Origin: an uncultured Armatimonadia bacterium
Lineage (GTDB): Bacteria; Armatimonadota; Zipacnadia; CAZGSV01
Direction of reading: 5' to 3'
NCBI GenBank assembly: GCA_964528605.1
Contig: CAZGSV010000009.1
Location: forward strand, 156 to 64,155
Length of the DNA stretch: 64,000 bases
The first letter of the stretch is position 1; each line of letters begins with the position of its first letter. Below, one piece after another: positions 1 through 64,000 of this stretch. A program made the position numbers and the translations under genes. The notes below the pieces were generated by a model. It saw nothing but the letters and a program-made list of their open reading frames with translations. It was not told the DNA's origin and ran no database searches.

Positions 1-1
1 C

Positions 2-181
2 AAGATCCTGGTCCTCAGCGGCCTCCTCACCGACATCTGCGTTTACTTCACCGCGGCCGACGCCTATATGCGCGACTACACTGTAGCGGTGCTGAAGGAC
101 GGCGTGGCCGCCCTGTCGCTTGAGGACCACCAGTGGGCGCTCCGTCAGATGGAGCGCCTCTTCAAGGCCGCGCTGGTGTGA
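2..181 (+). CDS. pncA: Isochorismatase-family hydrolase / nicotinamidase, C-terminal fragment (5' end lies outside the window)
   Basis: Frame 2 reads ...KILVLSGLLTDICVYFTAADAYMRDYTVAVLKDGVAALSLEDHQWALRQMERLFKAALV* with stop TGA at 179-181. The G..TDICV block is the catalytic-Cys region of isochorismatase/nicotinamidase. It lies immediately upstream of pncB. Confidence 0.55.
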   Translation, partial: KILVLSGLLTDICVYFTAADAYMRDYTVAVLKDGVAALSLEDHQWALRQMERLFKAALV

Positions 182-221
182 GCCCCCCTCCGTCGCCCCT
201 ATCCCGGATTCCTTTCGCGAG

Positions 222-1385
222 GTGAAGAGCGTGCCATTGCATATCGCCGATGAGGCGGCCATCAAGTCAGGCAAGACCACCGACGTCTACTTCGAGCGCA
301 CCGCGCAAATCCTCCGCGCGCGCAACATCCACAAGCAAGTCGTCATGGAGGTCCGCGCCGGCAGCCTGCCCAGCGATTACCAGTGGGCAGTCCTGGCAGG
401 CATCGAAGAAGTCGCCACCCTCCTCACCGGCCTGCCGGTGACTGCTTACGCCATGCCCGAGGGCGCCCTCTTCCATGCCGGCGAGCCCGTCCTCTGGGTG
501 CGCGGAGACTACCTCGACTTCGGGCGATTGGAGACGGCGCTGTTGGGCTGCCTGTGCCACGCCTCCGGCATCGCCACTAAGGCCGCGCGCTGTAAGCAGG
601 CGGCAGGCGACAGGCCCCTCCTCAGTTTCGGCGCGCGCCGCGCCCATCCCGCCATCGCCCCCATGGTCGAGCGCAATGCTTACATCGGCGGCTGCGATGG
701 CGTCGCCACCGTGGAAGCCGCGCGACTCTTGGGCGAGCCCCCCGTCGGCACCATGCCCCACGCGCTCACCCTCATCCTGGGTTCCGCCCGCGATGCCTTC
801 GCCGCCTTCGACGAGGTGATGGACCCCTCGGTGCCCAGGGTCTGCCTGGTGGACACCCTCTGCGACGAGAAGTTCGAGGCGCTGGTGGCTGCGGAACTGC
901 TCGGCGATCGCCTCAGCGCGGTCCGCCTCGACACCCCCGCCTCGCGCCGTGGCAATATCGTGCACATCGCCCAAGAGGTTCGTTGGGAACTGGCTCTGCG
1001 CGGCTACAAGAACGTGCGCATCTTCCTCAGCGGCGGAGTCAATGAGGAGGAGATCGCGCGCACCCGCGAAGTCATTGACGCCTACGGCGTGGGCACCGCT
1101 ATCAGCAACGCCCGCGTGATTGACTTCGCCATGGACATCGTCGAGCTGGACGGCAAGCCCTTCGCCAAGCGCGGCAAGGAAAGCGGCGTCAAGCAAGTGT
1201 TGCGCTGCCCTCTGTGCGGCGCGCGCAAAGTGGTGCCCTGGGGCACCGTCGAATCCCCCTGCGCCTGCCCTGCCGACCCCCAGCCGCTTCTTTCGCCCTT
1301 CATCGAGGACGGCCGCCTCGCGCGCACGCTCCCCAGCCCGCAGCAGACGCGCGCATACGTGCTCGAGCAACTCAAGCGCCTCTAG
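222..1385 (+). CDS. pncB: Nicotinate phosphoribosyltransferase, archaeal/Thermus-type (about 390 aa)
   Basis: Motifs TDVYFERT, GDYLDFG..ETALLG, ASGIATKA, RPLLSFGARRAHPAI, AYIGGCDGV, GTMPHAL, VRLDTP.SRRGN, EVRWELALRG, SGGV, GVGT.IS, DFAMDIVE.DGKP.AKRGK.SG.K.VLRC all match my recollection of the structurally characterised archaeal NAPRTase. Probable start is GTG 222 (or 231); the ORF-track start at 120 is likely too far upstream. Confidence 0.85.
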   Translation: MKSVPLHIADEAAIKSGKTTDVYFERTAQILRARNIHKQVVMEVRAGSLPSDYQWAVLAGIEEVATLLTGLPVTAYAMPEGALFHAGEPVLWVRGDYLDFGRLETALLGCLCHASGIATKAARCKQAAGDRPLLSFGARRAHPAIAPMVERNAYIGGCDGVATVEAARLLGEPPVGTMPHALTLILGSARDAFAAFDEVMDPSVPRVCLVDTLCDEKFEALVAAELLGDRLSAVRLDTPASRRGNIVHIAQEVRWELALRGYKNVRIFLSGGVNEEEIARTREVIDAYGVGTAISNARVIDFAMDIVELDGKPFAKRGKESGVKQVLRCPLCGARKVVPWGTVESPCACPADPQPLLSPFIEDGRLARTLPSPQQTRAYVLEQLKRL

Positions 1386-1418
1386 TCCCCCCCCCCGCCG
1401 ACAGGTCGCGCCGCGCCG

Positions 1419-3065
1419 CTACCCGGCCCAGCGGCGCGTCTTGGCGGTCACCGTGCCCAGTATGTCCGGCTCTGATTGCACCAGTCTGCGCGCCGCGCCT
1501 CCAAGCAGCGCCCAGTAGATCACTCCCGAATAGGCCGCCGCCAGCGGCAGCGTCAACACCAGGTACACGCCGTGGGGCAGCAGGAAGCCCAACAGCACCA
1601 GCAGCAGCGCCGGCGTCGCCAGCAGTGCCGCCACCGCCATCCCCAGCACGTGGATGAGACCGATGATCCACATGGACAGGAACCCCATCTGGTACGGATT
1701 CTCTCCCCGCTTGGGGGTGCGGAACGGAAACTCAATGGCCCAGTAGTTGGCAATCGCCAGTATCGCCGGCACCGCGACCAGCAGCCCCACCAGCCCCCCC
1801 ACCGCGAACCTCCAACTCCCCCCCACCAATGCCGCCAGCAGCACCACCGGCCCTACCACCGCCAGCACCAGCGCCGTATCAGCCAGGTTCTTCCCCGCCA
1901 GCACCAGCCGCCGGTCCGCCGGCTGCATGAACGTGGCTGCCAGGCTCCCCCGCTCCATGCCAAAGGTGTTGAAGAAGACTGACCCGCCTATGATGGTCGC
2001 CAGCGGCACCGCCATGCCCGCCGCCGCCAGACGTACGCCTTCCCCCGCCGCGAACCGCGCCATCAGCAGGATCGGCAGCACCGCCAGCGGCGTCGTCACC
2101 ATCGCGGTGCGCACCTGCGCATCGCGAAAGAGGCACCGCAACTCCTTCCCCGCCATGCTCACCACCGTCGGGCCCAGTCGGCGGTAGAGGAAGCCGCTCC
2201 TGCGCCCCCAGCGCGGCGCCCTCTTCGCCCTGGCAGCGCCACCCGCTTGCGCGCCCAGGCCGATCAGCCATCCGTGCAGCAACAGGGCGCAAACGCACCC
2301 GCCCGCCAGCAGCCCGAAATGCGCCGCCGCGGACCCTACCTTACCCCCGACCGCCGCCCGGATGCTCTCCGCCGCCCAGCCCGGAGGCACCCACCGCAGC
2401 CACTGCGACCACGGCACCGCCAGCACCTGCGAGAGGCCGAAATGGTGCCCTTGCACGACCGTCGTGCGTACGAACGAGAGGTAGAGCAACACTGCCGGCG
2501 CCGCCCCCAGCACCGACAGCCACCACATCGCCCGCCGCCCGCCCGCCCCGGCCCGATACAGCAGCATCGCCACGGCGCACGAAAGCGTCAGCGCGCAGAA
2601 CGTCAGCGCTACCAGTACCATCAGCGCCCACCACCACCACCACCCCGCATACGCCGTCAGTATCGGCAGGTAGACCGGCACCAACGCCAGCGTCGTCGCG
2701 TCCAGAATCGTGGACAAACTCACCATGAACGCTACCCTCTGACTGCCCAAGGGCAGCAGCCGCATCGGGCGCACGTCCACCGTTCGCTGCAACGTGGTGC
2801 TGTAAATCGGAAACAGAACCCACAGCAGGAACGTGCCCCCCAGCGTCAGGTGCAGTAGGTTGTCGCGCGCCGGGCCCGCCAGCGACCGGTAACTGGTGTA
2901 TGTCCCAATCCCCACCGAGAGCGCAAACGGAAGCACAAAGGCCAGCAGACCAATCCCGGTCACCAACGCGATAGACGGCCGCGCGCGCACCGAGTTGACC
3001 CACATGCGCCAGCGGGCCGCGGTCAGCGCCGCGAACTGCCGCCTGAAGCCGTTGCCCCCATTCAC
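1419..3065 (-). CDS. Polytopic ABC-exporter permease (ABC-2-like), about 549 aa
   Basis: Many predicted TM helices, including an unusual WWWWW run. GTG start at 3065 forms a GTGA overlap with the stop of the upstream ATPase gene, indicating translational coupling. Confidence 0.5.
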   Translation of the reverse strand: MNGGNGFRRQFAALTAARWRMWVNSVRARPSIALVTGIGLLAFVLPFALSVGIGTYTSYRSLAGPARDNLLHLTLGGTFLLWVLFPIYSTTLQRTVDVRPMRLLPLGSQRVAFMVSLSTILDATTLALVPVYLPILTAYAGWWWWWALMVLVALTFCALTLSCAVAMLLYRAGAGGRRAMWWLSVLGAAPAVLLYLSFVRTTVVQGHHFGLSQVLAVPWSQWLRWVPPGWAAESIRAAVGGKVGSAAAHFGLLAGGCVCALLLHGWLIGLGAQAGGAARAKRAPRWGRRSGFLYRRLGPTVVSMAGKELRCLFRDAQVRTAMVTTPLAVLPILLMARFAAGEGVRLAAAGMAVPLATIIGGSVFFNTFGMERGSLAATFMQPADRRLVLAGKNLADTALVLAVVGPVVLLAALVGGSWRFAVGGLVGLLVAVPAILAIANYWAIEFPFRTPKRGENPYQMGFLSMWIIGLIHVLGMAVAALLATPALLLVLLGFLLPHGVYLVLTLPLAAAYSGVIYWALLGGAARRLVQSEPDILGTVTAKTRRWAG

Positions 3066-3880
3066 CGCGGCGGCTCCCCCTCCAGCAGCCAATCTAAGTC
3101 CTGCCGCGCTTGCCCGCCGCCGACCACGCGCAAGAACACGTCCTCTAGCGAGGCCTCCTCGCCCAGGCCGACACCGGCGCGCAGCCCCTCGGGCGAGTCG
3201 CAAGCCACTAAGCGCCCCTTATGAATGATGGCCACCCGCGAGCACAGCCGCTCCGTCACCTCCAGCACGTGCGACGAGAAAAACACGGTCGCCCCCCGCC
3301 GCGTCAGGTCCAGGAGCAAGTCCTTGATCGAGCGCGAACTGATCGGGTCCACCCCGTTGAAAGGCTCGTCCAGCAGCAGCACCTGCGGCCTGTGCATCAG
3401 CGCCGCCGCCAGCCCAATCTTCTTCCGCATCCCCGCCGAATACTCGCCTATCGGCTGGCCCTCCGCCTCCGTCAGCAAAAGGAAGGCCAGTAGCCGTTGC
3501 GCCCGCTCGTCGGCCTCCTCACGGCTCAGGCCGCGCATGCCGCCCACGAACTGCAGGAACTCCGCTCCCGTCAGTTCCTCGTAGACCGCCGGCTCCTCCT
3601 GGAGAACCCCAATCCGCGCCTTGACCTCCGCCGGCTCGCGTTGGGGATCGAAGCCGGCCACTTGTGCGGACCCCTGCGTCGGACGCAGCAGCCCGCACAG
3701 CAGGTTGATAGTGGTCGTCTTGCCGGCGCCGTTGGGCCCGATGAAACCGAAAAACTCCCCCGCCGCCACCCGCAAATCCACTCTGTCCACCGCTCGCAGG
3801 CCGTCGAACTCCTTGCTCAGCCCGCTGGTGACGATGTTCCAGTTGCCGGCTTGCGCTGCGCCGGTGCCCGATTCTTCCAC
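3062..3880 (-). CDS. ABC transporter ATP-binding protein
   Basis: Walker A GPNGAGKTT, ABC signature SGGMRKKIGLA, Walker B LLLDEPFNGVDP. The start codon is GTG. Confidence 0.85.
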   Translation of the reverse strand: MEESGTGAAQAGNWNIVTSGLSKEFDGLRAVDRVDLRVAAGEFFGFIGPNGAGKTTTINLLCGLLRPTQGSAQVAGFDPQREPAEVKARIGVLQEEPAVYEELTGAEFLQFVGGMRGLSREEADERAQRLLAFLLLTEAEGQPIGEYSAGMRKKIGLAAALMHRPQVLLLDEPFNGVDPISSRSIKDLLLDLTRRGATVFFSSHVLEVTERLCSRVAIIHKGRLVACDSPEGLRAGVGLGEEASLEDVFLRVVGGGQARQDLDWLLEGEPPR

Positions 3881-3954
3881 GCCCGCGATTGTAGAGAGCG
3901 GAGTGCGCCGCGGTCAAAGGGCCGCCCGCTGTCGCGCACAATCCCGACCAGAGT

Positions 3955-5274
3955 CTACTGCGCGCTCACAATCTGCGCCGCCGACACCCGCACCGTTGGC
4001 ATTATCGCGCCCGGCTCCTCGCGATAGTCCGAGGAGATCGCGTCCACGTTCTTCAGCAGATCGAGGATGTTCATCGCGATCATCGTGTTCTGCACCGGGT
4101 ACGCCAGTTCCCCGCGCTCAATCTTGAACCCGAAGTCAACGACCGAGGAGATCTCGCCGTTGACATAGTTCGGCGAAACCCCGCCCATGTTCACGTAAAT
4201 GCCCGAGTCCGTCTCCTTGATGATCTCAGCCGCCGTCTTTTTGCCCAGCGCCGGAATGATGTTCGTGGGCGCGATGCCGCCGTTGGAGGCGTGGCCCGTG
4301 TTCGGCTCGTGCGCCTTGTTGGCCGTGTAGGAATTGTGGAAGTAGGTCAGCAGCACGCCCTCGCGCACCACCTCCAGCGGCCGGTGCGGGAAACCCTCGC
4401 CGTCAAAGGGCGCCGACCCCAGCCCGCGCGGAATCAGCGGCTCATCCCTTAGGCTTACCACCGCCGAAGCAACCCGCTCCCCCCTCTTGCCCACCGCCCA
4501 CGAACGCTTCCTCTGTATGCTCTCCGCATTCGCCGCCCAGCACAAACTGCCGCCCAGGCTGCCGGAAGCCAATGGGCCGAAGATGACCGGCTCAATGCCC
4601 GTCACCACGGGCCGCGCCCCTAGCATCTGCACCGCCACCTCCGCCGCCTTCGTTCCCACCCCCGCAGGCTGGAAGTCCGCCATCACCCGCGCCACATCGT
4701 AATCGAAGAAGGAGCCTACCTCATCGCCCCGCTTCACGATGACGAACGCTCCCACGCTCACGCTGCACCAACGCCCGGTCGCCTCCACGCCCAGAGAGTT
4801 CACCAGCGCGTACTCCTGCCACGAACGATCCGCGCCGCCGTTGACCACGGCCTCCGAATACACCGCGCGTGCTTCCTCCACTGCATCCAAGGCGCAACGC
4901 ATGACCTCGCCCGCGCTCATGCCCGCCACCGCCTCGTCGAACAGGCCTTCGACCTCTGGACAGGGCGCCGGCGAGACCAGGGTCACGAAGTCCGGGTCCG
5001 GCGCGGCCGCCCTCGACATCGCCGCCGCCTCCGCCGCCGCCTGCGTTACCGCCGCCTCGGTCAGCGAGTTGCTCGAGGCTGTGCCTTTGCCACCCCGGTA
5101 GAAGCAGCGCAGGCTCACGCCGCCCCCCTGGTGGGCGGTCGCGGTCTTAACCTTGCCCTTCTCCAGTTCCACGGCCACGCTCTCGCCCCGGTAGGTGTGC
5201 ACCTCAACCTGCTCCGCGCCCTCGCGCAGAGCCTTCTCCCGCGCCAGATGCGCGAGACGCAATAGGTCTTCCAT
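3955..5274 (-). CDS. pmbA: TldD/PmbA-family metallopeptidase (PmbA/TldE)
   Basis: MEDLLRLAHLAREKALREGAEQVEVH... has TldD/PmbA-fold conservation. ATG 5274 is preceded by GGAGG 6 nt upstream. It sits directly downstream of tldD. Confidence 0.75.
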   Translation of the reverse strand: MEDLLRLAHLAREKALREGAEQVEVHTYRGESVAVELEKGKVKTATAHQGGGVSLRCFYRGGKGTASSNSLTEAAVTQAAAEAAAMSRAAAPDPDFVTLVSPAPCPEVEGLFDEAVAGMSAGEVMRCALDAVEEARAVYSEAVVNGGADRSWQEYALVNSLGVEATGRWCSVSVGAFVIVKRGDEVGSFFDYDVARVMADFQPAGVGTKAAEVAVQMLGARPVVTGIEPVIFGPLASGSLGGSLCWAANAESIQRKRSWAVGKRGERVASAVVSLRDEPLIPRGLGSAPFDGEGFPHRPLEVVREGVLLTYFHNSYTANKAHEPNTGHASNGGIAPTNIIPALGKKTAAEIIKETDSGIYVNMGGVSPNYVNGEISSVVDFGFKIERGELAYPVQNTMIAMNILDLLKNVDAISSDYREEPGAIMPTVRVSAAQIVSAQ

Positions 5275-5361
5275 ACTGTCCTCCTCTTGCCCTTGGGCGG
5301 CCCCGCCGGCCTTAGACCGCCAACGGCAGTGCCCGACGCCCACTCGCCGCCGGCCGCGCCG

Positions 5362-6771
5362 CTAGCCCCCACCGGCCTCCTGGCCTCCTACCACCAGTTG
5401 GCGAACCTTCAAGTAGGGGCCGCCACCGTTCACCGGCGCTCCCTGGCCGTTCTTGCCGCAGGTGCCCGGGAACTCCAACACGAAGTCGCGGCTCAGCCCC
5501 ACCATATCCTCCAGCGTCTGCAGCGTCATCCCGGAAATGGACACGTCGCGAACGCGCTCAGCCACCTGACCGTCGCGGATCATGAACGCCTCGCCCGCGT
5601 GCCCGGTGAACTGCCCCCGCTCGCAGAACACGTAGCCCCACTCGCCGCCGCACAGCAGCACCCCGACCTCAATGTCCGCAATAAGGTCCTCGAACGAGAT
5701 GGCGCCGGGCTCGATGTAGGTGTTGCTCATCCGCACGATGGGAACGCTCCCGTAGCCGTCCGCCCGCGCGCTTCCATTAGGCGCCACCCCCATCCTCCCC
5801 GCCGTCTCCAGGCTGTGCATGTAGCCCTTCAGCATGCCCTTCTCCACTATCACCCGCCTCTGCGAGGGTGTGCCCTCGGAGTCATACGCGTACGAGCCCC
5901 AAGAGCCCGGCACGGTCCCGTCGTCTACTATCGTCACACACTCGGCCCCGATCTTCTGCCCCATCTTCCCCTCAATGATCGAGCCGCCCTCCAATACGAT
6001 GTCCGCCTCCGCGTTGTGCCCCAAAGCCTCGTGCACGAACAGCCCGGTAAAGGTCGGATCCATGACCACCGGAAACACTCCCGCCGGCGCCCGCTTCGCA
6101 GCCAGCAAGGCCAGCGCCCTATCTGCGGCCGCCAGCGCGAACGCCTCCGTCGAGATGGACTCGGCCAACTCGAAGCCGGCCAGCGCGCCCTTCCGCTCCC
6201 GCGCCACCTGCCGCGTCTGCCCGTCAGCCGCTACTACCATCCCGCTCACCATCACCCTGGTCGCCGTCTGCGTCACCAGGGTTCCAAAAGTGTTGCAGAT
6301 CGTCTCTTTGAACGACCCCTCCGAGTAACTAAAAACCGTGTTGGCAACCTTGTCTCCCGCCCTGGCCCGCGCGGCGCCCTCCAGCCCCGAGATCAAAGCC
6401 ACTTTCCTCTCCAGCGGCACGGATGCAGGCGGCACCGCCACACTGGTAGCCGCCTCCGCGCGCACGGGTTCGACCCGCGCCACCACCGCTTCCTGCGACG
6501 CGTGCGCCGCAGCCTCCTTCGCCATCTGCAACGCCTGCTCCAGGCAAGTGGCCGCCCTCTCACGGTCCGGCCAGTTGGCCGAGCCGAAACCCCAGGCACC
6601 GTTGAACAGCACCCGCACGCCCATGCCCTCCCCATATCCAGAGCCCAGACTGTCCGCCCTACCGTCCTGAACCGTTATCCCGGCGCCGGAGCGCACCACG
6701 TAACGAGCGTCCGCAAACTGAACGCCGCGGGCCCCTGCCTGGTCCCGCAGCCATTCCAGCAACTCCCTCAT
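5362..6771 (-). CDS. tldD: TldD metallopeptidase
   Basis: 469 aa with TldD-family blocks (GYGEGMGVRVL, HEALGHNAEAD, PNGSARADGYGS). ATG 6771 has GGAGG 9 nt upstream. Confidence 0.8.
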   Translation of the reverse strand: MRELLEWLRDQAGARGVQFADARYVVRSGAGITVQDGRADSLGSGYGEGMGVRVLFNGAWGFGSANWPDRERAATCLEQALQMAKEAAAHASQEAVVARVEPVRAEAATSVAVPPASVPLERKVALISGLEGAARARAGDKVANTVFSYSEGSFKETICNTFGTLVTQTATRVMVSGMVVAADGQTRQVARERKGALAGFELAESISTEAFALAAADRALALLAAKRAPAGVFPVVMDPTFTGLFVHEALGHNAEADIVLEGGSIIEGKMGQKIGAECVTIVDDGTVPGSWGSYAYDSEGTPSQRRVIVEKGMLKGYMHSLETAGRMGVAPNGSARADGYGSVPIVRMSNTYIEPGAISFEDLIADIEVGVLLCGGEWGYVFCERGQFTGHAGEAFMIRDGQVAERVRDVSISGMTLQTLEDMVGLSRDFVLEFPGTCGKNGQGAPVNGGGPYLKVRQLVVGGQEAGGG

Positions 6772-6783
6772 AGCCCGAGCCTC

Positions 6784-7563
6784 CTACGCTTGGCCGCGAA
6801 CGATCTTCCCCAGCCTTACCACCAGAGCCACCGACACCCCACCCATTATGGCAAGCGCCAACAGCGGATGCAGCCCCCCCGCCAGCACCGACAGCGCCGC
6901 CACCGGCACCACCATCAGCCCCGCGGACCACCGCGGCCTTCCCAAGTAAGTGAGGCCCACGCGCTCAGAGACGAACCCGAAGCCGGCAACGCTGCCCCCG
7001 CACTTCTTGCACAGCATGGCGCCCGCCGGATTCATGCTGCCGCACACGCGACAGCGCACCTCCCCCCCCTGAGAAGCCCGCAGCGCCTGCCCCGCCTCCC
7101 TCAATCTGCTTTCGTAATACGGCTGCGGCGACAGCCTCGTTGCCTCACCGAACTGCCTCAAGGCCTCTTCCGCGTTGCCCATGCGCAGATACAGTTCGCC
7201 CATATACGCCTTCGCGGCCGCGTTGCTGGGATCCCGGCGGGCCGCGGCCTCTGCCCGCTGCAATTCCCTCTCCATCACCGGCCGGTCGCTAATCCGAGCA
7301 ATCCGATTGCACGTCACCACGACGTAGACCGCCGCTAGCACCAGGTACACCAGCAGGACCAGGCCCGCAGGTTCGCCCCAAAAAGCCTCAATCGCCGCCC
7401 AAATGCTGAACACTACCGTCAGCCCCAGCCCAAACTCCAGAGCCGTAATCCTGTGCCAGACCACTTCCCGGAGAAGTGCGTACAATGGCGGCGCGCTCAC
7501 CACCCCGACCGCCGCCCACAGCCACAAGGGATGCCAAACGACTCGCTCCACCCACCAGAACAT
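6784..7563 (-). CDS. Hypothetical membrane protein with a TPR-like segment and a C4 zinc ribbon
   Basis: N-terminal TM helices, YMGELYLRMGNAEEALRQF (TPR-like) and CRVCGSMNPAGAMLCKKCG. Confidence 0.4.
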   Translation of the reverse strand: MFWWVERVVWHPLWLWAAVGVVSAPPLYALLREVVWHRITALEFGLGLTVVFSIWAAIEAFWGEPAGLVLLVYLVLAAVYVVVTCNRIARISDRPVMERELQRAEAAARRDPSNAAAKAYMGELYLRMGNAEEALRQFGEATRLSPQPYYESRLREAGQALRASQGGEVRCRVCGSMNPAGAMLCKKCGGSVAGFGFVSERVGLTYLGRPRWSAGLMVVPVAALSVLAGGLHPLLALAIMGGVSVALVVRLGKIVRGQA

Positions 7564-7647
7564 TTCGGCCTCCTACCTTCGCTGCGCGCCCGGCGAGTCT
7601 AGGCGCGCCTCCCGGCCCCGTCAACGCACCCCAGCAGCCCCCTCTTG

Positions 7648-8652
7648 CTAGTCCTTCCCCTCAATCCAGGCGGGATGCGCCCTCACGTGCTTGATGTGCG
7701 TCCGCCGGCGGTAAGTGTAGGTCACGTGCACAAACCCGGCCCGGTCCTGAATGATACCCGGGTAGGAGTATCCGCCCTCCTCAGTCTCGATGTTCCGCTT
7801 CGCGTACCAAGTCTCGCAATCGTCCTTCGAGATTCCCAGCGTCAGCGGGGTTCGGTGCTCCTCGCTGTCGTTGAACGCCAGCACCACCCTACCGTCGGCC
7901 AGCTTGACCATGTCAATGGCCGCACCCGGCGAGGGTATCTCTGCATTCACCGCGCGCGACCACGTGCGCCCGTTGTTCTTGGAGTAACTCCTGCCCACCC
8001 TCGGCTCGTCGCCCGCCGGCCGCAGCAGCGCCACGATCACCCCGTCCCTCCGCTGAATCAACGTGGGCTGCTCGTTCTCAACACCCGCAATCGGAAACCC
8101 GTACTCCCACGTCTTTCCGCAGTCGGGCGAGATGAGAAAGCGCGACCTCTCGTCCCTGCACTCGAACCCGAAAATCACCTCGCCGTTGGCCAGCAAGATG
8201 GGCTTGGTGCGGAAAACGTCGCCCCACTCCTTGCGGATGAAGCGCTCCCGAGACCAAGTGCGTCCCTCGTCCTCGGAGACGCGGTACTTCTGATCCACCG
8301 TGTCCCAGCGCACGCCCGGGCCCCAGTGCCCCTCCAGCCGCCCGTGCATCGTCCCGTAGAACAGCCAGAGCCGCTGGTCCGGCATCACGTAGAGCACGCA
8401 GTTCCCTTCCGGCTTGCCCGGGGTATCGGCGACCGCCACCGGCTCCTCCCACTCCTTGGCCCCCGCCGGCTTGCGCGCGGTGAGAATGGCCACGTCCGCC
8501 GCCGCCTCGCCTTCTCCCGCATACCAGCAGCACAGCAGGTCGCCCGATGGCACCTCAACCACGCTCGAGCAGTGACAAGAGGGGAACCGCTCCGTGGGAA
8601 CACACACAAACTCGCTTTCGAACAGCGCCAAGCCACTCGCCTCCATGGACAC
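7648..8652 (-). CDS. BNR/Asp-box repeat protein, exo-alpha-sialidase (GH33)-like
   Basis: Four Asp-box repeats S.D.G.TW: SEDEGRTW, SPDCGKTW, SKNNGRTW, SKDDCETW. About 334 aa, the size of a single six-bladed propeller. Confidence 0.65.
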   Translation of the reverse strand: MSMEASGLALFESEFVCVPTERFPSCHCSSVVEVPSGDLLCCWYAGEGEAAADVAILTARKPAGAKEWEEPVAVADTPGKPEGNCVLYVMPDQRLWLFYGTMHGRLEGHWGPGVRWDTVDQKYRVSEDEGRTWSRERFIRKEWGDVFRTKPILLANGEVIFGFECRDERSRFLISPDCGKTWEYGFPIAGVENEQPTLIQRRDGVIVALLRPAGDEPRVGRSYSKNNGRTWSRAVNAEIPSPGAAIDMVKLADGRVVLAFNDSEEHRTPLTLGISKDDCETWYAKRNIETEEGGYSYPGIIQDRAGFVHVTYTYRRRTHIKHVRAHPAWIEGKD

Positions 8653-8827
8653 CGGCAGTCAGCGCAAACAGGCTATGGCGAGCATACCAGAACCGGCGTA
8701 CACGTCAACGTGCCCTCCCGCCAGGAGTTTGACTTGCCTCGCCCGCCTCGGCTACAAGGGGCCGAGAGGCGGGCACGCTGGGAGACCTGTGCTGGCATGG
8801 CGCGACAAAGAGAGGATGGGTGGCCCC

Positions 8828-11800
8828 ATGTTTCTCCTCCGCAATATCCCATTGGTGGCGCTCCTTTGGGCGTCGCTGGCGGCCGGCGCTGAGGCCGCCA
8901 TGGTGCGCACTGTCTTCGACTTCCAGCGCTCCTTCGACCGAGCCACCGTCAACAACGCGATGCAAGCGACGGCCGAGGGAAACGCCAAGTCCGGAGTCTT
9001 CCAAGGCCGCGCGCTCTTCGAGCACCCGCTCGCCGAGGGCGAAGCCTCCATCACCTATCAGGTTCTCTTGCCGCAGGTGCCAAGCGGAGCAACCCTGGCC
9101 TTTGCCTCTTACGTGGGCCTGCGCTCTGGGGTGCCCTTCAATGACCAGGAGAGGCCCTTCGATGGCGTCGCCTTCTCCCTGCTCGTCAACGCCGAGCGGC
9201 GCTTCCGCGAGGTGGTCCTTGGCGGCGATCCCCACACCGTGTGGGCAGACCTCACGCCCCTCGCCGGGCAGCGCGTCACCATCAGCCTCAACACCGACTG
9301 CAACGGCCAGTCCAACTGGGACTGGGCTCTCTGGCTCCGGCCCCGCATCGTCATGGTCAGCGAAGAAACACGACCCGCCCCCTGCGGAGAAATGGTCCTC
9401 TTCGAGGCCCGAGGCAAGGCCGGCCTCGACCAAGACGATCCGGTCCAGGCCCTGGCCGGCGGGCAGGTGCTCGTGGAATGGTGGATGCCCCATAGCCAAC
9501 TCGCCGACGGCGGCTGGCACCTCGGCATGATCGAATATGCCGCGCCCAAGGATGAGACGCCCGTGGAGATCGTCGCCGGCCCCGGACTCGAGATCCGGTC
9601 AGTCCGCCGCTTGAGCCTGCCGCCTGAGGTCGAGTTCCACGGCATCTCCGCCCGCCGGGGCATCATCTGGCCCGGCGACCAGGTCGTTCTCGCGGCCAAG
9701 GTGCGCAACGTCGGGCCCAGCCCGCTCCTCCCGCAGGACCGCTGCCGCGTCGCCGTGCGCCTCCAGGGACCGGCGTCTCTGGAGGGCCCCGCCGAGGCCT
9801 CCATCGAGAAGATTGACGCCGGCGGCGAAGCGACGGTCACCTGGACCGTTCGCACGCAGCAAGTCGCTGAGCTGCGCGTCCAGGCCGAACTCACCTCTGC
9901 CCTCTCCAGCCCCTCACTCGTCCACGAAACCATCTCCGTGCTCCCCAAGCCGGCCGAGGCGCCACTGGCCGTCGCCGAGGGCCGCCGCATCATCCCCCTT
10001 GGCAACGACCTGCTCCTAGAGTCCCCCACGCTGCGCGTGCAGTTGGTGGGCGATGGGACCGCCTACCACTACGGCCTCGTCTTCGTCGCCCAGGGAAAGA
10101 CCTACAAGCCGCTCGGCGCCCTTTGGCCGTTGAGCCGCGTTGTCTACCAAGGCCGCGACCGCCCGATGACCTGGGTCCTTCGGCCCGACGTGGTCAAGTG
10201 CGGGGCGCAGTCCGTGGACCTCGAGCAGACCTTCACCGACGAGCGCGGAGCCAAGTGGACGGCCTCGCTCCGCTTCCAGTTCGCCGGGCGCGACCCCTTC
10301 CTCGAGCCCACCTGGATCGAGACTCGCTACCAACTCTCGGTTGACCGCGCGCGTAACCTGCTCCACTTCGCCGGCCCCACTCTCTTGGCCGGCGAGCGCT
10401 GCTTCGGCGCCAAGAAGGACTCCGCTCTCTTCCCCGGCCTCGAGGCCCTCGAGGGCGATGAGCCCTCCTCCAGCACCCGCGACTTCGCGCCCCCCCTAAA
10501 CCTTCGCTACGTGCCCAACATCTACAAGATTACCATCCCGCTCCTGGCCGTCTCCGACGGCGAGAGCACCCTGGGCCTGATGTGGGACATGAACCGGCAT
10601 TGGTCTCCCGGCAACGCCGGCCTCGCTGCCCGCTTCGCCTCGCCCAACTTCAAGGACGCGCAGGAGAACCATCTCATGGGAGTCTTCGTGCCTACGCCTC
10701 CCGAGTCGCTCAGAGAGAACGAGGAACTCGCCTCACATCCCTACGTGCTCGAGCCCGACAAGCCCGTCACCATCTCCGCGCAGATCCTCGCGGCCCCCGG
10801 CAATGCCTTTGCCTCCGTCTGGCAATGGGACTGGCGCCATCACCTCCCCAACCCTCTGCCTTGGCCTCGTCAGGTCGAGCAGGAACTGGCCCTGTGCCGC
10901 AAGGGCTTCATGGAAACCGTTTGGGACCCTGAGACCAAGAAGAACCGCCACTGCATAGGCTGGGGCCCAGCCAACGCCCCCGGCTTCGGCACACTGCTCT
11001 GGTGGGACTCCCTCGTGACCCGCAACCAGGCCGCTCGCGAGCGGGCCGTACTCATCGGCGAGCAAACGCTCCGCGAGGCGGGCCCGGGCGGACTTTGGTC
11101 CACCGCCAACTGCCACATCATGCGCTGGGAGTTCCCCTTCTACTTCGGCCGCCTCGACGAGGCCTTCCCCGCCCTCCGCGACCAGGCCAAGGGGCTCCTG
11201 GCCTCGCAGGAGGCGGACGGCAGTTGGCGCTTCCATCCCGGAGAGGGCCGCGAGTCGCTCGGCAAAGCCGGCGACGCCGTCCTCGGCACCTGTGCCGGGC
11301 CCGCCTACAACCTCTGGCGCTACGCTCGCCTCACCGGCGACCCGCAAGCCATCGCTGCCGGCGAGAAGGCCCTCCGCTTCATGCGCCGCTTCCGCGTGCC
11401 CAGAGGCGCGCAGGGCTGGGAGTGCCCCCTCTACGAGCCCGACATCCTCGCCGCCGCCTACGCCATCCTGGCCTATACCGAGGCCTACAGGGCAACCGGC
11501 AATCAGGAGTGGCTGAGGGACGCGGAGTACTGGGCCGAGAGCGGCCTCCCCTTCATCTACGCCTGGCGCCTCCCCGATAAGCCCGGCATGCTCCACGCCA
11601 CCATCCCCGTCATCGGCTCAACCTTCTACACCCACTCCTGGCTCGGCCTGCCGGTCCAGTGGTGCGGCCTGGTCTATGCCTACGGCCTCAACCACCTCGC
11701 CGACTGCCCCTCATCGCGCTCCGAGGTCTGGCGCAAGATCGCCCACGGGGTCACCGTGAGCGGCGCCTATCAGCAGTTCGACTTCGACGACGAACGCGCG

Positions 11801-12232
11801 GGCACCTACCCCGACTCCTACAACCTCTGGACCGGCGCGCGCAACGCCGCCTACATCAACCCCGAGGACATAGCCGTCAATCTCCTCGCCCTGCGTGGTC
11901 ACGACCCCGACATCTCCACGCTTCTCGCCACGGGCCTGCCCGGAGGCGCGGCGCATGTCTCCTCGGGCGCGCGCGTCCGCTCCGCGGAGATCACGGATGG
12001 CCGCCTCGTCGCGCGCCTCCAGTTCTTCCCCGGCGAGACGACCTACTCCTTGCTCGCCAACGTGGCCGAGCCGCAAGAGGTCAAGTGGGAGGGCCGCACG
12101 CTGCCTAGACTGAACGCGCTCGCCGACGCCGAGGAAGGCTGGGCCTACAGGGACAGCTTGCTCTTCGTCCGCGAGCGCCACCAGACCCAGGAGGGCGACC
12201 TCGAGATCACGCTGCCCGCGCCACCCTCCTAG
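8828..12232 (+). CDS. Large secreted protein (about 1135 aa) with (alpha/alpha)-toroid-like Q..DG.W repeats; function unknown
   Basis: ATG 8828 after AGAGGA; signal peptide MFLLRNIPLVALLWASLAAGAEA. Repeats QLADGGWHLG and QEADGSWRF resemble terpenoid-cyclase / prenyltransferase-type toroid repeats. It is divergent from the sialidase-like gene. Confidence 0.5.
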   Translation: MFLLRNIPLVALLWASLAAGAEAAMVRTVFDFQRSFDRATVNNAMQATAEGNAKSGVFQGRALFEHPLAEGEASITYQVLLPQVPSGATLAFASYVGLRSGVPFNDQERPFDGVAFSLLVNAERRFREVVLGGDPHTVWADLTPLAGQRVTISLNTDCNGQSNWDWALWLRPRIVMVSEETRPAPCGEMVLFEARGKAGLDQDDPVQALAGGQVLVEWWMPHSQLADGGWHLGMIEYAAPKDETPVEIVAGPGLEIRSVRRLSLPPEVEFHGISARRGIIWPGDQVVLAAKVRNVGPSPLLPQDRCRVAVRLQGPASLEGPAEASIEKIDAGGEATVTWTVRTQQVAELRVQAELTSALSSPSLVHETISVLPKPAEAPLAVAEGRRIIPLGNDLLLESPTLRVQLVGDGTAYHYGLVFVAQGKTYKPLGALWPLSRVVYQGRDRPMTWVLRPDVVKCGAQSVDLEQTFTDERGAKWTASLRFQFAGRDPFLEPTWIETRYQLSVDRARNLLHFAGPTLLAGERCFGAKKDSALFPGLEALEGDEPSSSTRDFAPPLNLRYVPNIYKITIPLLAVSDGESTLGLMWDMNRHWSPGNAGLAARFASPNFKDAQENHLMGVFVPTPPESLRENEELASHPYVLEPDKPVTISAQILAAPGNAFASVWQWDWRHHLPNPLPWPRQVEQELALCRKGFMETVWDPETKKNRHCIGWGPANAPGFGTLLWWDSLVTRNQAARERAVLIGEQTLREAGPGGLWSTANCHIMRWEFPFYFGRLDEAFPALRDQAKGLLASQEADGSWRFHPGEGRESLGKAGDAVLGTCAGPAYNLWRYARLTGDPQAIAAGEKALRFMRRFRVPRGAQGWECPLYEPDILAAAYAILAYTEAYRATGNQEWLRDAEYWAESGLPFIYAWRLPDKPGMLHATIPVIGSTFYTHSWLGLPVQWCGLVYAYGLNHLADCPSSRSEVWRKIAHGVTVSGAYQQFDFDDERAGTYPDSYNLWTGARNAAYINPEDIAVNLLALRGHDPDISTLLATGLPGGAAHVSSGARVRSAEITDGRLVARLQFFPGETTYSLLANVAEPQEVKWEGRTLPRLNALADAEEGWAYRDSLLFVRERHQTQEGDLEITLPAPPS

Positions 12233-12286
12233 CGCCGCCAGGCACCCCGCCTGAGCCAGGAGGCCCAGGCATCGCGAGGCCACTCC

Positions 12287-13594
12287 CTACGCCCAAAGCG
12301 CGCTCAGCAACTCGGAGGCGGCCTCCAGTATCATCCCCCCCGAGGCGGGCGCTATCATCAGGCGGCCATAGTAATGGTGCGCCCCCTCCACCTCGTAACC
12401 GCCCTCGGGATACGCGCTCTCCGTGGGAACGTAACCGATCACCCCGTTGCTGTAAGCCGCCACCGCCGTGTGCCGCGCCGGCGAACCCGCCTCGATCTCT
12501 AAGGCGTACTCGACGAACACCTCTCCCGAAAGCCCTACCAGCGCCCCGTCGCCAATCCTGAGCACCTGCACCTCGAAGGGCCCCGGCCCTGCGGGCGCCC
12601 TCCCCTCGGCGATCTCCACCATGTGCCCCTCCCAGTCCACATGTGCCTGACGCATCCCGAGCGTTCTCTCGTCCGCCCCCTGTGCCTTCGCTTCCTCGTA
12701 CCCCTGCTGGTATCTGGCCAGCGTCGCGCGAGCCTCCTCCGGCGAGGGAACGATCACCGGCAACTCCAAGCCTTTCGACCGCGCCGCCAAGCGCGTTTCC
12801 GCTCCGGTCTCCGTGCTCTCCGCCGCCTTCAGGACCTCCGTGCCCAGAATGGTTCCCAAGCGCCGGGCATCCTCAAAGGCCCCCCCCACCACCTGAGAGT
12901 TGATGTTGCCGCAGCAGCCCTGGGCGAATAGAGCCCGCGTCGGAACCTGCGCGCCGCCCTCAACCGTCAGCCGCGCGTAGCCGGGATAGTCGGCCGAGAA
13001 GTAAAGGTTGTCCCCGCCCAACACCACCGCGTGTGCCGCGTGCACGCCCAGCACAAACCGCACCTCCTCCCTGTCCACGCGCAGCACGTCCACAAACGGA
13101 GCCACCGGTCCCGCCGGGTTCTGCCCCAGCACCATCGCCGACTTGGCCCATTCCCGCCGGTTGATGCCTATCTGCACCTCCCCGCGCCCCCAACCCAGAC
13201 GCGCCGGCGCCAGATTCTCCGCTGCCATCTGCACTGCATCCGCGCACTTCCGCAGGAGAACGTCCAGATACGCCGGGTCCGGCTCGCCCATCCCTCGCAG
13301 GTGCATCGAGGCCGGGCCTGAGTGAGTGTGCGAGCAGGAAATCATCAGCGCCTCGGCCGGGATCGCAACGCGCCTAGCCACGTCGTCGCGCACCTGGGCC
13401 ACGCTCTCGAAGTCCAGCCCCAGAAGGTCGCAGCAGACAATCGCCAGGCGCTGACTCTCATGCTCCAGCACCAACGCGCGCGCCTGCAACGGGTCGTGCA
13501 CCCCGATGGCGCCCGAGCGCCTGCCACCGAACCCGGTCAGTTCCACGCCCAGAGGGGGCGTGATGTCGGTGACGGCAAAGCCGGCCTGTAGCAT
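12287..13594 (-). CDS. Neutral/alkaline ceramidase N-terminal-domain-like hydrolase
   Basis: MLQAGFAVTDITPPLGVELTGFG...GVHDPLQARALVL matches the conserved N-terminus of the neutral-ceramidase family. ATG 13594 has GGAGG 7 nt upstream; the ORF-track start at 13606 is a TTG. Confidence 0.6.
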   Translation of the reverse strand: MLQAGFAVTDITPPLGVELTGFGGRRSGAIGVHDPLQARALVLEHESQRLAIVCCDLLGLDFESVAQVRDDVARRVAIPAEALMISCSHTHSGPASMHLRGMGEPDPAYLDVLLRKCADAVQMAAENLAPARLGWGRGEVQIGINRREWAKSAMVLGQNPAGPVAPFVDVLRVDREEVRFVLGVHAAHAVVLGGDNLYFSADYPGYARLTVEGGAQVPTRALFAQGCCGNINSQVVGGAFEDARRLGTILGTEVLKAAESTETGAETRLAARSKGLELPVIVPSPEEARATLARYQQGYEEAKAQGADERTLGMRQAHVDWEGHMVEIAEGRAPAGPGPFEVQVLRIGDGALVGLSGEVFVEYALEIEAGSPARHTAVAAYSNGVIGYVPTESAYPEGGYEVEGAHHYYGRLMIAPASGGMILEAASELLSALWA

Positions 13595-13636
13595 AGGTTC
13601 CTCCAACGCTCTCGCGGTCTGTCGCGCCGCCGGCGC

Positions 13637-15964
13637 CTAGTGAATGTGAACGGTCGCCTGGTCCGAGCGCAGTCTTGACAGTCTCTGCAAAGTCGCGGCC
13701 GCCTCTTCCCGCACGCGCACATTCCGGTCCCGTAGCGCGCCCATGATCCGTTGCACTGCCCAGCGATGGCCCAGCGCCGCCAGCGCGCGCAGGGCCATCC
13801 AGCGCACCCTCGGGCACGGGTCCTTCAGCGCCACCGTGAGCGGCTCCACGGTCCGTTTCTCTCCCAGCATCCCCAGGGCGCGCGCCGCCTCCACCCTCAC
13901 ACTGGCGTCCTTGTCTTTCAAAGCGACCACCAGCGGGTCCACCGCTTCCCTCCACCGCATCCTACCGAGCACTATCGCGCCCGCGCGCCGTATCCGGTGG
14001 TCGCGCGACTCCGTCATGTTGTGTATGGCCGCGTCCGCCACCGGCTGCCCGCCGATGGAGACCAGCAACTCGATCGCGCGGTGGCAAAACACGTCGCTCT
14101 GGGTCGCCCGCACCAGGTAGTCAACGTTGGCCTCGTTCCAGCTGCACTCGTGCAGGTTTCTGGCGACATACAGCCTGATGCCGCCGAACGGGTCCGTCAG
14201 GCCGCGGTCCACCATGGGCTCCGCCACGTAAGTGCCGCCCGCTCGCCGCAGGAAGCGCACCGCCGCCCACCTCAAGGCCCGGTCCTCCTCGTCCAGCAAG
14301 CGGGCAATGAACTCGATGGCGCGCGCCGCGCCCCCCCGGCCGAGCGCCACCAGCGACTGCTCCTGCGCCGCCGTAAGACCCTCTTGCAGAGCCTGACGCA
14401 GAACGCCCAGCGCCTGCGTCTCCAAACGCACGTCGCTCACCTGCCCGCCCACTATGCACGCCACCACCAGCACCGGGTCCTCAGTCGAAGCCAGCACTCG
14501 CGTCATCCACGCCAGGCGCTCGCGCGGCGGCAGTATGCCGGTCAGCAAGATCAGCGCCTCCCACCACCAGGCGCTGTCCTTCACCAGTTGCGCCACCTCC
14601 ACCTCCGCGTGCCCCTCCGCCAGATACTCCGCCGCGTGGAACTGCTGGAACTCCCACCTGGCAAAACGGAGATGCCCCTGCTGGCCAACCACGCCGCAAC
14701 CCGCGTGGGCCAACACCTTGCAGGCCACCCCCGCCCGCACCAGGCGCCGCGCCTGCTCTTCGCCCCCGGGGCCGCGTGCCGACAGTTCCGCTAGAACCCG
14801 CTCGCGCGCCTCCGCTGTCAGGTGCGCGCGATTCATCTTGAAGGCCCATGCGCTCAGCGCCTGCCGCGCCCAAGCCTCGCGCACCACGGAGAGGTCCTCT
14901 TCCGTGCCCGCCTCACCCGTGAGGCATTGCAGGTAGGCCGCCATCACTCGACCGCGGTTGTCGGACACCTCCGCCGTCTCTCCTTCGCGCTCGCGCAGGC
15001 AAGCGAGACGCCAGAGGCTCATGGGGTTGGCCGCCACATCCAGCAGGCCGCGCGCGGTGATGCGCTCCCATAGCCCCCGTGCCGCCTCGGCCTCCAGATA
15101 GGCGTCCAGCAGCGACCGCACCTGCTCGCTCTCCAGAACCGCGAGTTCCACCACATTCACTTGATCCGCGCCCAACGCATCCACAAACGCGGGCAGCACG
15201 TTCCGCTGGCACGCGATCACCATCCTGACCTCGGGAAAGTGCCGCGCCAGACGGACCAGCGCCTGCGTCACCGCCCCGTGCGGCTCAGCCTCGTCCAGGT
15301 TGTCCAACAGCAGCGCCAGCGTCCCCTGCTGCATGTAAGCGCGCGCCCGCGCCCCCAGACGCCGGCTGGCAGCCGCCAGGCACTCCTCGATGTGCGCCAT
15401 CGGGCTCGCCTCGCGTCCCTGCTCCCGCGCCTGCACCACCCCCATATCCATGAGTACCGGCAGCCGGAAGGCCGCGCCCGTAAGTTCCTGCCTGGCTGAC
15501 CGGGCCAGTTTCCCCGCCAGCCAACGAAGCGCTCGGCTCTTCCCACTCCCGCTGTCCCCCGTGAGCAGCAGGGGCCGCCGCGCCCGCTCGAAAGCGTCCG
15601 TGAGGGTTATGGGCTTCTCGTCCCAGAGAAGGTTGGGCTCTGCCTCCGCGATCGGAGCGAAGAACTGCGCGCTCGGCTCCCCTTCTCCCAGGACCCGGAG
15701 CGCGCGCAGCAAGAGTCGCAGGTAGCGCCGCTCCGCCAGGCCCTGCCACACGCCCAGCGTCAGCACATCCCAAAAGGTGAAGCCCGCGTGCGGCACAAAG
15801 ATCACCGCCAGGCCCATCGAGAGCATCAGCAGCGCAATCGGCACTAGCCGCCCGATTACCTCATGCCCGTAGAAGGGCGGCACCACCAGGTTGACCACCA
15901 CCCAGACTACCGCCGCATACCACAGCCCCACCCCTAACGCGGCTGACAACCAGCGGCTCATCAT
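13637..15964 (-). CDS. Membrane-anchored STAND NTPase: N-terminal TM helices, NACHT domain, C-terminal HEAT (PBS-lyase-type) repeats
   Basis: Walker A LTGDSGSGKS, NACHT-type Walker B LALLLDNLDEA, two or three N-terminal TM helices, and repeated VR..A...L HEAT units at the C-terminus. Likely start is ATG 15964 (MMSRW...). Confidence 0.7.
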   Translation of the reverse strand: MMSRWLSAALGVGLWYAAVVWVVVNLVVPPFYGHEVIGRLVPIALLMLSMGLAVIFVPHAGFTFWDVLTLGVWQGLAERRYLRLLLRALRVLGEGEPSAQFFAPIAEAEPNLLWDEKPITLTDAFERARRPLLLTGDSGSGKSRALRWLAGKLARSARQELTGAAFRLPVLMDMGVVQAREQGREASPMAHIEECLAAASRRLGARARAYMQQGTLALLLDNLDEAEPHGAVTQALVRLARHFPEVRMVIACQRNVLPAFVDALGADQVNVVELAVLESEQVRSLLDAYLEAEAARGLWERITARGLLDVAANPMSLWRLACLREREGETAEVSDNRGRVMAAYLQCLTGEAGTEEDLSVVREAWARQALSAWAFKMNRAHLTAEARERVLAELSARGPGGEEQARRLVRAGVACKVLAHAGCGVVGQQGHLRFARWEFQQFHAAEYLAEGHAEVEVAQLVKDSAWWWEALILLTGILPPRERLAWMTRVLASTEDPVLVVACIVGGQVSDVRLETQALGVLRQALQEGLTAAQEQSLVALGRGGAARAIEFIARLLDEEDRALRWAAVRFLRRAGGTYVAEPMVDRGLTDPFGGIRLYVARNLHECSWNEANVDYLVRATQSDVFCHRAIELLVSIGGQPVADAAIHNMTESRDHRIRRAGAIVLGRMRWREAVDPLVVALKDKDASVRVEAARALGMLGEKRTVEPLTVALKDPCPRVRWMALRALAALGHRWAVQRIMGALRDRNVRVREEAAATLQRLSRLRSDQATVHIH

Positions 15965-16077
15965 GCCGCGTAACCCCTCCCCGGGCAACGCCGACCGACC
16001 GCACGCCCGAGGCTAGTAGCACAACCAATAAGTCCAGGAAGCATGATGGGCCTCCGGCGCTTCACTGCAGAGGGCGC

Positions 16078-16488
16078 CTAGAATTGGACCGCCAGTCTCG
16101 TCTTCTCACCTACCCCTATCTCTTCTCCGCTCTCCAACTTTACCTCGGTCAGCGCGGCGATCTCCTCGCCCCGCAACCGCGTCCCGTTCGTGCTCCCCAA
16201 GTCCACTAGATAGTAGCCGTCAGCCCGGCGCCGCAACTCGGCGTGAAAGCGAGAAACTGCATCGTCGCCCGACAGGTCAATGTCCGGGCTGGAACCGCGC
16301 TCCGGGTCCGGTCGCCCAATGGTGATGACGTCCTGCTCAAAGGTGCTCTCGCCCGAAAGGAAACCCATGGAGACCTTGATGGTGATGGCGCCGGCGCCCG
16401 TTGGCCTGACGCGCGTACCGCAGTTGGGACACTCGCTCGCCCCCGCCTCGAGCGGAGCCCCGCACTTGGCGCAAGTGTTGCCAGCCAT
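16078..16488 (-). CDS. FHA-domain protein with an N-terminal zinc ribbon
   Basis: CAKCGAP...CPNCG zinc ribbon followed by an FHA core (ITIGR....DIDL..D..VSRFHAEL.....YYLVDLGSTNGT.L). ATG at 16488. Confidence 0.7.
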   Translation of the reverse strand: MAGNTCAKCGAPLEAGASECPNCGTRVRPTGAGAITIKVSMGFLSGESTFEQDVITIGRPDPERGSSPDIDLSGDDAVSRFHAELRRRADGYYLVDLGSTNGTRLRGEEIAALTEVKLESGEEIGVGEKTRLAVQF

Positions 16489-16638
16489 ACGCCTTCGACC
16501 TCCCCGAGCGCAAACGCTCACCGGCCGCCGACGTCACCATGCCGTATGACGCCGCCGGCCACCTGCGCATCCCATACCTCCAGCACCTAGCCAGGCTGGC
16601 GCTTCACTCCTGCCGCTCACAGGCTACCACAAAACCGG

Positions 16639-17403
16639 TCACTCGGCAACGCCCTCCCCCCCTGCCGCCCCAACCTCCCGGTAGGACGCTACCAGGGCAA
16701 CGTAGGCCTCCGTCGCCACCACCGCCGCCGCCCCAGGCGCCAAGAACATGGCCAGTGCCGCCGACACCGCCGCCAGCCAGTGAATCCTGGCAGCGAACGG
16801 GGCTGCCAGCACCATCAATACGCCCAGCAACAGGCCTCCCACCCCGGCCGTGAAGCGGAGGTTGTCCAGCACGAGCAAGGCCGCATTCCGCAGCGCCGGG
16901 ACCAGCCTGGCCCCCCCTGCTAGCCCGGGGCCCGCGTACATCTGCAGCCCGAGCCAGAAGATGAACAGGTACAGCCAGGCAGCCCCCAGCAAAGCCACCC
17001 ACAGCGACCGCGCCTGTACGTAGAAGGCCAGATCAACCGCGCCCGCGCCTGCCACAAAGGCATTCAGGACCAGCCACACCACCGCCCGGCCCCATAGGCG
17101 ATAAGCGCCGGCCAGCGTGCTTCCGGGGCCGCTCTCCTCCCGCCCTACCACCAGGTGCGCATGGCTCAGCACCGCCGCCAAGGCCAACGAGAACGCGACA
17201 CACCCCAGCGCCACCAGCCCCACGGCCCCGCCATCGCCAAGTCTGTTCCTAGCCAGTAAAGCCGCAAGACCAAAGTACGGCCCGACCCAGAACGCGAAAC
17301 TCCATCCCGCGCACGCCCACAGCGAATCGTAGATGTCGAAGGCAGCGCCGCGGAGCACCCGCGCAACTGAGGGCGATGACCTACTCGGGCGCTCGCTCTC
17401 CAT
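16639..17403 (-). CDS. Hypothetical polytopic membrane protein
   Basis: About 6 TM helices. No recognisable motif. Confidence 0.4.
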   Translation of the reverse strand: MESERPSRSSPSVARVLRGAAFDIYDSLWACAGWSFAFWVGPYFGLAALLARNRLGDGGAVGLVALGCVAFSLALAAVLSHAHLVVGREESGPGSTLAGAYRLWGRAVVWLVLNAFVAGAGAVDLAFYVQARSLWVALLGAAWLYLFIFWLGLQMYAGPGLAGGARLVPALRNAALLVLDNLRFTAGVGGLLLGVLMVLAAPFAARIHWLAAVSAALAMFLAPGAAAVVATEAYVALVASYREVGAAGGEGVAE

Positions 17404-17406
17404 CCT

Positions 17407-18570
17407 CTAGCGAGCGACCGTCGCCATGAGCAGCCGCTCGACCAGACTCCACACCCCGTAAGCGACCGCCAGCCCTGCGAACACGTGCACCAACCCGGAG
17501 AACCATATCCGGCCCAGAATGCTGGGCACCCGCCGCCCGGCCGCAGCGTACCTCTGCAGCAGCAAGTCGGCCGAGCGGAGCGCGGCTCTCAGGTGCTTCG
17601 CCCGGGGCGGCCGCGTTGCGAAGTAACGCTGCGCCAGCGCCCCCAACCGCCGAGACCACGGCAGCAGCACCATCGCCAGCAGCGCCCAGCGCCAGTCAAA
17701 CGGCGGCGTGAGCGCCAACATCACGATCACCAGCACCACCACCAGGTTGCTGCCGCAGCGCGCGTGCACCCTCGACATCCGAGCGGCCGCCTCGACCGTC
17801 AGCGGCTCCCCCCGCTCAATGGCGTGCACCACCATGTGCTCGGCAGCGTGGTACTGCGAAACGTGGCTCAGGCGCAGCAGCAACAGAATCACCAGCAGCA
17901 GTGCAACGAACTGCACCCGCGCCATCCAGGCGTGCGCGGGATGCGCGAAGGCCCCGCCCTCCGTCCACAGGCTTGCCAGAGCCCCGTGGAAGACCGTATC
18001 GCCCAGCCACGACGCGCAGTACACCACAATCCAAGCCAGCCCCGCCAGAACGCCCATCAGCACCCCGGTCACCACTAGCGTCACGTGGCTCGCCCCTGCC
18101 ATCGCGGTGCCGCAATGCAGGTGGACGCCGAAGGGCGTGGCCATGCCGCCCACTCGCGGAGGCCGTAGGTAACGCGACGCCTGCGCCAGCACCTCACGCA
18201 GCCGCACGACCCCCAGGTACTCGCCTGCCTCCGTGGCCACCGCGAAGGTGGTTGCCGGGAACGAGGCTCGAGCCGCGAGCACCTTTCCCACCGTGGCGGG
18301 CGCGACTATCACCGGCGCCGGCCGCATCCGCTCCGCTACCCGCTCATCGCGCGCGGCGCCAGGGTCGTAGGGCAGGTCCTCCTCCCCGATCATCCCCACC
18401 AGCCGGCCGTCCTGCACCACCGGCAAGACGTCAGTCTGGTGCCGGCACATCAGGGCGACGGCTCTCTCCAGCGGCGCGTAGGGCTCGATGACAGCCGCAT
18501 CCGTCACCACCGCCGCCGGCGCCTCCATACTCGCGTTCGCAATGACCTCGCTGCCGTTACTCAGCCACAT
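17407..18570 (-). CDS. CBS-domain plus DUF1385-like membrane protein
   Basis: N-terminal CBS pair (VLPVVQDGRLVGMIGEEDL) and a DUF1385-type YHAAEHMVVH...RCGSN motif with TM helices. Confidence 0.55.
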   Translation of the reverse strand: MWLSNGSEVIANASMEAPAAVVTDAAVIEPYAPLERAVALMCRHQTDVLPVVQDGRLVGMIGEEDLPYDPGAARDERVAERMRPAPVIVAPATVGKVLAARASFPATTFAVATEAGEYLGVVRLREVLAQASRYLRPPRVGGMATPFGVHLHCGTAMAGASHVTLVVTGVLMGVLAGLAWIVVYCASWLGDTVFHGALASLWTEGGAFAHPAHAWMARVQFVALLLVILLLLRLSHVSQYHAAEHMVVHAIERGEPLTVEAAARMSRVHARCGSNLVVVLVIVMLALTPPFDWRWALLAMVLLPWSRRLGALAQRYFATRPPRAKHLRAALRSADLLLQRYAAAGRRVPSILGRIWFSGLVHVFAGLAVAYGVWSLVERLLMATVAR

Positions 18571-18732
18571 GGCGCTGCCCTTCTCACTCTCCGGGCTAGT
18601 GTATCACGAAAGCCCCGGACCGGCTGCGCGCCCCGCGCGGACGCCGGCTCCCAGCGGGGCTGATGCAGCCCCAACCCGCCTCTTGCCCTCCGCGGGCGAA
18701 TGTGCTATGGTCTCTTCGTCCCCTGGAGGTCC

Positions 18733-18930
18733 ATGACTTTGGCGAGAATCTGCTACTTGTGCGGAAAAAGGCCACAGAAGGGTCATCAGATCAGCCATTC
18801 CGATCGCAAGACCCGGCGCTGGTGGCATCCCAACCTGCAGACCGCGACCATCATGGAAAAGGGCGCGGCGCGGCGGGTGCGCGTCTGCACCAAGTGCCTC
18901 AAGTCCCCCAAGATCACCCGCGCGCAGTAG
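18733..18930 (+). CDS. rpmB: 50S ribosomal protein bL28
   Basis: ARICYLCGKRPQKGHQISHSDRKTRRWWHPNLQ...RVRVCTKCLK is the canonical L28 sequence. ATG 18733 has GGAGG 5 nt upstream. Confidence 0.85.
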   Translation: MTLARICYLCGKRPQKGHQISHSDRKTRRWWHPNLQTATIMEKGAARRVRVCTKCLKSPKITRAQ

Positions 18931-18937
18931 CCGCTCC

Positions 18938-20461
18938 CTAATAGGGCGTCACAAAGCGCGCGCCCGCCTCCATCACCATGGCCTGAAGCCCCTGGCACGC
19001 CAGCAGCAGCCCAACCACCCACCGCCTGGCGCTTCCCTCCATCGCCAACCCCCTCGCCCCCAGAACCACCGGCACCGGAGTGAGGAACAGCCATATCCGG
19101 GCCACCTCCGCCCGCGTCGCCCCGCTCAGGTCCAGCACAAGCAGCGCCAACCCGAACGCCGCTACCAGCGCCGGCGCCGTCGCCTCATCCTCGCCCACGC
19201 CCCGCCAGGCGCGCCTCGCCGCCGCCAGCGCGAGCAAGCAGACCGGCAACCCAAGCATAACGCCGAAGTCTACCAGGTTCCCCGCCACCCAATGCGAGTA
19301 AGCCCGGCTCCACCACTCAGTGACCACTCGGTGATGCGCCGCCGTAGCGTTCCTGAACACGGCCACGATGTCGCACCCGGTCAACGCGTAGAGCGCCAGC
19401 GCAGGCAGCGCCGTCCCCAACGCCAGCGCAACCACGTCCACCAGCGCCCGCCAGACCCACCGCGGCCCCCTGATGTGAGAGCGGCGCAACACCACGGCCA
19501 ACCCGGCGACCACATCCAGCACCAGAATCCCGAACGTCACCAGCCCCCCCGCTCCCACCACCAACCCCGGCAGTAGCAGCGCCTCGCCTCCGCCCCGCTG
19601 CATTGCCCACACCAGTGCGACCAGCGCCAGCGCCCCGACCAGCATCACCACCTGGTCGAGTGTCGGCATGAACACCAGCACGCTCGGCACCAGGCCGAAC
19701 GTCAGCCCCGCCAGCAGCGCCGTTTCCTCGTCGAAAAGCCGCGCCGCCAGCGCGTACACCGCCAGGCACGTCAGCCAACCCGCCGCGGCCAGAAAGACCG
19801 CCACCCAGAACGCGCCCACCACCTCCGCCGTCGTCAGGTCCGCCTTGCCCAGCGCTCGCGCCAACACCGCCGTCACCCCCTGGGGAGGCGCGTAGAAGGC
19901 CATGCCGGCAACGTTGCGCGCAAAGAGCGGGAACTGGTCCGTCGCCCGCCGCAGCAGCCACATCACCGTGACCGCGCCCGGCGGATGGGTCTGCAAGTGA
20001 TAGGGCAGCGCTCGCATGGCTTGCGGATACGCGCGCACGTACGCCCGCAAGTCATCAACCTTACTCGCCTCGCCATAGTACGAGGTCGCCACTTCGCTCA
20101 ACAGCACCTGCGCCGCCCCCACCGCCCAGTGGGGCGTCAATGCAATCACGCCCACGCGCGTCAGCAGCCCCGTGCCCAGCAAGGCCGCCAGCACCAGTCC
20201 CGCACCTCGCCTCCCACGCCGCACCAGTCGCCATATCGAGAAGCCGAGGTACACCGCGCAGCCGAAACACAAAGCAGCGATCGCCAGACGCTGCGGCTCG
20301 GGGAAGGTGTCGTATCGCCACACCCACTCCCCCGGTATGCCCAGTGGCAGCAGCCGCCGCCAGACCACCACGCACAGCGCTAAGGTCGCCGCCACTATCA
20401 CCACCACCAGCCACGTGCGTGGCCGCGGCGTAGTCTGCGCTTCCGAGCTAGCAGTCCTCAT
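18938..20461 (-). CDS. Polytopic integral membrane protein (possible GT-C-type glycosyltransferase)
   Basis: 507 aa with more than 10 TM helices. Adjacent to the GT-C/Ppm genes. No diagnostic motif. Confidence 0.4.
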   Translation of the reverse strand: MRTASSEAQTTPRPRTWLVVVIVAATLALCVVVWRRLLPLGIPGEWVWRYDTFPEPQRLAIAALCFGCAVYLGFSIWRLVRRGRRGAGLVLAALLGTGLLTRVGVIALTPHWAVGAAQVLLSEVATSYYGEASKVDDLRAYVRAYPQAMRALPYHLQTHPPGAVTVMWLLRRATDQFPLFARNVAGMAFYAPPQGVTAVLARALGKADLTTAEVVGAFWVAVFLAAAGWLTCLAVYALAARLFDEETALLAGLTFGLVPSVLVFMPTLDQVVMLVGALALVALVWAMQRGGGEALLLPGLVVGAGGLVTFGILVLDVVAGLAVVLRRSHIRGPRWVWRALVDVVALALGTALPALALYALTGCDIVAVFRNATAAHHRVVTEWWSRAYSHWVAGNLVDFGVMLGLPVCLLALAAARRAWRGVGEDEATAPALVAAFGLALLVLDLSGATRAEVARIWLFLTPVPVVLGARGLAMEGSARRWVVGLLLACQGLQAMVMEAGARFVTPY

Positions 20462-20604
20462 AGTCTGGCCAAGGTGCCCGTTTCCAGGCGGCTCACCTCA
20501 TACGATATGTGCCTGGCTCTGCTCTGGCAAGAGCGGCCCAACCAGCCCTCGCGCCTCGCGCCCCTCAAGTTGCGCCTGCGCTCCCCCGCCACTAGACTTC
20601 CACC

Positions 20605-22341
20605 ATGCGACGCGAACCGGCCTCCGCCAAGCGAGGCGCCGGCAAGCCTGCCGGCCCCGTCAGGCAGCGCTCGCCTATCTCCTGCGCGCGCTGGCTGGGC
20701 GAGTTCGTGGGCCTCCCCGCACTGCTCGCGCTGGTCATCATCCGCGTCCGCCTGGTCGCCTGGCCCTACGGCTTCGACATCGGCGACGAAGGCTACTTCA
20801 ACGTCGTGGCCTGGAAGATGCTCGACGGCTGGGCCCTCTACAAGGACCTCCAGAGCGTCTACACGCCCGGCTTACACCTGCTCCAGGCCGCCATATTCCG
20901 GCTATCCGAACCCAACGCCTACTACGGCAAGGCCATCAACATCTGCACCATGGTCCCCGCCGGGGTGATGCTCTACTTCATCCTGCGCCCGTACATCCAT
21001 CCGCTCCTTGCCTTCCTGGGCGCATGCTATCTGCCCGCCATGGCCAACGGATACTACCCAGGCCACGTTCCCGTCTTCGCCGCCCTACTCCTCGTCGCCT
21101 GGCCCGGCTACGATCGCTCGCGGCCGGCCCAGTGGTGCGCGGGCCTGCTCGCCGGGCTGGGCGTGTTGGGCAAGCACGAGGTCGGCATCGCGGGCACGGC
21201 CGGAATCCTCATCGCCACGCTGGTCCTCCAGCGTGAGGGCAAGGGCTGGCACTCCTTGCGGCCCGCGCTGCCCGCGGCCGCTAGGGTCGTGGCGGGCGCC
21301 GCTATCCCAGTGGTCGCCTTCCTGGCCTACGAGTCCGCCCGCGGCCGTTGGTCCGATATCTACTACTTCCTCTGGGTCGCGCCTCGGCGCTGGGGCAAGG
21401 TGCTCGCGCGTTCCCGCGGATGGCTTGCCCTCCCCACCAAGGGCGGCGGACTGCCCTACCTCTTCCACTCCGCCCGCGTCGCCGACTTCTACAGCCCGCT
21501 CCTCTTCATCCCCGTCGGTCTCGCCGTCCTGGCCTGGCGCGCCGCCAAGGCCAAAGCCTCCCGCGCCGAACTCGCGCTCCTCGGCCCAGGAATCATGTCG
21601 GGCCTCCTCATGATCCTGGTGCTGACCGCCCGCGATGTCTACCACCTTCACTCCTGCCGCTTGCCCGGCCTGGCCATGGAGGCATTCCTCTTTGTCTGGG
21701 GCCTCCGTTGGCTCGCCAATAGGTTCAGGGGCCTCAGCCAGGTCCACCCGCTCGCCTGGCTAGGCCCGGCGCTCGTGTGGTCGGCGCTGCTCGTGATCTG
21801 GGTCGCCCGCGTCCCCGACTACCTCATCATGTTCACCCACAACGTGGCCGCCGGCCAGCCCGGCCTCGAGCCTCGGCAGGCCCAGGTGCTGGCCACCTGG
21901 CAACAGCCCCAAGTGCCGCACGCCGGCCCCATACGCCTCCCAGCGGTCGAACGGGTCATGTGGGAGAAGACCCTTGCCTACGTGCGCGCGCATTCCCGCC
22001 CCGGTGCCTCCGTCTTCGCCGCCCCAGGCGCGCCTGCCCTCTACTTCTTTACCGACCGCCAGCCGCCCACCCGCTTCTTGCTTTTCTATCCGGGTATGGT
22101 CGATCAGAAACACCAGCGCGAGATCCTGCGTGACCTCATCCGCGCCAACATTGACCTCGTAGTCTTCAACGGCAAGCCCGAGGCGGACTTCTGCGGCATG
22201 TCCTTCGCCCAGCAATGCCCCCAACTCTACCGCTGGATCATGGCCAACTTCCGTTGGGACAGAACCATCCACACCCTGGAGTTCTACCTGCCCGTCGGCC
22301 GGGCCGATGCTCAGTCGGCCCTTGCCGGCAGCCTGCCGTAG
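20605..22341 (+). CDS. GT-C-fold membrane glycosyltransferase (PMT/ArnT/GT39-like)
   Basis: 578 aa and polytopic; an early-loop DEGYF motif is typical of GT-C enzymes. Its 3' end overlaps the convergent Ppm-synthase gene by 31 nt. Confidence 0.5.
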   Translation: MRREPASAKRGAGKPAGPVRQRSPISCARWLGEFVGLPALLALVIIRVRLVAWPYGFDIGDEGYFNVVAWKMLDGWALYKDLQSVYTPGLHLLQAAIFRLSEPNAYYGKAINICTMVPAGVMLYFILRPYIHPLLAFLGACYLPAMANGYYPGHVPVFAALLLVAWPGYDRSRPAQWCAGLLAGLGVLGKHEVGIAGTAGILIATLVLQREGKGWHSLRPALPAAARVVAGAAIPVVAFLAYESARGRWSDIYYFLWVAPRRWGKVLARSRGWLALPTKGGGLPYLFHSARVADFYSPLLFIPVGLAVLAWRAAKAKASRAELALLGPGIMSGLLMILVLTARDVYHLHSCRLPGLAMEAFLFVWGLRWLANRFRGLSQVHPLAWLGPALVWSALLVIWVARVPDYLIMFTHNVAAGQPGLEPRQAQVLATWQQPQVPHAGPIRLPAVERVMWEKTLAYVRAHSRPGASVFAAPGAPALYFFTDRQPPTRFLLFYPGMVDQKHQREILRDLIRANIDLVVFNGKPEADFCGMSFAQQCPQLYRWIMANFRWDRTIHTLEFYLPVGRADAQSALAGSLP

Positions 22342-23069
22342 GCCCGCCGCAGTCGCCAGACAATGCGCGCCTCGCCCACTACCTCGCGCACGCTCACCTT
22401 GGACCGTCCCCGACGCCGGTCCACAAACACAATCGGCGCTTCGCCCACCGTGCACCCCGCCCTCAGCAGCCGATAGAGAATCTCCACCAGACACCCGTAG
22501 CCTGGCTCCAGCATCCCCTCCATCGGCAGCCGCTCGAGGCCCTCCCGCCGGTAGCACCTGAAGCCGGAGGTGCAGTCCCGCACCGACATCCCCAGCACCC
22601 TCCGCGCCCCCCAGTTGGCTAGCTGGCTCATGACCCGCCGCCGCACGCCCCAGTTGCGTGTGCCCCCCCCGGAGACGTAGCGCGAGCCAATGCACACCTC
22701 CGCCGACTCCGTGCCCGCGATCAGCTGCGGCACGTACCAGGGATCGTGGGAGAAGTCCGCATCCATCGTCACCACCCGCTCGTAGGTTCCCTTGAGCGCG
22801 TAGCGGAATCCGGCCACATACGCTGTCCCCAGCCCCATCTTCCCCGGCCGCAGCAGAATCCTCACCCGCGGGTTCTCGTGCGACAGCGCCAGCGCTACTT
22901 GCCCCGTCAGGTCGGGCGAATTGTCGTCCACCACCAGCACCTCTATGTGCTCTCCCAACCCCAGCAACTGCTCGGCCAGCGGCCTCAGATTCTCTCGCTC
23001 GTTGTACGTGGGCAAGACCACCAGGGTCCTTGGTGCCGCCCGCGCTTCCCCTTCGGCGTTACCGGCCAT
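22311..23069 (-). CDS. Polyprenol/dolichol-phosphate mannosyltransferase (GT2, Ppm1/Dpm1-like)
   Basis: VVLPTYNERENL, VVDDNSPD.T, RPGKMGLGTAYVAGF, MDADFSHDP are classic GT2 DPM-synthase blocks. ATG 23069 has a GAGGGA SD; the ORF-track start at 23087 is a TTG. Confidence 0.75.
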   Translation of the reverse strand: MAGNAEGEARAAPRTLVVLPTYNERENLRPLAEQLLGLGEHIEVLVVDDNSPDLTGQVALALSHENPRVRILLRPGKMGLGTAYVAGFRYALKGTYERVVTMDADFSHDPWYVPQLIAGTESAEVCIGSRYVSGGGTRNWGVRRRVMSQLANWGARRVLGMSVRDCTSGFRCYRREGLERLPMEGMLEPGYGCLVEILYRLLRAGCTVGEAPIVFVDRRRGRSKVSVREVVGEARIVWRLRRAYGRLPARAD

Positions 23070-23357
23070 CGCGTCCCTCGCCTGCAATATGCCCCCCCTG
23101 CCCGATCGGCAGAGAGCATCAGTGGCGCAAGCCTAGCACCTCGCGCCCGAGCCGGCAAAACAGCGGGCCCAACACAACTTGGCCGCACCTCACCGCACCA
23201 ACGTTGACTCTCTCGCGGCAAACCGTTAGCCTGCGCCTGACTGGCCGAATCCCATCCTGCCTCGACAGCGCTAACCGCGGCAGTGACTCTGACTTTTTCC
23301 GCGCCCAGCCAAGGCCCGGGCGCTTCACGAGGTGCCGAACCGCGAGATGAACGACCG

Positions 23358-24560
23358 ATGAGAGTGGAGGTGCTCGCCGTGCTCATAGCATTGCTCTCCC
23401 TCACAGCCGTCCCAGCACAGGCGCGAGGCAAGATCCTCGTCTACAACCCGCTCGAGGGCGCCGAGGGCGACCCCATCCGCCATAGCCTCCTCTCCCAGTT
23501 CCGGGACCAGAACCCCGATCTGCAAGTCGAGGAACGCGAAGCGCCGTCCGCATACCTGCAAGAGGCCCAAAGCCTCGCCCAGCAGCCAGGCCAGGCCGTC
23601 TTCACCATCATCTATGCCATCAAGTTCCCTCGCCTGGCCGACCAGGGCGTGTTGGCCCCCATTGACCGCCTGGCCCCGGCAGAACTGTGGCAGGATCACT
23701 ACCCCAAGGTGCTTCAGACGGTCACCTACAAGGATCGCATCTGGGCCCTGCCCCTCGAGGCCAACCCCTATGGCCTCTTCTGCAACCTCGAGCACTTCCG
23801 CGAGGCCGGCGTGGGCCTGCCCACAACCTGGGAGGAAACGCTGGCCGCGGCCCGAGCGCTCACGCGCGACACCGACGGCGATGGCAAGATTGACCGCTGG
23901 GGCTACACCCAGTGCACCTTCCAGTTCCCCCTCGAACTGTGGTCCTACGGCATTGACGTCATCCGCCCCGACGGCGCCGTCGGCTTTGCCGACCCACCCG
24001 CGGCCGAGATCCTCCACTGGTACTGGGAACTCCGCCACTACTCCCCGCCCCACGTGGACTTCGAGCGCGGCGACGTCGCCATGAAGGTCAGCGTTACCGA
24101 CAACCTCAGCCGCTATCGCCATATGGACTACAAAGTCATCCCACTGCCCCGAGGCACCCGCCGCGTCAACTCGCTCGGCGGCTCGAACTCCACCCTGGGG
24201 CTGGTGCTCATCAATGGCAGCGACCCCGAGGTCGCCAAGCGTTTCCTCGCCTTCTGGGCCTGGCCGCCCGCCTACCTCCGCTGGTGCACCTGGACTCACA
24301 ACCTGCCGCTGCGCAAGTCCATTCGCCAAGGCGCCGCTTACCAGAGATACCTGCTGCGCAATCCGGCCATGCAGGTCTTTAACGACGACTTCGATTACGC
24401 CCTGCCCCGGCCCGTCCGGCCCGAATACGATCCCATCCACGACATCGTCGCGCGCCTCACCAACTGGGCCGCCGGCCAGCCGACGCAGCCCTCCGTCCAA
24501 CAGTGCCAGGCCAGACTCGACCAAGCGAAGATAGAGGCGGAAGCGCTGCTGCCCAAGTAG
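23358..24560 (+). CDS. Extracellular solute-binding protein, family 1 (sugar-ABC SBP), paralog 1
   Basis: Signal peptide MRVEVLAVLIALLSLTAVPAQA. ALPLEANPYGLFCNLEHFREAGV.LPTTWEETLAAARALTRDTDGDGK is a MalE-type SBP_bac_1 hallmark. Confidence 0.7.
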   Translation: MRVEVLAVLIALLSLTAVPAQARGKILVYNPLEGAEGDPIRHSLLSQFRDQNPDLQVEEREAPSAYLQEAQSLAQQPGQAVFTIIYAIKFPRLADQGVLAPIDRLAPAELWQDHYPKVLQTVTYKDRIWALPLEANPYGLFCNLEHFREAGVGLPTTWEETLAAARALTRDTDGDGKIDRWGYTQCTFQFPLELWSYGIDVIRPDGAVGFADPPAAEILHWYWELRHYSPPHVDFERGDVAMKVSVTDNLSRYRHMDYKVIPLPRGTRRVNSLGGSNSTLGLVLINGSDPEVAKRFLAFWAWPPAYLRWCTWTHNLPLRKSIRQGAAYQRYLLRNPAMQVFNDDFDYALPRPVRPEYDPIHDIVARLTNWAAGQPTQPSVQQCQARLDQAKIEAEALLPK

Positions 24561-24642
24561 CCTCCTCAGGTTCGACGCATCCCGCCCGGCAACCCACGCC
24601 AGCCCGTCCAGGCGGAACCATCACCAGGAGTGTGGTCAAGGT

Positions 24643-25818
24643 ATGATATTCGCTCTGCTGTGCTCCTCCGCAGTTCAGGCGGCAACCCGAGGCAAGATCG
24701 TCTTCTACAACCCCATCGCCGGCGCGGAAGGCGAGCCCTTCAACCGCACCCTCATACCTCACTTCGCCGATGAGAACCGCGACCTAGAGGCCGAAGAGCG
24801 CCCGCTCACGGACTCCAACTGGGACCAGGCTCTCGAATGCGCCCGCCAGCCCGGCCACGCCGCCTTCACCCTCACCACCGCCATCAAACTCCCCTCCTTC
24901 GCCGACCAGGCCGCGATTGTGCCCATGGACCACCTCGCTCCCGCCGCTCTCTGGCAGGACTACTATCCCAAAGTAATGCAGACCGTAACCTACAAAGGCC
25001 GCATATGGGAGATGCCGCTGGAGGCCAACCCGTACGCGCTCTTCTGCAACCTGGAACACTTCAACGCCGCCGGCGTGCGCATCCCCACCACTTGGGAGGA
25101 AACCCTCGAGGCCGCGCGCGCCTTGACGCGAGACACTAACGGCGACGGCAAGCCGGACCTCTACGGCTACACTCAGTGCACCTATCAGTTCCCCCTGGAA
25201 CTCTGGTCCTACGGTGTGGACTTGGTCACCCTGGACGGCGCAGTCCGCTTCGCTGATCCGCCCGCGGCGGAGATCCTCTGCTGGTACGCGAAACTGCGCT
25301 CCTACTCGCCCCCCCACGTCTCCTTCGAGCGCGATGATGTCGCCATGAAACTCAGCACGGTGGATGACATGCCCCACTACCGGCACCTCGACTTCACCGT
25401 CGTTCCCTTGCCGAGCGGTACCCGGCACATCAACTCCCTCGGCGGCTCCAACTCGGCCATGGGCATGGTGCTCCTCGCCGGCAGCGACCGGGAACTCGCC
25501 TCGCGCTTCCTCACCTTCTGGTCCCGCGAAGACGTCTACCTCCGCTCCTGCGTGCCTGTCCTGCTCGTGGCCCTGCGCAAGTCGGTACGCGAGAGCGCCC
25601 CCTACCAACGCTACCTGCGCCGCAATCCGGAGGTCCAACTCTTCGACGCCGAACTCGACTATGCCCTGCCTCGCCCCTGCATGCCCCAGTACGAGCCCAT
25701 CCACGAGATCGTCGCTCGCTTCACCGGCTGGGCCAGCAGCACCCGCCCGACCGTCGAGCAGTGCCAGGCCAAACTCGAGGAAGCCAAGAAGGAAGCGCAG
25801 GCCCTCTTCCACAAGTAG
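24643..25818 (+). CDS. Extracellular solute-binding protein, family 1, paralog 2
   Basis: About 60% identical to paralog 1 throughout (EMPLEANPYALFCNLEHFNAAGVRIPTTWEETLEAARALTRDTNGDGKPD). ATG has a GGAG SD. Confidence 0.7.
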   Translation: MIFALLCSSAVQAATRGKIVFYNPIAGAEGEPFNRTLIPHFADENRDLEAEERPLTDSNWDQALECARQPGHAAFTLTTAIKLPSFADQAAIVPMDHLAPAALWQDYYPKVMQTVTYKGRIWEMPLEANPYALFCNLEHFNAAGVRIPTTWEETLEAARALTRDTNGDGKPDLYGYTQCTYQFPLELWSYGVDLVTLDGAVRFADPPAAEILCWYAKLRSYSPPHVSFERDDVAMKLSTVDDMPHYRHLDFTVVPLPSGTRHINSLGGSNSAMGMVLLAGSDRELASRFLTFWSREDVYLRSCVPVLLVALRKSVRESAPYQRYLRRNPEVQLFDAELDYALPRPCMPQYEPIHEIVARFTGWASSTRPTVEQCQAKLEEAKKEAQALFHK

Positions 25819-25842
25819 CGGCTCGCTGATCCCCGCGGCCGT

Positions 25843-25870
25843 TGACCACCACTGCCGCGCGCGGTATCAT
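25843..25870 (+). promoter_or_regulatory. Candidate sigma70 promoter for tRNA-Leu(GAG)
   Basis: TTGACC (25843-48), 16-nt spacer, TATCAT (25865-70), ending about 10 nt before the tRNA 5' end. Confidence 0.45.
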
Positions 25871-25880
25871 TTTCAAGTCC

Positions 25881-25969
25881 GCCCAGGTGGTGGAATTGGT
25901 AGACACGCAAGGTTGAGGGCCTTGTGAACGCATTAGTTCATGGGGGTTCGAGTCCCCCCCTGGGCACCA
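25881..25969 (+). tRNA. tRNA-Leu(GAG)
   Basis: Acceptor GCCCAGG/CCTGGGC, anticodon stem CAAGG/CCTTG with loop TTGAGGG, long variable arm, T-arm GGGGG-TTCGAGT-CCCCC, encoded CCA. Confidence 0.85.
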
Positions 25970-26022
25970 GCGGTAGCAGCCCGCGCTCAACCTCCGCGAG
26001 AGACGGATGTTGAAAGCGCACG

Positions 26023-26100
26023 GTGGGCGGTTGGCTCAGCGGCGACGCGCCCCGCCAACCGCGGGGAGGTCGCAGGTTCACCGCACTTTGAGATGTCATG
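26023..26100 (+). pseudogene. Degenerate tRNA-Val-like pseudo-tRNA
   Basis: The 5' part is identical to tRNA-Val (GGTGGGCGGTTGGCTCAGCGGC). The anticodon arm is altered (CCCCG-CCAACCG-CGGGG), the T-loop has a 5-nt deletion (GCAGGTTCA-CCGCAC), and there is no acceptor 3' strand. It is followed by a 14-nt spacer TTTGAGATGTCATG. Confidence 0.4.
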
Positions 26101-26102
26101 GT

Positions 26103-26177
26103 GGGCGGTTGGCTCAGCGGCAGAGCGCTTGCTTCACACGCAAGAGGTCGCAGGTTCAAATCCCGCACCGCCCACCA
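26103..26177 (+). tRNA. tRNA-Val(CAC)
   Basis: Acceptor GGGCGGT/ACCGCCC, D-arm GCTC-AGCGGCA-GAGC, anticodon stem CTTGC/GCAAG with loop TTCACAC, T-arm GCAGG-TTCAAAT-CCCGC (one A-C mismatch), encoded CCA. Confidence 0.8.
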
Positions 26178-26218
26178 CCTGCCATTACCTTTCCCCCCAC
26201 CCAGCCTCCCACCGCGCG

Positions 26219-26280
26219 GAGGCCGCAGGTTCGCCGCACCTTGAGATGTCATGGTGGGCGGTTGGCTCAGCGGCGACGCG
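26219..26280 (+). pseudogene. Pseudo-tRNA-Val fragments: a 3'-part-like segment, the 14-nt spacer, then a 5' half
   Basis: AGGCCGCAGGTTCGCCGCAC-CTTGAGATGTCATG-GTGGGCGGTTGGCTCAGCGGCGACGCG repeats the junction seen upstream of tRNA-Val. Confidence 0.35.
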
Positions 26281-26401
26281 GCCTCAAGCGCCCGCGCCCC
26301 GTCTACCGTATGCCGTCTACCGTCTGTTCCTCCCTCCCTGGCTACTGTCTACTGTCTGCTGGCTACTTCCCCCTCCCCTCTGCCCACTGCCCTCATCCCC
26401 C

Positions 26402-26430
26402 TTGCGCCCACCCGTGCGCCGGGCTAGAAT
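26402..26430 (+). promoter_or_regulatory. Candidate sigma70 promoter for tRNA-Gly
   Basis: TTGCGC, 17-nt spacer, TAGAAT (26425-30), 10 nt upstream of the tRNA start. Confidence 0.45.
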
Positions 26431-26440
26431 TGCCCACCGA

Positions 26441-26515
26441 GCGGAATTAGCTCAACGGTAGAGCAGCGGCTTCCCAAGCCGAAGGTTGCGGGTTCGAATC
26501 CCGTATTCCGCTCCA
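26441..26515 (+). tRNA. tRNA-Gly(CCC)
   Basis: GCGGAAT-TA-GCTC-AACGGTA-GAGC-A-GCGGC-TTCCCAA-GCCGA-AGGTT-GCGGG-TTCGAAT-CCCGT-ATTCCGC-T-CCA. Confidence 0.85.
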
Positions 26516-26640
26516 CTGATCGTTGCCACTCCTCCGGGGTGCGGGGTCCAGGCAATAGCGGTCGCGCGAAGGGGCAAGAGGGCGAGGCTACCTTGACCAA
26601 GACAGGCGGCCTCAGGCCTGAGGGCGCGAACAGCCGGAAG

Positions 26641-27180
26641 ATGCGGTCACGGCGCAGGACGCGGAGAGTCATAGTCGGAGCGCTGGTGGCTTACGCCGCC
26701 TTCGCGGCCTGGTGGAAACTTGTTCCCCCCCCGTTTGTCCCCGGGCAGGTGCACGTGTTTGTCCGACGGGTGAGCCCAAGGGGGCTCACGCCTAGGGGAA
26801 AGGTACTGCTCCTGGCATGGCTCGCAAACGGGAGCGACCGCACGGTCGGCGATTCGGATGTGATGAATCCTTGGCATTCCTGTAAGCCCTACAACGTGCT
26901 CCTGACGGACGCGGCCGGGAGGGAGGTACACCCTAGGCCGGTCACGGTCGTGACGCGGGCCGGGAGACCGACGGTTCAGCCGTGGGTGGCCTTTCCGCCC
27001 GGGGCCTGGGTCCGAAGTTGGTTCGTTGTTGACCTCGACGCCTACGACACCAAGCCGGGGCAGCCGTACTGGGCTGAGCCGCGCGTGTATGTCGCGTTTA
27101 GCCCTTGGGGCAAGAGCCCGCCGCCCGGCATCGGCCCCGACTGTCGGGTGGCCACCGACCGGGTCCAGGTGAGTCCGTAG
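26641..27180 (+). CDS. Hypothetical protein with an N-terminal signal anchor
   Basis: MRSRRRTRRVIVGALVAYAAFAAWW then a hydrophilic domain. No recognisable motif. Confidence 0.35.
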   Translation: MRSRRRTRRVIVGALVAYAAFAAWWKLVPPPFVPGQVHVFVRRVSPRGLTPRGKVLLLAWLANGSDRTVGDSDVMNPWHSCKPYNVLLTDAAGREVHPRPVTVVTRAGRPTVQPWVAFPPGAWVRSWFVVDLDAYDTKPGQPYWAEPRVYVAFSPWGKSPPPGIGPDCRVATDRVQVSP

Positions 27181-27325
27181 CATGTCCAACGGAACAACAG
27201 GGCCAAGGGCGGGCTGTGCGCAGACTGCCAACCTCGCGCTCCGCATTGACCCAGCGCCGAAGCGCTGCTAAGGTCGCCGGTCGTCGGCACCCAAGACAGC
27301 CTCAACCGACACGGAGGGTCACGCA

Positions 27326-28594
27326 ATGCTGAACCAACTGGCCGTCCTTCTGACTCTCGGCGCCGGTCCCTCGGGCCGGGTCTTCCTCTACAGCCCTCTC
27401 GACTCGGTCGAGGGCTACTCAATGGAGGAGAGCTTCCTCTCACACTTCCGCTCCGAGAACCGGGGTATCGAGGTCGTGGAACGTCGCCTGTTGGGCGCGG
27501 AGATGGCCGAGGCCCAAGTGCAGGAAATGTACGGCGCGAGGTTCGTCTCCGCCTCCTCCGCAAGAAACCTGCCTCGCGCGCGCCAGTCCGAGGCGCACGA
27601 GTTGGCCGCGCAGCCGGGACACGCGGTTTTCACTATCACTTGGGGCAACAAGATACCCGCCTTGGTTGACGGAGGCCTAATCGCCCCGGTTGATGGCCTG
27701 CTCCCCAAGCAGTATTGGGCCGACTTCTACCCGCGAGTCCTCGACACGGTCACCTACCAGGGGCGCATCTGGTCACTGCCCCTGGAGGCCACACCCTACG
27801 CCCTCTTCTGCAATCTGGAGCACTTCTGCGCTGGTGGCGTTTCCCTCCCGACCACTTGGGAAGAGACCCTGGCGGCCGCGCAGGCACTCACCCGCGATAC
27901 CGACGGCGACGGCACGCCCAACCTCTGGGGTTACACTCAGTGCACCTACCAGTTCCCACTCTTGCTGTGGTGCTACGGCATCTCCATCATCCGCGAGGAC
28001 GGACTGGCCGGATTCGCTGACCCGCCCGCCGTTGAAGTGTCGCGCTTGTACTGGGCCTTGAGAGAATGCTCGCCCCCCCACGTGGAGTTCGAGCGCGGCG
28101 ACGTTGCCATGAAACTCAGCACCTACGACGACATCAACCGCTATCATCATCTGGACTATGCCGTCATCCCTCTGCCGCACGGCACCTGCCGGGCCAACAG
28201 CCTCGGGGCCTCGGGCTCCACGATGGGTATGGTGCTCTTGAACGGCAGCGACCCCGAGATCGCCGGCCGCTTCCTCGCCTTCTGGGCCCGCCCGGACATC
28301 TACCTCAGATGGTGTGTGTGGACGCACGCTGTCGCCCTGCGCAAGTCCGTGCGCGACAGCGCCGCCTATCAGCGCTTCCTCCTGCGCGTACCTGAGATGC
28401 GAGCCTTCGACGGGGATCTGGAGTGCTCAGTGCCCCGGCCCGTGATCCCCGAATACGACGCCATACACGAGGTAATTGCCGGCTACACTAGATGGGTCAA
28501 CGTACAGCCCGTCGAGCCCTCCCTCCAGGAGTTGCAGGCCAGGCTCGATGAAGCCGCGGCCCAGGCCAACGCCCTTCTCACGGCAAGTCGCTAG
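27326..28594 (+). CDS. Extracellular solute-binding protein, family 1, paralog 3
   Basis: GGAGGG SD. SLPLEATPYALFCNLEHFCAGGVSLPTTWEETLAAAQALTRDTDGDGTPNLWGY is collinear with paralogs 1 and 2. Confidence 0.7.
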   Translation: MLNQLAVLLTLGAGPSGRVFLYSPLDSVEGYSMEESFLSHFRSENRGIEVVERRLLGAEMAEAQVQEMYGARFVSASSARNLPRARQSEAHELAAQPGHAVFTITWGNKIPALVDGGLIAPVDGLLPKQYWADFYPRVLDTVTYQGRIWSLPLEATPYALFCNLEHFCAGGVSLPTTWEETLAAAQALTRDTDGDGTPNLWGYTQCTYQFPLLLWCYGISIIREDGLAGFADPPAVEVSRLYWALRECSPPHVEFERGDVAMKLSTYDDINRYHHLDYAVIPLPHGTCRANSLGASGSTMGMVLLNGSDPEIAGRFLAFWARPDIYLRWCVWTHAVALRKSVRDSAAYQRFLLRVPEMRAFDGDLECSVPRPVIPEYDAIHEVIAGYTRWVNVQPVEPSLQELQARLDEAAAQANALLTASR

Positions 28595-29047
28595 GAGAGT
28601 ACCTCGGCCCCCTCTACGGGCCGCCGTGGAGCCTCTTGGGCAGCCAGGATCCCCTCGACGCCCGAAGAGAACTCGAGCACCCCTGCTAAGCGACTTTTCG
28701 GCCGGCTCACCGCCTGCGGTGGTGGTGCCTCATCGTCTACGGCACCCTAGTCCTGTCCGATGCTGTCCTTCTGTGTCCAACCCCCTCATGCCAGGACGCT
28801 CTCCCCACGCGGGAAGGCCCAGGTCTCCCTCGGGTGGTGAGTCTGCCTCACCAGCACGCGCCGCCTGTCGGCCAGGGTTGCGCAGTGCGGCACTCCGTGG
28901 TAAAGTGCGCCGGCACAAGTAACAACAGCAACGGGTCATCAGCAGTGCCTGTCAGTCGTCGCCAGGAACGGCCTTGCAGTCCAGAGGCGTCGCGCCAGTT
29001 GGGCGGCGGCCCTACCTACTGTGCCTTGACGAAGGGGCGGTCTTGAC

Positions 29048-31063
29048 GTGAGTGCGTTTGTTGCCGGCCAAATCATCTTCGCGGCCACCATAGCGGGGCA
29101 GCCAAGCGGCATCCCCCCGGGTGACACGCTCAGCAATTCCCTTGGCATGGAGTTCGTGCGTGTTGAGCCCGACGAGTTTCTGATGGGATGCGACGATGAG
29201 CCGTTGCCCGAGGGGCTGGGCAACGTCGCTTACCTGCCCCACGGGGACTTCGACGAGCACCCCCGGCACCGCGTGCGAATCACCCAGCCCTTCTTCATGG
29301 CCGTCTGTGAGGTCACCAACGCCCAGTACGAACAGTTCGATCCCGAACACCGCAAGTTGCGCGGCAAGATGGGCTTCTCCAAAAACGACGACGAGGCCGT
29401 GGTATTCGTCAGTTGGCACGACGCCGTGCGCTTCTGCGACTGGCTGTCAAAGAAGGAGGGCCTGCCTTATCGCCTGCCAACCGAAGCCCAATGGGAGTAC
29501 GCTTGCCGGGCCGGGACCAACACCCTTTTCAACACCGGCGACTCCTTGCCGGAGATCTACCACAAGGTGCAGGGGGAGTGCTGGTATCCCGACCCGGACC
29601 CGCGCGACCCCGGCGTGCTCTCCACATCGCATGTAGGACACACGCCCCCTAACGCGTGGGGCCTGCACGACATGCACGGCAACGTGGAGGAGTGGTGCTA
29701 CGACTGGTACGGGCCGTACGAGCCGGGCGAACAGGCGGATCCGCTCGGTCGGGCCGACGGAAAGTTCAAGGTCACTCGAGGCGGCAGCCACTCAACCTTC
29801 ATCTACTACCTCCGCTCTGCCAACCGCTCCAGCGCGCTACCTGACGACCGTACCTGGCTCATCGGCTTCCGCCTGGTTCTCGCGCCACTGCCCATCAGCA
29901 AGCCCTTCCCGCCTGCTCCGCCTACACTGTGCATGCAAGGCGTCAAGCAGGGCGTCCCGCCTGATGTCACAAAAGGCCCGGACCCCGCGCAGCCCTACTT
30001 CAAAGGACCACGCGTATACGTGAAGATCCCCCCGGACGCGAACGGGCCCCTGTTCGCGCGCCACAACCACGTTCCCAGCATTGTCGAGTGCCCCAACGGC
30101 GACTTGCTCGCCGTGTGGTACACTTGTGTGCGTGAGCCCGGACGTGAGGTGGCGCTCGCAGCCAGCCGCCTCCGCTTCGGGGAGGATGAGTGGGAACCCG
30201 CTTCCCTCTTCTGGGACGCTGCCGACCGCACCGAAGGGGCTAACGCCCTCTGGTTCGACGGCGACAAGACTATCTACAACTTCATCGGCTTCTCCGTCGC
30301 CGCGACCTGGGGCAACCTCGCCGTCGCGATGCAGACCTCCACCGATAGCGGCGCTACCTGGTCCCGCGACCGCATCATCTTGCCCGAGCACGGCCTCCGC
30401 CAGATACCGATCCCATCCGTGATCCGCACGCGCGCCGGGCAGATCATCTTGCCCTGTGATGCGGACACCGGTGAGGGCGGCACCGCTCTCTTCCTCAGCC
30501 CGGACAATGGCAACACCTGGTGCGATCCTGGGGGGACCGCTGCCGGCATTCACGCGGGGCTCGTGGAACTCAACGACGGCCGACTGATGACTCTCGGCCG
30601 CGGCAACAACATTGACGGCATGATGCCCATGAGCCTCTCGGATGACATGGGGAAAACCTGGGTCTACCGTGCCAGCCCCTTCCCTCCCATCGGCGGCGGT
30701 CAGCGTCTCGCGCTAGTCAGGTTGCAGGAAGGCCCCCTCTTCTTCGCCTCCTTCGCCAAGGAGATGCCTCTGCCCGATGGAGCCGGGGCACAGCGGCAGG
30801 TGTCCGGTCTCTTCGCCGCGGTCTCCTGCGACGATGGAGAGACCTGGCCCCTCCTGCGTGTGCTCAGCGACGGGCCTGACCGCGGGCTCGAAACATTGGA
30901 CGGCAGACCGTTTATGATGACTGCCGCGAGCGCGGAGCCCGCGGGGTACCTTACCGCCATCCAGGCGCGCAACGGGGTCGTCCACCTCATCAGCAGCCGC
31001 CAGCACTACGTTTTCAACCTCGCCTGGCTCGTCCGGACACCGACTCCGCAAAAGCAGGACTAG
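29048..31063 (+). CDS. Fusion protein: FGE-sulfatase (SUMF1/DUF323) domain plus C-terminal BNR/Asp-box sialidase-like propeller
   Basis: N-terminal half: RVTQPFFMAVCEVTNAQYEQF, WEYACRAGT, HGNVEEWCYDWY, TRGGS, R.ANR (the FGE-sulfatase fold). C-terminal half: Asp-boxes STDSGATW, SPDNGNTW, SDDMGKTW, SCDDGETW. Confidence 0.65.
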   Translation: MSAFVAGQIIFAATIAGQPSGIPPGDTLSNSLGMEFVRVEPDEFLMGCDDEPLPEGLGNVAYLPHGDFDEHPRHRVRITQPFFMAVCEVTNAQYEQFDPEHRKLRGKMGFSKNDDEAVVFVSWHDAVRFCDWLSKKEGLPYRLPTEAQWEYACRAGTNTLFNTGDSLPEIYHKVQGECWYPDPDPRDPGVLSTSHVGHTPPNAWGLHDMHGNVEEWCYDWYGPYEPGEQADPLGRADGKFKVTRGGSHSTFIYYLRSANRSSALPDDRTWLIGFRLVLAPLPISKPFPPAPPTLCMQGVKQGVPPDVTKGPDPAQPYFKGPRVYVKIPPDANGPLFARHNHVPSIVECPNGDLLAVWYTCVREPGREVALAASRLRFGEDEWEPASLFWDAADRTEGANALWFDGDKTIYNFIGFSVAATWGNLAVAMQTSTDSGATWSRDRIILPEHGLRQIPIPSVIRTRAGQIILPCDADTGEGGTALFLSPDNGNTWCDPGGTAAGIHAGLVELNDGRLMTLGRGNNIDGMMPMSLSDDMGKTWVYRASPFPPIGGGQRLALVRLQEGPLFFASFAKEMPLPDGAGAQRQVSGLFAAVSCDDGETWPLLRVLSDGPDRGLETLDGRPFMMTAASAEPAGYLTAIQARNGVVHLISSRQHYVFNLAWLVRTPTPQKQD

Positions 31064-31140
31064 TGCAGTCGTGCTGCCAAGCCGCGGTGCCAACTGCGCT
31101 GCGCGAAGAGGCCCGGTCCCTACGGAAATCCAAGGGCCGT

Positions 31141-31698
31141 ATGGGCGGCTCCCGTGAGGGGCTTCGCCACGACGGGGACGACCGGGGGCGGCAGCTACTC
31201 GAGGCGGGTACGCCGCCCGTGGCTCAGGCGGTCGGGCTTGGCGCAGCCATTGACTACTTGCAGGGGTTGGGGATGGACCGCGTGTGTAGCCATTGGCGCG
31301 CCACAGCCAACGCCTACGACATCGGGTATACTTACGACGGCGTTGGCAACCGGGTGACGAAGATGAGCGGAGGCGTCGTTACCACCTACACCTGCGAGGC
31401 AGGCGACAAGATGCTCCGCTTCGAGGACAACATCGGTATCACCACGCTTACCTACGACCTGAACGGGAATCAGACGGTGAAGGTCGCGCCCAATATGGCG
31501 GTCACCACCTACTCGTACAACTACGAGAGCAAGATGACCGGGGCGATCTTCCCCGACAGCAGCCTGAACACTTTCGTCTACGACGGAGAGGGCAAGAGGT
31601 TGGAGAAGAGGGATTCGGCGGGGACGCTGAGGTTCGTCTATGACGAGCAGGGGCCGACGGGGTTGTATCACTTGGTCGCCGAGATTGGGTCAGGATAG
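31141..31698 (+). pseudogene. Rhs/YD-repeat protein fragment (truncated; no core or toxin domain)
   Basis: YD repeats YTYDGVGNRV, TYDLNGNQT, YSYNYESKMT, FVYDGEGKRLEK, FVYDEQG in a roughly 190-aa ORF, whereas intact Rhs proteins exceed 1000 aa. Confidence 0.55.
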
Positions 31699-31906
31699 CG
31701 GAGGGTTGAGTATGTGGCGTGCAGCGGCGTTCTTGGTCTGCCTGGCGGCGGTAGTGACGTGCGGCTGCCGATCGAGAGGCGCGGGGCACGGCGCGAGGCC
31801 GACCACCCAACCTACGCCTGTCGCGGGTGGGGCTCGGGGCACTGTCTTTTTCGCCCAGTATCTCTTCCTATTGCTGTTTGGTCTCGTCTAGGTCAACTTC
31901 GGCTAC

Positions 31907-32221
31907 GTGCGAGCGCGTGTGGGCGACAACATCACCCTGTTCTATCTCCTCGATGGATTGGCCATCTGCTACCTTCTCCTCCGAGCATTCCTGGTGCTCG
32001 CCAAGAGAGTCTCCGCCAAATGGCAGTACCTGTGGCTGGCACTAGGCCTCGCCATCATCACTGCCGCGGTTGGCCTGACCGGCGGTATTCGCAGCGAGGC
32101 CGAGTCGAAGGTGGCTCGTCGGCCCGGATTGACTGACATCGCCGGTTTCAGTAGGCCTTCAACACACGAATGCGGGGCCCTCTACCTCGTGGCATGCTTC
32201 GGTTCGGGGCCCCCTGGTTGA
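31907..32221 (+). CDS. Small 3-TM membrane protein, hypothetical
   Basis: ORF in a locally lower-GC stretch (about 55%) downstream of the Rhs fragment. Possible orphan immunity-like gene, but weakly supported. Confidence 0.3.
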   Translation: MRARVGDNITLFYLLDGLAICYLLLRAFLVLAKRVSAKWQYLWLALGLAIITAAVGLTGGIRSEAESKVARRPGLTDIAGFSRPSTHECGALYLVACFGSGPPG

Positions 32222-32274
32222 CACACCAAACCACTTGGCACGGATCGGTTCATCCCCTAAAATGGTGCTGCTGA

Positions 32275-32349
<75 letters not shown>

Positions 32350-32438
32350 TGCACTCACACAGCCTCTCTCTCGTGCCCCCGTCGTCAGACATTTAGGAGC
32401 CACGTTGTCCGTCACCGGCGGCAGCAGCGCTTGCGCGC

Positions 32439-32600
32439 CGTAGGCGGGTCTGCCCGCCTCGGCAGGGCGCCGACTAGGCGCGTAGGGGCGACCCCCCGTG
32501 GTCGCCTGCGCGCTGGAGCCCCGCCACCGGCGGGGCGACGTAGGGGCCGATTCTTAATCGGCCCGCGATGCCGCCAGGCATCGAGTAGGGGCGGGCTAGC
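32439..32600 (+). repeat. Array of four GTAGG-prefixed GC-rich stem-loops
   Basis: CGTAGGCGGG-TCTG-CCCGCC; GTAGGGGCGACC-CCCCGT-GGTCGCC; GTAGGGGCCGATT-CTT-AATCGGCCC; GAGTAGGGGCGGGC. The CGTAGG/GTAGGGGC motif recurs at 32439, 32481, 32540 and 32585. Confidence 0.4.
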
Positions 32601-32649
32601 GTGTGGGTCTATCCGCCGAAGGCGGATTCAAATCCCACCTCCGGCGCCA
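32591..32649 (+). ncRNA. tRNA-like minihelix element, copy 1 (59 nt, CCA-ended)
   Basis: GCGGGCTAGCGTGTGGG-TCTATCCGCCGAAGGCGGAT-TCAAATCCCAC-CTCCGGCGCCA: an acceptor-like 5-bp stem, a T-arm GTGGG/CCCAC with a 19-nt hairpin inserted in the T-loop, and a terminal CCA. 49/59 identical to copy 2. Confidence 0.35.
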
Positions 32650-32651
32650 AC

Positions 32652-32972
32652 ATGGGCATGGCGGTCAACCGCCGGTTCGTGTACGTCCTCTGGAGTGAAT
32701 CCACGGGACGCCTGTACATCGGTATGACAGACCGCCTCCGGCACCGCATCCGCGAACACAACGCTGGCAAGGTGCGATCCACCCGTCCGCTCCGACCACT
32801 CGAACTCGTTCACCGCGAGCGCGTGGCCGACCGCGCTGCGGCGGCCGCCCGAGAACGTTGGCTCAAGAGCGGGGTCGGGCGAGAATGGCTCCACGCAGCG
32901 CTAGCCAGGGGCCCCGCGCCAGACGAGGCGGAGCCCGACGGTCCAGGCCGCCGGGAGCCTCCGCTCCAATAG
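32652..32972 (+). CDS. GIY-YIG nuclease family protein (COG2827/UPF0213-like small URI-domain protein)
   Basis: FVYVLWSESTGRLYIGMTDRLRHRIREHNAGK...STRPLRP...ERWLK is the GIY-YIG core. It starts 2 nt after the CCA of tRNA-like element 1. Confidence 0.75.
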   Translation: MGMAVNRRFVYVLWSESTGRLYIGMTDRLRHRIREHNAGKVRSTRPLRPLELVHRERVADRAAAAARERWLKSGVGREWLHAALARGPAPDEAEPDGPGRREPPLQ

Positions 32973-33028
32973 GAACCGCTCAGCGCTCGCTTCCGACCAT
33001 GCGGTGTGCTCTGCTACACTATCGCCAG

Positions 33029-33115
33029 GCCGGAGTGGCGTAATCGGCAGACGCAGAGGACTTAAAATCCTCCGCTCGCGAGGGCATGTGGGTTCGAGTC
33101 CCACCTCCGGCACCA
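33029..33115 (+). tRNA. tRNA-Leu(TAA)
   Basis: Acceptor GCCGGAG/CTCCGGC, anticodon stem GAGGA/TCCTC with loop CTTAAAA, long variable arm CGCTCGCGAGGGCAT, T-arm GTGGG-TTCGAGT-CCCAC, discriminator A, CCA. Confidence 0.85.
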
Positions 33116-33154
33116 CCCCCCCTGCGTCACTCGGCCCGCAACAGCCCGCCGTTA

Positions 33155-33213
33155 GCGGGCAAGCCTGTGGGCTTGTCCGCCGAAGGCGGATTCGAGTCCC
33201 GCCTCCCGCACCA
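33155..33213 (+). ncRNA. tRNA-like minihelix element, copy 2 (59 nt, CCA-ended)
   Basis: GCGGGCAAGCCTGTGGG-CTTGTCCGCCGAAGGCGGAT-TCGAGTCCCGC-CTCCCGCACCA: acceptor GCGGG/CCCGC with A-CCA, T-arm GTGGG/CCCGC with the same internal hairpin TCCGCC-GAAG-GCGGA. Confidence 0.35.
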
Positions 33214-33295
33214 GCCACCATCAGGCCCCCCCCGACAGCCACCGGGGCCCCAGCGTGTCCGGTCCACTCAGCAGCACGACGCCGCGCACGAAGTC

Positions 33296-34558
33296 TCATG
33301 GCGCCTTCGGCAGGAACGGCTCCGTGACGATCTTGAGGTACCTTGCCGGCTTCGCCGACATGATCGCCTTCTTGTTCAACTGCAAAACCCACAGCCCGCC
33401 CGGCCGCCTGTGTCGGTCGAAGGCCACTCTTGTGCCATCCGGCGAGACCGCATACCAGCCGATGTCGCCCCAGTCGGTTATCCGCAGCCACCCTCCGTCT
33501 GTCATCCGCAAAGCCCAGAGGTCATCCCGGAACGGCGAAGAGGCGCTCGGTCCCGGACGCGAGCGCTGTGTGATGACGAGCCCGCCCTCCAAGGCCAGGG
33601 CCGCTTCGAGCAAGACAGCGGCCCCGCAATCGGCCCCGCGAGCCTCATTGCGTTGCACGTCCACGACTCCGAGCCGACGCGTATGTGCCCCCGACCCGTG
33701 CAGCACCAACTCATTGATGGGCACCAGCCCGTTCAGTGAATGACACAACCCGTGCGGCAACACGTGGTCCCGCGCAAGCAACCTTCTGGCAGGCGCTGAA
33801 GGGGGCGAGACCAAGAACAGCCCTTCCTCTCGCCGGCTGCCGGAACACTCCACCCCACCCACAAGCAGTTCTCCAGAGGGCAGCCACGCCAGCCCCCAGA
33901 CGAACCCACGAAAGACGACGTCTCGATAGGCTCCGCCCTTGTCGTACAGGTCCAACTGGTTGCGGGCCGTGTCATACAACGCGAAGCCCGACCGGTCCGG
34001 GGAGGCGACCGCCCCCCACAAGGAACCCGCCGCCAACAGCGCCGTGCATCGCCCGTTCCCAACCTCGCACCGGAACACAATGCTGTCTCCCGCTCCCCTC
34101 CCCCTCAACGGGGCGACCAGGACCGCATCACCGGCCGGCGTCCAGGAGCAGTGAAGCCCCGGCCAGTATGCCGTGTTGACCGGCGCCTCGAAGCGGCGAA
34201 CGAGCGCGCCGTCGCTCGTCCGTGTCACCAGGAGTTCTCCCGCCACCAAGCGCCCCAGCCGGAACACCGCAGGCGGCTGGCCGGGTATACCGGGCAACCT
34301 GGCGGCCTGCAGGACTTCGCTCCGCCCGGCGGCGAGCCAGTGAACGGCCACCAGTTTCCCATCCGGCGACCAGGCCATCGGCGACACGTATGAGCCCTCG
34401 AGAATCTGCACCGCCCGCCCCCCCGGCTGCCTCTGCTGCACCAGCCGCCCCGGCCTCCGCGGCGGCCGATTCACATACGCCCATGCAAGCCACAGGGCAC
34501 CAACCAGAGCCGCAACTGCCACCAGCGCCACCCAGCCCCGGCTCACACGTCTCCTCAC
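33296..34558 (-). CDS. TolB-like (PD40/WD40-like) beta-propeller protein with signal anchor, paralog 1
   Basis: PD40-type SPDGKLVA / SPDGTRVAF repeats after an RR-containing TM anchor. GTG 34558 forms a GTGA overlap with the upstream paralog's stop. Confidence 0.6.
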   Translation of the reverse strand: MRRRVSRGWVALVAVAALVGALWLAWAYVNRPPRRPGRLVQQRQPGGRAVQILEGSYVSPMAWSPDGKLVAVHWLAAGRSEVLQAARLPGIPGQPPAVFRLGRLVAGELLVTRTSDGALVRRFEAPVNTAYWPGLHCSWTPAGDAVLVAPLRGRGAGDSIVFRCEVGNGRCTALLAAGSLWGAVASPDRSGFALYDTARNQLDLYDKGGAYRDVVFRGFVWGLAWLPSGELLVGGVECSGSRREEGLFLVSPPSAPARRLLARDHVLPHGLCHSLNGLVPINELVLHGSGAHTRRLGVVDVQRNEARGADCGAAVLLEAALALEGGLVITQRSRPGPSASSPFRDDLWALRMTDGGWLRITDWGDIGWYAVSPDGTRVAFDRHRRPGGLWVLQLNKKAIMSAKPARYLKIVTEPFLPKAP

Positions 34559-35877
34559 CGCGCGGCCTCCGCGGCCCTCATGTGCAGGCGCCACACGCCC
34601 CTCCCCGCCGCGCTCCCCGGCACCCCCGACCGCGCCAATGGCTCAACACTCGCCCGCCCCGCCGAGTACGGTTCCGAACGCTCAAGCCAGCCTCGGTCCG
34701 GTGTCACCACCCATACCCCCGCGGCACCCGTTCGGCCGCCCTGACTGGTCAGTGCGATCTGCTCCCCGTCCGGAGACACCGCAAAGCCGGTGGGCCGGCC
34801 CACCTCGCCGAAAGTAACGCCGAACCATCCGCCGTCACTCAGCCGCGCCAGCCACAGGTCGCGGGATGCCTCCACCCCGGTTTCGCCGAGGCACACCAGC
34901 AACCTGCCACCCAGAGCCAATTCCGCGCCCCCGATGACTCGCACGGGAACGTCCTCTGGAGGAAGAACCACGCGCACCTCCCGACGGAACACATCTATCA
35001 CGCCCGGACTCGCAACCATCTCCCCGCTCGCGTTCGCGCGCCCATCAACAAAGGGAACCAGTCCCGCCATTGACCGCGTGGCTCCCTCACGGAGCACATG
35101 TGACCGCTGCAGGAGACGTTCCGGGTTGCCGCCGCCCCGCCAAGTTGTGAGATACACACCCGGTGTCACAGGCCCCTTCCCCGACACCTGAGCGTCCACC
35201 ACGACGTGCTCCGCATCTACCCACGAGAACCCCCACACGTCTCCTTGAAAGACCGGGCTCTTGCGCTCGCCGCGCCGGTGGACCTGAAGGGCCTCGCCGC
35301 CCTGTACCAGCATCGTCCTGCTGTCTGGGGCGAACACCGCCTCCACACTCAACCCTCCCGCCACCGGACCTCTGTCGCCCGTCAGAACGTCGTAGCGAAA
35401 AGCCCTCGATGCCCGCGGCGCTTCCGCCACTCGGCAGAGCAGGTCGTCGCTTCCAGCCACCCAGAAACACTCGCTGGGCGGCCAGAATGCTGTGTTCACC
35501 GGCGCGAGCAGGCGCTTGATCACCCGGGAGTCGGCCACCCGCACGATCAGCACATCCCCCGCCGCCAGCCGACCCAGCCGGCCAAAGCCCCGATTGTCAG
35601 ACCGCGACGCCTGCCGTCCCGCAAACTCCCGCAGCCAGGCTGTTGCTGGCGGTACCCACCCCACGGCCAAGAACCTCCCGTCTGGAGAAAACGTCAGCGC
35701 CTTCAGCCCGTCGCCGGAAAGAACCTGGAAGATTCCACCCCCACCCGGGAATCGGGCAGAGGCACGCGGCAGCCGCATCCGCCATTCCCGCCCCGCAGCC
35801 AAGGATGCGAAGACTAACACTGCTACCGTTCCGGCCACCAGCCGGCGACGCAACCGGCGTCGTGTCGTCGGCTGCAC
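34555..35877 (-). CDS. TolB-like beta-propeller protein, paralog 2
   Basis: SPDGRFLAV / SPDGEQIAL repeats. Likely GTG start at 35877 sharing one nt with the upstream gene's TAG; it gives the signal anchor RRRLRRRLVAGTVAVLVFASLAAG. Confidence 0.55.
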   Translation of the reverse strand: MQPTTRRRLRRRLVAGTVAVLVFASLAAGREWRMRLPRASARFPGGGGIFQVLSGDGLKALTFSPDGRFLAVGWVPPATAWLREFAGRQASRSDNRGFGRLGRLAAGDVLIVRVADSRVIKRLLAPVNTAFWPPSECFWVAGSDDLLCRVAEAPRASRAFRYDVLTGDRGPVAGGLSVEAVFAPDSRTMLVQGGEALQVHRRGERKSPVFQGDVWGFSWVDAEHVVVDAQVSGKGPVTPGVYLTTWRGGGNPERLLQRSHVLREGATRSMAGLVPFVDGRANASGEMVASPGVIDVFRREVRVVLPPEDVPVRVIGGAELALGGRLLVCLGETGVEASRDLWLARLSDGGWFGVTFGEVGRPTGFAVSPDGEQIALTSQGGRTGAAGVWVVTPDRGWLERSEPYSAGRASVEPLARSGVPGSAAGRGVWRLHMRAAEAAR

Positions 35878-38027
35878 TACCTCTCTCGCGCCCTCCGCGT
35901 GCGCTTCCCCTTCTTCGCCCATGCGCCGGGTCCCTCCTGGATGAACCCATAGTAGCGCCCCATCCAGTAAGGCAGCAAGAAGAAAGTCGCGTCCTCCTCG
36001 CTCGCGCCGCTCCCGCCACCGTCAAGTTCGTAGGGATTGCCGTTCCACTTGAACATCGGCCGCTCGTCCGCCGGCAGCGCCTCGGTCGCCTGCGGATGCC
36101 GGAAGCGGTCGGCGTGCGGGTCCAGCGGCAGGTCCGCCCGCAGGCTGTTCCTCACGGCCCAGTAGCGCAAGTCCATGGGTATCTCGCGCAGCGTCCGCAC
36201 CGCGCCCTCGATGTCGCACGGGTCCCCCGTCACCGCTCCGTAGATGAAGTTGAACCAGGGGCAGCGCTCCGGCCGCTCGATCGCCCACGACCGCCGCATG
36301 CTCATGTCGAGCATCGCCCTAAGGTCCGGGTCCCTCTCGTACTTGAGCAGCGGGTAGTAGGCGGTGAACGCTAGTTCGTCGTCCGAGTGATTGATGGACC
36401 CGGGCCTCAGCACCTTCTGGTCAATCACGTTGAGGCCGTAGTGGTGCTTCTTGATCAGTTCCAGGTAGGCGCGCTGGTACTTCTCCTCGCCCGTCATGTA
36501 GTAGGCGACCTTCAGGTGCGACAGCACCTCCAGCGCGTTGAGACCCTTCTGCTCCGGCCAGTCGTAGTTCAGCCGCTCGGGATTCCAGAAGCCCCAGGTG
36601 GTCGGCTCGCCGTCCACGTCAATGAGCAGGTAGCCGTTGGCCATTATGTAGTCGGTCATCCTCCGCACCACCCGCCGGAGGCGCCCTTTCTCGCGCTCGT
36701 CGGCGACCAGATCGTAGTAGATCGAGTAGGCGAAGTAGTGGCCGTCAATCTCGTCGGAACTGGTGTCCGCCTTCCATTCCCACTTGCCGTCCGGCGAGTC
36801 GTACCATTCCCCCCCCGACTTCTCCACGCCCTTCTCCCCCTTGCGCACGAGGGCGCGCGCCACCAGCCCGGGTACCGAGGTCTTCTCCGCCAGCATGATG
36901 AGCGCGTTCAGCGTCTTGCGCGCCAAGCGCCGCCCCTCTTCGTCTCCCGTCGCCGCATACCGATAGCACTCCGCCGCGCAGTACAGCGCCGACCACAGGC
37001 CGTCGTTGTCGCTCGCTTCGTAGGTGACCTCGGCGAAGTTGTCGGCATCCTTGAAGGAGGAGACAGTCACGAAGCCGTAGCGATTGTGACGCGCCTGCAC
37101 TTGCGTCTCAAAGATGAGCGCCTTCTCCTCCAGCGTCATCAGGCGCTGCTCGATCCTGCTCAGGCCCTCCGGCGTTCCCAGCCAAGCCGTCCCCTCCGGC
37201 CCCACCGCGATCGCCTGCACCGACAGGGCCGGCAGCCAGCGCTGCGCCGAGTAATAGTGCCACTGCCCACGCTCGAGTTTGGCCGCGCCCGTGCGCCCTC
37301 CGAACCAGCGCTCGCCGTTCGGCCCCTTCGCCATCACGCGCACCTGCAACAGCGGCAGCCCTTGCTCCCCCCTCAAGGAATACCAGCCCTTGCCGCAGTC
37401 GAAGATGTTGCCGCCGATCGCATGCCCGATCCACAAATGACCAACACCGTCCGCCATCAAGCAATAGACGTGCCGGTTGAGCAGCCCACTACCTCCATCC
37501 CCCATCAGGACGTGCTCCCACTGCCCGTCCCCCAGCGCGAAGAGGCCGTCGAGTGTTCCCAGCCAGAGCGTGCCCGCGCACCAGGCAAGCGAGGTCGGTC
37601 TCGCGCCCTCGGGCAGCGCAATGCGCGGCGCACCCCGCGCACCGGCCTGCCACACGGCAGCGCGACCAACCGCCCACACTTCGCCAGGCGCAGCCTCAGC
37701 AAGGGCAACTGCGCCGGCGCCCACTCGCGACCACTTGCCTCTCTCCAGCACGCGCAACCCGCCTTCGCTAGCGGCCCACACGCGCCCCCTCGTGTCCGCC
37801 AGCAAAGCCCTTACCGCCGAACGCGCCAACCCGCGCGCACCCACCCTTGCGAACCTCCCCCTGTTCAACACCGCGAGCCCCTTGTCCGTGCCGGCCCAGA
37901 CGCGTTCCTTCGCGTCCACCGCCAGCGCCAGCACGTTCTCGCTGGGCAGCCCCTGATCCCGGCCAAAGAACGCGCGAAACTCCTGCGGGTACGGGCCTGT
38001 GCTGAGGCGATGCGTAGCCTGGGACAT
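35877..38027 (-). CDS. Two-component-regulator-propeller (Reg_prop/Y_Y_Y-like) beta-propeller protein with a roughly 400-aa C-terminal domain of unknown function
   Basis: N-terminal repeated V.AL..D..G.VW.GT..GL blades. The C-terminal half is rich in W/Y/D (GEWYDSPDGKWEWKAD..., WGFWNPERLNYDWPEQKGLNALE) with no family I can name. Confidence 0.5.
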   Translation of the reverse strand: MSQATHRLSTGPYPQEFRAFFGRDQGLPSENVLALAVDAKERVWAGTDKGLAVLNRGRFARVGARGLARSAVRALLADTRGRVWAASEGGLRVLERGKWSRVGAGAVALAEAAPGEVWAVGRAAVWQAGARGAPRIALPEGARPTSLAWCAGTLWLGTLDGLFALGDGQWEHVLMGDGGSGLLNRHVYCLMADGVGHLWIGHAIGGNIFDCGKGWYSLRGEQGLPLLQVRVMAKGPNGERWFGGRTGAAKLERGQWHYYSAQRWLPALSVQAIAVGPEGTAWLGTPEGLSRIEQRLMTLEEKALIFETQVQARHNRYGFVTVSSFKDADNFAEVTYEASDNDGLWSALYCAAECYRYAATGDEEGRRLARKTLNALIMLAEKTSVPGLVARALVRKGEKGVEKSGGEWYDSPDGKWEWKADTSSDEIDGHYFAYSIYYDLVADEREKGRLRRVVRRMTDYIMANGYLLIDVDGEPTTWGFWNPERLNYDWPEQKGLNALEVLSHLKVAYYMTGEEKYQRAYLELIKKHHYGLNVIDQKVLRPGSINHSDDELAFTAYYPLLKYERDPDLRAMLDMSMRRSWAIERPERCPWFNFIYGAVTGDPCDIEGAVRTLREIPMDLRYWAVRNSLRADLPLDPHADRFRHPQATEALPADERPMFKWNGNPYELDGGGSGASEEDATFFLLPYWMGRYYGFIQEGPGAWAKKGKRTRRARER

Positions 38028-38078
38028 GGCGACCTCCTAAAGTGGCGCTAAGCGTGCAGGGAATCTAAGCGAGCCCGG

Positions 38079-40271
38079 CTACGCTTGTCGAGCGGCCTGC
38101 TGATGCCTCGGCTGTTCGGTGGGCAACTCGACGTAGAAAGTGGACCCCCGGCCCACTTCGCTCTCCGCCCAGATGCGCCCGCGGTGCCGTTCCACAATGC
38201 CGTAACTCACCGAGAGCCCAAGCCCCGTGCCTCGCTCGCCCCGAGTGGAGACAAACGGATGGAAGATCTTGTCCAGCATATCAGGCGGAATCCCGCAGCC
38301 GGTATCTTCGACCTCGACCAGCAGCCGCCCCTGGTTCCTGAGCGTGCGGATCGTGAGCGTGCCTCCATCCGGCATCGCCAGACCCGCGTTCACGAACAGG
38401 TTCAGGAAGACCTGCACCAGTTGATTGGGGTCACCGATAATCTGGGGCACGGCGGTCTCGAACTCCGTCACCATCTTGATGCCGCGGATAGAGGGGTGCG
38501 TGCGCGCCAGGCTGATGGTGCGCTGCAGCACATTGTGAATGTCGGTGCGCACCATTTCGGGCACGTTCTGCCGGGCGAAATCAAGCAGCCCGCGCACTAT
38601 CTCCTTGCAGCGCATGACCGCCTCTTCAATCCCGCCCATCCACTCGTCCGCCCGCTCCTCGCGCGGCAGCACGCGCCGAATCCTCTGCGCCGTAATCAAA
38701 ATCGCGCCGAGTGGATTGTTGATCTCGTGCGCCACCCCCGCCGCTAGTTCGCCAATGGCCGCCAGTTTCTCCGACTGGTACAACTGCCTCTGCGCGTCCT
38801 CCAGGTCCCGATACGCCTGGCGCAAGCGATCGTAAAGCCGCGCGTTCTCCACCGCCACCGACAACTGGTTCCCCAGCGTCGCCAGCAGCGCCACATCCGC
38901 CGGCGACAACAAATCCTCCGAGCGCTTGTCACCCACGAGCACGAACCCGCTCAGCCCCTCCTTGCTTCGCAGCGGCACCGCCACCTGCGCCTGCAACTCC
39001 TGCATGCGCCGCTGCGCCGCCACTAACAGTCTCTTGTCCCCAGCGCTCAGGTTAAGAGCCTTCAGCATCAGCACAATCTCATCGCGCACCAGCGGCTCCT
39101 GCATCTTGCTCAGAGCCCTGACCAGCCAGTCGCCCTGCGCAATCTGCTCGGCCTCGCTCCCGTCCGGATACCGCGCGTTGGCCACATAACGCCCGTTGTC
39201 GCTCAGGTAGATGAAACCGCGCGCCACGCCCAGCGCCCGCCGCAGCGTCTCCAGCGTATACTCGAGCAATTCGTTGATCTCCAGGAACGACACCACCGTG
39301 CCGCTCAAATCACGCAGCATCTGCTGTGCCTCGTATTCCTCCTTGAAGAAGCGACGCTCCACCAACCTCTGCAAGCGCTTCTGCAGAGGCTGGAAGGCCA
39401 AGGCCAGGCCGAAGGCCATGATAGCCAGCAGATAGTAGGGCACGGGGTCCCTCACGCCGGCCCTGACCCCCTGCATCAGCAAGAGCAACACCAGGGCGTA
39501 AACGCCCCCTACGCCCGCGGCCACCACCGAGTACCACGCCCCCCGCCGGATCGCCACGCTGATGTTCATCAGGCGGTAGCGCACAATGGTGTAGGCAATA
39601 ACCAGCACGTAGAGAATCTGCATCACGTGGCCGATCGGATAGATGGTCACCACGCGGTGCACCAGCAGGAAGTTCGGAATGCCCCCCAGCAGCGCAATCA
39701 CGATGGCGATAATCAGGTAGCGCAGCCGGTTCCGCTCCACCGCCTCCGACGCCCGCACATACCGGTAGAAAAGCGCCCCTATGCCCAAGCACATGTAGAA
39801 GAAGAAAAAGTTGTCGAAGACGCTGCTCACCGTTGATGTCCGAGGCACCCACCCCCCGTAGACTGGGTTCCAGGGCACCCACTGCAGTTGGGCGATGAAA
39901 ACCCCCCGGATGCTGTACCACATGAACGCCGCCGAGATCATGTAGCCCGCGTGCGCCACCGAGTACAGCCAACGCCGCCGCACCCCGCTCACCGCGAGCA
40001 TGAAGTGATACGACAGCGGCGCCAAGAACAGCAGCCCCAGGTGCAGGCAGTTGTTCCACATCAGCGCCTGCCGGTAGCCCTCGCCCGTGTTGGGCACGTA
40101 GTACATCATGAAAAAACCCGTGTTCCAGATGGCCAGGGCCAGGCACACCAGCCCGAACAACTGATTGGCCTTGCCCCGCGGATTGCGCAGCACCACGAAA
40201 CCCGCCAGGCATAAGTTCGCCAGCCCCGCCAACAGAGGCGGGAAGTTGAAGATGTTGATGTTGATGTTCAC
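38079..40271 (-). CDS. Sensor histidine kinase: N-terminal 7TM-type membrane sensor, GAF, HisKA, HATPase_c
   Basis: Seven TM helices at the N-terminus, a GAF-like middle, H-box AAGVAHEINNPLGAI, and G-boxes GTGLGLSVSYGIVERHRGRIWAESEVGRGSTFYVELP. No response regulator is adjacent. Confidence 0.8.
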   Translation of the reverse strand: MNININIFNFPPLLAGLANLCLAGFVVLRNPRGKANQLFGLVCLALAIWNTGFFMMYYVPNTGEGYRQALMWNNCLHLGLLFLAPLSYHFMLAVSGVRRRWLYSVAHAGYMISAAFMWYSIRGVFIAQLQWVPWNPVYGGWVPRTSTVSSVFDNFFFFYMCLGIGALFYRYVRASEAVERNRLRYLIIAIVIALLGGIPNFLLVHRVVTIYPIGHVMQILYVLVIAYTIVRYRLMNISVAIRRGAWYSVVAAGVGGVYALVLLLLMQGVRAGVRDPVPYYLLAIMAFGLALAFQPLQKRLQRLVERRFFKEEYEAQQMLRDLSGTVVSFLEINELLEYTLETLRRALGVARGFIYLSDNGRYVANARYPDGSEAEQIAQGDWLVRALSKMQEPLVRDEIVLMLKALNLSAGDKRLLVAAQRRMQELQAQVAVPLRSKEGLSGFVLVGDKRSEDLLSPADVALLATLGNQLSVAVENARLYDRLRQAYRDLEDAQRQLYQSEKLAAIGELAAGVAHEINNPLGAILITAQRIRRVLPREERADEWMGGIEEAVMRCKEIVRGLLDFARQNVPEMVRTDIHNVLQRTISLARTHPSIRGIKMVTEFETAVPQIIGDPNQLVQVFLNLFVNAGLAMPDGGTLTIRTLRNQGRLLVEVEDTGCGIPPDMLDKIFHPFVSTRGERGTGLGLSVSYGIVERHRGRIWAESEVGRGSTFYVELPTEQPRHQQAARQA

Positions 40272-40313
40272 GCTGGATCATCCCGCCCGCGGATACCCGC
40301 GGCCTGCACGCTT

Positions 40314-42653
40314 CTAGTCTTCGAAGGCGCCCACTACCAGGGTAGCGTTCTTCCCCCCGAAGCCGAAGGAGTTGCAGAGAGCGTTGCGTACGCTCATCTC
40401 CCGACCCACGTTGGGCACGTAGTCCAGGTCGCACTCGGGGTCCGGGTGCTCGTAGTTGATCGTGGGGTGGACAAAGCGGTCGCGGATGGATAGCAGGCAG
40501 GCCGCCAGTTCGATGGGGCCCGAGGCGCCGATGCTGTGGCCGATCAGCCCCTTGGTCGAGTTCACCGGCACGCGGTAGGCGTGCTCCCCCAACACGCTCT
40601 TGATGATCATCGTCTCCGTCTTGTCGTTAAGCGGCGTGCTGCTGCCATGCGCGTTGACGTACTCCACTTCCTGCGCCGTCAGCCGAGCGTCGGCCAACGC
40701 CTCAGTCATCGCCCGCCCCGCCTCCGCGCCGTCCGGCGCCGGCCGCACCATGTGGAAAGCGTCGCCCGTAGCCGAGTAACCCAGCACCTCGCCCAAAATG
40801 GTCGCCCCCCGGGTTATGGCGTGGCCCAACTCCTCCAGCACCAACACGGCCGCGCCCTCGGACATCACAAACCCGTCCCGGTCGCGGTCGAAGGGCCGAC
40901 ACGCCTGCGCGGGCGCGTCATTGCGCGTGGAAAGAGCGCGGATGGCGTTGAAGGAGGCCACGATGATCGGCCGCAGGGGAGCCTCCGCACCCCCCGCCAG
41001 CGCCGCGTCTATCTCCCCGCTCTGAATGGCGCGGAAGCCCCAGCCGATCGCGTCCGCGCCCGCCGCGCAGCCAGTGGAGATGGTCACCGTCGGCCCCTTG
41101 CTGCCCAATTGCATCGAGACTTCGCTCGACACCGCGCCGCTGAAGACCACGATCGCCAGGAAGGGACTCACCTTCTCCGAACCTTCCCCCAGAAAGATCT
41201 TGTGCTGCTCCTCGGCGAACTCAATGCCGCCCACGCCGGTGCCGATGTAGACCCCCACGCGCTCCGCGTCTTCCTGGCTCATATCCAGGCCCGCGCCGTC
41301 AACCGCCAAGCGCGAGGCCGCCACCGCCAGGTGCGTCGAGCGCCCCGCCCGCTTCACCGTCTTGGCGTCGAGAAAGTCGTGCGGGTCGAAGCCGGGCACC
41401 TCGCCGCCAAAACGCGTCGGCAGGCCAGTGGCGTCGAAGAGCGTGAAAGGACGGATCCCCGACTCGCCCCGCTTCGCCGCCTCCCAAAACACCTCGGTCC
41501 CGATGCCCAACGGAGTCACCATGCCAATGCCGGTCACCACCACGCGGCGCTTGGGCGCTGCTTCCGCCCGTGGCCGCAGCACGTACAGCGCCACCTTTTC
41601 CGTCCCCTCGCGCGCCAAGTCTTCGTAGGCGCTTTGCGCCCGCCGCAGCAACTCGTCAACCTCGGCCTGCCGCGCAGGCATCACCGCCACCCCCGCCTGC
41701 GCCCGCAGCCGATCCGCCACCCGAGTCACCGAAAGCGTCTCGGCCACGCGGCCCACGATCCTCTCCGCCGCCCGCATGCCCTCCCGGTATTCTACTCCCG
41801 GCAAGATGAGAAACAGCCTGTTCTCCTCGAGGCGCCCGACGCTCTCCCCGGTCCGCGCGCCCGCGTGCACCAGGCGCACCACTTCCTGCACCAGCACCTC
41901 AGCCGCGGTCGCGCCGCGTTCGCCCCGGAGCGCCTCCCATCCGGGCAGCCCCACGCACACCACGCACACCACGCCGTCGCGACGTCGCGCGCGCAGGATC
42001 TCCTCTTGCAGACGCACCTCCAGCGCTTCCTTGGTCAACACCCCGGGCGCCCCCTCTTCCACCGCCCAGCCCGCGCGCTCCTCCAGCAGTGAGGCCAAGG
42101 CCACGCTCCGAGTCTCCAAGCCCCGATAGCGCTCCACAATCCCAACCAGGTCGCTCGCCACCGAGCGTATCGCGCGACCCGCGACCAGCAGTTCCTCTTC
42201 CTTAAGGACCGGCAGGTGAGCCACCTCGGCCAGCACTTCCTCCGCCGAGAGCCCCAATTCCATCGTGACCTTGCGTAGCGCGGTCGTGTCCGTATCCGCC
42301 GACCCGATTCCCCCCCCGACCACCGCGGCCACGGGCACACCCGCGGCCACCAAGGGCACCGCGCACACCAGCAGCCCCCCATGGCACCGCCATAGCCCCA
42401 CTCCTTCCGCGGCTACCGTCTCGCTGAAGCACTCCCTGGCGTAGCACTCCCGACAGCGGCTGATACCCAGCACCGTGCTGCGGATGAGCCGGCAGAATCC
42501 ACTCAGTTGCGTCTCCCCCGCCAGCAAGTCACCGTCCGGCCCCACCAGCAGCGGCACCACCCCCAACAGGTCGCGGCCAACCCGTTGCAGGCGCTCCCAC
42601 TCACCCACCACCCCCATCAAGCCGGCCACATTGCGCCTGCTTGGGCCGCTCAT
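40314..42653 (-). CDS. Tri-domain fusion: PocR-like sensor, degenerate GGDEF-like domain, full-length beta-ketoacyl-ACP synthase II (FabF-type KAS)
   Basis: PocR motifs FCRLIRSTVLGISRCRECYARECFSE and CHGGLLVCAVPL. The GGDEF-like region has LEENR in place of GGEEF. The KAS domain starts at KRRVVVTGIGMVTPLG and carries the Cys in TISTGCAAGADAIG, His in NAHGSSTPLNDK and His in GHSIGASG, ending CNSFGFGGKNATLV. It is a single uninterrupted 779-aa ORF. Confidence 0.7.
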   Translation of the reverse strand: MSGPSRRNVAGLMGVVGEWERLQRVGRDLLGVVPLLVGPDGDLLAGETQLSGFCRLIRSTVLGISRCRECYARECFSETVAAEGVGLWRCHGGLLVCAVPLVAAGVPVAAVVGGGIGSADTDTTALRKVTMELGLSAEEVLAEVAHLPVLKEEELLVAGRAIRSVASDLVGIVERYRGLETRSVALASLLEERAGWAVEEGAPGVLTKEALEVRLQEEILRARRRDGVVCVVCVGLPGWEALRGERGATAAEVLVQEVVRLVHAGARTGESVGRLEENRLFLILPGVEYREGMRAAERIVGRVAETLSVTRVADRLRAQAGVAVMPARQAEVDELLRRAQSAYEDLAREGTEKVALYVLRPRAEAAPKRRVVVTGIGMVTPLGIGTEVFWEAAKRGESGIRPFTLFDATGLPTRFGGEVPGFDPHDFLDAKTVKRAGRSTHLAVAASRLAVDGAGLDMSQEDAERVGVYIGTGVGGIEFAEEQHKIFLGEGSEKVSPFLAIVVFSGAVSSEVSMQLGSKGPTVTISTGCAAGADAIGWGFRAIQSGEIDAALAGGAEAPLRPIIVASFNAIRALSTRNDAPAQACRPFDRDRDGFVMSEGAAVLVLEELGHAITRGATILGEVLGYSATGDAFHMVRPAPDGAEAGRAMTEALADARLTAQEVEYVNAHGSSTPLNDKTETMIIKSVLGEHAYRVPVNSTKGLIGHSIGASGPIELAACLLSIRDRFVHPTINYEHPDPECDLDYVPNVGREMSVRNALCNSFGFGGKNATLVVGAFED

Positions 42654-42668
42654 CGTCCCGCCCCTGCA

Positions 42669-43127
42669 TCACACCTCATGCTCGGCACGCGCCTCCTGAG
42701 CCATCAGACGCTCCACCCCAGCCAGGAACCTCCGCGCCATTTTACCCACTACCAGCCGGTGCACCACATTCCGCGCCAGCCAATCGCCACCCGGAAAGCG
42801 GGGTGCATACCGATGCACTATCGAAACCCGCGTCCCCTGCCCCTCCGGCCTCACCCTCCACACGGTCACCATCCCCCTCAGTGGCCCCTTCAGTTGCACG
42901 AACTCCACCCGGTCGTTCCCCACCACCTTCCCTAATGACACCCAACGCATGGGCAACCCGAAGACCCGCCCCTGGCGCTCCACCACCACCCCGTCCTCCC
43001 GCTCCTCTAGCACACGCGAACCGGAGTAATCATCCGTCAGCCGATCGTACTCCCCCAGATTGCTCACCACCGCGAACACACGCTCCGGCGACGCCTCCAC
43101 TACCGCGGCATCTTCTACCTCTACCAT
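42669..43127 (-). CDS. SRPBCC-superfamily protein (polyketide cyclase/dehydrase-like, START/Bet v1 fold)
   Basis: 152 aa with the Polyketide_cyc2-like pattern (VEASPERVFAVVSNLGEYDRL...WRVRPEGQGTRVS). ATG 43127 has GGAGG upstream. It sits 16 nt upstream of the KAS-fusion gene. Confidence 0.6.
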   Translation of the reverse strand: MVEVEDAAVVEASPERVFAVVSNLGEYDRLTDDYSGSRVLEEREDGVVVERQGRVFGLPMRWVSLGKVVGNDRVEFVQLKGPLRGMVTVWRVRPEGQGTRVSIVHRYAPRFPGGDWLARNVVHRLVVGKMARRFLAGVERLMAQEARAEHEV

Positions 43128-43181
43128 AGTGCCTCCCGCCGGCGGCGCCTCCTAGCCGCCGCTCCGCGATTCTAGCCCGAC

Positions 43182-44213
43182 CTAGAAACCAATCACAGCG
43201 CTCACATAGTGGGTGCCCGACTCCGGCTGAGGACCAACCGCCGGGAACATGTCCTCCGCCGACTCCTTGTTCAAGTCCTTGGCGTAGGCATAGTCCAGTC
43301 TGAAGTTGCGCGCCCGATAACCCACCCCCGCCGTCCACGCCCCCCCGTAGGAGCCCGCGCGCACGCACAGGCCCTCGCTCAACGACCGCTCTACACCCCA
43401 GTACGGGCGCGAGTCCGTGATCTCCCACCCCGCATCCCGGTTCTCATAGGCGAGCCGCGCATACTCGCCCGCCACCACCGTCTTCTCGTCCGGCCGGTAG
43501 GCCAGCCCGCCCTTGATTATCGTCGTGCGGTAACTGCCCCCGGGGCTGAACGTCGGCGGTGGCGGCACCGGCAGCAGCCAGTAGTTACTCTCCACCTCGT
43601 CCCAATACGAGTACACCGCCCCAGCCGACAGACGGTCAGAGAGCCATTGAAAGACCCCAGCCTCCACCCCGCCGCGCCCCTGACCTCGGGTCCGGTAGGG
43701 GGCAGCGTCCACGTGCACACTGGACAGCGCGCCCGTCAGACCCACCGAAGTGCGCCGCCCTACCCGCAGCCCCCCCGCCAGCAGCACCGCGTCATAAGAG
43801 ACGGACTCCACCGCGCCCGTCAGCGTGTTCAGGTAGGAGTTCGACGCCAGCGAAGTCTTGCGCACCTCAAACGCCGCCTGTTCCGACAGTATCTGCGCCA
43901 GCGAGTACGAGCGCACGGTGTACTCCGGGCCGCTGCCTTGGTCTATGGTCCCCATGCCCACGATGCCGGCCTCCACTGTACTGCGCGGCACCCACACCAG
44001 GCTGGCGGCATTGCGGATGTTGCCTTCATCCGCGACCGCGGTGCACACGCCCCCCATGCCCAGCAGGCGGATGCCCCCGCCTTGCGCTATCGTCAACGCC
44101 GACAGCACGCTCCCTCTGCCGGGAAGCTGCGGAGCCTGCGCCCACGCGCACGAAGCCCCCAACCCCACCGCGATGACCAGTACCAAAACAGTCAACCGAG
44201 CCGATTGTCTCAC
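43182..44213 (-). CDS. Putative outer-membrane beta-barrel protein
   Basis: GTG 44213 with GGAGG 10 nt upstream. Signal peptide VRQSARLTVLVLVIAVGLGASCAWAQAP, alternating amphipathic strands, and a C-terminal ...YVSAVIGF with terminal Phe. Confidence 0.45.
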   Translation of the reverse strand: MRQSARLTVLVLVIAVGLGASCAWAQAPQLPGRGSVLSALTIAQGGGIRLLGMGGVCTAVADEGNIRNAASLVWVPRSTVEAGIVGMGTIDQGSGPEYTVRSYSLAQILSEQAAFEVRKTSLASNSYLNTLTGAVESVSYDAVLLAGGLRVGRRTSVGLTGALSSVHVDAAPYRTRGQGRGGVEAGVFQWLSDRLSAGAVYSYWDEVESNYWLLPVPPPPTFSPGGSYRTTIIKGGLAYRPDEKTVVAGEYARLAYENRDAGWEITDSRPYWGVERSLSEGLCVRAGSYGGAWTAGVGYRARNFRLDYAYAKDLNKESAEDMFPAVGPQPESGTHYVSAVIGF

Positions 44214-44383
44214 GGCCAGTTCCTCCTCAACTCGATGATCCGGTGCCTCAGTCTTGATAGTTACTCTAACAACTAGCCCGCCCCATGGCCGGTTCAGCGA
44301 CCGCAAACCGCGCCGCGCCTCGCTCGGTGGCGCGCCGCTGCCGCGGCTGCTAGACTCCCTCGCCACCACCACGGGGTGATGCC

Positions 44384-45475
44384 GTGAACGCCCGCGAGCG
44401 CTTCCTCGAGACCGTGCTCTTCGGCCGGCCCGACCGAGGCTTCCGCTGGGAGAGCCTCGGCTTCTGGGGCGAGACCGTCCGCGCTTGGCGTCAACGGGGC
44501 CTCCCCGAGGACCAGAGCCCCGAGGCCTACTTCGAGTTCGACCCCTTCGCGGACCTGCCGGTCGCCAGTGGCTTCACGGGCACTCCCTATTGCCCCCCCT
44601 TCGAACACCAAGTGCTGGCGGAGGACGATTTCTCCATCACCTACCGCAGTAACCAGGGCATACTCCTGCGCGAGCGCAAGGAGAAGGCGGAATTGTCTAT
44701 GCCACAATTCCTCGAGTTTCCGGTAAAAGCACCGGAGGATTTCGAGGCCCTGTTGTGGCGCCTAGACCCGAGTGACCCCGACCGGCTCCCGCAGGACTTC
44801 GACGCCCGTGCCGCGCAGTGGCGCCAGCGTGACTACCCCCTCTTCCTGCGCATCTGCGGCGCCTTCGGCCACCCCCGCAACCTGCTCGGCCTCGAGCGCC
44901 TCCTCGTCACCTACTACGACGACCCGCAGTTCGTCCACCGCATCCTCGACCATTGGGCGGGCTTCTACGAGGCCCTCTTCGACCGGGTCCTCTCCCAGGT
45001 CACCGTGGACTTGCTCATGATCTGGGAGGATATGTGCTACAAGGCCGGCCCGCTCATCGGGCCCGCGCTCTTCCGCGAGTTCATGCTGCCCTACTACCAC
45101 CGAGTGATAGACTGCGCGCGCCAGTTCGGAGTGCCCATCATTATGGTGGACACCGACGGCAACTTCTGGGACCTGCTCCCGCTCTTCCTGGAGGCCGGCG
45201 TCAATATGATGATGCCCTTCGAAATCGCCGCCTCCATGGAGCCGCTCGAAGTGCGCAAGCAGGTGGGCAAGCGCCTTGCCATCCTCGGCGGCATTGACAA
45301 GCGCGCACTCCGCGCCGATAAGCGCGCCGTCGAGGAAGAGGTCGAGCGCAAGGTGCCGCAGTTGGTCGCCGAGGGCGGCTTCATCCCTTGCCTCGACCAC
45401 ACCGCGCCGCCCGACATCTCGCTCGACAACTTCGCCCACCTCGTCCGCTGCCTCCGCCGCTATACCGAACCGTGA
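44384..45475 (+). CDS. Uroporphyrinogen-decarboxylase (URO-D)-like family protein (MtaA/CmuA-type)
   Basis: 363 aa with a URO-D-fold C-terminal pattern (MVDTDGNFWDLLPLFLEAGVNMMMPFE, LAILGGID...FIPCLDHTAP). Confidence 0.55.
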   Translation: MNARERFLETVLFGRPDRGFRWESLGFWGETVRAWRQRGLPEDQSPEAYFEFDPFADLPVASGFTGTPYCPPFEHQVLAEDDFSITYRSNQGILLRERKEKAELSMPQFLEFPVKAPEDFEALLWRLDPSDPDRLPQDFDARAAQWRQRDYPLFLRICGAFGHPRNLLGLERLLVTYYDDPQFVHRILDHWAGFYEALFDRVLSQVTVDLLMIWEDMCYKAGPLIGPALFREFMLPYYHRVIDCARQFGVPIIMVDTDGNFWDLLPLFLEAGVNMMMPFEIAASMEPLEVRKQVGKRLAILGGIDKRALRADKRAVEEEVERKVPQLVAEGGFIPCLDHTAPPDISLDNFAHLVRCLRRYTEP

Positions 45476-45720
45476 TCACCGCTGCGGTGGCGCCGGCCAT
45501 CCGCGGACTGCGGCCCATCGGCCGGCCCACCCTATTGGTCGCCCGCCTCGAAGTCCAGCCAGTTCCCTCCCGACCGAACGCGTCCGCGGCTGCCACCTTG
45601 CGGGTGGCCTGTAGCAACCCGATCTTACCTGGCCCCCTCAAAAGGCTCGCCTCCGCCAGGTCGCAGGCGGGCCCCGACTGAGTCGGCGCGCCTACCACCC
45701 GGTACGCGAGTGCGGAGCAA

Positions 45721-45839
45721 CAACCCCGCATCGGGTTGTAGGGACGGCATCTCATGCCGTCCGCAGAGACGCAGGCTTCTGTGTCCGTACCCCCCATGGG
45801 CGGAGAACCGCGGAAAATGGGGACTGTAACCATTTTCCT
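45721..45839. terminator. Hairpin cluster between convergent genes (candidate bidirectional terminators)
   Basis: CAACCC-CGCATC-GGGTTG (45721-38); GGACGGCAT-CTC-ATGCCGTCC (45742-62); GGAAAATGG-GGACTGTAA-CCATTTTCC (45813-39), with a further GGAAAATGG...CCCCTTTTTCC at 45871-45895. Confidence 0.4.
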
Positions 45840-45903
45840 GTGCCACCAAGCGTCGCCGACACGCCCGCCGGAAAATGGTTGCTGTCCCCTTTTTCCAACA
45901 ACA

Positions 45904-46437
45904 TCAACTCGCCTCGCCGACATTGCGCTTGTGCAGGAAGTAGACCCAGTCAACCTCGACCCCCAACGCTGCAATCCGCCGCGCCGCCTCGAGGAGGCTG
46001 TCGTAAGCACCGACCCTGCCCGCAAACCAATCGTGCGTCTTCTCCAAGCCGTAAAGGCTCAGTTGGAAGCGCTCGAGGCCCTGATCCCGTAGGGCTCGCA
46101 CCATCTCAGGATAAGCAGGATCGGCCCCCACCCTCTGCCCGTTCGTCGCCATCGTGCGCACGTTCACCGCCTGCCGATTCAAAGCCGACAACAGTCCGTG
46201 AATCTCCACAACGTCCGGATGATCCATCGGCTCATACGAGAGCGAGGGGTGGATGTGTTTGTAGAACGCGGGCGCCTTCTCGTTCTCCGCGCGAACCGCG
46301 CTCACCGCGCCTTCAATCTGCTCCAGGGAAAGAAGCACCGGTTCCGACAGGTCGGCGGCCGGCGCGCAGTGCTTGCAGCGACTTTTGCAGCCTGCCCCTA
46401 CTATGCTAAGCCCTACGTGCTCAAATAGCGGTTCCAC
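45904..46437 (-). CDS. Small 4Fe-4S radical-SAM-like protein (CX3CX2C), 177 aa
   Basis: N-terminal GAGCKSRCKHCAP is a CX3CX2C cluster motif. It is short for a radical-SAM enzyme, closer in size to NrdG/QueE-like activases. GTG start. Confidence 0.4.
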   Translation of the reverse strand: MEPLFEHVGLSIVGAGCKSRCKHCAPAADLSEPVLLSLEQIEGAVSAVRAENEKAPAFYKHIHPSLSYEPMDHPDVVEIHGLLSALNRQAVNVRTMATNGQRVGADPAYPEMVRALRDQGLERFQLSLYGLEKTHDWFAGRVGAYDSLLEAARRIAALGVEVDWVYFLHKRNVGEAS

Positions 46438-46586
46438 GGCTTCTCCCCTCGCAGACGGCCTTAGAGGCCATTATAAGCGAACGGTCGCTGCGGGCGTCGG
46501 CCGTTCTCGAAAACATCACAGAAAACAGGTCGAAGAGGCGGGTGCCGACTGCCGCCTTCAGCCGGCTTCCGGCAGACGCTTGCCGC

Positions 46587-47459
46587 CTACTCGAACAGCC
46601 CGGCCACGAAGGCCTCGGGTTCAAACTCCTCCAAATCCTCCACACGCTCCCCGGTGCCGATGAACTTGATGGGCAAGCCCAAGTCGCGCGCCACCGTAAG
46701 CACCGCCCCCCCTTTCGCCGTGCTGTCCATCTTCGCCAGGATGATGCCCGTCAGTCCAATCGCCTTGTTGAACTCCTGCGCCTGCCGCACCGCGTTCTGC
46801 CCCGTGGTGGCGTCGAGCACCAGCAGCGTCTCGTCCGCCGCGCGTCCCAACTCGCGCTGCACCACCCGCGCAATCTTGTTCAACTCGTTCATCAGGTTCT
46901 TCTTCGTGTGCAGCCGGCCGGCCGTGTCCGCCAGCACCGGCGACCGCCCTCGAGCCTTGGCCGCTTGCATCGCGTCAAAGACCACCGACGCCGGGTCGGC
47001 CCCCCGCTGGTGCGCGATTACCTCCACGCCAAGTCGCTTGCCCCATTCCTTGACCTGGTCAATGGCCGCGGCCCTGAAGGTGTCAGCCGCGGCCAGCAGG
47101 GGAACCTGCCCCTGGTTCATAGCCCCGCGCGCCACCTTGGCCATGGTAGTGGTCTTGCCGGTGCCGTTGACGCCCACGAACAGGTAAACCGTCGGCGGCG
47201 TCGGCCCTTGCGCTAGAACGCGAGGCGCGCTGCTAAAAAGCCCCTCGATCTCCTCCCGCAACCGCGCTTCCAGCGCCTCCGTCTCGGAGATGCGCTCCCG
47301 CTTCGCAGTGGCCCGCAGTCTGTCCACCAGTTCGCCCACCAGCGCCCCGCCCACGTCCGCCTCGATCAGCGCCTCCTCCAACTCAAGGAAGAGCGCCTCG
47401 TCCACGCGCCCGCCCCGCCGCAGCAGCCCGACGACCTTCCCAAACAGCCCCCGCAACAA
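46587..47459 (-). CDS. ftsY: Signal recognition particle receptor FtsY
   Basis: SRP54-type GTPase motifs GVNGTGKTTT, DTFRAAA, ADTAGR, TKKNLM, KMDSTAKGG. The apparent start is TTG. Confidence 0.85.
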   Translation of the reverse strand: MLRGLFGKVVGLLRRGGRVDEALFLELEEALIEADVGGALVGELVDRLRATAKRERISETEALEARLREEIEGLFSSAPRVLAQGPTPPTVYLFVGVNGTGKTTTMAKVARGAMNQGQVPLLAAADTFRAAAIDQVKEWGKRLGVEVIAHQRGADPASVVFDAMQAAKARGRSPVLADTAGRLHTKKNLMNELNKIARVVQRELGRAADETLLVLDATTGQNAVRQAQEFNKAIGLTGIILAKMDSTAKGGAVLTVARDLGLPIKFIGTGERVEDLEEFEPEAFVAGLFE

Positions 47460-48962
47460 CTACGGCACCCCGCGCTCCACCACCGCCCCGGTCAGCGTCG
47501 CGGGCGCGCCGCCGTCGTTCCGCAGCACTAGCCGGTGCCACCCGGCCTCAAGCGCTCCCAGGCTGGTGATGGCCGACTCAGGCGTCAGCGAAAGGGTTGC
47601 CGCTGGCCCGCCGTCGCACGTGGCCACGACCTGCCCCTCGCCCGTCACCCGCAGATTCCAGGACCCCGGCCCCACCACGACCCAGTACAGCCGCCCCTCG
47701 CCGCCCCCAAGCGTCAGCGGCCCGCCACCCGCAACCTGGGCGCGGGAGATGCTGGTCGGCCCGCCAAAAGGCAACGCCAGGTGCAGCGGCCGGCGATCTT
47801 GCGATAGACACGCCTGCTCATACGCGCTGAGAAGCGCCGCTCCGCTACCGGCCGCTCCAAGAACGCCGCCCAGCGCGGCCACCTCCCCCGTCGCGGCCAC
47901 ATAGCCGACGAAGCCTCGGATAAACGCCTCGTTCTCGAGGGCCGCCTTTGAGGGAGGCGGGAAGTCGCGCAGGAACGAGGCGAGCGACGCCCAGGCCGCC
48001 TCCCCCGGCTCCTCCGCGGCGTTCACAGCATCCCAAACGGCCACCATCTCATCATCCACCAACTCGGCTACCTTGCCGCCCCCCCCTTGCGCCGCCCGCG
48101 ACCTCACCAGCAACATGCGCAGCGTGCGCGCCGTCCACTCCGCCGTCGTTCCACCCTGGAGCGCGCCATAAAGCCTGATGTCTCCCGCGGCCGCATCCGC
48201 GCCCGGCTCCGGGTATATCCAAACGGACAACGGCCGCCGGCCCTCCACCGGCTCCTCCAGGTACAAGCGCCGGTAAGTCTTCACTCTCGCCACCGCGTTC
48301 GCCACGCCGCCCACGACCGCCTCTACCGGCCACTCGCTGTTCCAGAGAAACTCGGACCCGTAGTAGATGGCCGCGACCGTCGCCAACCGCCCGCGCGCCC
48401 CTTGTTCCACCAGCACGTAGGAGATGCGGTTGAACGCGCCCTGGCCGTCGGGCCCGGCGCACGGCACCGTCGGAGTGTAGATCGCCGAGATCGAGTAGAC
48501 CGCGAGCGCGGACGCCTGCGGGCCCAGCCCGAGCCTGGCGTCCCGCAACGGAATCTCGATGCGCCGGAAATCCACCGGCAAGTAAGCCAGCGAATCCGCC
48601 TCCAGGTAAGAGGGGAACGGCGGCGTGTAAAGCAGCCGGCTCAGGGAAGAGATGACATAGGCCGACCGGTCCCCATACTGCGCCGCCCGGGCAAAGGCGC
48701 CAATGGCCTGCTCCTTGTCGCCACTCAAGGCCAGCAGGAAACCCACCCAGCGGTGCGCCTCGGCAAAGTCGGTAGAGGCGAGCACGGCAGCCTGCGCCCG
48801 CGACAGCGCCTCGCCCACCCGGTTGGTCTGGTACAGGCTCTGCGCCTCCTTCAGCAGGCCCTCGGCGCGAGTGCGCCCCTCGTCCACCTCACACCAGGCC
48901 CGACTCGCCCACAGCAGAAGAGCAAGAAGGATCAAGGCGCCGAACCGGCGGCTCAATGGCAT
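47460..48962 (-). CDS. Secreted hypothetical protein with an N-terminal TPR-like region
   Basis: ATG 48962 gives signal peptide MPLSRRFGALILLALLLWASRAWC. No catalytic motif. Confidence 0.4.
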   Translation of the reverse strand: MPLSRRFGALILLALLLWASRAWCEVDEGRTRAEGLLKEAQSLYQTNRVGEALSRAQAAVLASTDFAEAHRWVGFLLALSGDKEQAIGAFARAAQYGDRSAYVISSLSRLLYTPPFPSYLEADSLAYLPVDFRRIEIPLRDARLGLGPQASALAVYSISAIYTPTVPCAGPDGQGAFNRISYVLVEQGARGRLATVAAIYYGSEFLWNSEWPVEAVVGGVANAVARVKTYRRLYLEEPVEGRRPLSVWIYPEPGADAAAGDIRLYGALQGGTTAEWTARTLRMLLVRSRAAQGGGGKVAELVDDEMVAVWDAVNAAEEPGEAAWASLASFLRDFPPPSKAALENEAFIRGFVGYVAATGEVAALGGVLGAAGSGAALLSAYEQACLSQDRRPLHLALPFGGPTSISRAQVAGGGPLTLGGGEGRLYWVVVGPGSWNLRVTGEGQVVATCDGGPAATLSLTPESAITSLGALEAGWHRLVLRNDGGAPATLTGAVVERGVP

Positions 48963-49876
48963 ACGACCCTTTCTACGCACTCGGCGAACAGCCCCAGACC
49001 GGAGGGCGCGAGCAGCCCGCGCACCGCGTACAGGCGGTTGGCCCCGCGGCAATGCCACATGTGCCAGCGCAGCACCCTCGCGGTTTCACGCTTGAGGAGC
49101 GCGGCCGCCACCGCCCGTGCGCGCGTGCGGATTGCCATGTCGCGACCCTCGACGCACACGCCCGGGTCCTCTCCCCGGGCCTGTTCGCTTATCTCCGCGC
49201 GGTGATTCTTCAACTCGCGGCGGAACTCCCTCTGCACCCAAGTGCTCAGGTCCTCGCCTCCAAGACGCTGGTCGGCCGCTCCCCACTGCGCGAACTGTAG
49301 CGTCTCCTCGCCGCGCGCAAAGTTCAACTCCAGCCGGCCGATGTACATGTGGCTCTCGGCCAGAGTGAACTCAGGCGGGCTGTCGAACCTGAACTCATAC
49401 ACCGACCACGGCACCCAAGCGTCGTCCGGGTGGTCCCGCAGCGTGGCCAGTACGCGCTCGGGAAGCGTGGAGCGCACTTCCTCCAGCGGCATATAGACCT
49501 GCGCCACGGTGACCCTCTTGCACTTCTTGCACCGCTGAATCTGAACCCGCGAAGCGACATCCGCCCGCCACTCGAACGTCACCAGGTCGGGGTTCCCCTG
49601 GCCGCTCTGCCCCTCCTCCGGCTCCACCACCATCAGTTGCGCCCGCGCCTTCTTGCTGCCGCGCCGCACCTGCTCGAGCAGGCGCCTCTTGACCTTCTCG
49701 AGATCCGGCGCCCCTTTCGGCAACTCCCACTTGACCTCCACCCGCGGCATGTCCTCATCGTCTACGCGCACGTATCCCGAACCCGGCTCATCCGAGACCG
49801 CCGCCAGGTTCCAGTCGCGCGGAACGCGGATGGCGATGCCGTTCCAAGCGATTTCCCGAGCCAGCCCTGCTGCCAC
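48953..49876 (-). CDS. Hypothetical protein downstream of rodA
   Basis: The C-terminal roughly 300 codons of the 689-aa ORF-track entry lie beyond rodA's stop; only this part is non-overlapping. Start is uncertain (GTG at about 49876-49888, or ATG 49750). Confidence 0.3.
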   Translation of the reverse strand: MAAGLAREIAWNGIAIRVPRDWNLAAVSDEPGSGYVRVDDEDMPRVEVKWELPKGAPDLEKVKRRLLEQVRRGSKKARAQLMVVEPEEGQSGQGNPDLVTFEWRADVASRVQIQRCKKCKRVTVAQVYMPLEEVRSTLPERVLATLRDHPDDAWVPWSVYEFRFDSPPEFTLAESHMYIGRLELNFARGEETLQFAQWGAADQRLGGEDLSTWVQREFRRELKNHRAEISEQARGEDPGVCVEGRDMAIRTRARAVAAALLKRETARVLRWHMWHCRGANRLYAVRGLLAPSGLGLFAECVERVVCH

Positions 49877-49881
49877 GGTAT

Positions 49882-50985
49882 TCAGAACCGAATCGTGCGG
49901 CTGCGCATCTGCACGCCCGAGAGAACGCCCACCGCCGCCATGCTCACCAGCAGGTTGCTCCCGCCGTAACTCAGGAAGGGCAGCGGCAGCCCCGTCACCG
50001 GCAACAGCCCCGCGGTCATTCCCACGTTGACGATAACGTGGAAAGCGAAGAGAGAGGTGACGCCGACCGCAAGCAAACCTCCAAACCACTCCGGCGCGCC
50101 GGCCGCAATCTGCATTCCCTTCAATACCAGTGCCAGGTAAAGGCCCAGAACGATGATCGCGCCCACGAAGCCCAGTTCCTCGCCCACGGCCGTGAAGATG
50201 AAGTCGGTGTGCTGCGCGGGAATGAAGTTGAGCCGCGTCTGCGGGCCCTTGCCGTAACCCCTCCCCCACACGCCCCCGGACCCCAGCGCGATCTTCGACT
50301 GCTCCAACTGGTAAGCCGAGCCGGTGCGATGCCCCCCACCAAGCAAGGTCAGAACGCGCTCCTTCTGGTAGTCGCGAACCAGCCCGCTGTACCAACCCAT
50401 GGCGAACACCAGTATCGCAGCCGCGCCGAACGCCAGCAGATGACGCCCCCGTGCGCCCCAAACGACCGCCAGCGCCACCCAGATGGCCCCGAAGGTCAGC
50501 GCGCTGCCCATATCGGGCTGAATTAGCACCAGTATCGCCGGCGGCACCACATACCCCAGAGACCGAAGGAGCACCCGCACGTCCCCGCGCTGGTCCCGGT
50601 GCCTGGCCAGGTAGGCCGCCAGCGACACCAGCACCAGCAACTTGGCAAACTCTCCCGGGTTCAGCTGAAAGGTGCCCAGGGCAAACCAGCGCTGCGCCCC
50701 CCGCCCCGTGCCGATGAGCAGCACCAGAACCAGTAGCATCAGGGCCACCAGGTAAGTCACCCGCTCGAACCGCCGCAGCGCCGTGTAGTCGAAGCATAGG
50801 GCCAGGAAGAGCACTCCCAACCCCAAAATGACCCATACCAACTGGCGCACCAGATACCCGCCCGCGGCCCCGCTCTCCGGGCTGGCCGTGGTCGAGCGGA
50901 CCATCAGGATGCCCATGCCGGACAGCCCCAGGGCTATCAGCAGCAGCCGCCAGTCGAAGTGCCGCAGTGAACGCAGGTCCAGCAT
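49882..50985 (-). CDS. rodA: SEDS-family peptidoglycan glycosyltransferase RodA/FtsW
   Basis: 10-TM SEDS pattern with PDMG, TDFIF and LPLPFLSYGGS motifs. ATG at 50985. Confidence 0.85.
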   Translation of the reverse strand: MLDLRSLRHFDWRLLLIALGLSGMGILMVRSTTASPESGAAGGYLVRQLVWVILGLGVLFLALCFDYTALRRFERVTYLVALMLLVLVLLIGTGRGAQRWFALGTFQLNPGEFAKLLVLVSLAAYLARHRDQRGDVRVLLRSLGYVVPPAILVLIQPDMGSALTFGAIWVALAVVWGARGRHLLAFGAAAILVFAMGWYSGLVRDYQKERVLTLLGGGHRTGSAYQLEQSKIALGSGGVWGRGYGKGPQTRLNFIPAQHTDFIFTAVGEELGFVGAIIVLGLYLALVLKGMQIAAGAPEWFGGLLAVGVTSLFAFHVIVNVGMTAGLLPVTGLPLPFLSYGGSNLLVSMAAVGVLSGVQMRSRTIRF

Positions 50986-51130
50986 CAGCAATAGTATAGG
51001 CCGCCGCTTCCGCCCCGGTCAAAGCCGGCCCCTGTTACATCGGCCGCCCGGACCTCCCTGCCCGGCTGGAACGGGCCCTGCGCCCTGGCCTGCGCGCTTG
51101 CTTCCCAGGCCTCTGGCGTTCCCGGGAACT

Positions 51131-51166
51131 GCTTTGCGGCCCACAGCAGGCTGTGCTAGAATCACA
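51131..51166 (+). promoter_or_regulatory. Candidate sigma70 promoter for hup
   Basis: TTTGCG, 18-nt spacer, extended -10 TGcTAGAAT, about 50 nt upstream of the GTG start, which follows AAGGAGA. Confidence 0.4.
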
Positions 51167-51218
51167 CCGACCCCCAGTGGGGGAGGGACTTGTCTAGCGT
51201 CAAGGAGATGAGCGCCAA

Positions 51219-51491
51219 GTGACCAAGCCGCAACTAGTTGAAGCCGTGGCAGAGAAGCACGAGCAGAGCCGCAGACTGGTGGAGGAAATCATCAACGCCG
51301 CGCTCGACGAAATCACCGCGTGCCTCAAGCACGGCGACGAGGTGCAGATCACGGGGTTCGGCACCTTCAAGGTGCGCATGCGCAAGGCGCGTGTCGGCCG
51401 CAACCCGCAGACCAAGGCGGAGATCACCATCCCCGCGCGCCGCAGCCCCGCCTTCACCCCCGGCAAGAAACTACGGGACGCGGTTGCCTAA
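51219..51491 (+). CDS. hup: HU/IHF-family DNA-binding protein
   Basis: MTKPQLVEAVA...ITGFGTFKVR.R.AR.GRNP.T...I.IPA...P.F.PGK.L: canonical HU arm. Confidence 0.85.
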   Translation: MTKPQLVEAVAEKHEQSRRLVEEIINAALDEITACLKHGDEVQITGFGTFKVRMRKARVGRNPQTKAEITIPARRSPAFTPGKKLRDAVA

Positions 51492-51557
51492 CGGCTAGAG
51501 CGGCTGCACAGCACAAGTGAGCCCAACCCCACGGGTTGGGGATAATCGAGTGGTCGT

Positions 51558-51632
51558 CGGGGCGTGGCGCAGTTTGGCTAGCGCGCTTGAATGGGGTTCA
51601 AGAGGTCGGCGGTTCGAGTCCGCCCGCCCCGA
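51558..51632 (+). tRNA. tRNA-Pro(GGG)
   Basis: CGGGGCG-TG-GCGC-AGTTTGGCTA-GCGC-G-CTTGA-ATGGGGT-TCAAG-AGGTC-GGCGG-TTCGAGT-CCGCC-CGCCCCG-A. CCA is not encoded. Confidence 0.85.
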
Positions 51633-51636
51633 TAGT

Positions 51637-51675
51637 AAGGCCCCTTCCGGCCGCCCGGAAGGGGCCCTTTCCTTA
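51637..51675 (+). terminator. Rho-independent terminator after tRNA-Pro
   Basis: AAGGCCCCTTCCGG-CCGC-CCGGAAGGGGCCCTT followed by TCCTT. Confidence 0.55.
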
Positions 51676-51790
51676 CCGTGACGCCGCTCGGCGGGGAACG
51701 GGGCGACCACAGCCGACGTTGCAGTAGTCGCTAGAGCCGAATGCCGGCCCGCCGACCACAACCGGCCGCCGGCTGGCCAACGCCACGCAT

Positions 51791-52918
51791 ATGCTCCCAA
51801 GCGCCACAGAGATAGTCACCACCAGCCCATTCTCGGGTCAGGAATCCGTGCCTGAGGCCTACTCCCAGGCTTCGCCGGAAAAGCACATCAGGGCTATTGC
51901 GGAGGCCAAGGCCACGCTCGGCGATCGCCTGGTGATTCTCGGCCACCATTACCAGCGCGACGAGGTCATCCAGTTCGCCGACTACACCGGCGACTCGCTC
52001 AAACTCTCCCGCCTGGCCGCCGAGAACCGCCGCGCCGAGTTCGTGGTGTTCTGCGGCGTGCACTTCATGGCCGAGGTCGCCGACATGCTCACCGCGCCCG
52101 ACCAGAAAGTCATCCTGCCGCACGAGGGCGCGGGCTGTCCCTTGGCCGAGATGGCCACCATGCCCGAGGTGCGGCACTGCTACCATAACCTCAAGCGCCT
52201 GCTGCCCGAGCCCCCCCTACCGGTAACCTACATCAACTCCGACGCGGAACTGAAGGCTTTCTGCGGCCGCCACGGCGGCGCCATCTGCACCTCTGCCAAC
52301 GCCGTGCAAGTCATCTCCTGGGGCCTCCAGCGCGCCGCGCGCGTGCTCTTCTTCCCCGACCAGCACTTGGGCCGCTACAGCGGCGCCAAACTGGGCCTGA
52401 GCGAAGCGCAGATGCCCGTTTGGGATTCCAAGACCGACCCGGGCCCGGACGCCGCGGAGCGTTTCTCGGCCGCACCCCTCATTCTCTGGCGCGGCTTCTG
52501 CCAAGTACACACCCGCTTCACACCCGAGCAAGTGGCCGCGGTGCGCGCGCGCTACCCCGCCATCAAAGTCATCGTTCATCCCGAGTGCCCGAGAGCGGTC
52601 GTGGAAGCCGCCGACCAGAGCGGCTCGACAGAGGGCATCCTGCGCGCCGTGTCCCAGTCGCCGCCGGGCAGCGCGTGGGCCGTCGGCACGGAGCAGAACC
52701 TGGTCGCGCGGCTCGCGGCGCAACATCCTGACAAGACCGTGGTGCCGCTGATGCAGGGCGGCTCCGTCTGCCCGACGATGGCGCTGATTGACCTGGCTCA
52801 CCTGCATTGGGTGCTCGACAACCTGCTCGCCGGCCGCCTGGTCAATCAAGTCCGCGTTCCTCCCGAACGCGCCGAGCAAGCCAGGGTAGCCCTCAACCGG
52901 ATGCTCGAACTCGCCTAG
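51791..52918 (+). CDS. nadA: Quinolinate synthase A
   Basis: ILGHHYQRDEVIQFADYTGDSL, FCGVHFMAE, CPLAEMA, HPECP, CPTMAL are NadA hallmarks. Confidence 0.85.
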   Translation: MLPSATEIVTTSPFSGQESVPEAYSQASPEKHIRAIAEAKATLGDRLVILGHHYQRDEVIQFADYTGDSLKLSRLAAENRRAEFVVFCGVHFMAEVADMLTAPDQKVILPHEGAGCPLAEMATMPEVRHCYHNLKRLLPEPPLPVTYINSDAELKAFCGRHGGAICTSANAVQVISWGLQRAARVLFFPDQHLGRYSGAKLGLSEAQMPVWDSKTDPGPDAAERFSAAPLILWRGFCQVHTRFTPEQVAAVRARYPAIKVIVHPECPRAVVEAADQSGSTEGILRAVSQSPPGSAWAVGTEQNLVARLAAQHPDKTVVPLMQGGSVCPTMALIDLAHLHWVLDNLLAGRLVNQVRVPPERAEQARVALNRMLELA

Positions 52919-52988
52919 GCCCGCCGGCCGCCAGCACTCGCCCGCGCCGTGTTGACTTGCACTTGGGCCGCAGCCACAATGCCTGCCC

Positions 52989-53333
52989 ATGGACATCTTC
53001 GACGTGGACTGCATAAAAGGCAAGAAGATGCAGGAGCCCGGCCTGCGGCGCGTGCTCAAGGAGATTTTCGCCGGCAAGCACATGACCGCGCATCTGGGCA
53101 TCATCTTCCCCGGCCAGGCCTCCTCGCGCCACGCCCACGACAAGTCGGAGGAGTTCGTCTACGTCGTGCAGGGAACCGGAGAGGTGACCGTGGGCCAGGA
53201 AACGGCTCCGCTCAAGCCTAACGTAATGGTCTGCGGCCCGCCGGCGATACCGCACCAGTACCGCAACACGGGGCAAGAGGACCTAGTCCTTTTCGTGGTT
53301 TACAGCCCGCCCACGCAACTGCCCTCGCGCTAG
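52989..53333 (+). CDS. Cupin-domain protein
   Basis: GQASSRHAHDKSEEFVYVVQGTGEVTVG...PPAIPHQYRNTG: two-motif cupin. Confidence 0.55.
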   Translation: MDIFDVDCIKGKKMQEPGLRRVLKEIFAGKHMTAHLGIIFPGQASSRHAHDKSEEFVYVVQGTGEVTVGQETAPLKPNVMVCGPPAIPHQYRNTGQEDLVLFVVYSPPTQLPSR

Positions 53334-53443
53334 CCGGCACCGGAAACGATTCTGGGCAGGCAACCGTTGTGCTATATCAGAGATAGGCGCGGCCGTGCGG
53401 TCACGCGCGCTCGCTTGTGCCGAGCAGCCCGACGAACACGATC

Positions 53444-56221
53444 ATGCTGACAAAGAAACCACCGAGAGCCACTTTTCCCACGCCTCTTGCCGAGGAACTA
53501 GCGGCCATCGTCGGTCCCCAGGGCGTCATTCACGCCCCCGAAGACCTGCTCACCTACGATTGCGACGGCTACACCATAACCAAGGGCACGCCCTCGCTCG
53601 TGGTGCTGCCGCGCACCAGGGAGCAGGTCGCCAGCGTAGTCCGCTTGCTGGCGGGCCGCAAACAGCCGTTCGTCGCCCGCGGAGCGGGCACCGGCCTCAG
53701 CGGCGGCTCCGTGCCCCTGGGCGACGCCGTCATCGTCTGCCTCACGCGCATGAACCGCATCCTGGAGATTGACCCTCTCAACCGGCGCGCCGTTGTCGAG
53801 CCGGGCGTGCCCAACCTCCGCCTCTCGGACGAGACCGCGCCCTACGGCTTCAACTACGCCCCCGACCCCTCCAGTCAGGCCGTCTGCACCATCGGCGGCA
53901 ACGTCGCCGAGAACACCAGCGGACCCCATACGCTCAAGTACGGCGTTTCCTCCAACCACATTCTAGGCCTCGAGATGGTGCTGCCCAGCGGCCAGGTCAT
54001 TACGCTCGGCGGCAAGCACGAGGACCCCGCCGGCTATGACCTCCGCGGGGTGGTCATCGGCTCCGAGGGCACCTTCGGCATCGTGACCGAGGCCATCGTG
54101 CGCCTCACCCCCCTGCCCGACTCCGCGCGCACTATGCTCGCCGCCTTTGATACGCTCGACCAGTCCTCCGAGACCGTCACCGCCATCATCGCCGCCGGCA
54201 TCATCCCCGCCGCCCTCGAGATGATAGACAAGACGTTCATCCGCCCGGTCGAGGAGGCCTTCCACTTCGGTTTCCCGCTGGACGCCGAGGCCGTGCTCAT
54301 CATCGAGTTGGATGACCCGGAGGCCGGGCTGGACGCGCTCGCGACCCGAGTGGCCGAAATCTGCCAACAGCACGGCGTCCGCGATGTGCGTCTCGCGCGC
54401 AATCAGGAGGAGCGCGACCTCCTCTGGAAGAGCCGCAAGATGGCAGTCCCCGCCGCGGGCCGCTACTACCCCACCAGCGTTACACAGGACGGCGTGGTGC
54501 CCCGCAGCAGACTGCCTGAGGTCCTGCGCGAAATCCGCCGCATCGGCGAGCAGTACGGCATCGCCATCGGCAACGTCTTCCACGCCGGCGACGGCAACCT
54601 GCACCCCGTGGTGCTCTTCGACGACCGCGACCCCGACCAGCTGGCGCGCATGCGCCAGGCCTCCGAGGCCATCCTGCGCCATTGCGTCCTCCTCGGCGGT
54701 AGCATTACCGGCGAGCACGGCGTCGGCGTCGAGAAGATGCGCCACATGCGGCTCCAGTTCTCCGAGGCCGAACTGGACCTGATGCGCCGCATCCGCTCCG
54801 TCTTCGACCCCGAAGGACTCGCCAATCCGGGCAAGGTGGTGCCCGAGCCTCAACCGCCCGGCGACAAGCCTCAGGAGGCTTCCGCGCCTACCCCGGCGGG
54901 CAACGCCGAGGACCGACTGCGGCAGGAGTTGGGAGAGGACGCCGTCGCCCAGGGCGACCCGTCCCTCGCGCTTGATGGCGTTGCGCCACGGTGGCGCGTG
55001 TCCCCGAAGACCGAAGAGCAAGTCTGCGCCGTGCTCAGGGCCGCCGCCGAACATGGGCTCGGCGTGGTTCCCATCGCCGGCGGCACCGATCTCCACGTCG
55101 GCTACGCTCCGCGCCGCTACGACATCGCGCTCTGCCTTGACCGAATGCCCGCCACCGTTGACGTCCAGGCCGCGGACATGAGCGTGCGCGTTGGCGCCGG
55201 CGTCACGCTGCACCAACTTCAGCAGGCTCTGGCGGCCCACGGCCAGTTCCTCCCCCTGCTCGTTCCCCATGCGGAAAGAGCAACCGTCGGCGGGATAGTC
55301 GCCTCCGGTCGAAGTGGCCCGCTGCGCTTCGGCTATCGCGGCGTGCGTGACCTGCTGCTAGGCATCAAAGTGGCGCTGCCCAACGGCGAAATGGCGCGCA
55401 ACGGCGGCGCGATTGTGAAGAACGTTGCCGGCTACGACTTCGGCAAACTGTACCTCGGCAGCCGCGGCAGCCTGGGAGTCGTCCTCGAGGCCACCTTCCG
55501 CACCTACCCGCTCCCCGAGCACTCCTCCACGCTCGTGGCCGCGTTCCCCCAGGAGGCGCAGGCCCAGCGAGCCTTCGAGGCGCTCATGACCTCCCGCCTG
55601 CCGCTGTCCATGCTCGACTTGCTGGACCCGCACGCGCTGGCGGCGACGCCCGCACTGCCGTCCATCTCCAATGCTTGGGCGCTGGTAATCGGAGCCGAAG
55701 GCGCGCAGGTCGTCGCCGCATGGGTGGTCATGCGCGCCCGGGAAATCTGCGTCCGGAGCGGCGCCGCCACGGTCGCCCGTTTGGTGGGGCAGACCAGCGC
55801 TCGGGCAAGAACATTGACCGCGGAGGTCTCCGATCACCCGGACGCCTTGCTCTCCACGCGCGCCTCGACGTCCGCCGCGGCCACCTTCGCCGTGATCGCC
55901 AAGGCGCGCGAGTTGGCGCGCGACCTGGGCCTCCGCTGCCTGGCCTGCGCGCACGCCGGCAACGGAATCGCCCACGTTCATTTCCTCCCGGGTGCCGCGC
56001 CACCTGCGCAGGACGCCTTGCTGGCCCTGTGCGAGGACTTCAGCAAGGGGGTGTCCTCACTCCAGGGCAGCGTGACCTGGGAGCGCGTTCCCAGCGGTCT
56101 GAAAGCGCGCCTCGACCTCTGGGCCCCGCTCGGCAACGACTTCGCGCTCATGCGGCGGCTCAAAGAAACGCTCGACCCGCGCGGCATCATGTCGCCGGGA
56201 AGGTACCTCGGGAGGCTCTAG
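53444..56221 (+). CDS. glcDE: Glycolate oxidase GlcD-GlcE fusion (FAD-linked oxidase subunits D and E in one polypeptide)
   Basis: The first half is collinear with E. coli GlcD (RGAGTGLSGG, PDPSSQ..C.IGGNVAEN.GG.H.LKYG, HAGDGN.HP, GEHG.G). The second half has a second FAD-binding PCMH domain (VPIAGGTDL...GGAIVKNVAGYDFGKLYLGS) typical of GlcE. Confidence 0.8.
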   Translation: MLTKKPPRATFPTPLAEELAAIVGPQGVIHAPEDLLTYDCDGYTITKGTPSLVVLPRTREQVASVVRLLAGRKQPFVARGAGTGLSGGSVPLGDAVIVCLTRMNRILEIDPLNRRAVVEPGVPNLRLSDETAPYGFNYAPDPSSQAVCTIGGNVAENTSGPHTLKYGVSSNHILGLEMVLPSGQVITLGGKHEDPAGYDLRGVVIGSEGTFGIVTEAIVRLTPLPDSARTMLAAFDTLDQSSETVTAIIAAGIIPAALEMIDKTFIRPVEEAFHFGFPLDAEAVLIIELDDPEAGLDALATRVAEICQQHGVRDVRLARNQEERDLLWKSRKMAVPAAGRYYPTSVTQDGVVPRSRLPEVLREIRRIGEQYGIAIGNVFHAGDGNLHPVVLFDDRDPDQLARMRQASEAILRHCVLLGGSITGEHGVGVEKMRHMRLQFSEAELDLMRRIRSVFDPEGLANPGKVVPEPQPPGDKPQEASAPTPAGNAEDRLRQELGEDAVAQGDPSLALDGVAPRWRVSPKTEEQVCAVLRAAAEHGLGVVPIAGGTDLHVGYAPRRYDIALCLDRMPATVDVQAADMSVRVGAGVTLHQLQQALAAHGQFLPLLVPHAERATVGGIVASGRSGPLRFGYRGVRDLLLGIKVALPNGEMARNGGAIVKNVAGYDFGKLYLGSRGSLGVVLEATFRTYPLPEHSSTLVAAFPQEAQAQRAFEALMTSRLPLSMLDLLDPHALAATPALPSISNAWALVIGAEGAQVVAAWVVMRAREICVRSGAATVARLVGQTSARARTLTAEVSDHPDALLSTRASTSAAATFAVIAKARELARDLGLRCLACAHAGNGIAHVHFLPGAAPPAQDALLALCEDFSKGVSSLQGSVTWERVPSGLKARLDLWAPLGNDFALMRRLKETLDPRGIMSPGRYLGRL

Positions 56222-57544
56222 GTGGCGGCGTCTTTGGAGACGGAACGCGAGCGCACTGTGCAGCAGGCCATCGAGGAACTCTACCTCGATTGCGTCCACT
56301 GCGGCATGTGCCAAAGCGCGTGTCCGACCTATGACCTGCTCGGCACCGAGATGGACTCGCCCCGCGGGCGCATCTATCTCATTCGCGCCCTCGCCGAGGG
56401 CCGCTTACCCCTCTCCCCGGCGATCCTCCAGCACCTCAACCTGTGCCTAGGATGCCGCGGTTGCGAGACCGACTGCCCCTCCTCGGTCTACTCGGCGCGT
56501 CTGCTCGAGGAAGCGCGCGCGGAGTTGCTCCACGTGCGTCGCAGCGACGCCGCCAACCTCTTCCTCCGCGGCGTGGTGCGCTGGATAATGCCCAACAGCC
56601 TGCTCTTCGCGCTCGCGGTGGCGCCGGCTCGCGTGCTGCGCAAACTGCTCCCCGCCTGGGTGGGGGCGCGGGGCAAACCCTTGGACGGGAGCGTGCGCGG
56701 CTTCCGGCGCTTGCTCGCGATGCTGCCCGATGATTCGCCCGCCTCGCCAGAGCCCGCCACCATAACCCCCGCTGTCGGCGAGCGGCGCTCCCGCGTCGGC
56801 ATCCTCACCGGATGCGTGCAGCCGGTGCTCTTCCCCGGGGTCAACCTCTCCACCGCGCGCCTGCTTGCCCATCTGGGCCACGAAGTCCACGCCCCGCGCG
56901 CCCAGGTGTGCTGCGGAGCCATCTCCTCCCACGACGGCGACCTCGAAGGCGCCAGGCGGCTGGCAAGAAAGAACCTCCAGGTCTTCGAGGCGCTCGGCTT
57001 GGACACCATCGTCGTCAACGCGCCCGGCTGCGCCGCCATGATGAAGGACTACGGCTGGCTGCTGCGCAACGACCCCCAGTACGCGCAGCGCGCGGCGCGC
57101 TTCGCGGCTAAAGTGCGCGACCTAAGCGAGTTCGTCGCCGCCGGCCCGCTGCCCGAGCCCGTGGACAAGTTCCCCCACCTCGTCACCTACCATGAGCCCT
57201 GCCAACTCGCGCACGGTCAAAAGATACGCAAGCAGCCGCGCCAACTCCTCAACGCCGTTCCCGGCCTGCGCCTCCTGGAAATGCGGCAATCCGACCGCTG
57301 CTGCGGCGGCGCCGGCTCCTACACCTTGCTCCAGCCGGAGACCTCGGACCTGCTGCTGCGGGCCAAGTTGCAGAACGCCGCAGAGACCCGCGCCGAAATG
57401 ATCGTCACCTCCAATCCTCCCTGCCTGCTTCAGATCGGTATGGGCCTGCGCCGCACCCAGAGCGGCCAGAGGCTCGTCCACCTCGTCGAAGTGCTGGAAA
57501 AGGCCTTCGTAGGCCCCATATCACCGCCGGCCAAAGCCAAGTAG
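56222..57544 (+). CDS. glcF: Glycolate oxidase iron-sulfur subunit GlcF
   Basis: Two Cys clusters, CVHCGMCQSACPTY and CLGCRGCETDCPS, plus a C-terminal CCG-type domain (CCGGAGSY). GTG start abuts the glcDE stop. Confidence 0.8.
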   Translation: MAASLETERERTVQQAIEELYLDCVHCGMCQSACPTYDLLGTEMDSPRGRIYLIRALAEGRLPLSPAILQHLNLCLGCRGCETDCPSSVYSARLLEEARAELLHVRRSDAANLFLRGVVRWIMPNSLLFALAVAPARVLRKLLPAWVGARGKPLDGSVRGFRRLLAMLPDDSPASPEPATITPAVGERRSRVGILTGCVQPVLFPGVNLSTARLLAHLGHEVHAPRAQVCCGAISSHDGDLEGARRLARKNLQVFEALGLDTIVVNAPGCAAMMKDYGWLLRNDPQYAQRAARFAAKVRDLSEFVAAGPLPEPVDKFPHLVTYHEPCQLAHGQKIRKQPRQLLNAVPGLRLLEMRQSDRCCGGAGSYTLLQPETSDLLLRAKLQNAAETRAEMIVTSNPPCLLQIGMGLRRTQSGQRLVHLVEVLEKAFVGPISPPAKAK

Positions 57545-57717
57545 CACCCCCTCTGGCCCCGTACTCAACCCAAAACCCCTTCGCGGCGTTGTATATGGAA
57601 AGGTACCTACGGGCCGGGCTACCGCGTCCGGAGGCGGAGACTCCGGGTTGGCAAGGGTGATAAGGGAACTCCAAGAAATGGCTGGTTGGGGCAGGTGCCG
57701 AGGATCAGGGACGGGAA

Positions 57718-60090
57718 ATGGCGTCGGACGAGTATGGTAACAGCGGGGCCATGAGCGAACAGCCTAAGGAACTCGCGCTCACCGCCGAGTTGCGCGACGC
57801 GGCCACCAGCGCCGTTGACGCCTTGGCTCGAGCGGCGCAGCAGGCCCTGCTCTACCCCGCTGGCCATCCCGTGTCGGAGGCTGCCTTCGAGCGCGCCGAG
57901 ACGGCGCTCGAGCACCTGCTCTCCATGCGCGACCCGGTAATGGTCACCGCCAGCCCTGACGGCCTGCAACTCGACGAACTCGGCATGGTTGATACCCCCG
58001 CCGCCGCCGGCCTGGCGCGGGAGATGCGCAAGCGCGGGATAGCGCTCGGCCGGTTGCGGTCGGGCGTAACCGCAGCGGAATTGCGCGCCTTCATCGGCCT
58101 GCTCGGCGCCGAAATGAGCCAGTTGGAGGCGGCCGGCGGTCCCTCCCGCATGCTCGCCGACCGCCAGGTGCAGCACATCGAGGTCGGCGAACTCGATTTC
58201 TCCCGCTGGGTGCGGGCCTCCGCCGCTCCAGCCAGCGCTGCCGCCTCCGAGACCATGACTACTGCCAGGCTGGATCAGGCGCTCCGCGCCTTCCTCTTCG
58301 GCGGCGCCGAAGTGCTCTCCGACGAGGCTTACGAGAGGCTCCTGGAAGTACTTGAGCGCCCGGAGGATGCAGCCGCGTTCCTGGCGGAGGCGCCGCGCGC
58401 GGGCGGTACCACGCACACGGAGTTGGGGAGGAGAGGAAGGCCGGGCGTCAGCCGCGGAACCGACGAAGCGGACGAGGCCATGCTCTCGCGGGCCGACGTG
58501 CTGCCGGAAACGGAAGACCGGCCGGCGGCAGCCGTCGCCGGCGCTCTCCAACAGGCCTACCGCGCCATGCGCACTCATTCGCTGGACAATCCGCCCGAGG
58601 CCCTCGGCAGGCTCGCGGGCGTGGTTAGGGTCTTGCCGGCCCACACGCGCTCGCGCGTGTACCGGGCGCCCTTGGTGCTGGAGGAAAATGAGCAGGACGT
58701 GCTCACGGAGATCGGGAAACTGCTCAGCGGGGGCGAGTGCGCCGAGATCATCGTGCCCGGCGCTCAGGCGCTGCTGGCCGAGACCTCCGCGCAACTCGAG
58801 CGCCTGCTCAACCGGCTGGCCGCCGGTGGCAGGGACGCCGACCAACTCCTCGGCCTAGTTCAAGAACGGCTCCGCGCCTTCGGCATTCCCAGCGAACTGT
58901 ACAACAACACCATCAACCTGCTGCTCCGCCGCACCGAGCAACCCTCCCTCATGCAGGCGATAGAGGAAGGCGCCGTCCCCATCCCCGAGTCCCCCCTCAC
59001 CCCCGCCCTGCTGCCAGGCCCCCCCGACCAGCAGCGCGAGACCATCGAGAAAGCGCTCAGTTCCGAGGAGACCGCGGAGGCCAGAGCGCTGACGCTGGCC
59101 GAAGTCCTGCTCCACGAAGAGGATGCCACCGCCTACAACCGGCTCGCGTTGCTGGCCGAGCGTCTGGTGCCGGAACTGGCCGACGAGCGCATGTTCCGTG
59201 CCGCCGCTCGCATCGTCAGCGTTCTTGACGGTCAGACCGAGGAGGTCAGCGAGTCGCTCGCCTGGCAGCCTCTGCGGGCGGAGCAGGCTCTGGAAGCGAT
59301 CCGCACCGAGAGCCTCGTCAAGAGAACGCAAGAAGCCTTCGACCGCGCCGGGGAGCGGGCCTCGGGCGAACTGGCCGAGTGGCTGGCCATGATGGGCCCC
59401 GGAGGAGCGGCCTTCCTGGCCAAGGCGGTGCTCGACCCTCGCTTCGCCCATCTGCGCGACGCCCTGCTCGCTAGCCTGGTCAAGTGGGGCGACCAGGCCA
59501 ACCCGGGTATCGAGCAACTTCTCGCCGAATTCGGCCCTCGCCAAGGAGGGCAGTTGGTGCGCTTGTTGGGTGAAGCCGGTGACAAGCGCGCCTCCCGTCA
59601 CGTGCGCCTCTGGCTAAGAGGTGACAACGTAGAGCGGGCGCTTCAGGGCCTCGCCGTGCTCGCCTCGGCTGCCGACCGCGAGGCCGTGCGCGTGCTGGTG
59701 GAAACCGCGCAGCGCGGTGACCGGGAATTGCGCATGGAAGCGGTTGACCTTCTGGGCGAGGCACGAGAGGAGAGCGCCGTGCCGGTGCTGGCGGACCTGG
59801 CGCTGGGACACAGTTGCCCTGCCAGTGACATTCCTCTCCGCACCCGGGCGATCCGCGCACTCGGCCTGCTGCCCACGCCTGGCGCCGAACGGACGCTGGA
59901 GCAAATACTGGAAAAGCGGCCGGCTCTATGGGCCGGGCGTCTGGAGGCTCTTCGCATCGAGGCAGCCCGCGCACTCGGCAAGGCCGCCACCGCGGCGGCC
60001 AAGCGCGCGTTGGACCGTTGGCGCCGGCAGGCGCGCGGCCCCCTGCGTGAGGCCTGCGAGCAAGCACTCAAGGAGGCGCTGGGGCAGTGA
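57718..60090 (+). CDS. Protein with an N-terminal domain paralogous to that of the downstream HD-GYP protein, plus C-terminal HEAT repeats
   Basis: The N-terminal roughly 170 aa align with gene 60087's N-terminus (LLYPAGHPVSEAAFERAETALEHLL vs RLYGVEHPSVVGALREAEAALVELL; ...GVTAAELRAFIGLLGAE vs GVTLAELTALVELLDAD). The C-terminus has HEAT-like repeats (VRVLVETAQRGDRELRMEAVDLLG...). Confidence 0.55.
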   Translation: MASDEYGNSGAMSEQPKELALTAELRDAATSAVDALARAAQQALLYPAGHPVSEAAFERAETALEHLLSMRDPVMVTASPDGLQLDELGMVDTPAAAGLAREMRKRGIALGRLRSGVTAAELRAFIGLLGAEMSQLEAAGGPSRMLADRQVQHIEVGELDFSRWVRASAAPASAAASETMTTARLDQALRAFLFGGAEVLSDEAYERLLEVLERPEDAAAFLAEAPRAGGTTHTELGRRGRPGVSRGTDEADEAMLSRADVLPETEDRPAAAVAGALQQAYRAMRTHSLDNPPEALGRLAGVVRVLPAHTRSRVYRAPLVLEENEQDVLTEIGKLLSGGECAEIIVPGAQALLAETSAQLERLLNRLAAGGRDADQLLGLVQERLRAFGIPSELYNNTINLLLRRTEQPSLMQAIEEGAVPIPESPLTPALLPGPPDQQRETIEKALSSEETAEARALTLAEVLLHEEDATAYNRLALLAERLVPELADERMFRAAARIVSVLDGQTEEVSESLAWQPLRAEQALEAIRTESLVKRTQEAFDRAGERASGELAEWLAMMGPGGAAFLAKAVLDPRFAHLRDALLASLVKWGDQANPGIEQLLAEFGPRQGGQLVRLLGEAGDKRASRHVRLWLRGDNVERALQGLAVLASAADREAVRVLVETAQRGDRELRMEAVDLLGEAREESAVPVLADLALGHSCPASDIPLRTRAIRALGLLPTPGAERTLEQILEKRPALWAGRLEALRIEAARALGKAATAAAKRALDRWRRQARGPLREACEQALKEALGQ

Positions 60091-61562
60091 CCGCAGACGA
60101 GCCGACCGAGCGGAAAACCCCCACCCCCCCCGCCCGCCAACCCGAGGAGGGCTCGCGGGCAGAAGCCGCAGCCGGCGAGAACGTCGTCAACTGCATCGCC
60201 GTGGCCCTCAAGAACAAGCGCCTATACGGCGTCGAGCACCCCAGCGTGGTAGGCGCGCTCCGCGAGGCAGAGGCGGCCCTGGTGGAACTGCTGCGCCTGG
60301 TGCCCGAAGTGTCCTTCAAGTTCGTCGCCGGCGAGATCGTGCTCGAAAGCCGTCCCCTCTTCCGCGCCGAAGAGCGCCGCCGCCCCCTCTGGCAGGATTG
60401 CAGCAAGCGCCGCATCCAAGTGCTCACCTTCGACGTGGGCGTTACCCTGGCCGAACTCACCGCCCTGGTGGAACTCCTCGACGCCGATCCTGACGCGGTG
60501 CAGGCCCGCGGCGGGCCCAACGCCTTCCTCAAGGAGCGCGAGGTAGAACGCATCACCGCCGAAAGCGCCGCCTACCTCGACATCGGCCCCGCGGGCGAGT
60601 ACCTCGCCGGCACCGTGCTCGGCACCCACTTCGCCGGCGTCAACACCGTCAAGCAGGCCATGCAGTGCGCCCTCGATGGGCTCCCCATTGACGCCTCCGC
60701 CGCCCGCGCCGTCGCCTCCCAGATCCTCACCAACCTCCAGGAGGACCCCGCCCTCCTGCTCAGCCTCACCGCCATCAAGGCCTACGACGAGTACACCTTC
60801 AGCCACTGCGTCAATCTCTCGCTCTTGGCCGTCTGTCTGGGCGCCTACATCGGCCTGCGCCAGCAGGACCTCTCCGAACTGGCCACCGCCGGAATGCTCC
60901 ACGACGTGGGCAAGGTCTTTGTCCCCCTCGCCATTCTCCGCAAGCCCGGGAAGATGACCGAAGAGGAATGGGGCATCATGGTCGAGCACCCCCGCCGCGG
61001 TGCGCGCGTGCTCTTCGAGACCGAGGACGCCCCCCGCCTCGCGCCCGTGATCGCCTTTGAGCACCACCTGCGCTGGAACCTCAGCGGCTATCCCAAACTG
61101 CGCTACGCCCGCACGCTCCACCCTTATTCCATGATGATCACCCTGGGCGACTTCTACGACGCCTTGACCAGCGCCCGCCCCTACCGCAAGCCCTTCCCCC
61201 CCTTCGAGGCCTTGGCGCTCATGACCGAGGCCTCCGGCACCGAGTTCGAGCCCGGCCTCTTGGCGGCCTTTCAGGCCATGATGGGGCCCTTCCCCATCGG
61301 CACCGTCGTGCGCTTGTCCGACCGCACGCTCGGCATCGTCATCCGCCCAGGTCCCAGGCCGGATGTGCCGCCCACTGTCGCCCTCGTCGCCGACGCCGAC
61401 GGCCACCGCTTGGAGACCCCCGAAGAGAAAGACCTGGCCGCCCCTGGCGCACCCCAGATTGACGCTACCTTGGACCCCACGCGCCTGGGCGTGGACCCCC
61501 AGATGATCATGGTGGAGTTGTTGGCCGCCCGCGATCGGGCGCGCCAACCGGTCCAGTCCTAA
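60087..61562 (+). CDS. HD-GYP domain phosphohydrolase (predicted c-di-GMP phosphodiesterase) with an N-terminal sensory domain
   Basis: HD motif LLHDVGK; HHLRWNLSGYP is the HD-GYP signature. The GTG start overlaps the upstream stop as GTGA. Confidence 0.75.
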   Translation: MTADEPTERKTPTPPARQPEEGSRAEAAAGENVVNCIAVALKNKRLYGVEHPSVVGALREAEAALVELLRLVPEVSFKFVAGEIVLESRPLFRAEERRRPLWQDCSKRRIQVLTFDVGVTLAELTALVELLDADPDAVQARGGPNAFLKEREVERITAESAAYLDIGPAGEYLAGTVLGTHFAGVNTVKQAMQCALDGLPIDASAARAVASQILTNLQEDPALLLSLTAIKAYDEYTFSHCVNLSLLAVCLGAYIGLRQQDLSELATAGMLHDVGKVFVPLAILRKPGKMTEEEWGIMVEHPRRGARVLFETEDAPRLAPVIAFEHHLRWNLSGYPKLRYARTLHPYSMMITLGDFYDALTSARPYRKPFPPFEALALMTEASGTEFEPGLLAAFQAMMGPFPIGTVVRLSDRTLGIVIRPGPRPDVPPTVALVADADGHRLETPEEKDLAAPGAPQIDATLDPTRLGVDPQMIMVELLAARDRARQPVQS

Positions 61563-61652
61563 CAGCCGACCCCATTCCCCAGCACGCCCCCACCGGCCGG
61601 CGTCCTTGCCAGCCGCCCCACGGCCCGCTAACTTCTGTGCGGAGGCGAACCA

Positions 61653-62996
61653 ATGCGAATCCTCGTGGTTGGGGGCAACGCGGCCGGCCTGAGCGCAGCC
61701 AGCAAGGCTCGCCGGACCGCCGCTGACGTGGAAATCCTGGTGCTGGAGCGCGGCCGCGACATCTCCTACGCCCAATGCGGGCTACCCTACTTGCTCAGCG
61801 GCATGGTCGCCGACGAAGCCGCGCTGGTCCACTTCACGCCTGCCGGCATCATGCGCGAGCGGGGAATAGAGGTGCGCACCGGTCATTACGTCACCGCGCT
61901 CCGCCTCTCCGAACACCAGGTGCTGGGCGAGAGAACGGACGGGACTCCGTTCGCCGAGCCTTACGACCGCCTCATTCTCGCCACCGGCGCCCGGCCGCGC
62001 GTGCCGCCCGCGCTCTCCCGACCGGCAAGCAACGTCTTCACCTTGCACACTTACCAAGACCTCAGGCGGCTGCGCGTATTCCTGGCCGCGCAGAAGCCGC
62101 CACGAGTCACCATCGTCGGCGCTTCCTACCTCGGCCTGGAGATGGCCGAGGCTTTTCGCACCCTCGGGCTCGCGGTCACGGTCCTGGAGGCGTCGCCCCA
62201 GCCGCTGCCCGGTTTCGACTCCCCCCTGGCCTCGCTGGCAGCCGCCGAACTAGCCCGCAACAACGTTCACTTGATGCTCGAGAGGCCGGCAAGCGCCCTC
62301 GACATTGATGGCAGCGGCATCTGCCGCGCCGTCGTCGGCGACTGGGGCAGCCAGGATTGCGACGCGGTGCTGCTCGCCCTAGGCGTGCGGCCCAACGTGG
62401 AACTGGCCGAGCAGGCGCACCTGCGCCTAGGGCCGACGGGCGCTATCCCCACCGACCGCCGCCTGGCCACCGAGCGCCCCGGCGTCTTCGCCTGCGGCGA
62501 CTGCGCCGAAACCGTGCACCTGGTCACCGGCAAGCCGACTTGGGTGCCGCTGGGCTCTACAGCGAACAAGCAGGGCCGCGTCGCCGGCGCCAACGCGGTG
62601 GGCGGCGACGAGTCGTTCTCCGGCGTCGTCGGCACCGCCGGCCTGCGCCTCTTCAATCTGGAGATGGCGCGCACCGGCCTTTCTCTCAGAGAAGCCCAAG
62701 CGTCCGGCTTCGAGGCGGCGGTGGTAACCATAACCGCGCCCTCGCGCGCGGCCTACATGCGCGGGGCCTCGGAGATCACCATCAGCCTAGTGGTCGAGTC
62801 GGCTACGCGCCGGATTCTGGGCGCCCACGCCGCCGGCAAGGAAGGGGTCGCCAAGAGAGTGGACCTGTTCGCGGTGGCGGCCGCCCAGGGGCTGACCGCC
62901 GACGACGTGGCGGGCTGGGACCTCTCCTACGCGCCGCCGTTCGCTCCGGTCTGGGACCCGGTGCTCGTCGCCGCCAACGTCGCCCGCCGCAGGTAG
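61653..62996 (+). CDS. FAD-dependent pyridine nucleotide-disulfide oxidoreductase (CoA-disulfide reductase / NADH oxidase family)
   Basis: ILVVGGNAAGLSAASKARR (FAD GxGxxG), CGLPY redox Cys, VTIVGASYLGLEMAEA (NAD GxGxxG), CGDCA. GGAGG SD. Confidence 0.8.
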   Translation: MRILVVGGNAAGLSAASKARRTAADVEILVLERGRDISYAQCGLPYLLSGMVADEAALVHFTPAGIMRERGIEVRTGHYVTALRLSEHQVLGERTDGTPFAEPYDRLILATGARPRVPPALSRPASNVFTLHTYQDLRRLRVFLAAQKPPRVTIVGASYLGLEMAEAFRTLGLAVTVLEASPQPLPGFDSPLASLAAAELARNNVHLMLERPASALDIDGSGICRAVVGDWGSQDCDAVLLALGVRPNVELAEQAHLRLGPTGAIPTDRRLATERPGVFACGDCAETVHLVTGKPTWVPLGSTANKQGRVAGANAVGGDESFSGVVGTAGLRLFNLEMARTGLSLREAQASGFEAAVVTITAPSRAAYMRGASEITISLVVESATRRILGAHAAGKEGVAKRVDLFAVAAAQGLTADDVAGWDLSYAPPFAPVWDPVLVAANVARRR

Positions 62997-63081
62997 CCCC
63001 GTTCGCTAGCAAACTACCTGTAGCGTCCGGCTTTACGCCGGACGCATTGCCCACCTCGGGCATGAAGCCCGACGCTACCGA

Positions 63082-64000
63082 TTACCTCAGCCCCTGCTCG
63101 CTTAGCCAGCGCTCGCAATCCATCGCCGCCATGCAGCCGCAGCCGGCCGCCGTCACCGCCTGCCGATACTTGCTGTCGTGCACGTCCCCCGCGGCGAAGA
63201 CGCCCGGCACACTCGTGGCCGCGCCCTCGCCCCGCACCACGTAGCCCTTCTCGTCCAACTCCAACTGGCCGCGGAAGACCGCCGTGTTGGGCTCGTGCCC
63301 AATGGCCAGGAAAACGCCCTCGCACTTGCGCTCCGAGAGCGAGCCCTCCTTCACGTTCCGCAGCCGCACCCCCACCACCTTGCCCTGCGCCACGTCGAGA
63401 ATGTCCTCCACCACGCTGTTCCAGACGAACTCGATCTTCTCGTTGGCGAAGGCACGCTCTTGCAGAATCCTGGAGGCCCGTAGGGCATCGCGACGGTGCA
63501 CCACATAGACTCTCTCGGCGTAGCGTGTGAGAAAGATGGCTTCCTCCATGGCGCTGTCGCCGCCCCCGACCACCACCACTTCCTGTCCGCGGAAGAAAAA
63601 GCCGTCGCAGGTGGCGCACACGGAGACGCCGGCGCCGAGCAATTGCCGCTCGGAGTCGAGCCCCAGCATGCGGGCGGAGGCGCCGGTGGCGATGATGAGA
63701 GCGTGGGCCTCGAAGGTCTCGCCTTCGGCATCCACCACCAACGGCCGGCGCGACAGCTCCACGCCGGTGGCTTCCTTCATCAGTATCTCCGCGCCGAAGC
63801 GCTCCGCCTGCTCGCGCATTTGGCGCATGAGTTCCGGGCCTTCGATGCCCTCGCGGAAACCCGGGTAGTTCTCGACTTCACTGGTCAGCGTCAGTTGGCC
63901 GCCGGGCATCCGCCCGCCTATGACCAACGGTTGCAGCAGGCCCCGCCCGGTGTAAATGGCTGCGGTCAGCCCCGCCGGGCCCGAGCCACAGATGATGACT
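63082..64000 (-). CDS. trxB: Thioredoxin reductase (partial; N-terminus lies beyond the window end)
   Basis: CATCDGFFFRGQEVVVVGGGDSAMEEAIFLTRYA (redox CATC plus NADPH GxGxxA), FAAGDVHD. Upstream, in-frame sequence continues to the window edge, encoding the FAD GSGPAG motif. Confidence 0.85.
   Translation of the reverse strand, partial: VIICGSGPAGLTAAIYTGRGLLQPLVIGGRMPGGQLTLTSEVENYPGFREGIEGPELMRQMREQAERFGAEILMKEATGVELSRRPLVVDAEGETFEAHALIIATGASARMLGLDSERQLLGAGVSVCATCDGFFFRGQEVVVVGGGDSAMEEAIFLTRYAERVYVVHRRDALRASRILQERAFANEKIEFVWNSVVEDILDVAQGKVVGVRLRNVKEGSLSERKCEGVFLAIGHEPNTAVFRGQLELDEKGYVVRGEGAATSVPGVFAAGDVHDSKYRQAVTAAGCGCMAAMDCERWLSEQGLR

Follow-up and report, generated by a model that had tools for sequence, protein, structure and literature searches.

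A conserved gene pair for an HD-GYP protein and a HEAT-repeat paralog of its N-terminal domain, a candidate two-subunit c-di-GMP phosphodiesterase

Two adjacent genes in the window, the whole 64,000-nucleotide stretch of DNA analysed, encode proteins A and B, which are paralogs in their N-terminal domain (N-domain). Behind this domain, A ends in HEAT repeats and B carries an HD-GYP catalytic domain with an intact set of metal-binding and substrate-contact motifs. Judging from the sequences, we lean slightly towards the view that the two genes are an operon module for a c-di-GMP phosphodiesterase complex, with A and B as its subunits.

The two genes and their junction

57718..60090, + strand: gene A (putative non-catalytic subunit), 790 aa; ATG start; N-domain, conserved helical middle, HEAT repeats
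60087..61562, + strand: gene B (putative catalytic subunit), 491 aa; GTG start; N-domain, linker helix, HD-GYP, C-terminal beta module
60087..60090, + strand: GTGA overlap of the B start codon and the A stop codon, read from the sequence; predicted translational coupling
60070..60076, + strand: Shine-Dalgarno-like AAGGAGG within the 3' end of the A coding sequence, preceding the B GTG by 10 nt, read from the sequence

The sequence-only reading had described two open reading frames with a GTGA overlap, and both the coordinates and the overlap proved correct: the junction reads ...CAG TGA / GTG A.., an overlap of 4 nt. Upstream of the N-domain of B, the sole in-frame start is the GTG at 60087. 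Gene A was called identically in three public assemblies, and its product could be aligned over its full length with family members of 700-840 aa. The start/stop overlap and the ribosome-binding site inside the upstream gene are the features expected of a coupled operon. Because the B start overlaps the A stop, the two proteins would be made together in fixed proportion.

Conservation of the pair across genomes

Among the reference-genome loci listed, an A-like gene lay immediately upstream on the same strand at 9 of 9 N-domain HD-GYP loci and at none of 71 generic HD-GYP loci (Fisher p=4e-12; the counts are a sample of loci, not a full census). The nine loci belong to Acidobacteriota (including Vicinamibacterales), Elusimicrobia, Syntrophaceae and Eisenbacteria. 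In metagenomes, a B-like gene was next downstream at all 21 loci that extended beyond the A-like gene, and P0002/L004 showed the same A-B arrangement at ~27-28% identity. The co-occurrence that had been proposed as a check on the pair was thus seen in both sets of loci. The gene overlap was typical of the family: stop and start codons overlapped in 12/12 pairs of one set and 13/18 of a second (~25/30 non-redundant), and 28 of ~30 homologous pairs lay within 10 nt of each other.

The gene pair stays together in at least four bacterial phyla, and a two-subunit complex is probable for this reason. A heteromeric c-di-GMP signalling complex is probably the most economical reading of this genomic association. 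Adjacency and coupling of the genes indicate co-function and co-expression, not contact between the N-domains.

The shared N-terminal domain

57784..58209, + strand: A-type N-domain copy (A residues 23-164); BLASTP against B E=2e-8, profile search E=3e-68, AF2 model
60156..60584, + strand: B-type N-domain copy (B residues 24-166); BLASTP against A, profile search, lineage comparison

BLASTP aligned A28-154 with B29-156 at 30% identity and E=2e-8, where 0.01 had been named beforehand as the limit of significance, and the alignment contained the motif strings noticed earlier (LY..HP...A...AE.AL..LL and GVT.AEL.A...LL.A). The earlier claim that the N-termini align over ~170 residues held for homology and was too generous in extent: homology spans about A23-164 and B24-166, or ~140 residues, after an unaligned leader of ~22 residues. 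The A-type copy carries LYPAGHP at the turn between helix 1 and helix 2, and a GG loop; the B-type copy carries LYGVEHP and GG. By sequence, A and B are true paralogs in this domain.

The AF2 model of the A-type domain was confident (mean pLDDT 94.8, pTM 0.87), with two long helices followed by beta-beta-alpha-beta-alpha-alpha-alpha-beta. Foldseek comparison with the PDB gave no match better than E=0.75, none of the 50 listed being significant, and no Pfam or NCBIfam model or solved structure matched the domain.

A two-sequence profile of the domain retrieved 1,647 clusters at E<=1e-3. Two architectures dominated the best 150 matches, the N-domain with the A body and HEAT repeats (~59) and the N-domain with HD-GYP (~35). 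The domain also stood at the head of histidine kinases, upstream of PAS or GAF and HisKA (P0017, P0034, P0105, P0126, P0130), and in proteins that link the A-type scaffold to c-di-GMP, P0132 (Pkinase-N-HEAT-MshEN) and P0109, which carries GGDEF. Tandem copies occurred, among others, in P0047 (N-x-N-HD-GYP) and P0109 (GGDEF-AAA-N-N-HEAT).

N-domain identity was 29% within the A type, 33% within the B type and 21% between them, and the nearest neighbour belonged to the same class in 57 of 58 sequences. Positions A, Y, H, P, L, L and GG were near-invariant in both. By these comparisons the A-type and B-type domains are separate ancient lineages, and their duplication is old and maintained. A classifier for the two types was imperfect (49/59 and 32/35 correct) and called an A-type followed by a B-type domain in only 3-4 of 7 tandem proteins, so the tandem fusions are weak evidence.

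The head of a histidine kinase is a classic input or sensor position, and ligand sensing may be the main role of the domain. A and B could then each sense the same ligand or signal independently, perhaps each as a homodimer, with B altering c-di-GMP hydrolysis and A altering HEAT-mediated protein binding; co-expression would reflect one common pathway and involve no contact through the domain. The kinase architectures fit such parallel sensing, as do the modular use of the domain with several output types and the near-invariant Tyr, His and GG loop of both classes, which are what a binding site would show. On its own, however, parallel sensing leaves unexplained the tight coupling of the genes and why separated genes were not seen, and the tandem N-N fusions suggest that the domains work in pairs. 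Nor can a ligand be proposed, since the fold has no PDB match. Sensing is compatible and combinable with heterodimerisation, and we consider independent action of A and B, with no complex, rather unlikely.

The HD-GYP protein

60585..60776, + strand: B linker helices (residues ~167-230); last helix homologous to the C-terminal helix of Pfam DUF3391 (hhalign)
60777..61286, + strand: B HD-GYP catalytic domain (residues 231-400); Pfam HD_5, PmGH alignment, 32-member subfamily alignment
61287..61526, + strand: B C-terminal beta-rich module (residues ~401-480, GPFPIGTVVRLSDRTLGIV...), conserved across the subfamily

The assignment of B to HD-GYP was confirmed by matches to Pfam HD_5 (E=1.6e-19) and PmGH (4mcw; E=2e-28). 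The HD-GYP residues of B are H240, H272-D273, K286-P-G, H301, H326-H327, G334-Y-P, D355/D358 and R364-P-Y-R367. Among them, H240, H272-D273, H301, H326-H327 and D355 align to PmGH metal ligands, and the HD-superfamily metal-ligand pattern H...HD...H...HH...D is complete in B and invariant in 32 subfamily sequences. The c-di-GMP contact motifs, K286-P-G and R364-P-Y-R367 (RxY[K/R]), are also present; residue roles follow 10.1101/2021.11.05.467447.

The acidic ligand of the third metal (PmGH E185), expected four positions ahead of the first His, is absent and replaced by Tyr in B and in 26 of the 32 subfamily members. By sequence, Tyr at this position marks the binuclear subclass and does not exclude a protein from the HD-GYP family. 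B is therefore predicted, following 10.1101/2021.11.05.467447, to be binuclear, with pGpG as end product; the trinuclear subclass, which has the acidic ligand, can take pGpG on to GMP.

The extended signature HHExxDGxGYP reads HHLRWNLSGYP in B, with HH and GYP kept, Glu replaced by Leu and DG by NL. Glu was replaced by L, M, V or I in all 30 subfamily members in which the motif was found, and DG was often altered. Because of this subfamily-wide loss of Glu, normal catalytic activity of B is not to be assumed. B could even be a degenerate HD-GYP that serves as a receptor for c-di-GMP or pGpG, making A-B an effector complex with no degrading enzyme. The altered motif would suit such a role, as would Bd1817, which is without a strong phosphodiesterase phenotype and in which the equivalent Glu (E239) stabilises the GYP loop (PMC3188283). 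Against this, the 32 members show little or no variation in any metal ligand, in KPG or in RxY[K/R], and the lost Glu is not a metal ligand in the canonical motif, E239 of Bd1817 being a stabiliser of the loop fold. We regard a receptor with no enzyme activity as improbable.

The C-terminal beta module of B was also found in 13 of the 71 generic HD-GYPs; these are the six confirmed DUF3391-type proteins, with two exceptions, and short proteins related to them. A similar unannotated C-terminal domain has been described (PMC12943098).

Relationship of the shared domain to DUF3391

The sequence-only reading had suggested that the shared domain may be of the DUF3391 type, in which case A would be a DUF3391-HEAT protein with no novelty at the domain level. 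A weak DUF3391 match (E=0.0015) in one of 32 B-like proteins points this way, and the HD-GYP core and C-terminal module of B are closest to those of DUF3391-type enzymes. The domain itself told otherwise. DUF3391 (PF11871) gave no Pfam match at E<=1 in A, in B or in 62 isolated N-domains, and was detected at E=1e-9 to 1e-37 in the positive controls (L013, L016, L017, L022, L042, L052). In hhalign, the N-domain family matched six verified DUF3391 domains with a probability of 0.4%, and the B-type domain alone with 0.5%. A signal of 82% (E=1e-5, model positions 105-136) was confined to the linker helix before the catalytic domain of B, which resembles the C-terminal helix of the DUF3391 model and is the sole DUF3391 resemblance in B. 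Topology differs as well, since DUF3391 begins with 4-5 antiparallel beta-strands followed by helices (PMC12943098, PMC3188283) and the AF2 model of the N-domain begins with helices; Bd1817 (3tm8) was absent among the 50 Foldseek matches listed. Identity with DUF3391 is very improbable.

Protein A

58210..59472, + strand: A middle region (residues ~165-585); conserved within the A family alignment, no known family matched
59473..60075, + strand: A HEAT-repeat region (residues ~586-786); Pfam HEAT_2, AlphaRep and PBS-lyase HEAT structures

The middle region of A (~165-585) had no Pfam or PDB match; family consensus motifs are RARVFRAPVV, EPSxQLERLLRRL and YRNVVGLLLD. A alone scored 26 bits against Pfam HEAT_2 (E=1e-5), slightly under the cut-off of 27.7 bits. 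The HEAT repeats reported earlier at the end of A were nevertheless upheld by HEAT_2 matches in 8/8 aligned family members (best E=1e-22) and by matches of the A-family profile to alphaRep HEAT (E down to 4e-94) and PBS-lyase HEAT structures. The suggestion that A is a decoy found no support: its N-domain keeps the near-invariant Y, H, P and GG of the B copy and belongs to an ancient conserved lineage of its own.

High G+C (69% in this genome) inflates Ala/Leu/Arg-rich similarity and the HEAT score of A is marginal, yet the idea that A is a decaying duplicate of the 5' end of B, or the similarity a compositional artefact, was ruled out as next to impossible by BLASTP significance under composition-based statistics, the profile search, N-domain motifs in low-G+C homologues, the full-length alignment of A with a conserved family, and the separate conservation of A-type domains as an old lineage.

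Proposed mechanism and significance

In the proposed complex, B would be a catalytic subunit of the Bd1817/COG2206 clade in which the DUF3391 beta-domain has been swapped for another domain of ~140 residues, with a probably binuclear metal site converting c-di-GMP to pGpG. A would be the non-catalytic subunit, with an ancient paralog of the N-domain, a long helical region and terminal HEAT repeats. We infer that A and B interact physically, and their paralogous N-domains would pair as a pseudo-symmetric heterodimer, in place of the homodimer expected of a single-gene enzyme. The HEAT solenoid of A may act as a tether between the phosphodiesterase and a target or partner, or as a gate on enzyme activity.

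A broader proposal, which we offer tentatively, joins sensing with association. The domain, with signature LYPxxHP ... GVTxxEL ... GG, would be a new and widespread cytoplasmic dimeric input domain, and A and B an obligate heterodimeric sensor whose state is read simultaneously by the HD-GYP and by a HEAT scaffold positioning the enzyme, so that c-di-GMP would be controlled locally. Other outputs served by this domain would be histidine kinases, a GGDEF cyclase and a Ser/Thr-kinase/MshEN protein, and the Glu to hydrophobic change in the GYP loop would create a docking site for the partner.

Of the c-di-GMP phosphodiesterases, the HD-GYP class is the less well understood, and its control by N-terminal domains is largely obscure; the main census of the family holds many members with undefined N-termini. 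The present analysis defines a large conserved HD-GYP subfamily that, at the loci listed, is always paired with a non-catalytic partner bearing a paralog of its own N-domain. It also defines a signalling domain with a confidently predicted fold and no counterpart in Pfam, NCBIfam or the PDB, shared with histidine kinases and with proteins that carry GGDEF or MshEN, and a subfamily-specific alteration in the GYP loop, which is known to bind partner proteins. Should the complex prove real, it would match, on the hydrolase side, the RcbAB cyclase system described recently. It would also offer a tractable model of how c-di-GMP signalling is scaffolded and kept local in Acidobacteriota and in further little-studied phyla of soil and sediment.

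Comparison with known systems

The catalytic core of B is most similar to the DUF3391-HD-GYP clade of Bd1817, PA4108 and VC2497 (COG2206). Shared features are the pre-catalytic linker helix, the C-terminal beta module and the general plan of a cytoplasmic single-enzyme phosphodiesterase whose N-terminal domain has no assigned role; B differs in its globular N-domain and in the loss of the HHE Glu throughout its subfamily. Unlike generic HD-GYPs at the loci listed, B has an obligate upstream partner gene bearing a paralog of its own domain.

PmGH (GAF-HD-GYP, PDB 4MCW/4MDZ) is the best solved-structure match to the catalytic domain. Both have the metal ligands, KPG and RxxK-type substrate contacts; PmGH differs in its E185 ligand, trinuclear site, GAF N-terminal domain and lack of a partner gene. 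RpfG (REC-HD-GYP) is likewise an HD-GYP enzyme and acts within protein complexes, with the GYP region as a surface for binding partners, including GGDEF proteins (PMC3188283); it differs from B in its control by REC phosphorylation and has no paralogous partner. That A contacts the altered GYP region of B is speculation.

The C-terminal ~200 residues of A match the repeats of PBS-lyase and alphaRep HEAT proteins (such as CpcE/F and NblB). A has 585 further unrelated residues and scores 21 bits against the NblB equivalog cut-off of 300, and nothing points to bilins.

In V. vulnificus, RcbA and RcbB are encoded bicistronically and have a common N-terminal domain that mediates their interaction; the protein without catalytic function relieves repression of the c-di-GMP enzyme and anchors it (PMC12282931). 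A and B are alike in being bicistronic, in their common N-terminal domain and in combining one c-di-GMP enzyme with one non-catalytic protein. The shared domain of RcbAB is TPR and its enzyme a GGDEF cyclase, whereas A/B have a compact alpha/beta domain, an HD-GYP hydrolase and helical repeats (HEAT) at the C-terminus of the partner. The two systems have no sequence homology, and an N-domain contact between A and B would be the counterpart of the interaction known from RcbAB, which is the closest working model for A/B.

Organisation of the gene pair

Two genes and one module within the second gene were defined in the window.

57718-60090, + strand: gene A, an ORF with an ATG start, 790 aa
60087-61562, + strand: gene B, an ORF with a GTG start, 491 aa
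61287-61526: beta-rich C-terminal module of B (residues ~401-480), motif GxYPxGxxVRLxxGE, no Pfam model

Both same-strand ORFs and the GTGA overlap described in the sequence-only reading are present. At the junction, GGGGCAGTGACC, the stop of A (TGA, 60088-60090) is overlapped by the start of B (GTG, 60087-60089), and AAGGAGG, read directly from the sequence, lies 10 nt 5' of the GTG. From the preceding in-frame stop codon to where the conserved domain of B lies, this GTG is the sole start in frame.

The pair is flanked by redox-related gene sets (53417-57544 and 61653-63927): on the 5' side a fused double FAD-linked oxidase and an Fe-S CCG-domain protein (glycolate-oxidase-like), and on the 3' side a pyridine-nucleotide disulfide oxidoreductase and a minus-strand thioredoxin-reductase-like gene. 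Fe-dependent HD-GYPs are redox-sensitive. The redox context is probably incidental, as it is not kept at other loci. Six tRNA genes were found in the window (Leu-GAG, Val-CAC, Gly-CCC, Cys-GCA, Leu-TAA and Pro-GGG; 25881-26515, 32275-33115 and 51557-51633), and no other Rfam family scored above its threshold. A role in a defence system was dismissed: PADLOC returned no matches.

A shared N-terminal domain distinct from DUF3391

BLASTP of A against B with composition-based statistics gave a single significant segment (A28-154 / B29-156, 30% identity, E=2e-8). The similarity proposed from the sequence alone is thus well within the limit of 0.01 set for it, and the quoted motif strings were found in the alignment. 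The homology stands, while the proposed length of ~170 residues was somewhat too long: the homologous unit spans ~140 residues (A23-164 / B24-166) and is preceded by an unaligned leader of ~22 residues. We refer to this unit as the N-domain.

Word-indexed homolog searches with A, with the N-terminus of B and, at a strict E-value cut-off, with a profile of 62 N-domains returned almost no matches; the family was revealed when 1.84 billion cluster representatives were searched exhaustively with HMMER and a profile built from the two window copies only. The N-domain family is large: 1,647 clusters reached E<=1e-3, and 94 of these reached E<=1e-10. Pfam gave no consistent match at E<=1 for A, B or 62 isolated domains, and NCBIfam gave none for the N-domain at E<=0.1. 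A profile search against all PDB sequences yielded nothing meaningful for the domain, and Foldseek found no significant match to it among PDB or viral structures.

The suggestion that the shared domain corresponds to DUF3391 proved wrong. A set of six true DUF3391 domains (Pfam E=1e-9 to 1e-37), taken from generic HD-GYP loci, i.e. those without an N-domain, was aligned and compared profile against profile with the N-domain family, giving a probability of 0.4% (0.5% for the B-type N-domain alone). The B linker (~residues 180-212) did match the helix that ends the DUF3391 model (82%, E=1e-5), and this resemblance explains the weak DUF3391 match seen in 1 of 32 B-like proteins. The published DUF3391 topology is 4-5 beta-strands followed by helices (10.1101/2021.11.05.467447, PMC12943098, PMC3188283), which in Bd1817 correspond to the NTD (residues 1-78) and three linker helices (PMC3188283). 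In contrast to this strand-first arrangement, the N-domain is confidently predicted to fold helix-first.

Conservation of the pair across phyla

Architectures were counted in the best 150 of the 1,647 matches. Two were dominant: the N-domain followed by the A-body and HEAT repeats (~59), and the N-domain followed by HD-GYP (~35), some of these proteins also having the C-terminal module.

Among the matches listed, 80 HD-GYP loci sampled from reference genomes included nine with an N-domain, and all nine had an A-like gene directly upstream on the same strand. These loci came from Acidobacteriota (including Vicinamibacterales), Elusimicrobia, Syntrophaceae and Eisenbacteria. The other 71 loci among the matches listed, all generic HD-GYP, had no A-like neighbour (0/71 vs 9/9, Fisher p=4e-12). 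Approached from the other side, the A-like alignment led to 27 metagenomic loci, and a B-like gene came next in 21/21 whose contig continued past A. The pair is therefore conserved together in other genomes.

Coupling was conserved as well. All 12 pairs in a first junction set overlapped, nine of them by ATGA or GTGA; of 18 pairs in a second set, 13 overlapped, three lay within 10 nt and two had gaps of ~86-89 nt. At ~27-28% identity, representative protein P0002 (locus L004) still kept the A-B order and a 4-nt overlap. The two loci with wide gaps (L098, 6174-8198; L104, 8353-10500) have an extra HD-GYP gene without an N-domain downstream. An Acidobacteria MAG contig (L006, 3-7324) reads A-B-A-B, a tandem duplication of the entire module in which both pairs overlap by ATGA. 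A conserved third gene was dismissed: flanking genes were common to related Acidobacteriota loci only, and none was shared across phyla. Public annotation of the pair is generic ('HD-GYP domain-containing protein', 'HEAT repeat protein').

Mean identity over 29 non-redundant pairs was 29% for A-A and 33% for B-B comparisons vs 21% for A-B (22% within a locus), and the nearest neighbour was of the same class for 57/58 N-domain sequences. These values show that the N-domain duplication is older than its spread across these phyla and that both copies were kept as distinct lineages. The mirror-tree correlation (r=0.92) was not counted as evidence, since common phylogeny and the presence of near-duplicate loci confound it.

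B as a predicted HD-GYP enzyme

B contains an HD domain of HD-GYP type (Pfam HD_5, E=1.6e-19; PmGH 4MCW, E=2e-28). Across 32 members of the N-domain HD-GYP subfamily, the metal ligands (H240, H272/D273, H301, H326/H327 and D355) and the KPG and RxY[K/R] motifs (RPYR in B) were invariant or nearly so, the roles of these residues being taken from the HD-GYP census (10.1101/2021.11.05.467447). The third-metal Glu position (PmGH E185) is Tyr in 26/32. By a published correlation (10.1101/2021.11.05.467447), this substitution predicts that the site is binuclear and that hydrolysis stops at pGpG.

The Glu of HHExxDGxGYP was replaced by L, M, V or I in 30/30 subfamily members with a readable motif (including B residues 326-336, window 61062-61094, and loci L004-L109); generic HD-GYPs of the sample almost always have Glu here. 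In Bd1817 this Glu stabilises the GYP loop, a surface-exposed element that has been proposed to bind partners (PMC3188283). We speculate that its loss in the subfamily might be linked to A binding.

The C-terminal module of B also occurs in 13/71 generic HD-GYPs, both DUF3391-type and related short (Firmicute-type) ones, and has a counterpart in the 'novel C-terminal domain' of Leptospira DUF3391-HD-GYP proteins (PMC12943098). Since the linker helix and C-terminal module match DUF3391-type enzymes and the N-domain does not, B is an enzyme of the Bd1817/COG2206 clade with the DUF3391 beta-domain swapped for a different domain.

A as a HEAT protein

A alone scored 26 bits against Pfam HEAT_2, just below the threshold of 27.7, which was passed by 8/8 aligned A homologues. 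The A family profile strongly matched alphaRep and PBS-lyase HEAT structures over A residues ~586-786. A-like proteins align with A from end to end, also through a conserved middle region without known relatives. In an Acidobacteriota MAG (L020, 2781-5043), the A-like gene lies in two ORFs, N-domain then A-body; the split may be real or may stem from a frameshift or an error in assembly.

The N-domain in other proteins

Pfam scans placed the N-domain at the head of cytoplasmic histidine kinases: N-PAS-HisKA-HATPase (P0017, P0034 and P0126), N-GAF-HisKA-HATPase (P0105) and N-PAS-HATPase without a HisKA match (P0130). Because it also heads these kinases, the N-domain is a general signalling module, of input or interaction type, not confined to the HEAT/HD-GYP pair.

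MshEN is a c-di-GMP receptor domain. P0132 (1145 aa) is a Ser/Thr kinase-N-HEAT-MshEN protein, and P0109 (1403 aa) is GGDEF-AAA_16-N-N-HEAT. These fusions link the N-domain/HEAT scaffold to the synthesis and the sensing of c-di-GMP; its operon links it to c-di-GMP degradation.

Tandem N-domains abut or lie ~10 residues from each other in P0006, P0021, P0065 and P0081 and separated by ~25 residues in P0004; the complete P0047 is N-200 aa-N-HD. Most of these six proteins end at contig edges. The existence of tandem copies weakly suggests that N-domains act in pairs. In four proteins of ~640 aa (P0090, P0131, P0134 and P0145), the N-domain lies at the extreme N-terminus and the remaining ~500 residues have no Pfam match; they may represent a third architecture, or else A-like proteins that have diverged strongly.

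A putative two-subunit complex

A and B likely constitute a conserved heteromeric module. The reading with the best support is that of a co-translated complex of two subunits. B would be its catalytic subunit, of HD-GYP type, and A, ending in HEAT repeats, would act as scaffold or regulator; the two would be joined via their paralogous N-domains. The main rival treats the N-domain chiefly as a sensor of a ligand, which A and B would read in parallel; the two readings are compatible. The proposal that A acts as a decoy is unlikely: A-type domains keep the same near-invariant positions as B-type (Ala, Tyr, His, Pro, two Leu and GG), which argues against a passive decoy and indicates that the A copy is no degenerate remnant.

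B belongs to a known enzyme class, here with an uncatalogued, widespread signalling domain and an obligate paralogous partner. The HD-GYP census (10.1101/2021.11.05.467447) and the full-text literature, with incomplete coverage, gave no prior description of the N-domain or of HD-GYP enzymes partnered by a HEAT protein. The nearest experimental precedent for the putative A-B complex is RcbAB of Vibrio vulnificus (PMC12282931).
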